This document shows, in pieces, positions 1 to 25,239 of a stretch of DNA of 25,239 bases. The notes beneath the pieces were generated by a model. That model was not told where the DNA came from. It ran no database searches and was given only the letters and a program-made list of their open reading frames with translations. The position numbers and the translations under genes were made by a program. The stretch spans positions 1 through 25,239 of the forward strand of contig CAZBPC010000047.1 of NCBI GenBank assembly GCA_964493715.1, written 5' to 3'. Source of the stretch: an uncultured archaeon. Lineage in GTDB: Archaea > Asgardarchaeota > Lokiarchaeia > Sigyniarchaeales > SOKP01. How positions within the stretch are numbered: the first letter of the stretch is position 1; every line of letters begins with the position of its first letter.

Positions 1-631
1 CTTCATCGATAGATTTGCGACATTTTGGACAATGAATTTTTCCCGCGATTGATGATATGGTGGTTTCAGATTTGTCGCTATAAGTTATTTCTTCTGTTTT
101 TACATCTTTTACTCCTTTAGGTTTTTTAACTATGATTATTATAGGAATAATTACTATTGTAGAAAAAACCAAAATTAATGGAATCATCCCTAAACCGTAG
201 ACTATTTCAAAGTTTTTATTGTATGAAAATGCTCCCGTGGTATTTAAAGAGAACTGATATATACCCGGTAAGGTATTTATAAGAGAAAATAATTGTAAAT
301 AAAAGATCTGAGATATATTATTACCAGTTAATGATAATGAACGATTTCCAACACTAAAAAATTGCGGTCCTGCGGTTTCACTAAAAATGCATTGAATTTG
401 TCCTGTTTGATTTGCACTTATATTTAATTTAAGTTCAAGATTGAACCAAACCAATGAAGGAAGGTAAGTATCTATAGTGAAATTTTGAGCTCCTTGTGAT
501 ATTTGAATTTTTGATTGATCTTCTTGGGGTATATGATGACTTGAGTTTGCTATGAGTTTTAAAGGTGAGATAGAAATTGACGTGAGTATTAGTAATGTGA
601 GAATAGACAAATTTCGTGCAGTATGAGCCAT
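1..631 (-). CDS. Partial (3' end outside the window) single-pass membrane protein: signal peptide, extracellular domain, TM helix and cytoplasmic zinc-ribbon
   Basis: Not in the ORF track; translated by hand. ATG at 631-629 and open to the window edge: MAHTARNLSILTLLILTSISISP... N-x-S/T sequons (NFT, NIS, NQT, NRS, NTT), TM segment GMIPLILVFSTIVIIPIIIIV followed by KKPK, and ending ...KIHCPKCRKSIDE (CxxC). Confidence 0.8.
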   Translation of the reverse strand, partial: MAHTARNLSILTLLILTSISISPLKLIANSSHHIPQEDQSKIQISQGAQNFTIDTYLPSLVWFNLELKLNISANQTGQIQCIFSETAGPQFFSVGNRSLSLTGNNISQIFYLQLFSLINTLPGIYQFSLNTTGAFSYNKNFEIVYGLGMIPLILVFSTIVIIPIIIIVKKPKGVKDVKTEEITYSDKSETTISSIAGKIHCPKCRKSIDE

Positions 632-658
632 AAATTTCTAAACCTGATTCAAATTTTA

Positions 659-1618
659 TTAAAATTTAACTACATCAAGTGAATCCTTTCCATTACTTAT
701 TTTTAATAAAAACTCTTCCTTAATAATTTTTCCAATAACGGTGGCATTCATGTTATGCTTATCAAAGATCTTGAGAACCTCATCACTTTTATCTTCTGGA
801 GCACTTAATATATAGGACGTGGTTAGGTACATTTGTGTATATGTTTCCAAATCATAACCTTTTCTGACTAATAAGGGTGGAATTTTAATTTTATTGATGT
901 AAATTATAGCTCCAACATTAGAATATTTAATAAGTTGTAAAATTGTTCCAAATATTCCTGCATTGGAGATATCTTTAGCAGAATTAGCTAATTGTTGTTG
1001 AGCAATAATGTTCATGGACTTTCTCCTTAATAAAACCTCATTGGATTGTTTGAATGTAACTGTATCCCAATAATATTTGCTTACATCCGGTATTTTACCT
1101 GAGAAATCTACAGCTAATATGATATCATCGTTAATTTGTGCATTTTTTGCAGATAAATACAAGCTTTTTTTTATTTCTCCAATCATGGTGGAACTGAGTT
1201 CATCATAGTTGCTATTAAGATTGGTGTGTCCTCGTACTATCGGCACACGAAATTTTTGAGAACCTTCCATGGCTCCTTCAATTATTTTTTCACCAATCTG
1301 TTTGTTTTTAAAAGAAACTATCAAACTTGCCGCTAAAGGAGTTCCTCCACAACAATAAATGTCATCAATACCTACTAAAATTGAACTAAATCCTGCTCCA
1401 AATGGATTCTTTAAGACATATTCAGTTTTTATCCGATCAGTTGTTATTAGGATTAAATTCTCATTATCGAGAATCGATGCTGAATCTTCGCCAATATCTG
1501 AAAAAACTCTATCACTTTTATATGATTTAGACTGAATTAATTGAACAAATGGATCGATCTCTCTTTTTTCAATTATGTTTTTATTTTCTCTAATTGAAGA
1601 CGCAATCTTTTCCAGCAT
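659..1618 (-). CDS. AIR synthase-related (PurM/ThiL-like fold) protein, sll0787 / methanogenesis-marker-2-like
   Basis: Motifs GEDSA, ITTD, DDIYCCGGTPLA, RGHT and AKDISNAGIFGT are typical of the PurM/ThiL/SelD/HypE superfamily; 319 aa. Confidence 0.8.
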   Translation of the reverse strand: MLEKIASSIRENKNIIEKREIDPFVQLIQSKSYKSDRVFSDIGEDSASILDNENLILITTDRIKTEYVLKNPFGAGFSSILVGIDDIYCCGGTPLAASLIVSFKNKQIGEKIIEGAMEGSQKFRVPIVRGHTNLNSNYDELSSTMIGEIKKSLYLSAKNAQINDDIILAVDFSGKIPDVSKYYWDTVTFKQSNEVLLRRKSMNIIAQQQLANSAKDISNAGIFGTILQLIKYSNVGAIIYINKIKIPPLLVRKGYDLETYTQMYLTTSYILSAPEDKSDEVLKIFDKHNMNATVIGKIIKEEFLLKISNGKDSLDVVKF

Positions 1619-1702
1619 AATAGATCCAGTATAAAATTTAATATGTATTAGTGTTTCCTAATAATATATCTGATAATGATTCAAATAATTAAGCTTTAGG
1701 TT

Positions 1703-3205
1703 ATGGAAGAATTAATAAAATCTTCAATTTTCAATGGAGTAGTATTTGCAGTCTATGATAAGTTAGGTCCTCAACCCGTTTACATGTTTCCTCCCCCATT
1801 TAGGAGAAAATCTCAAGATGAGGGAAAACTAGAAAAACAAAAAGATTTGCTTGAATTGACGATGAGAGATTATACTCATATTTCTATTAAGAATCTCTCT
1901 CTATTAATAGGCGATGGATCTATTCTTGAGAAACCAGAAATAACGGAATTTAAACATTTTGGTATCATTCCATTTCCCGATTTTCATTCCACTTCTTTAA
2001 CTTTTTTCCACTTCGTTAAAATAGGACAAGCTGAACAACCAGCAGCAACAGCATTTTCTTTATTTATTGATGAAGATCGTAGAAGCTTTCTATATAACAA
2101 TATGGATCGCTTGAAAAATTCAATTATAGAATTTTTTCAGAAATTCGATAAAGAACTATTAGAGCAAGTAAAACCTCAAGAAGAAATAGAACACCATTTT
2201 AGATCTTTTTTAAAACAAGTTATGGATATAGAACAAGCACCATCCACATCATTTTCAGCACAAAGAAAATTGAAAATTATATTTACTGGCTTAGATAATA
2301 CTGGTAAGACATCGTTTCTACTTTCTATTGATAGAAAATATTCGAAATTAATTGGTGTAAAGCCTACTCTAGGTGCCAAAGTTCGCTCTATCGAAGCTCT
2401 TGGAGCCTCAATATTTCTTTGGGATTTAGGTGGTCAAGTTAGTCTTAGGCAAAAGTACCTTAATAAAGCTAACATTTATCTTTACGAAGCAGATTTAATA
2501 TTTTACTTTATAGATGTAAAAGATAAAAAAAGATTTGGAGAGAGTATTGAATATCTTGAGAATATTCAAAAAGTCTTACTTACTTTTGATCAAAAAACTC
2601 CTATCATGTATGTTTTATCAAAATCTGATCCAGATGTAATGCAATTACCCAAGATCAAGGAGAATATCGTGGAAATAACTCAAAATTTAGTTAATGTTTC
2701 ACATGGCGAACAGCCTGAAATATTTTTTACCAGTATTTTTGACTCTTTTTCAATCTTAAGAGCCTTTTCCTCAGGAATTTCTAAACTCAGCCCCAACCGT
2801 AAATTAATTGAACATAATTTGAGTAATTTCTCAAAAGAAACAAAAATTTATTTAGCATTATTGATGAGCAACGATGGTTTGATCATGGCAGAATTTTTTA
2901 CATCTAAAGCAATAAAAATCACTGCAATATCAAAACCAGAAGAATTATTAAATGTTTTTCAACTCACTGCCCCACAATTCGCGATCTTATATAAAATATT
3001 TTCTAAATATAGAACCGTTCCTCAAGATGAAACTATTTTTAAAGTCGCTAATTCAGTAATTCTCTTTAAAAAGGTAAATGTGAATCAATTTGGAATGTTT
3101 TTACTTCTATTAATGGATGATGAATCCAAAAAAGAAACTATAAACCTTAAATTACCAAATTTCCTCAAGATTACTGAAGATTTGTTGTTAACGTATATTT
3201 CTTAG
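1703..3205 (+). CDS. Multidomain small GTPase: N-terminal longin/uDENN-like domain, Rag/Arf-like GTPase, C-terminal roadblock-like domain
   Basis: G1 GLDNTGKTS (from aa 196), G2 PTLG, G3 WDLGGQ, G4 SKSD, and a Rag-type G5 region FTSIFDSFSILRAFS. The C-terminus has a roadblock-like LALLMSNDGLIMAE strand pattern. The N-terminal ~180 aa are homologous to those of 11225..12280. Confidence 0.85.
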   Translation: MEELIKSSIFNGVVFAVYDKLGPQPVYMFPPPFRRKSQDEGKLEKQKDLLELTMRDYTHISIKNLSLLIGDGSILEKPEITEFKHFGIIPFPDFHSTSLTFFHFVKIGQAEQPAATAFSLFIDEDRRSFLYNNMDRLKNSIIEFFQKFDKELLEQVKPQEEIEHHFRSFLKQVMDIEQAPSTSFSAQRKLKIIFTGLDNTGKTSFLLSIDRKYSKLIGVKPTLGAKVRSIEALGASIFLWDLGGQVSLRQKYLNKANIYLYEADLIFYFIDVKDKKRFGESIEYLENIQKVLLTFDQKTPIMYVLSKSDPDVMQLPKIKENIVEITQNLVNVSHGEQPEIFFTSIFDSFSILRAFSSGISKLSPNRKLIEHNLSNFSKETKIYLALLMSNDGLIMAEFFTSKAIKITAISKPEELLNVFQLTAPQFAILYKIFSKYRTVPQDETIFKVANSVILFKKVNVNQFGMFLLLLMDDESKKETINLKLPNFLKITEDLLLTYIS

Positions 3206-4104
3206 AAAATTTTTGTTAAGGGAGTTTTTTCCGAGATTTTCTTTCTAATGATTCTTTTTCTATAGTATGAATTAATACCAGCAATTAATGAAATTGCAGG
3301 GATGACACATTTTGCGAATTTTATTGGACCAAATAACACGAAATCACTTCCTGCATTGACACAATATGCCATCTGAGCAGCTATTGCGCCACATCGAGAA
3401 GCGTCCCCAAATTTTTTCCCAAAATTCCAAGCATAAACCGCGTTGGCAGGAGCAAATCCTGCAGGATACCCTAGTTCCTTTTTTATCATTCCGACGGTTT
3501 CAATATTAATTCCAATAGAAGGTAAATCTAAAACAGCTGTGTCTATAATAATATTCTCAATATTCGCTTTTTGAGCTTTAGGAATTAAGGTATTTTTTAA
3601 AAATTCCAACTTTTGCTTGGGAAAAATGCACATTGAGCTAAAAGTTAATAGTACTACATATTTCACTCCTATTTCCTTGATCTTCTCAAGATTCGCATCG
3701 CTTGTTGAGTCATCTATGCTATTTAGGATTGCTCGATCCAACAAACCTATTTCTTTCAAACCTTCTAATGCAGGAATGCGCGAACTATCATTTAACCCAT
3801 CTACTAAGAAAGGAAAATCAACCTTATCTGCAACGAATTCACATTCTTTAATGAGAGCCTCTGAATATCCTCCTACAACGTCTATAATGCCTTGCATATT
3901 GGTTTCATCAATAATCTCAGCATATTCATTCAATTCTTGTTCAGCGAGTTTTTCATCGATTTTCCCCGTTTTCTCATCTAATAAAGCCGCATGATTAGCA
4001 TAAAATACCGTACCAATCATGACTGGAGGATTCTCTCCCGGTTGGCCTCCTAATTTTACGTCTCCAATCTCGATTACTAATTGTTCTTTTTCAAAATTTA
4101 ACAT
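3202..4104 (-). CDS. mtrH: Tetrahydromethanopterin S-methyltransferase subunit H family (pterin-binding methyltransferase)
   Basis: N-terminus FEKEQLVIEIGDVKLGGQPGENPPVMIGTVFY, plus ILNSI, IIIDTAV, GFAPAN and GSDFVLFGPI, are characteristic of MtrH. Overlaps the convergent GTPase gene by 4 bp. Confidence 0.9.
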   Translation of the reverse strand: MLNFEKEQLVIEIGDVKLGGQPGENPPVMIGTVFYANHAALLDEKTGKIDEKLAEQELNEYAEIIDETNMQGIIDVVGGYSEALIKECEFVADKVDFPFLVDGLNDSSRIPALEGLKEIGLLDRAILNSIDDSTSDANLEKIKEIGVKYVVLLTFSSMCIFPKQKLEFLKNTLIPKAQKANIENIIIDTAVLDLPSIGINIETVGMIKKELGYPAGFAPANAVYAWNFGKKFGDASRCGAIAAQMAYCVNAGSDFVLFGPIKFAKCVIPAISLIAGINSYYRKRIIRKKISEKTPLTKIF

Positions 4105-4161
4105 TATAAATCATCTTTTTCAAAAGTTATGGATATGAGAAGAATTCATCATTATTATTTT

Positions 4162-5226
4162 TTAATTTTTATCTGCTTTAGTAGATAAGTCTCTTTTATG
4201 TGATTTAAACTTCTTGTTGATTAATGTACCTATATAAATAATGCTAATGATGAATTCTGGAATCCATTTGTGGAGGAGTAAGATAATAATTGCTGCTATA
4301 AAAGAGCTTGCCGCGCTAATTGATACATGAATGCTCTCCCAAGGATATCCAATATAATAGAGATAAATCTGAATTATCATTCGAATAATATTAACAACAT
4401 AAAATATTGCAGCAGACATAATGAGAGACTTAGCTTTGCGCCACACTATGTCCTTCTGGGTTCTCACATCCTTTGAATGAGGAATAAAAATTATTATTCC
4501 CGCAAATACACAAATTGCCTGAACTCCGGTACAAAAAGTTTCAAAATATATATTTGATTGACCAGGAACCCCAAAATTCCAATGATATGTCCCGACAGGC
4601 AAATAATTTGCAGTAGCACCCATATTAAAAAACAAATTAAGGAAATACACGGTTTGCTTAATCACGAGTTCATGAAGCCAATAATTCGCTTGATTATCAA
4701 AAAATAAATATATCAAATATGCTGATAATGGTGTTCCGATTGCAAATAAGATCAAGGAGAAATTCGAAAATACATATTTCTTATTTTCAAATTCAATTAC
4801 TGGACGATTGAAACTCTGTTCAATAATGTCGTTATCACTAGTTCCTCGACTATCTTTTTCAAATTTATCAACCATAATAAAAATTAACAGAACTAACAAC
4901 GGAATCATAACATTCCCAAAATTATCCCTGCTTAAGGATTCCATTAGTGGAATTGTAAATCCTATGGAATAAGCAAATGCAAGGTTTAATCCACTAATTA
5001 ATAGTATATTGAATCCTTTCCTAGACAAGATTTTAAATTTAGTACATTTAAATAAAATTAGCTCTTGAAAAAATAAGAAAACAATTGAAAGTATGGAAAA
5101 AAGTAAGATCAAACTAATTTGATTGAAAGGGGTTAATCGTCCGAAGTAAAATACACACACTAATAAAACTGATAAGATTATACTGATGAGGTACTTATTT
5201 TTTAAAAAAGATTTGACGTTAATCAC
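4162..5226 (-). CDS. Exosortase/archaeosortase family protein with an extra N-terminal membrane region
   Basis: Multi-TM protein with the catalytic Cys in FETFCTGVQ, Arg in VNIIR and His in WESIH. About 120 aa of additional N-terminal TM helices. GTG start, uncertain. Confidence 0.85.
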   Translation of the reverse strand: MINVKSFLKNKYLISIILSVLLVCVFYFGRLTPFNQISLILLFSILSIVFLFFQELILFKCTKFKILSRKGFNILLISGLNLAFAYSIGFTIPLMESLSRDNFGNVMIPLLVLLIFIMVDKFEKDSRGTSDNDIIEQSFNRPVIEFENKKYVFSNFSLILFAIGTPLSAYLIYLFFDNQANYWLHELVIKQTVYFLNLFFNMGATANYLPVGTYHWNFGVPGQSNIYFETFCTGVQAICVFAGIIIFIPHSKDVRTQKDIVWRKAKSLIMSAAIFYVVNIIRMIIQIYLYYIGYPWESIHVSISAASSFIAAIIILLLHKWIPEFIISIIYIGTLINKKFKSHKRDLSTKADKN

Positions 5227-5348
5227 CGTAATTATTTTGTAAAATTTGAAATATTTAAAAAATATTAAGTTTTTCTACTAAATCAAATAAGGGAATTTCT
5301 CTAATATTTAAAATAACCTATAAAAAATTTTCTAAAGAGATTCTTCAA

Positions 5349-5786
5349 TTGCTTTTAATAACAAGCATATTTTTCTTTATTAGTGATTACTGGATATTGC
5401 TTGTTGGAATCTTTATATGGGGTACAGGAAAAGGAGGATTTTGGGTCATAATGTCCCCTATATTAGCAAATACTATCGATGAGTCAATTGTAGATACAAA
5501 GCAGAGAAAAGAAGGAATTTATAATGGAGTTAAAACATTTATAAGTCGTGCTGCATTGGTTATTCAAGCTGTGAGTTTTTCAACTATTCATCTCTTGACC
5601 GGATTTGATCAAAGCCCAGATGCTACATCGCAAACTCCACTTGCCAACCTTGGTATTCAAATACACTTCGCGTTAATTCCAGCGATATCAATATTTGCTG
5701 GAGCATTCGTGTTCTGGAGGTATTATAAATTAACACCAGATAAAGTTGATCGGAATCGAGAGATTATTATCGAACAACAGCTATAA
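5349..5786 (+). pseudogene. 5'-truncated remnant of a GPH/MelB-type MFS transporter (last ~4 TM helices)
   Basis: ANTIDESIVDTKQRKEGIYNG and YYKLT motifs match the C-terminal part of glycoside-pentoside-hexuronide symporters. Only 145 aa with a TTG start, and no room upstream for the rest (the divergent gene starts at 5226). Confidence 0.75.
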
Positions 5787-5797
5787 TAATTTTCTAC

Positions 5798-5808
5798 TTT
5801 TTTTTTTT
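5798..5808 (+). terminator. Oligo-T archaeal-type terminator
   Basis: T11 run starting 12 nt after the stop codon at 5786. Confidence 0.45.
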
Positions 5809-5916
5809 AATAATATTATAAATAATTAAATTGATTTATAGAAAGATAAAATTTTTTTTAAAGGACGAGTTTTCATTAATCAGAATATAAAATTTTAATC
5901 TAGCAAGGGATTACAT

Positions 5917-6636
5917 ATGTCTGAAGAAAATCAAAGCGAAAAAAAACCTGAAAATAAAGAAGAAAAAGAGGAAAAGAAAGAAGTATCAGAATCTGGAGAA
6001 GAAAAAGCAAAATTTACCTTCAAATGTACACAATGTCAACGTTGTTGTCTAGAACGAGGCCCAATTCCAATTACATTTTGGGACTTAGAATTGTGGGCAC
6101 GTAATGGGGTTGTTGCAAATTTCATGCCTTATCTTGATATTTATGATAAACACGACGGTGGTTTGGATCTGATATTAAAACCATTACCTCCACCTCCAAA
6201 AGAAGGAGAGGAAACACCTAAAAAAGATCCTTTTGGAAGCATTCCAATTGAAGATCTATTAACTGTAAAGTGTCCTTTATATAATGTAGAACAGAAGAAA
6301 TGTTTAGTCTATGATAATCGCCCACTCTCTTGCCGCGTTTATCCACTCGAGTTTGACGGGAAAAACTTTACTATTGTGGATGTAGATTGCCCTGGAATCG
6401 GTGAAGAAGGCATGTCAAAAGAGGAACTTAAAGAAATGCGCGATACTGCTAAAACCATGTATTATGAGTTAACTAGAATGAGAATCGCTTTACCTGTTTT
6501 GAGTCAGATGATTTCGCAAAAAGTCATGATGGATTTGATGCGTCAAAACATGGAGGCAATGAGTAAAATGACAGATGAAGATCGAGCTAAGCTAGATGAG
6601 ATCTTTCAAAAGAACAAGGACGCTCCCGAACCTTAA
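5917..6636 (+). CDS. YkgJ-family (CxxCxxCC) cysteine-cluster protein
   Basis: FKCTQCQRCC, CPLY...CLVYDNRPLSCRVYP and DCPGIG. Charged low-complexity N-terminus and Met-rich helical C-terminus. Confidence 0.9.
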   Translation: MSEENQSEKKPENKEEKEEKKEVSESGEEKAKFTFKCTQCQRCCLERGPIPITFWDLELWARNGVVANFMPYLDIYDKHDGGLDLILKPLPPPPKEGEETPKKDPFGSIPIEDLLTVKCPLYNVEQKKCLVYDNRPLSCRVYPLEFDGKNFTIVDVDCPGIGEEGMSKEELKEMRDTAKTMYYELTRMRIALPVLSQMISQKVMMDLMRQNMEAMSKMTDEDRAKLDEIFQKNKDAPEP

Positions 6637-6793
6637 GTGATTTTATTTTTTTATATTTTATTTTTAATTTTGGTTAACAAAACCACCAAAAACTGAAAAC
6701 TAACAATTCTATTATTCAAAAAGCATTGAGATCCATAAATATTTGCTTTTAACACCAAAATATAAAAATAAAATATGCAATATAGTAAATTAT

Positions 6794-7312
6794 ATGGATC
6801 TATTAAACGTTAAAAATTCCATAATTAAATTAAAGCAAGGGGACATCACTGATTTAAAAGTTGATGCGATTGTTAATGCTGCTAACGCTCAACTCATTCT
6901 CGGGGGAGGAGTAGCAGGAGCGATTAGGAAAAAAGGAGGTCCACAAATACAAGAAGAATGCAATAAAATTGGAGGAACTTTTGTGGGTGGAGCAGTTATT
7001 ACTGGTGGGGGGAATTTGAAAGCAAAACACGTTATACATGCTGTAGGACCGAGAATGGGAGAAGGAGGAGAAGATCGAAAACTAAAAAATGCAACCTTAA
7101 ATAGTCTTAAGCTGATGGATGAATATGGATTACTTTCAATAGCCTTTCCAGCAATTTCGACAGGAATTTTTGGTTATCCAATTGAAAAATGTGCTAAAAT
7201 AATGATTTCAACGACAAAAGAATACTTGGAAGGTACCACGCAAATAAAAGAAGTAATATTTTGTTTGTATTCCTCATCTGATTTCGAAGTATTTGATAAA
7301 AACTTAATTTAA
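6794..7312 (+). CDS. Macrodomain protein (YmdB/MacroD-type O-acetyl-ADP-ribose deacetylase / ADP-ribosylhydrolase)
   Basis: GDIT, DAIVNAAN, GGGVAGAI, VIHAVGP and AFPAISTGIFGYP. ATG at 6794 is preferred over the TTG at 6743. Confidence 0.93.
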   Translation: MDLLNVKNSIIKLKQGDITDLKVDAIVNAANAQLILGGGVAGAIRKKGGPQIQEECNKIGGTFVGGAVITGGGNLKAKHVIHAVGPRMGEGGEDRKLKNATLNSLKLMDEYGLLSIAFPAISTGIFGYPIEKCAKIMISTTKEYLEGTTQIKEVIFCLYSSSDFEVFDKNLI

Positions 7313-7462
7313 ATCTGATTTTTCAAATTTTACTATCTAATCTAATAATACGGAATTATCTTTATTTATAAGTTAATTTGCTTACCTTTTTTTTTAGTGC
7401 AAAATTAATTAATTAGAAAGAAATTTGGTTAGGATTATTATTATCAAGTAAGCGAGATCATC

Positions 7463-10372
7463 ATGAAAAATAAAGAATATCTTTATGTTAGGTTTTTCGA
7501 TGACCTAAAAGTTTATGATGTACCATTAGTTGGTGGGAAAAATGCATCACTTGGGGAATTACTTAGTTTTGGAATTCCAGTCCCCCTGGGATTTGCTGTT
7601 ACTGCTAAAGCGTACGATTATATTTTAGAAACGAATTATTTTAGGATTAAAGAAGAAGAAATTACTTTAAAAAAGTATATTGATCGTGAAATCAGAAAGA
7701 TTGCAATCGAATTGAAAAATGAAGATATTAAGTCAATTCAAAAAGTAGATAAAATTTGTGCTGATATCAGATATGTGATCGAATCAGCGGTCATTCCCGA
7801 TAGTGTTAAAGATGAGATTTTAGATGCGTATCATAAATTATTGGAAAGAATTGGAAATGAAACAACTTTTGCAATCAGAAGTTCTGCGACTGCAGAAGAT
7901 TTACCCGATGCTTCTTTTGCTGGGCAGCAAGATACTCATCTGAATATTTCAGGGGAAGAACAAATTTTAGAGTACATCCTCAAAGATATGGCTTCTGTAT
8001 TTACCACAAGGGCAACAATGTATCGTGAAAGAGCCGGATTCGATCATTTTGCCGTTAAATTGAGTGTAGGAGTTCAAGAAATTGCCGGAGGATTAGAAGG
8101 AGTTAAAGCCTCTGGTGTCATGTTTACTGAAGATCCTGATTCAGGCAATCCTAACGTGGTAGTAATAAGAGCAACTTGGGGTCTTGGGGAATTAATTGTT
8201 CAAGGTGTTGAAAAAGGTGATGAATTTATCGTTTTTAAACATGCCGCGAAATTACAAATTATCAATCGAAGTTTGGTAAAGAAAGAACAAAAAATGATCT
8301 TTGATAAGAATAAAGGAGGGACAATTACCACTTCTGTTGATGAAAAGGAACAACGAAAATTCTGTTTAGATGATAAACAAGTTTTAATCTTGGCCGACTA
8401 TGCTAAGAAAATTCGGGATCATTATGAATGCCCAATGGATATTGAATGGGCTTTAGGAAATGATGATAAAATATACATCGTTCAAGCTAGACCTGAAACA
8501 GTACATTCTCAAAAAGGTGATATTGAAGAAATTTTCTACCTCTTAGAGGATCCTAAAAGTCTGATCGAGAATGGATATTTAATTGAAAACTCGGGAACAG
8601 CGATAGGACGACGTATTGGATATGGAAAAGTTAAGGTTATTGAATCAATTAATGATGCATACCTTTTAGAAAAAGGAGATTTACTTATTACTGAAGAAAC
8701 AAATCCAGATTGGACATCATATATGGAAGATTTAGGTGGGGTCGTAACTGAACGAGGAGGACCAACTTGCCATGCGGCAATAGTATCTAGAGAGCTAAAT
8801 ATTCCTTCAATAGTAGGTGCTGATAATATCATTGAAGTAATAAAAGAAAAGCAAAGGCAGCAAGATTTAAACCATATTACTATCGATTGCAGTACTGGAG
8901 AATCAAGATTATGGATGAAAGAAGTGGAGTATGATTTTGATACCATTGAATTCGCCCAATTACCTAAAACCAAAACCCAAGTTTTGGTAAATCTCGGAAT
9001 CCCTAAAGGTGCTTTAAGTTCTGGTAAGTATCCAGATGGTACGGGATTGGCACGATTAGAATTTATCATAAACGATCAAATTCAAATTCATCCCAACGCT
9101 TTAATCGATTATGAGGCATTACAAATGCGTTATGATATCCTTCTTGAACATCGTAAGCGAATTGAATCCATAAAAAAAAGTGATTTATATCATAAAGATC
9201 CGTTTAACGTAGAAATCAAACGTTTAAAAGATACTATTGATAAAATCGAAGAATTAACAGTAGGATTTGATGATAAAGAAGAATTTTATATTGAAAAACT
9301 CGCTGAAGGTATCGCTACTATTGCAGCAGGAGTTTGGAAAGTATTACCTGATGGTGATATTGCTCCATGTGTCGTGCGTTTATCAGATTTTAAAACTAAT
9401 GAATATCAAAATTTGTTAGGCGGATGGGTCTATGAAAGTGTTGAGAATAATCCAATGTTGGGCTTTAGAGGCTGTTCTCGTTATACATCTAATGATTTTC
9501 AGAATGCCTTTTTGCTAGAATTAAGAGCATTAAAAAAAGCAAGAGATTGGGGGCTAATAAATATTATCCCAATGCTTCCTTTCTGTCGATCTCCCGAAGA
9601 ATGTAAAAAGATTATAGAACTGATGGAAGGAGAAGGCTTGATTCGAGGTCAGGACTCGTTAAAGGTATTTGTTATGGCGGAAATCCCCTCAAATATTATC
9701 TTAGCGGATCGATTTTGTGAAATAATTGATGGATTTTCAATAGGTAGTAATGATTTGACAATGCTAACTTATGGTGTTGATAGAGATGAAGCAAAACTAA
9801 TTCCAATAGCAAAAAGAAATTCTTATAATACAAATACTGAAGCAATGCGACGATCAATAAGTCATCTAATTAAAACAGCACACGATCTTGGGAAAAAGGT
9901 AGGAATTTGTGGACAAGCACCTAGTGACGATCCTGAATTCTTGAGATTTTTAGTGCAGGAAGGAATAGATTCAATCTCCCTTAATTTTGATACCTTTGCG
10001 CGCGGTAGAATCAATACATGGCGTACGGAAATCATCGAAGCTAATTTAAGTACAGAAAACAAATTAAAATCATATGAATTTCTGGATAAATGTGATAAAT
10101 TAATTGATAAAATTCGTCTGCCACGAGGAACACTTAGAAACATGTTAAGAAAGCAAAGAGAGAAAAGTCCTACCAAATTAAAGGATGTGACAGAACAATT
10201 CGACCAACTTTATAAGAATGTTAATAATATCTCTCATGACTTCATTTTAGGACTTAAAGAGATATCTACAGATTTCGATTCTTTCTTCCAAATATATAAT
10301 TCAAAAATAAAAGAGCTTGAAGAATTATTACCCAAACTCATATCAGAAATTAGAGAATTTGGGATCTTCTAA
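7463..10372 (+). CDS. ppsA: Phosphoenolpyruvate synthase (pyruvate,water dikinase) with a C-terminal extension
   Basis: VGGKNASLGE, RSSATAEDLPDASFAGQQDT, DIEWA...QARPETVHS, phospho-His motif GGPTCHAAIVSRE, NPMLGFRG, FSIGSNDLT and GICGQAPS. Confidence 0.95.
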   Translation: MKNKEYLYVRFFDDLKVYDVPLVGGKNASLGELLSFGIPVPLGFAVTAKAYDYILETNYFRIKEEEITLKKYIDREIRKIAIELKNEDIKSIQKVDKICADIRYVIESAVIPDSVKDEILDAYHKLLERIGNETTFAIRSSATAEDLPDASFAGQQDTHLNISGEEQILEYILKDMASVFTTRATMYRERAGFDHFAVKLSVGVQEIAGGLEGVKASGVMFTEDPDSGNPNVVVIRATWGLGELIVQGVEKGDEFIVFKHAAKLQIINRSLVKKEQKMIFDKNKGGTITTSVDEKEQRKFCLDDKQVLILADYAKKIRDHYECPMDIEWALGNDDKIYIVQARPETVHSQKGDIEEIFYLLEDPKSLIENGYLIENSGTAIGRRIGYGKVKVIESINDAYLLEKGDLLITEETNPDWTSYMEDLGGVVTERGGPTCHAAIVSRELNIPSIVGADNIIEVIKEKQRQQDLNHITIDCSTGESRLWMKEVEYDFDTIEFAQLPKTKTQVLVNLGIPKGALSSGKYPDGTGLARLEFIINDQIQIHPNALIDYEALQMRYDILLEHRKRIESIKKSDLYHKDPFNVEIKRLKDTIDKIEELTVGFDDKEEFYIEKLAEGIATIAAGVWKVLPDGDIAPCVVRLSDFKTNEYQNLLGGWVYESVENNPMLGFRGCSRYTSNDFQNAFLLELRALKKARDWGLINIIPMLPFCRSPEECKKIIELMEGEGLIRGQDSLKVFVMAEIPSNIILADRFCEIIDGFSIGSNDLTMLTYGVDRDEAKLIPIAKRNSYNTNTEAMRRSISHLIKTAHDLGKKVGICGQAPSDDPEFLRFLVQEGIDSISLNFDTFARGRINTWRTEIIEANLSTENKLKSYEFLDKCDKLIDKIRLPRGTLRNMLRKQREKSPTKLKDVTEQFDQLYKNVNNISHDFILGLKEISTDFDSFFQIYNSKIKELEELLPKLISEIREFGIF

Positions 10373-10434
10373 TTATGTATTTTATGTATACAAATAATTT
10401 AAATAAAAGAAAGAACGATTAAATTCATAAAAAT

Positions 10435-10710
10435 CTAATCTTTAATCTTTTCTAATATTGACATAATCCGGTAAATCGTTGTTCTAGAATGAAAAGGAAT
10501 ATTCGCATCCATGGTAAGGTCATCTACTAAGTAAATAACATTTGCGGCAAGAATAGCATCAGTGGCATCCTCATCTTCGCGTGAAAGTTCATCAATACCT
10601 TTTTGGGCAACTCGTTTAATATTTCTCGGTACTGCACGGTCTTGAATCATTGCCTCTAATAAAATTTTAACTTGTTCAAAAGCTTCTTTGGCTTCATCAT
10701 GGGTAGGCAC
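10435..10710 (-). CDS. UPF0147 family protein
   Basis: DRAVPRNIKRVA and DANIPFHSRTTIY match this archaeal family. GTG start preceded by AGGTG. Confidence 0.88.
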   Translation of the reverse strand: MPTHDEAKEAFEQVKILLEAMIQDRAVPRNIKRVAQKGIDELSREDEDATDAILAANVIYLVDDLTMDANIPFHSRTTIYRIMSILEKIKD

Positions 10711-10893
10711 TTCTAAAACACCTAATAATGTATAAGAAGAATTTATTTCACAGTAGTAAATTTTTCTTCAATTTTATATTTTTTGAAGAGACAAGTATAT
10801 TTAATATTGGTTAATTTTATTAATTGCGAGAGTTAAGTATTTTTACTATTACTTAATTTTATTAGTTGCGATTTTAAATTGCATCAATTCGGT

Positions 10894-10967
10894 GGGAAAG
10901 TAGTCTAGATTGGTATGATTCTAGGTTCGGAACCTAGAGGTCGGGGGTTCAAATCCCCTCTTTCCCA
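10894..10967 (+). tRNA. tRNA-Pro (anticodon CGG), intronless, CCA not encoded
   Basis: Cloverleaf: acceptor GGGAAAG/CTTTCCC, D-arm GTCT-AGATTGGTA-TGAT, anticodon arm CTAGG-TTCGGAA-CCTAG, variable loop AGGTC, T-arm GGGGG-TTCAAAT-CCCCT, discriminator A. Confidence 0.95.
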
Positions 10968-11049
10968 TCTATTTCTCAAAACTATGAATTATTTGAAGAT
11001 TAGATCTCTTAGTCTTATTTTGATTTTAAAGGTAGAGATATACAAATTT

Positions 11050-11082
11050 TCGTGAAAGCAGAGTTTCACGATCTTTTTTTTT
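11050..11082 (+). terminator. Hairpin plus T-tract downstream of tRNA-Pro (terminator or palindromic protein-binding site)
   Basis: TCGTGAAA-GCAGAG-TTTCACGA perfect 8-bp inverted repeat (11050-11071), followed by T9 (11074-11082). Confidence 0.55.
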
Positions 11083-11224
11083 AGCCAAAAACTATGACTA
11101 AATCATCTTTAAAATGCTCCTTTTTGAAATGCCTATATATAAAAACCCATAATATATCAATATTATAACTTAATGTTTCAACATTCCAATTATCTAATAA
11201 CATATAATATAGATTTAATCAGCA

Positions 11225-12280
11225 ATGAGCGGCGAGTTAATTCATGCAATTGTTTATACTGAGTTCAATGATGCAATCGGTCCAAATCCATTATTCTATC
11301 TTCCAAAAGAATTGCCAGAAAACATTCGAATGCTTGTTGGAATAAAAACGATCACTATCTTATCAGGAGATCATGGATTTATTCCAGATTCGCTCATAAT
11401 CATACCCTTTCCATCAATTAAATTAAAAGGAATCATTAAATATATAGAAAGGCACGATTACACTAGAAGAGGAAACGTCGCGCAGTCTGCTATAACTTTT
11501 TTATTTAAAGAAATCGATGATATTATATTTTACAAATACATAGATTATCTCGATGCCCCTTTTAACGAAACGGCAAGAATTATTGGAGAATTGCAGTCTC
11601 AAAACGCTCCCCATGAAAGGATTTCAGAAGAATTAAAATACTTACGAGATAATATCTGTACGATGCTTATACAACTTAGAGCTAAAGAAAACATGCAATC
11701 TTTTACAAAACCGTTCCCAGAGATATCAACACAAGAGGACAAAGTTATTGAATATAAAATTAAATTAGCCATTTGTGGAGATCCAGGGGTGGGAAAAACA
11801 AGCACCATACTTAGATTTACGGATAATGCGTTCAGCAGAAGATATTTGCCAACGATGGGCGTTTCCATTAGTGATAAATTATTTAGAGTTAAACAAAATG
11901 TGGTAGAGCTGATTTTATGGGATGTGGCTGGTCAAACTAAATTTCAAAAAATGCGCAGGCACTTCTACCAAGGAAGTGAAGCGATCGTATTAGTTTTTGA
12001 CCTTACCAATCCCAAAAGTTTTGATAGTATTCGGGAATGGCATACCGATATCCGAAAAAATCTTTCACGTGAAAATGATATGATTGGGTATATTTTTGGA
12101 AATAAATGTGACATGATAAAAGAACGAAAAATTAGCAAAGAAGATGCTAAAGAACTCGCAAGGGATTTAAATTTATTCTATACAGAGATATCAGCCCTTA
12201 CAGGTGAAAATGTAGAGTTCTCTTTTTACCAGATTGCGGAAGCTGTTTTAGAATCTAAAGTTGAGCCAATGTATAATTAA
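11225..12280 (+). CDS. Longin/uDENN-like domain fused to a Rab-like small GTPase
   Basis: C-terminal G domain: GDPGVGKTS, PTMG, WDVAGQ, HFYQG, GNKCD, EISA. The N-terminus AIVYTEFNDAIGPNPLFYLP has the F-x(4)-GP pattern of uDENN/longin domains. Confidence 0.9.
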   Translation: MSGELIHAIVYTEFNDAIGPNPLFYLPKELPENIRMLVGIKTITILSGDHGFIPDSLIIIPFPSIKLKGIIKYIERHDYTRRGNVAQSAITFLFKEIDDIIFYKYIDYLDAPFNETARIIGELQSQNAPHERISEELKYLRDNICTMLIQLRAKENMQSFTKPFPEISTQEDKVIEYKIKLAICGDPGVGKTSTILRFTDNAFSRRYLPTMGVSISDKLFRVKQNVVELILWDVAGQTKFQKMRRHFYQGSEAIVLVFDLTNPKSFDSIREWHTDIRKNLSRENDMIGYIFGNKCDMIKERKISKEDAKELARDLNLFYTEISALTGENVEFSFYQIAEAVLESKVEPMYN

Positions 12281-12397
12281 GTATTCTGGTTATCTCTTTT
12301 GACCTTAAATAAAGTTATAATATAATCAAAGTAACGTTTAATTTAATGCAACTTTCTTTCTTTAATACGTTAAAGATTAAATGTTGAGAGGGTAATC

Positions 12398-12973
12398 ATG
12401 GATATTGAAGAAGCTATATATGCAAGAAGAACAATTAGAAGGTTTAGACAAACTCCAATACCCATGGAAACATTAAAAAAGTTAATTGATTTAGCAAGGG
12501 TAGCTCCAATGGCAAAAAATGTTCAAGCATTGGAGTTTGTAATAGTGCAAAGTCCCGAACATGTTAAAAAAGTATTTATCATGATAAGATTTGCGGGTTC
12601 CTTACCTGAAAATGAACGAAAACCAGAACCTGGAAGAGAACAGACTGCTTTCATCGTTGTAATGGTTAATACGGATATAAAAAAAGAATATGTTGATTTT
12701 GATGTCGGTGCTGCTGTAGAAAATATTTTACTTGGCGCGGTTAAGTATAACATTGGTTGTTGCTGGATGGGTAATATCGATAAAAATGATATTCAAAATT
12801 ATTTTAAAATCCCTAAAAATTATGAAATTAAACATGTTATAAGTTTAGGTTATCCAGATGAAGTTTCGGTAACAGAATCATTCAAAAATTCCTTTAAATA
12901 TTGGAAAAATCCCGATGGTACCATGCATGTACCAAAAAGAGATTTAGATGATATTATTTACAACAAATATTAA
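12398..12973 (+). CDS. Nitroreductase family flavoprotein
   Basis: RRTIRRF, APMAKNVQALEF, DVGAAVENILLGA, IGCCWMG and ISLGYP. Confidence 0.93.
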   Translation: MDIEEAIYARRTIRRFRQTPIPMETLKKLIDLARVAPMAKNVQALEFVIVQSPEHVKKVFIMIRFAGSLPENERKPEPGREQTAFIVVMVNTDIKKEYVDFDVGAAVENILLGAVKYNIGCCWMGNIDKNDIQNYFKIPKNYEIKHVISLGYPDEVSVTESFKNSFKYWKNPDGTMHVPKRDLDDIIYNKY

Positions 12974-12976
12974 AAT

Positions 12977-13534
12977 TTAATAGATGTTATCTAATTTTTT
13001 ATATTTATGGTATAGGTTATTTATAATTACTTGAAAGGCTTTAATGATACCCTCACCTGTTAAAGCAGACGTCATAAAATGTCCTAAAAAATCGTTGCTT
13101 CGAGTCAATTTTGAAATTTTTGATTCCTCAAGAATATTCTTATCAACTAAATCCACTTTATTACCCAAAAGGATGATTGGAATCTTTCCACAGAATTTTT
13201 TAATATCATTATGCCAATTAGAAATATGTTTAAAACTGTTTTTTCCTAGTTGGTTATTCTCTAGAGAATATACAATAATGGCAGCCATACTTTCTTTATA
13301 AAATGAGGGACGTAGAAAAAAAAATTCATCTTGTCCTGCAATATCCCATAAAGAAAGTGTACAAGTATCTCCCTCAATATTTTGATTATATTTAGAAAAT
13401 TGGGCACCGATGGTTCGAATATAATCAGTTTGAAAACTTTCGTGAGTAAATTTCTTAATTAATGATGTTTTACCAACCATTCCATCTCCAATTACCGTTA
13501 TTTTAAAATGAAATTCTTCTTTCGTGCTTGACAT
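12977..13534 (-). CDS. Stand-alone Rab-like small GTPase
   Basis: GDGMVGKTS, TIG, WDIAGQ, LRPSFY, GNKVD and TSA; no C-terminal prenylation cysteines. Confidence 0.93.
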   Translation of the reverse strand: MSSTKEEFHFKITVIGDGMVGKTSLIKKFTHESFQTDYIRTIGAQFSKYNQNIEGDTCTLSLWDIAGQDEFFFLRPSFYKESMAAIIVYSLENNQLGKNSFKHISNWHNDIKKFCGKIPIILLGNKVDLVDKNILEESKISKLTRSNDFLGHFMTSALTGEGIIKAFQVIINNLYHKYKKLDNIY

Positions 13535-13685
13535 TGCTTTAACAAATGATCCGTAAATTTAATCATGAATCTATATATTTCTAATCAAGATTTTTACAAA
13601 AACATAATTATGTACCTTTTATCTTTTCAAAACGCTTTAAAATTATTAAAAAAATAGAAACTTAGTATTTATAAGATGATTTGAA

Positions 13686-14471
13686 ATGGAATATAAGATC
13701 GAGCATAAAATGGAAAGCTTGTTTGGATTGTTAGGAATTATCATCGCAATGATTTTTATATTAACTGCGGCTATTTTAACTCCAAATTATAATCCATTAC
13801 TAAATTCGGTAAGTTCTTTAGGAGAAGGAGAGGCAAAATCCTTATTTAGTATAGGATTTGTAATTGCTGGATCTTTAGGCATACCATTTTTTATTCAACT
13901 CGAAAGAGAACTAATGAATATAAAGGAAAGCATTAGAAGATTAGCTACGGGGGTATCAATTTTCAGCTGTGTTTGTATAGGTTTAGTAGGAATAATCCCT
14001 GATAAGTCATATCTTGATTTATTTTTCATTTTCCACTATTCTGTTGCATTTATAAGTTTTGCAGGGACATCAGCTTATATTGGATTATATAGTATTTTAA
14101 TGTATATAGGGAGTTCATCAATAAGCTATATTGGTCCTAAATTTAAAAGATATTTATCTTATCTGGGAATGGTAATTGTCATCGTTTTTTTTATATTATT
14201 ATTTTCTTTATATTCTATCGTTGAATGGATATTAACGATCCTAATCATTATTTGGATCTTAATTACATCACTTCAAATGCTCTTCTTCAAGTTTTTCAAT
14301 ATTCCAGGAGTATATTATAGAAAAGCAGATTATCCAAAAGCTTTAAATAAATTTGAGCAAGCCTTTGAAATTCTTAATCATCTTGAGTTAACAGACGAGC
14401 CAATAATGAAGAAACTTGAAGAAAATATCAGCTTTTTAAAAGATAAATTAAAAACCAGTAAAAAAGTGTAA
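13686..14471 (+). CDS. DUF998-like multi-pass membrane protein with a C-terminal TPR-like helical tail
   Basis: YNPLLNSVSSLG, GLVGIIP and H..VAF motifs across ~6 TM helices. The tail GVYYRKADYPKALNKFEQAFEI resembles a TPR motif. Confidence 0.75.
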   Translation: MEYKIEHKMESLFGLLGIIIAMIFILTAAILTPNYNPLLNSVSSLGEGEAKSLFSIGFVIAGSLGIPFFIQLERELMNIKESIRRLATGVSIFSCVCIGLVGIIPDKSYLDLFFIFHYSVAFISFAGTSAYIGLYSILMYIGSSSISYIGPKFKRYLSYLGMVIVIVFFILLFSLYSIVEWILTILIIIWILITSLQMLFFKFFNIPGVYYRKADYPKALNKFEQAFEILNHLELTDEPIMKKLEENISFLKDKLKTSKKV

Positions 14472-14594
14472 TGTTAAGGGAAAAAAATTTATCTAAATTG
14501 ATAAGTTATAAATTTTGAGAAAGTAATTCGAAATTAAAAATAACATTATTCCTATATTAAATCTTTTCAATCTATTTACCAATTAGCCTGTAAT

Positions 14595-15153
14595 TTAAAA
14601 GATATCACCTAAAAGTCTGTATAAAGGGAAGGATTGTAGATCCTTTTCATTTTTATCCCAAGAATAAAGGATTAAATCGTCAATCTTAATACCAGATTTC
14701 ATCTTTTTTTGGAGTAATCTTCTTATTTGTCCCTTTATGTTCTCTCTCTTTTTTTAATTGACGTATTTTATTGTTTTCTTGTATATTTTTTATGCGTGCT
14801 TTATATTTTCCAATATCGGATTTATTATCATATTCTGATTCTATAGTTTCTAGCTTGTTGTTAAGTTCTTCAATTGAGAACTCAAGCTTTTTTTTCTCTT
14901 GGATAAAATCAATAAAGAAATTAGCAAGGAGATTTTCATAAGATCCATAAATCTCACGTAATTTATTTTATTTTTTTGTGAATAAGAGCTTTTTGATAAA
15001 GTCCTTTTCGGCATTTAATTGCTGTAAGTAGGTAAAGATGGCGTTAAAGAAATCTATTACTTTCATTTCATCGGAGCTATTTCGTTCTACATTTATCAAG
15101 ATTTTAATTATTTCCCTTTCAAGTAACTTCTCTGCCTTCTCACTTAAAGACGT
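14595..15153 (-). pseudogene. Decayed helical/coiled-coil hypothetical gene
   Basis: Hand translation: (ACG)SLSEKAEKLLEREIIKIL...LFTKK* (TAA 14970-14968), then the same frame continues NKLREIYGSYENLLANFFIDF...KIRQLKKER. An apparent frameshift in an A/AG tract (~14740-14755) leads to ENIKGQIRRLLQKKMK...YRLLGDIF* (TAA 14597-14595). Confidence 0.6.
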
Positions 15154-15166
15154 ATAGAAAGAGATT

Positions 15167-15250
15167 AAAAAAAAAATGTAAAAAAAGCCCTCTTAATTCG
15201 AGAAACCCCACCCTGTTAAGGTTTCCTCACCCTGGATCTTTTCTTTTACA
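15167..15250 (-). ncRNA. Candidate structured small RNA or cis-regulatory leader
   Basis: GC-richer island closed by TGTAAAA/TTTTACA, with inner stem GAAACCTT/GGGGTTTC (G-U pairs favour the minus strand). TATTTAA box about 23-29 nt upstream and T10 tract at the 3' end. Confidence 0.4.
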
Positions 15251-15494
15251 ATTAAGTAATGTATGAGCTAAGTTAAATAGGTTTGTTACCTATTTTGGGT
15301 AATTTTTGAGAAATGTCCCCAATTTAGGTTAAAAAATTTTGAATAAAGATATTTTAGGACTCTATGAGAATATTTTATGAATTTACATTGTCTTAATTCT
15401 TATAGCGCATTGCAAATTTACAATAAATATATAAATCATAAGTTCTCTTGTTATTACACAATTTAAAAAAAATTCAAATTACAAAAAAAATCTT

Positions 15495-16142
15495 ATGAAT
15501 GAAAATAAAAATTGGATAAAACAACCTAATATTTGGGATTTTTTAATTCCAAACCGGGAGATACCAGATGGTGATGAAAGTGATGATGATGAAAAAAAAA
15601 AAAAAAAAAAAAAAAGTCACAAAAAAACAATATCATCCAGAGAATTTCAAGCCTTTTTGATTCTTTTATCTTTTGAGGGGACTAAAATACCCATTTTGAA
15701 GACTTATATTGATAAACAATTCAAACATGAAAGTAGAACTAAAGGTTATGACTACATTAATAGTTTATGTGAGAAAGGGAAGAAGAGAGATAAGAATGGA
15801 AAAGTTATCAAAGATGGAATGGTTATCAAAAAAAACAAAATCGTTTATGTTGATAAAAAGGTTCGATCAGAATACGAAAAATTTATCGTTCCGACATTGA
15901 GCAATACTAAAAATATAGTCAGAGAACTTCTCCAAGATAATCTAAACGCTATAAGAGATATAGAGAAAAACCAAGAGAAATTTAAGAATTATACTGAAAC
16001 TATAATTGATGCTGTAAAGGAATTAATTAGCAGAACTCCCGTAAATGTTATTAAGAATAAACGATTTAACAAAAAATTAGAAGAACTTATATTAAAATAT
16101 TACAGAGTAGAGATGTTAAAGTCACAGATGTTTTCGACATAA
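15495..16142 (+). CDS. Putative winged-helix (TrmB-like) DNA-binding protein with an acidic/poly-Lys N-terminal segment
   Basis: SREFQAFLILL...SRTKGYDYINSLCEKG...MVIKK resembles the TrmB N-terminal wHTH (R..VYD.L.SL..KG.V), followed by a helical region. Confidence 0.6.
   Translation: MNENKNWIKQPNIWDFLIPNREIPDGDESDDDEKKKKKKKSHKKTISSREFQAFLILLSFEGTKIPILKTYIDKQFKHESRTKGYDYINSLCEKGKKRDKNGKVIKDGMVIKKNKIVYVDKKVRSEYEKFIVPTLSNTKNIVRELLQDNLNAIRDIEKNQEKFKNYTETIIDAVKELISRTPVNVIKNKRFNKKLEELILKYYRVEMLKSQMFST
15592..15615 (+). repeat. A24 homopolymer inside the CDS, encoding E-K7-S
   Basis: 24 consecutive A, counted directly; the frame is preserved. Confidence 0.9.
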
Positions 16143-16217
16143 AAGACTAAATCTTTTAAATATTTAATTTAAATTAGGATTATCAAGATAAAAGTGAGAA
16201 AAGTTATTCCATAAAAA

Positions 16218-16940
16218 ATGATATTTCAAAGTGCCTTAACAGAGAGAATAATTATTGTAGCGATATCGCAAACGTGGCCTATTATTTACAATTCACTGTT
16301 TGCTTATAAATTATTAAAACGGGCAAAAAATCGTTCCACTATTACAATAAGTTCACTTTTCCTAATGATGGCTACAGCATTAACATTCGCAATTTTTTCA
16401 ATCATTACAGTCAATTCTCCCTTTTCTTATGCATTTTATGTAACTTCATGGTATTTATTAATGCTATCTAACTGTTTTTTGGTATTATTTAGTTGGTTAT
16501 TGCTCCACATTGGAGAAAGCATTTCATTCATAAAATATTTAATATTTATAGTATTGTTGAGCATAATAGTAAGCTATGTTATTTGGATTGGTATTTTATA
16601 TAACGGAATTCACTATAATATTAGTACGGGGTGGAGACCCGTATTTTCTTTGCCATTCGCTATTTCAAATTTGATATATCTTATTTTCATTCTTGTAATT
16701 CCTGAAGTTATCATGGCTTTTAAATTGCTTAAAAATTTTAAGGGAGTCAAAATTGCCATCAGGATTAAATTATTTTTAATTTCTTCTTTTGCAGAATACA
16801 TATTAATGATTTTACTAGTAATATATAATACATTACCAGAGAATAATCCATATCGTTTAATTCATTTATTTATTGCAGCTCCGCTTGGATTGTTTGCAGC
16901 CTACTTCATTTATAGAAGTTTTGGTAAGAAAATTGATTAA
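16218..16940 (+). CDS. Seven-transmembrane hypothetical protein (receptor-like, no output domain)
   Basis: Seven hydrophobic segments, basic loops after TM1 and TM5, and a longer loop GIHYNISTGWRPVFS between TM4 and TM5. Confidence 0.7.
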   Translation: MIFQSALTERIIIVAISQTWPIIYNSLFAYKLLKRAKNRSTITISSLFLMMATALTFAIFSIITVNSPFSYAFYVTSWYLLMLSNCFLVLFSWLLLHIGESISFIKYLIFIVLLSIIVSYVIWIGILYNGIHYNISTGWRPVFSLPFAISNLIYLIFILVIPEVIMAFKLLKNFKGVKIAIRIKLFLISSFAEYILMILLVIYNTLPENNPYRLIHLFIAAPLGLFAAYFIYRSFGKKID

Positions 16941-16946
16941 AGAAAG

Positions 16947-17723
16947 TTACTTCTGGCATTTAGGACAGAAAAATCCATGCCTACCTGAAATTTCGTATCT
17001 TTCAATTCTGCTCTCACATGTTGGGCATTCTCCATCCTTGCTCCTATGTGGGATTAGAAGATCTTTAGAATAATTTTCTAATTCTCCTTTAAAATCAATA
17101 CCGTATTGTAATACTTTTTTAATGTTTTGAAATAACTCTTTTAGTTCATTTTCATCAAGAGTATTAATTTTTCTCTTTGGATTGAGTTTACTCTGGAATA
17201 AAATCTCATCACTATAGATATTTCCAATACCCGCGAATATGGATTGATTTAATAATGCAGATTTCATGATAGCAGATCGTCTACCTAGAGTTGTTTTATA
17301 ATCATCGTATGACATCTTATAAGCATCAGGTCCCAAGTTCTTTTTATCAAGGAAATCTTCTAATGAATTTGTTAAATCGAGATGCCCAAACATTCTTTGA
17401 GAGATATATGATAAAAAGTGACCGTTGGTAAATTGAAATAAAACTTTTGTATATTTTGGCTCATCTGTTGCGTTTTCAAAATACTCGAGATCTCCGGTCA
17501 TGCCAAAATGCATGATTAGATATTGAGGGTCTATTTTTATTAGCAAATATTTTCCATGTCTAATGGTTTCTTGAAATTTTTTATTTTTAAGAGCTTTAGC
17601 AAATATTTCTTTTGAGACTTTTAAGATACGCTCATCTCTAATTTTTACCTCTTTTATCACGTGATTCAATGAGGTTTTATCAAAGTATTTCTTGAAAGTT
17701 TCAACTTCTGATAATTCTGGCAT
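16947..17723 (-). CDS. mutM: Fpg/Nei family DNA glycosylase/AP lyase
   Basis: N-terminal PELSEVE, RHGKYL, HFGMTG, LGPDA, H2TH motif GIGNIYSDEILF, and zinc finger CPTC...FFCPKCQ. Confidence 0.9.
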   Translation of the reverse strand: MPELSEVETFKKYFDKTSLNHVIKEVKIRDERILKVSKEIFAKALKNKKFQETIRHGKYLLIKIDPQYLIMHFGMTGDLEYFENATDEPKYTKVLFQFTNGHFLSYISQRMFGHLDLTNSLEDFLDKKNLGPDAYKMSYDDYKTTLGRRSAIMKSALLNQSIFAGIGNIYSDEILFQSKLNPKRKINTLDENELKELFQNIKKVLQYGIDFKGELENYSKDLLIPHRSKDGECPTCESRIERYEISGRHGFFCPKCQK

Positions 17724-17725
17724 TT

Positions 17726-18415
17726 TTATTCTTGTTTGTTTTTAAATGCATTTAAGGCAATCTTAGTGGAATGTTTTGCTTCTTCCGTGGTAACCATTCC
17801 AATCGTAACAGAGCAAATATTGTGCTTTGATATATAATCATAAGCGACTTCTGGATTAGATCTCCCAGCGGATAAGGTTTTCATGCCGACAAAATAACAA
17901 TCGTCCCTTGTATCAACAATTTCTTCTAATTGCATTTTATCTCCCATGAATATTCCTGTGTCATTAAAAGGAATTAAGAATGCTCTCACATCCGTGTTTT
18001 TAAAAGCATAATTCAATGTAGAAATAGGATTATGAGCAGCAATTCCAGGAATTATCCCTCTGGAGGCAATTTTTTCAATCATTCTGGTAAGATTTTCATC
18101 CTTTTTATCAGAAACCATTCCATGTGCGAAAATAATCTTAGCTTCCGACTCAACTAATTCTTCAATTAAAGGGTCTGGTCCTGGTGCTGTGGAACCTGTA
18201 ATTATATAATCATCATGAGATTCCCGCATGATTCTCGCAGCTTCTGCTACTTTACCAACTGGAATCATTTGAATTCCTCGACCTCCTGCTTCATAACAAG
18301 CCTCCATGATCTCTAGCAATGCTTGAGTGTCATTCATAAACTTCTTGCGATAAATGCGCGCATTTGCCCCAAATTGTGCTGCTCCTAAAAAAGGGGATGT
18401 TCCAGTCATCACCAA
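17726..18415 (-). CDS. Hypothetical TIM-barrel protein, aldo/keto-reductase-like
   Basis: GTSPFLGAAQFG, ACYEAG, PGIAAHNP, LIPFN..G and GMKTLSAGR resemble a shortened AKR-like barrel. The true start may lie upstream at 18448. Lies 2 bp from mutM, so probably co-transcribed. Confidence 0.65.
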   Translation of the reverse strand: MVMTGTSPFLGAAQFGANARIYRKKFMNDTQALLEIMEACYEAGGRGIQMIPVGKVAEAARIMRESHDDYIITGSTAPGPDPLIEELVESEAKIIFAHGMVSDKKDENLTRMIEKIASRGIIPGIAAHNPISTLNYAFKNTDVRAFLIPFNDTGIFMGDKMQLEEIVDTRDDCYFVGMKTLSAGRSNPEVAYDYISKHNICSVTIGMVTTEEAKHSTKIALNAFKNKQE

Positions 18416-18601
18416 TGGGATTTTTTCTCCTAATATTTCACAAAAAATCTATAGTCACCTATTTAATTTCCTAAAGTATGTTAGAAATAAACAAACTGGC
18501 ACATTATTTCTATTTTATGATTATAAAATTAATTAAGAAAAAAAAGTTATAATCAAGGTTAGATAATAATATTTAATTAATTTTAAAAGAAATCAAGTAA
18601 C

Positions 18602-20440
18602 ATGACAGACTCAAAAGCAATTAAAGACAATCCTTTTAAAGAGATTGGTAAAATCCCTTCAATGAAGTATTCCAGCGAGTATTCATTGAAAAATTTTCAC
18701 GTAGAAATGCGGGATGGCGTAAAAATCGCTGTGACACTTTGCTTGCCGAAAGATTTAAGGCCAAATGATAAAATTCCAGCTCTTTTAACTCAAACGCGTT
18801 ATTGGAGAGCAATGGAATTGAGAATTCCATTCAGATGGGTTTTTGATGAAATTGTTTCTACAGCACCCAATCCAGAAATAGTTACAGCTCGAGGATATGC
18901 ATTTATTATTACTGATGTGAGGGGGACAGGTGCATCATATGGGACAAGAAAGTATCCTTTTTCTGAGGAAGAGGTAAAGGATGGCCATGATATTGTTGAA
19001 TGGATTATATCTCAACCATGGTCAGATGGAAATGTGGTTTCCAAAGGAATTTCATATACTGGTACAACTACAGAACTATTTGCTTCAAATAATCATCCGG
19101 CAATTAAGGCCGTTATACCAGGGCATGGATTTTGGGATCCCTATACTGATGTTGCTTTTCCCGGAGGCGTGTATGATCATGGATTTATGGAAGCATGGTC
19201 GTTTTTAGGGAAGAATTTGGATATAAATAATCCAAAAGTCTTTAGAGAAGTCATGCCTGAGTTATGGTTATATGTTAGAGGTGTCAAGCCTGTTGATACT
19301 GATAAAGATTTGAATTTACTCAATGAAGTTGCAGAACTACATAAATCAAACGAATATGTTTTTGAACATACTATAAATAAAAGCTTCCGAGACGAAAAAC
19401 TTCCTGATAATACGAATATTGACGATCTTAGTGTATTTAAAAGAAAACCACTAATCGAAAAGTCAGACATTCCAATATTAGCTTGGTGTTCCTATTATGA
19501 TACGGGTTATTGTGATGCAATAATTCATAGATTCCTTAATTATACAAACCCATTAATCTGTATTTTGGGAGATTGGAATCACGGTGCGGCACTCCCTGCT
19601 AATCAATTTCATTTGGATAGGTCTAATGTAAGCCCCTCACCTCATGAACGAATACAAACTTGGATGAATTTCTTTGATCAATGTATCCATGGAGATGGAA
19701 TCCAAGGGAAAATATTATATTATTATACAATTGTTGAGGAAGCATGGAAAAAAACCATGACCTGGCCACCAAAAGGATGTAACTATCAGAAGTTATATTT
19801 TTCCGATAACTTCAATTTATCTAAAGAAATACCTAATGAGGAAAATTCGAAAGATGATTATAAAATCAATTATCGTTCTAGTTCGGGGAGATTTAATCGT
19901 TGGTGGGCACTTTTAGGCTTACCTATCATTTATGATAAACGAGCTAAAGAAGATGAAAGATTATTGACTTACAATAGTGCGCCATTTACAGAGGATACAG
20001 AAATTACCGGACAAATTATAGCGTGCCTATACATCTCTTCTACTTATGATGATGGTGCTATATTCGCATATATTGAAGATGTTGATGATGAAGGAAATGT
20101 TACTTACATCACAGATGGAGAATTTCGTGTTATACATAGAAAAATATCACTAAACCAACCTCCTTATAAAACTCTCATTCCCTATCATAGCTTTTTAGAA
20201 AAAGATGCATCCCCTCTTATTCCTGGAGAAATTGCTGAGATCAAGTTTGGACTACATGTTACTTCTGTTCTTATAAAAAAAGGACATAAGTTGAGAATTG
20301 CGATAGCTGGATGCGATAAGGACACTTTCTCTAGATATCCGACCGAAGGTAGACCAACAATAAGCGTTTATCATTCGAAAAATCATGCATCTTACATCGA
20401 TATCCCAATTATTCAAAAAGATAAAAGAGATGATAAATAA
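18602..20440 (+). CDS. CocE/NonD family hydrolase (peptidase S15 / X-Pro dipeptidyl-peptidase-like)
   Basis: MRDGVKIA, TRYWR, DVRGTGASYG, QPWSDGNV, nucleophile motif GISYTG, GDWNHG, and a C-terminal jelly-roll (EITG, GHKLRIAIAG). Confidence 0.92.
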   Translation: MTDSKAIKDNPFKEIGKIPSMKYSSEYSLKNFHVEMRDGVKIAVTLCLPKDLRPNDKIPALLTQTRYWRAMELRIPFRWVFDEIVSTAPNPEIVTARGYAFIITDVRGTGASYGTRKYPFSEEEVKDGHDIVEWIISQPWSDGNVVSKGISYTGTTTELFASNNHPAIKAVIPGHGFWDPYTDVAFPGGVYDHGFMEAWSFLGKNLDINNPKVFREVMPELWLYVRGVKPVDTDKDLNLLNEVAELHKSNEYVFEHTINKSFRDEKLPDNTNIDDLSVFKRKPLIEKSDIPILAWCSYYDTGYCDAIIHRFLNYTNPLICILGDWNHGAALPANQFHLDRSNVSPSPHERIQTWMNFFDQCIHGDGIQGKILYYYTIVEEAWKKTMTWPPKGCNYQKLYFSDNFNLSKEIPNEENSKDDYKINYRSSSGRFNRWWALLGLPIIYDKRAKEDERLLTYNSAPFTEDTEITGQIIACLYISSTYDDGAIFAYIEDVDDEGNVTYITDGEFRVIHRKISLNQPPYKTLIPYHSFLEKDASPLIPGEIAEIKFGLHVTSVLIKKGHKLRIAIAGCDKDTFSRYPTEGRPTISVYHSKNHASYIDIPIIQKDKRDDK

Positions 20441-20799
20441 TGGAAGAACTCATACCTATCATGAAGGAAAAATTCAAAGAAAAGATATTGATAATTGAAG
20501 ATAAAGAAAGACTTACCATAACTCTTATTGTTAAAGGTGATATCTTTGGAAAATTTCTTTATCCCGATGAGATCCCAATTATTTTAAAACTCTACGGTGG
20601 ATTGAAAGAAGATCTTCAAATGGAAATTAAAATCAATGAAAAGGAGCAAAAAGCAGATATAATCCTCGAAAATGAAGATGATTTTAAGAAAATTAAATCG
20701 ATTATGAAAAATTTATGGGAAAACGCTGTAGATATGTTAGCAGAACTCTTAAAAGGTAAATATGAGGTAATTAAAAATGTACCTAACATTGATAAATAA
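20440..20799 (+). CDS. Hypothetical protein translationally coupled to the CocE/NonD gene
   Basis: 119-aa ORF whose ATG overlaps the upstream TAA (TAATG); protein-like composition. Confidence 0.75.
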   Translation: MEELIPIMKEKFKEKILIIEDKERLTITLIVKGDIFGKFLYPDEIPIILKLYGGLKEDLQMEIKINEKEQKADIILENEDDFKKIKSIMKNLWENAVDMLAELLKGKYEVIKNVPNIDK

Positions 20800-20811
20800 T
20801 TTTTTTTATTT

Positions 20812-21597
20812 TTAACTCTCTTTATTTGAAAGAGAAGATTCAATTCGATCTAACCATTCCTTCACCAAAATAGTAAAAGTTTGTTCTTGTTCTATCTGTA
20901 GATTATGACTTGCTTGGTCTAATATTGCATACGTGGCACGTGGATATTTTTCTATGATATCCCATGCGTCTTGATATCCCACCGTCGAATCTTGCCTGCC
21001 TAATAAAAAAAGTGAAGGTTTATCAAATCTTTTTATTTTCTCATCTACATTAGATGAAAATGGATACCCTTTTTTTGCAAGTTTGTCTAAAAAATCATTA
21101 TTTGCAATATCTATCCCAGCTTGAATCTCTTTTTTATAGCGTTTTGACATTTTTAAATTCAGTTGTGGAATTGGAATGTTAATTTCTGGCAAAATACGTT
21201 CATTTTGTACAGCTTTCATAACAGGACAAATAAATAATGCGCCTTCAACATTTTCAGGTTCCTTATAAATAATACCTCTACCTAAATAACTACCGTAAGA
21301 TTCACTCGCGATTAAAAATCTCTGATTGGGAATTATCCTTTTTATAAATTCAATGCATATATCAAGCATTTGATCTGAGTTCTTTATCCAAGATTCAGCA
21401 TTGGTCTTTCCCATTCCTGGTAAATCGAAATAAATGCGCTTATAATTATTCCTTTCCTTAAAAATGGGTTCCATACATCCTTTAAGTACTCGATGATCAA
21501 GGGTGAACCCATGGAGATTTATAATTGGGAAGCCGTTGCCGTAGGTTTCATAGTATATTATTGAATTTTTAAGTTTACATTCCATTTTTATCATCAA
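20812..21597 (-). CDS. Alpha/beta hydrolase
   Basis: LHGF, DLPGMG, nucleophile elbow SESYG, GRQD and ASHNLQIEQ. Confidence 0.88.
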   Translation of the reverse strand: MMIKMECKLKNSIIYYETYGNGFPIINLHGFTLDHRVLKGCMEPIFKERNNYKRIYFDLPGMGKTNAESWIKNSDQMLDICIEFIKRIIPNQRFLIASESYGSYLGRGIIYKEPENVEGALFICPVMKAVQNERILPEINIPIPQLNLKMSKRYKKEIQAGIDIANNDFLDKLAKKGYPFSSNVDEKIKRFDKPSLFLLGRQDSTVGYQDAWDIIEKYPRATYAILDQASHNLQIEQEQTFTILVKEWLDRIESSLSNKES

Positions 21598-21615
21598 AAT
21601 TAGTTAATTTAACTT

Positions 21616-22557
21616 TTACTGCAAGGTAGTGAAAAAATCTGCTAAATCTATATTTCCACCACTTATAATTAACCCAATCTTTTTATTATTAATTAAAGAA
21701 GGGTTAATATCTCCATAAAGTAAACCGGCTAAAGGAACAGCACCAGAAGGTTCAACAATTAATTTCATGCGTTCCCAATAAAATTTCATTGCATCAATGA
21801 TTTGTTGTTCTGTAACTGTGATTATTTCACTTACTAAATCTTGGATTATTGGAAAGGTTTTCTCACCAACTGATGTCCTTAATCCGTCAGCGATTGTATT
21901 AGGATTTACAACAGGAATCCGTTTTCCTAATTTGAAAGATTGATAGGCGTCATCAGCATTTTTGGGTTCAACTCCAATAATTTTAATTCGTGGGTCTAAT
22001 CCTTTTGCTGCTATTGAGCAACCACTAATTAATCCACCTCCTCCAATTGGGGCTAATAATAAATCTAAAGTCCCAATTTGATTAATAAATTCTAAAGCTG
22101 TTGTACCGCCTCCAAAAATTACATTATAATCGTCAAATGGATGAATTAATTTATATCCATATATATCTATTTGCTCCTGGGTCAATCTTGCACGATCCTC
22201 GATAGTAGATTCTGAAAAAAGGATTTTTGCTCCATAACCCTTTGTAGCTTCTATTTTAGAAGTAGTCGCATTTTTAGGCATTACAACCGTAGCACTTATA
22301 CCTAAGATGTTTGCAACTAATGCTACTGCTTGAGCAAAATTACCAGATGAATGAGCAATAATCCCTTTTTCTCTTTCTCTAAAGGGTATTTGGCTAATGC
22401 AATTCCAAGCACCTCGAAATTTGAAGGATCCAGTTCTTTGAAAGTTTTCACATTTTACAAAAACTCTTTTACTTTTCGTCAATACGTCTAAAGTTCTGCT
22501 TTTCATTACTGGGGTCTGATTAGCTGCTTTAAAAAGTATCTTATAAGCCTTTTTCAC
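21616..22557 (-). CDS. PLP-dependent serine/threonine dehydratase / serine racemase family (catabolic, no ACT domain)
   Basis: KCENFQRTGSFKFRGA (PLP Lys), SSGNFAQA, HPFD, PIGGGGLISG, TIADGL, EPSGA and SGGNID. Confidence 0.92.
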   Translation of the reverse strand: MKKAYKILFKAANQTPVMKSRTLDVLTKSKRVFVKCENFQRTGSFKFRGAWNCISQIPFREREKGIIAHSSGNFAQAVALVANILGISATVVMPKNATTSKIEATKGYGAKILFSESTIEDRARLTQEQIDIYGYKLIHPFDDYNVIFGGGTTALEFINQIGTLDLLLAPIGGGGLISGCSIAAKGLDPRIKIIGVEPKNADDAYQSFKLGKRIPVVNPNTIADGLRTSVGEKTFPIIQDLVSEIITVTEQQIIDAMKFYWERMKLIVEPSGAVPLAGLLYGDINPSLINNKKIGLIISGGNIDLADFFTTLQ

Positions 22558-22681
22558 TTCTTTGAAAATAATAATCCCCTTTTGGCGATTTATAGCTAAG
22601 TATTAGATAAGTAAATATTTGTAATCTTAAATATAATGTCGATCAATTATTAATTTAACACATAAATTAAAAGTGTAAAAC

Positions 22682-23494
22682 ATGCCATTTATAGAATTAG
22701 ATGAAGGATATAAAATCTTTTATTTAGATAAAGGAGAAGGGAAAAATGTAGTTTTTATTCATGGTTTTTTAGGCTCTTCTTGGTTATTTGAAACCCAAAT
22801 AGAAATTTTCTCAAAAAACTATAGAACTATTGCAATTGACCATTTGGGTCATGGAAAAAGTGATAAGCCAAAATCAGAATCGTATAAATTACATGATCTA
22901 GCTAATTATTTGGATAAAACTTTAAAAAAGATAATTGGGGATGAAAAAATAATCCTTTGTGGTCATTCCATGGGTGGAATGATTGCTTTGAGTTATGCTA
23001 CAAATCCAGTACTAGCAAAAAGGTTAGAAGGATTAATTCTGATGGGAACGGCTCCCAAATTAAAGAATCTTGGTTTGGTTCAATATATCGAAGATTTAAG
23101 AGCTGGTACAATGTCTATTAAAGATCGTGAGACAATTGAAACAATCTTTGTAGGTCTTTGTTTTCAACGAAAGGCACGGAAAGAACAAACAAAGCTAATA
23201 AAAGAATTTGTTGATAGAACTCTTGAAAATGAAGAATTTGTGGCGCTTCGAACAATGGAATCAATAGTTAATGATTATAATGTTGAGGATAAACTCTTAG
23301 ATATCACAGTACCTACCTTGATATTAACAGGCGATAAGGATAATTTTATCCTTCCTGAAGAGTCAAAATTGATGACCCAAAAAATTCCTAATTCAAAATT
23401 GGTAGTTTTTACTCCAAAAATCGGACACATGATCCAATATGAGGCAACTGATGACTATAATAAAGCTGTAGAAATATTTTTAAGAGAAATATAA
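22682..23494 (+). CDS. Alpha/beta hydrolase
   Basis: FIHGF, DHLGHGKSD, GHSMGG, GDKD and GHMIQYE. Confidence 0.92.
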   Translation: MPFIELDEGYKIFYLDKGEGKNVVFIHGFLGSSWLFETQIEIFSKNYRTIAIDHLGHGKSDKPKSESYKLHDLANYLDKTLKKIIGDEKIILCGHSMGGMIALSYATNPVLAKRLEGLILMGTAPKLKNLGLVQYIEDLRAGTMSIKDRETIETIFVGLCFQRKARKEQTKLIKEFVDRTLENEEFVALRTMESIVNDYNVEDKLLDITVPTLILTGDKDNFILPEESKLMTQKIPNSKLVVFTPKIGHMIQYEATDDYNKAVEIFLREI

Positions 23495-23539
23495 TTCTTA
23501 TCTCCAATTTTTTAATTTTTATTATTTTAAATATTGTAA

Positions 23540-24706
23540 TTACTCTATAATAGATGTTTCTGAAGTAGCTAATCTATTCAAAGCAGATTCATCAATTTTT
23601 ATACCCCATCCAGAACCTTTTGGAACTTGAGCAAATCCATTACTGTAATCGATAGGAATTGAAATTAAATCATCTTCTAACATTTCTTGACCAAAAAGTT
23701 CGGTAGCATAATTAATTGAGTCATATTTTGCAGCGTGGAGATGAATATGCATTGCTGAGGCAATTCCTAATGGTTGATTGTGCAAAACTACGCCTAAACC
23801 TCGCAATTTTGCATAACTTATAGCTCTTAAAGCCTTGGTAACGCCTCCAGGTCTTTCGGAATTAATTCCTAAAACTCTTACAGCATTCAATTCTACTAAT
23901 GTGATAAAATCCCTCAAACAAAAAAAACCTTCATGAGACATTAAAGGTGTATCTACGTTTTTTTGTACATATGCCATTCCCAAATAGTCATTAGATTTCA
24001 CGGGTTCTTCTGCATAGTCTATCCCATAAGGTTCTATTGCTTTAATCGCTCGAACGGCGTTCTGAGGCGTATAAGCTTGATTATAATCCACACGTAAATG
24101 GATATCATTTCCTAAAGCATTTCTAATTGCTAAAACAATTTCTCTATCTTGCTCAATACTCTTCCCTAATTTTAATCTAAAAGATCGAAATCCTTTTTTG
24201 TAATACGATCGCACTAATCCCTTCATTAACATGGGACTACCTAATGGAATTAAAGCTGCTAAAGGAATTTTTTCGACTATTTTTCCTCCCATTAAATAAC
24301 AAGCAGGTATTTCATTGATATTTCCGATAAGATCATATAATGTCATGTCTAAAAGTCCTTTTGCAACCTCATTACGTGCTAGATTAATGTCCATTCGATA
24401 ATTTATTCTTTCGATATTAAAAGGATTTTCTCCTATGAGATATTTCGACAATGAATTTTTAATGATATCAATAATTTGAGTCGGAGAGACACCTGTTTCG
24501 GGTAACCAAATAAATGACTCTCCTAATCCCATACTCCCATCGTTATTAAATAACTTGCATATTACAAAATCGCCACCAAGCCACGCTTCTTCAGCCTCTA
24601 TAGCCATACCTAATCCACCTTCTGATTGTTCCATTGCTTTTTTAACGGAATCTTTAAAGGGAACAAATAATGGTGTTAATTCGATTCTTTCAATTGAGTC
24701 TTTCAT
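23540..24706 (-). CDS. Enolase superfamily, mandelate racemase/muconate lactonizing enzyme-like protein
   Basis: GLGE, AKGLLDMTLYDL.G, FRLKLG, RVDYNQ, AEEP, RPGG.T and VPKGSGWGI. Confidence 0.9.
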   Translation of the reverse strand: MKDSIERIELTPLFVPFKDSVKKAMEQSEGGLGMAIEAEEAWLGGDFVICKLFNNDGSMGLGESFIWLPETGVSPTQIIDIIKNSLSKYLIGENPFNIERINYRMDINLARNEVAKGLLDMTLYDLIGNINEIPACYLMGGKIVEKIPLAALIPLGSPMLMKGLVRSYYKKGFRSFRLKLGKSIEQDREIVLAIRNALGNDIHLRVDYNQAYTPQNAVRAIKAIEPYGIDYAEEPVKSNDYLGMAYVQKNVDTPLMSHEGFFCLRDFITLVELNAVRVLGINSERPGGVTKALRAISYAKLRGLGVVLHNQPLGIASAMHIHLHAAKYDSINYATELFGQEMLEDDLISIPIDYSNGFAQVPKGSGWGIKIDESALNRLATSETSIIE

Positions 24707-24836
24707 ATCTTTTTTATCATCTTAATTATCATATTGAATTGATATTTGAATATAAGTTTTCGAGAATTATAACTGTCATTGCTAATATAGTAAAAACAAT
24801 TTTTAATCCAAAATTTCAACTCATTTAATCAGACAA

Positions 24837-25100
24837 ATGAATCCTATTGGAAGCAAGATTAAAGTCATTTCCATAAGCAAATTTAATTTTGAACAAGGAA
24901 GTGAATATTATAATTGAACGGTAACCCCATTGCAAGATGCTTGCTTAACCATTTTTCCAACTGGATTCGGTGATAGATTGAACATGAGTCATCACATAGA
25001 CTACATTTTTCTGTTTAGTGATATCACCGTTTTAGATGCACACTTTGATGTTAATCCACAATCAGATCATCCTGCCCATTGAGCTGAGATACAATGGTAA
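24837..25100 (+). pseudogene. C-terminal remnant of an endonuclease/exonuclease/phosphatase (EEP) family gene
   Basis: Hand translation MNPIGSKIKVISISKFNFEQGSEYYN*TVTPLQDA...HIDYIF...QSDHPAH*AEIQW*. The IDYIF and SDH motifs are retained, GDFN has decayed to SKFN, and there are in-frame TGA codons at 24915 and 25080. Confidence 0.78.
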
Positions 25101-25239
25101 TTTTTTTTTTATTTTTTTTTACTATAAAACTATTTATAACTTTAGGATGAATTTCTAAAATAACAAATTATTATAAAATTGATTTTTATGGAAATAAATG
25201 TAAAAAAATTAAGGAACGATTTTAAAGAGGATCATCGTA

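What the first reader, a model, noticed from the sequence alone, without database searches (positions are those of the whole stretch)
11426..11506. Candidate arginine finger in the longin-like domain of the Rab fusion, absent from its paralogue
Seen: KGIIKYIERHDYTRRGNVAQSAITFLF places R81-R82-G83 in a loop between two predicted beta-strands. The equivalent loop in 1703..3205 (FVKIGQAEQPAATAF) has no Arg. Known (recalled): the catalytic Arg of longin GAPs sits in the beta4-beta5 loop (FLCN DSLARG R164, SMCR8 DLEARG R147, NPRL2 KYSRN R78), while the partner subunits are non-catalytic. Inference: a catalytic/non-catalytic asymmetry like that of FLCN-FNIP or GATOR1, with R82 (11468-11470) acting on the Rag-like GTPase, its own Rab domain or the neighbouring Rab.
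Basis: partly seen in the sequence, partly recalled or inferred. Interest (0 to 1): 0.8.

Follow-up and report, generated by a model that had tools for sequence, protein, structure and literature searches.

The report
Candidate arginine finger, longin-Rab fusion
An Asgard archaeal gene joins a Rab-like molecular switch to a folliculin-type longin domain that keeps the conserved arginine eukaryotes use to turn such switches off, a plausible but untested built-in off-switch of a kind already described for these archaea.

Summary
The 27-residue string is aa 68-94 of a 351-aa protein (11225..12280 +). R81-R82-G83 sit in the loop between strands 67-77 and 85-95 of a confidently modelled longin domain (pLDDT 92.9). 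The paralogue at 1703..3205 has no Arg there.

- **Conservation:** R82 is conserved in 118 of 120 close homologues and 107 of 129 distant ones. It is one of only five columns of the domain at 90% or more, together with G19-P20, the published "GP motif" of GAP-type longins.
- **Fold:** below an Asgard longin, the next 17 entries are all FLCN-FNIP, GATOR1/SEA or C9orf72-SMCR8 chains (Z 10.1-14.3). Other longins score 9.5 or less.
- **Sequence link:** the Arg-bearing Rag-type paralogues match Pfam Folliculin across this loop (20 of 21). The flagged protein itself does not.

Catalysis and substrate are untested. Docking of its own Rab domain on a longin dimer got only weak support (0.52, best control 0.02).

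The proposed pairing with 1703..3205 is not supported. That protein's family lacks the Arg-Gly in 102 of 102 members, and its likelier partner is an Arg-bearing gene of the same architecture about 10 kb away.

Fusion and motif were each published separately, and this scan has noted the same thing in other genomes. I rate it a new member of a known kind.

The parts
11225..12280 (+). Whole gene: 351-aa longin + Rab-like GTPase fusion (P0001)
   Evidence: ORF list and translation. Pfam Ras E 2.5e-46 on aa 180-342, nothing on aa 1-175. 153 homologues of the N-domain; those listed are almost all about 350 aa with a Ras-family domain.
11225..11698 (+). Longin domain, aa 1-158: strands 8-15 and 19-26, helix 32-48, strands 58-62, 67-77 and 85-95, helices 96-125 and 130-158
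   Evidence: AlphaFold2 models. VIA-align Z 18.5 to the Lokiarchaeal longin 8yqg_B and Z 10.1-14.3 to chains of FLCN-FNIP, GATOR1/SEA and C9orf72-SMCR8 entries.
11279..11284 (+). G19-P20, the 'GP motif' at the start of strand 2 (preceded by F14-N15; family consensus F-D-x-x-x-G-P)
   Evidence: Invariant in 120 of 120 close homologues. G in 113 and P in 111 of 129 distant rows. Position as described for GAP longins in PMC12290439.
11426..11506 (+). The flagged stretch: strand 4, loop, strand 5 (aa 68-94)
11456..11473 (+). D78-x-x-x-R82-G83 loop motif (DYTRRG)
   Evidence: D78 in 99 of 135, R82 in 107 of 129 and G83 in 97 of 123 non-gap rows. Profile-profile alignment puts D78/R82/G83 on D87/R91/G92 of the Rag-type paralogues.
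11468..11470 (+). R82 codon (AGA): candidate arginine finger
   Evidence: Arg in 118 of 120, 107 of 129 and 90 of 99 rows. One of five columns at 90% or more.
11699..11749 (+). Flexible linker, aa 159-175
   Evidence: pLDDT under 50 for aa 159-173 in the full-length model.
11750..12277 (+). Rab/Ras-like G domain, aa 176-351: P-loop GDPGVGKT (11777-11800), switch II WDVAGQ (11918-11935), NKCD (12101-12112), SAL (12191-12199); no C-terminal Cys
   Evidence: Pfam Ras. Best solved relatives by sequence are Rab8A, Rab10 and Rab1 at E about 1e-48. Motif positions; C-terminus ...KVEPMYN.
1703..3205 (+). Paralogue P0002: longin (no Arg) + Rag/Arf-like G domain + C-terminal part, 500 aa
   Evidence: Pfam Gtr1_RagA E 1.2e-19 on aa 191-405 and Arf E 4.1e-18. 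The N-domain matches the family profile at E 7e-13. 102 family members of about 500 aa.
1766..1771 (+). G22-P23 of P0002: GP motif kept
   Evidence: Invariant in the alignment of its family; position.
2012..2056 (+). FVKIGQAEQPAATAF, aa 104-118 of P0002: the equivalent strand 4-loop-strand 5 region without Arg
   Evidence: 0 of 102 family members have Arg-Gly here; 13 of 102 have some Arg at scattered positions in aa 105-114.
12977..13534 (-).
   Evidence: Pfam Ras E 8e-42; motifs. No link to R82 was tested.

Best explanation
The N-terminal 158 residues of the protein at 11225..12280 form a folliculin/NPRL2/SMCR8-type ('GAP-type') longin domain. R82, in the beta4-beta5 loop next to the G19-P20 motif, is its arginine finger. 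Proposed mechanism: the longin domain pairs with a second longin domain, either another copy or an Arg-less paralogue. The pair forms a platform on which a Ras-superfamily G domain sits, and R82 reaches into the nucleotide pocket to speed GTP hydrolysis together with the GTPase's own switch II glutamine. The likeliest client is the Rab-like domain fused to it, probably that of the partner chain. This would make the protein a switch with a built-in off-timer.

Shown: fold, loop position, conservation, and kinship to the GAP longins.
Inferred: dimerisation, catalysis, and the identity of the client.
For: **Fold**
- Longin topology with RRG in the beta4-beta5 loop, modelled at pLDDT 92.9.
- Below the Lokiarchaeal longin 8yqg (Z 18.5), ranks 2-18 of the second-look list are all chains of Lst4, FLCN-FNIP2, C9orf72-SMCR8 or GATOR1/SEA entries (Z 10.1-14.3, 130-153 residues aligned). 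TRAPP, BLOC-3, DENND1, Ykt6 and AP sigma longins follow at Z 9.5 or less.
- The search of 48,161 representative chains gives the same order.

**Conservation**
- R82 is Arg in 118 of 120, 107 of 129 and 90 of 99 rows.
- Only G19, P20, P27, R82 and Y103 reach 90% in the 99-row set.

**Published criteria (passages read)**
- SMCR8 R147 lies in the longin betaL4-betaL5 loop and corresponds to FLCN R164; R147A abolishes GAP activity (10.1101/2020.04.16.045708; 10.1101/2020.04.15.042515).
- Avl9-type DENN GAPs carry the finger between beta4 and beta5 of the longin (10.64898/2026.01.05.697756).
- The GP motif at the start of beta2 neighbours the finger in FLCN, NPRL2, SMCR8 and C9orf72. It is absent from FNIP2, NPRL3 and non-GAP longins, and is shared with Asgard folliculin-type longins (PMC12290439).

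**Sequence link**
- 20 of 21 N-domains of the Arg-bearing Rag-type paralogues match Pfam PF11704 Folliculin (best E 5.5e-6).
- In this genome's copy, residues 79-133, which include A-R-G, match profile positions 49-101 (E 2.8e-4, 21.2 bits, cut-off 23.3).
- hhalign joins that set to the P0001-type set at probability 99.9%, with R82 on their invariant Arg.

**Loss pattern**
- Of 112 rows with residues at all three columns, 87 have GP and R82, 11 have neither, 7 have GP only and 7 have R only.

**Client**
- The fused G domain keeps the switch II Gln that an Arg-finger GAP would need.
- Predicted complex of two N-domains + Rab domain (aa 176-351) + GTP + Mg: weak support, score 0.52, best of 3 controls 0.02.
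- In the tool's calibration, 58 of 80 solved complexes and 2 of 110 mismatched pairs reached the mark. At 0.60 or under, only 7 of those 80 did, and so did both mismatches that passed.
- The runs agree in at least 86% of contacts, and the partner's pLDDT is at least 82. No contacts were given. Longin-GTPase complexes have been solved, so the pass may reflect likeness rather than binding.
Against: - No Asgard longin has been shown to have GAP activity in any paper my searches found.
- P0001's own N-domain matches no Pfam family, even at E up to 10. The link to Folliculin is only transitive.
- Fold similarity does not separate catalytic from non-catalytic subunits. The best eukaryotic match is the Lst4 longin, which I recall as the FNIP homologue. 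The nearest structure of all, 8yqg, has no Arg at this column.
- No residue-level superposition could be made.
- The full-length monomer model gives no confident docking of the two domains (pTM 0.52).
- The complex score is in the band the tool calls 'more often wrong than right unless the guess was likely beforehand'.
- The GP/Arg co-loss does not survive a control for relatedness. On a 97-row tree, only 2 independent pairs lie on supported branches, and the sign test gives p = 1.
- The whole strand 4-loop-strand 5 segment is well conserved in close relatives, so R82 stands out only in the distant set.
Confidence: 0.5

Rival explanations
1. The longin domain is a non-catalytic platform (an exchange factor, an effector-like dock or an autoinhibitory lid) for a small GTPase. 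R82 is a conserved binding contact, for example to a switch region or a phosphate, not a transition-state finger.
For: Most longin and roadblock platforms act as exchange factors or scaffolds (introduction of PMC10933270). TRAPP, Mon1-Ccz1, BLOC-3 and DENND1 longins also match the model at Z 8.6-9.7. The weak support for Rab docking (0.52 against 0.02) fits any kind of docking.
Against: The GP motif plus a beta4-beta5 Arg is reported only in the GAP class and not in TRAPP, adaptin or DENND-type longins. GAP-class chains outrank the exchange-factor longins.
Confidence: 0.2
2. R82 is structural. Together with D78 and G83 it fixes the tight beta4-beta5 turn, as a salt bridge plus a glycine turn, and has no direct role at a nucleotide.
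For: D78, R82 and G83 are conserved together as D-x-x-x-R-G. The loop is modelled with high confidence as an ordered turn (pLDDT 94-95 for aa 71-90).
Against: Whole families fold without it: the 102-member family of 1703..3205 has none, and neither does the solved 8yqg longin. So the fold does not need it. Among distant longin-Rab relatives its loss often goes with loss of the surface GP motif (11 rows lack both), which fits a shared surface function better than a local turn.
Confidence: 0.12
3. R82 is a true finger but acts in a heterodimer on a different client. The Arg-bearing longin-Rab pairs with an Arg-less paralogue (the longin-Rab on contig C60 4995..6032, or 1703..3205). It then fires that partner's G domain or a free Rab such as 12977..13534.
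For: All solved longin GAPs are heterodimers with one catalytic subunit. This genome holds Arg-bearing and Arg-less versions of both architectures.
Against: No pairing was tested. 1703..3205 has a closer candidate partner of its own architecture. The best match of 12977..13534 in the collinear stretch of congener G103 was the Rab domain of another longin-Rab gene, not a gene at the corresponding place.
Confidence: 0.12

Closest known systems
Eukaryotic longin-domain GAP subunits: FLCN (FLCN-FNIP2, RagC/D), NPRL2 (GATOR1, RagA/B), SMCR8 (C9orf72-SMCR8, Arf and possibly Rab)
   Same: Longin fold. A conserved Arg in the beta4-beta5 loop. A GP motif at the start of beta2. They are the top eukaryotic structural matches (Z 10.1-14.3).
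   Different: No DENN or NPRL2-type C-terminal domain; a Rab-like GTPase is fused there instead. There is no direct Pfam Folliculin match. The partner subunit is unknown, and activity is untested.
Asgard 'Folliculin/SMCR8-type longin' proteins with GP motif and arginine finger (PMC12290439, Traffic 2025; sections read)
   Same: The same two motifs in the same structural places, in Asgard archaea. The paper proposes the same hypothesis, that they may share GAP activity and act on Asgard Arf-related or Rag GTPases.
   Different: The paper's set is one reference Heimdallarchaeial protein plus 14 others with published models. Its sequence list is in a supplement I could not open, so I cannot say whether longin-Rab fusions were among them. 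The passages I read name no client GTPase fused in cis.
Asgard longin-GTPase fusions (L-G and L-G-R architectures; PMC10933270 Fig. 1f and 'Asgard small GTPases' section; Liu et al. preprint 10.1101/2020.10.19.343400)
   Same: The same architecture: 26 of 74 small GTPases of strain MK-D1 carry a roadblock or longin domain. The preprint notes Rag-family GTPases fused to longin domains and NPRL2-like longins.
   Different: The passages I read do not discuss an arginine finger or GP motif in these fusions, or Arg-bearing against Arg-less paralogues.
PDB 8yqg, dimeric longin domain of a Lokiarchaeal Roadblock-Longin protein
   Same: The nearest solved structure (Z 18.5, rmsd 2.2 over 145 residues). 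It is the only PDB sequence hit (E 1.4e-6). It has the GP motif and crystallised as a dimer.
   Different: It has no Arg at the R82 column (Pro or Glu there). It is fused to a roadblock domain, not to a GTPase.
Avl9-type monomeric DENN GAPs (preprint 10.64898/2026.01.05.697756, passages read)
   Same: The arginine finger lies between beta4 and beta5 of the longin subdomain, within a conserved surface patch.
   Different: Those act as monomers and use a cDENN subdomain to hold the switch regions. Here there is no DENN domain.

Membership tests
Longin-domain GAP subunits (FLCN / NPRL2 / SMCR8 class) | Longin fold (strand-strand-helix-strand-strand-strand-helix-helix) | tested here: met
   DSSP of two AlphaFold2 models; Z 18.5 to the 8yqg longin and Z 10-14 to longin-GAP chains.
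Longin-domain GAP subunits (FLCN / NPRL2 / SMCR8 class) | Conserved arginine in the beta4-beta5 loop of the longin domain | tested here: met
   R82 lies between strands 67-77 and 85-95. It is Arg in 118 of 120, 107 of 129 and 90 of 99 rows.
Longin-domain GAP subunits (FLCN / NPRL2 / SMCR8 class) | GP motif at the end of the beta1-beta2 loop or start of beta2 | tested here: met
   G19-P20 lie at the start of strand 19-26. They are present in 120 of 120 rows and in 113 and 111 of 129 rows.
Longin-domain GAP subunits (FLCN / NPRL2 / SMCR8 class) | The arginine superposes residue for residue on FLCN R164, NPRL2 R78 or SMCR8 R147 | not testable with these tools
   The fold tools give ranges only. 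GATOR1 chains align model 2-5..160 to chain 3-6..168, which is compatible but is no residue-level test. Profile searches of PDB sequences reached only 8yqg.
Longin-domain GAP subunits (FLCN / NPRL2 / SMCR8 class) | Sequence match to a family model (Pfam PF11704 Folliculin, NPR2, C9orf72-like) | tested here: inconclusive
   P0001's N-domain matches no family at E up to 10. Of the 26 rows of the P0001-centred set, 4 hit Folliculin (best E 0.0056) and 1 hits C9orf72-like. Of the Rag-type Arg-bearing paralogues, 20 of 21 hit Folliculin (best E 5.5e-6); hhalign links them to P0001 at 99.9%. An Atlas neighbour cluster has NPR2 on 19% of its members (score 0.89, a lead only).
Longin-domain GAP subunits (FLCN / NPRL2 / SMCR8 class) | Works as a dimer of two longin domains, one catalytic | not tested
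   8yqg is dimeric by its title. My complex job held two copies, but only the Rab partner was scored.
Longin-domain GAP subunits (FLCN / NPRL2 / SMCR8 class) | C-terminal DENN (FLCN, SMCR8) or NPRL2-specific domain | tested here: not met
   The C-terminal half is a Ras-family G domain. Yeast Lst7 is said to be longin-only, so this feature is not universal.
Longin-domain GAP subunits (FLCN / NPRL2 / SMCR8 class) | GAP activity that is lost when the arginine is mutated | not testable with these tools
   Needs biochemistry.
Asgard longin-GTPase (L-G) fusion proteins | N-terminal longin and C-terminal small GTPase in one reading frame, in an Asgard genome | tested here: met
   Homologues are labelled Promethearchaeota, Lokiarchaeota, Hodarchaeota or Helarchaeota by their sources. 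The family was found in 20 of 20 genomes of the window's family and 1 of 2 of the sister family. With this single-sequence query it was not found in the other 98 genomes sampled from the phylum.
Rab family GTPases | G1-G5 motifs and best similarity to Rabs | tested here: met
   Pfam Ras E 2.5e-46. Rab8A, Rab10 and Rab1 are the top PDB sequence hits. GDPGVGKT, WDVAGQ, NKCD and SAL are present.
Rab family GTPases | C-terminal cysteine(s) for prenylation | tested here: not met
   The protein ends ...ESKVEPMYN without Cys. A preprint finds no Asgard sequences specifically sister to eukaryotic Rabs. 'Rab-like' is the safer name.

The most novel reading that the evidence does not exclude
The longin-GTPase fusions of this lineage are self-contained switch-plus-GAP modules that fire in trans on dimerisation. 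An Arg-bearing chain inserts R82, or its equivalent R91 in the Rag-type protein, into the G domain of its partner chain. Arg-less paralogues make asymmetric dimers in which only one G domain can be switched off. Those paralogues are 1703..3205 for the Rag-like pair and the C60 gene for the Rab-like set. On this reading, the eukaryotic arrangement of a RagA/RagC-type heterodimer plus separate FLCN-FNIP or GATOR1 longin GAPs would descend by gene fission from such one-chain archaeal modules.
Probability: 0.18. Interest if true: 0.7.

Novelty: new member of a known kind. Interest (0 to 1): 0.4.

Why it matters
If R82 is catalytic, this protein would give a simple, soluble, single-gene test object for two questions. 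Do Asgard folliculin-type longins already work as GTPase-activating proteins? And on which GTPases do they act? The fusion itself names a candidate client. That bears on how the Rag/GATOR1/folliculin and C9orf72-SMCR8 regulators of eukaryotes arose. The idea, however, is already in print for Asgard longins in general, the fused architecture is catalogued, and the scan has met it in other genomes. So this locus adds a further, well-characterised example rather than a new concept.

Tried and rejected
1. **Direct sequence route to FLCN, NPRL2 or SMCR8 in the PDB.** A profile of 26 N-domains (A5) found only 8yqg (E 1.4e-6) and coiled-coil noise. A profile with some full-length Rag-type rows (A6) was swamped by Rag and Arf G domains. 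An N-only Rag-type profile (A7) again found only 8yqg (E 0.02). No residue-by-residue alignment to a solved finger was obtained.

2. **Third homologue search.** I ran it with the N-only profile hoping for stand-alone longins with source names. The 120 rows listed were almost all the same longin-Rab family; no source name mentioned folliculin or a longin.

3. **Phylogeny-controlled test of joint GP/Arg loss.** The tree is poorly resolved: 13 of 94 inner branches are starred. There are 14 Arg-less rows and 9 changes on the best tree, but supported branches force only 2. Independent pairs gave p = 1. The raw Fisher test (p 1.2e-6) is therefore not evidence on its own.

5. **R81 as a second finger.** Rejected, because the column is R or K in close relatives and variable beyond them.

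6. **Operon context.** P0001 follows a tRNA-Pro and about 250 nt of spacer. Its neighbours are PEP-utilising, nitroreductase and DUF998 genes. I saw no functional cluster.

7. **Notes of this scan near the locus.** None were found.
Full report
**What is there.** The window (31% G+C) comes from a Loki-type Asgard archaeon; its homologues are labelled Promethearchaeota or Lokiarchaeota by their sources. ORF 11225..12280 (+) encodes 351 aa. Pfam sees a Ras-family G domain at aa 180-342 (E 2.5e-46) and nothing in aa 1-175. The flagged string is aa 68-94 at exactly nt 11426-11506, with R81, R82 and G83 at 11465-11473. ORF 1703..3205 (+) encodes 500 aa with a Gtr1/RagA- and Arf-like G domain at aa 191-405. 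Its string FVKIGQAEQPAATAF (aa 104-118) has no Arg.

**Conservation.**
- The N-domain has 153 homologues in the 90%-clustered collection. The 120 listed are almost all about 350 aa with a Ras-family domain.
- In their alignment R82 is Arg in 118 of 120, G83 is invariant, R81 is R in 76 and K in 39, and G19-P20 are invariant.
- A full HMMER scan of 1.84 billion representatives found 138 relatives at E up to 0.001.
- Aligned with the two window proteins (140 rows), R82 is Arg in 107 of 129 non-gap rows, G83 in 97 of 123, D78 in 99 of 135, G19 in 113 of 129 and P20 in 111 of 129.
- I then hand-picked 99 rows that cover most of the domain: 11 close and 87 distant homologues plus the query, leaving fragments out. 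In that set the only columns at 90% or more are G19, P20, P27, R82 and Y103.
- So R82, not R81, is the conserved residue, and it is among the best-kept positions of the domain.

**Fold.**
- The full-length model (pLDDT 82.3, pTM 0.52) and the N-domain model (pLDDT 92.9, pTM 0.87) agree. They give strands 8-15 and 19-26, helix 32-48, strands 58-62, 67-77 and 85-95, and helices 96-125 and 130-158.
- That is the longin topology. RRG lies in the beta4-beta5 loop and GP at the start of beta2. The linker 159-173 is disordered.
- Foldseek's best matches are the Lokiarchaeal longin 8yqg and GATOR1/SEA chains, followed by Lst4, FLCN-FNIP2 and C9orf72-SMCR8 entries.
- VIA-align against 48,161 representative chains gives 8yqg_B at Z 18.5, then seven chains of longin-GAP entries at Z 11.3-13.6, then other longins at 9.7 or less.
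- In the second look at Foldseek's 992 aligned chains, ranks 2-18 are all from such entries (Z 10.1-14.3) and rank 19 onwards are TRAPP, BLOC-3, DENND1, Ykt6 and so on at 9.5 or less.
- The tools name entries, not subunits. Catalytic and non-catalytic subunits score alike, so the fold places the domain in the class but says nothing about catalysis.

**Sequence link to folliculin.**
- P0001's N-domain matches no Pfam family even at E up to 10.
- The Arg-bearing Rag-type paralogues do. Of 21 N-domains, 20 hit PF11704 Folliculin, best E 5.5e-6. The 21 are this genome's C69 copy, 17 taken from related genomes and 3 database fragments.
- In the C69 copy, residues 79-133 match profile positions 49-101 at 21.2 bits, just under the 23.3 cut-off. 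That stretch covers strand 4, the A-R-G loop, strand 5 and the next helix.
- hhalign joins this set to the P0001-centred set at 99.9% probability (E 5.6e-36) and puts D78, R82 and G83 on their D87, R91 and G92.
- The language-model Atlas lists a neighbour cluster with Pfam NPR2 on 19% of its members at score 0.89, which is a lead only.

**Literature (what I read).**
- In PMC12290439 I read the passages on Asgard and the arginine finger and all of section 2.4. The GP motif sits at the end of the loop before beta2 or the start of beta2 and neighbours the arginine finger. It occurs in FLCN, NPRL2, SMCR8 and C9orf72 but not in FNIP2, NPRL3 or non-GAP longins. Asgard 'Folliculin/SMCR8 longin' proteins share both motifs 'in the same structural arrangement', and the authors suggest these may be GAPs for Asgard Arf-related or Rag GTPases.
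- Passages of 10.1101/2020.04.16.045708 place SMCR8 R147 in the betaL4-betaL5 loop, equate it with FLCN R164, and show that the SMCR8 longin alone is inactive.
- Passages of 10.1101/2020.04.15.042515 show R147A kills Arf GAP activity.
- Passages of 10.64898/2026.01.05.697756 define DENN GAPs by an arginine finger between beta4 and beta5 of the longin.
- Longin-GTPase fusions are catalogued in PMC10933270 (passages and the section 'Asgard small GTPases') and in 10.1101/2020.10.19.343400 (passages).
- Three full-text searches turned up no paper that reports GAP activity of an Asgard longin or discusses the finger in longin-Rab fusions. A fourth, for the paper behind 8yqg, found none that holds the term 'Roadblock-Longin'. 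Supplements were closed, so the sequence list of PMC12290439 may already include such fusions.

**The paralogue and the genome's set.**
- The N-domain of 1703..3205 has 102 family members including itself, nearly all of about 500 aa. None has Arg-Gly in the loop, and 13 of 102 have an Arg somewhere in aa 105-114 at scattered positions. G22-P23 are invariant. The loss is therefore old and fixed.
- On a 97-row tree it nests, at SH-aLRT 99, in a clade with 7 Arg-bearing rows, the full-length ones among them being of the long Rag-type architecture.
- A profile of the N-domain, run against 4326 ORFs of the window's genome, finds six proteins:
  - P0001 (RRG, GP);
  - C1 64781..65818 (345 aa; RRG, GP);
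  - C69 8961..10373 (470 aa, Rag-type; ARG, GP);
  - C60 4995..6032 (345 aa; neither motif);
  - 1703..3205 (GP only; E 7e-13);
  - a weak hit (E 0.0023) in a 298-aa protein on C12.
- The window is collinear, in reverse, with contig C95 of congener G103, and contig C69 continues that collinearity past the window's left end. The Arg-bearing Rag-type gene therefore probably lies about 10 kb upstream of 1703..3205 and is divergently transcribed.
- I found both types in 17 other genomes. In 13 of them they lie on one contig, 5.6-19.6 kb apart and divergent. These genomes are kin, so shared gene order may be simple inheritance.
- Even so, by architecture, descent and position, 1703..3205 has a better candidate partner than P0001.

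**Loss pattern.** Among 112 rows with residues at G19, P20 and R82, 87 have both motifs, 11 have neither, 7 have GP only and 7 have Arg only. Several of the 'GP only' rows are short fragments. The raw association (Fisher p 1.2e-6) is not corrected for relatedness. The tree test could not confirm it, with only 2 supported independent pairs and p = 1.

**Client GTPase.**
- The fused G domain keeps GDPGVGKT, WDVAGQ, NKCD and SAL. The switch II Gln is kept in 55 of the 60 Arg-bearing rows in which a G domain was found, and in 10 of 10 Arg-less rows.
- A predicted complex of two N-domains, the Rab domain (aa 176-351), GTP and Mg got 'weak support': score 0.52, best of 3 controls 0.02.
- In the tool's calibration, 58 of 80 solved complexes and 2 of 110 mismatched pairs reached the mark. 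At 0.60 or under, only 7 of those 80 did, and so did both mismatches that passed.
- The runs agree in at least 86% of contacts, and the partner's pLDDT is at least 82. No contacts were given.
- Solved longin-GTPase complexes exist, so the pass may be likeness rather than binding.
- The monomer model shows no confident docking.

**Reading.**
- Most likely (about 0.5), R82 is the arginine finger of a folliculin-type GAP longin that acts from a longin dimer on a Ras-superfamily G domain. The fused Rab-like domain is the first candidate client.
- The rivals are a non-catalytic docking residue (0.2), a purely structural turn residue (0.12), and a true finger working in a heterodimer on another client (0.12).

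**Novelty.** The fused architecture and the motif were published separately. Notes of this scan describe the same reading in other genomes: longin-Rab fusions (e1-5460733, e1-5590607, e1-5506294, e1-4409417) and Rag-like neighbour pairs with and without the Arg (e1-5589839). Those are unchecked AI notes. I reached the Rag-pair reading before I saw them. One note pointed me to the Liu et al. preprint, which I then read. Verdict: a real, well-supported candidate, a new member of a known kind, of moderate interest.

Noticed in passing
Own genome contig C69 8961..10373 (+), locus L004:1483-2895; window 1703..3205: A 470-aa longin + Rag-like + C-terminal protein has an invariant A-R-G (R91) and a GP motif. 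It probably lies about 10 kb upstream of the Arg-less 1703..3205, across a contig break, and is divergently transcribed. The same divergent pair sits 5.6-19.6 kb apart on one contig in 13 of 17 related genomes where both were found. It looks like a Rag-type heterodimer with one finger.
   Followed up: partly
Own genome contig C60 4995..6032 (-), locus L003: A 345-aa longin-Rab paralogue has lost both the GP motif (NIPKF) and the Arg-Gly (KTSEQE) but keeps a normal-looking G domain. It is a candidate non-catalytic partner for the Arg-bearing longin-Rabs.
   Followed up: partly
Own genome contig C12 5697..6593 (-): A 298-aa protein whose C-terminal half weakly matches the longin profile (E 0.0023; GP present, loop reads DDERFGEK). 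Its N-terminal part looks to me like a response-regulator receiver. I did not scan it against Pfam.
   Followed up: no
window 11777..11800: The P-loop reads GDPGVGKT. The Pro is invariant in 120 of 120 close homologues. It is present in 48 of 68 Arg-bearing distant relatives with a G domain, against 3 of 10 Arg-less ones. By my recall this is the position of Ras Gly12, where side chains interfere with RasGAP's finger. What it means here is unexplained.
   Followed up: no
window 11264..11284: The family consensus F14-D15-x-x-x-G19-P20 has the same spacing as C9orf72's W33-D34 ... G38-P39, which PMC12290439 calls essential. P0001 itself has N at position 15. The archaeal domain may combine features that eukaryotes split between two subunits.
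   Followed up: partly
window 10893..10969 (+): A tRNA-Pro (CGG) gene lies about 250 nt upstream of the longin-Rab gene. A conserved 91-aa ORF lies at 10435..10710 (-).
   Followed up: no
L005 (G103:C95, about 10800..11869, minus strand) versus window 10711..11224: The congener G103 has an extra longin-Rab gene (358-aa frame, 45% identical N-domain) between the 91-aa ORF and the P0001 orthologue. This genome has none at that place, although a similar paralogue sits on contig C1.
   Followed up: partly
window 5349..5786 (+): A 145-aa ORF matches only the last third (positions 302-425 of 427) of the MFS_2 sugar-transporter model. It may be a truncated gene or a missed upstream start.
   Followed up: no
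window 1703..3205 and its homologues: Source labels put homologues of 1703..3205 in Thor-, Odin-, Heimdall-, Hod- and Hermodarchaeota bins. In contrast, a search of 121 sampled genomes of the phylum found it in only two families of one order (19 of 20 and 2 of 2; none of the other 98 at E 1e-10). Either the bin labels are loose or the query is too weak for distant lineages.
   Followed up: no
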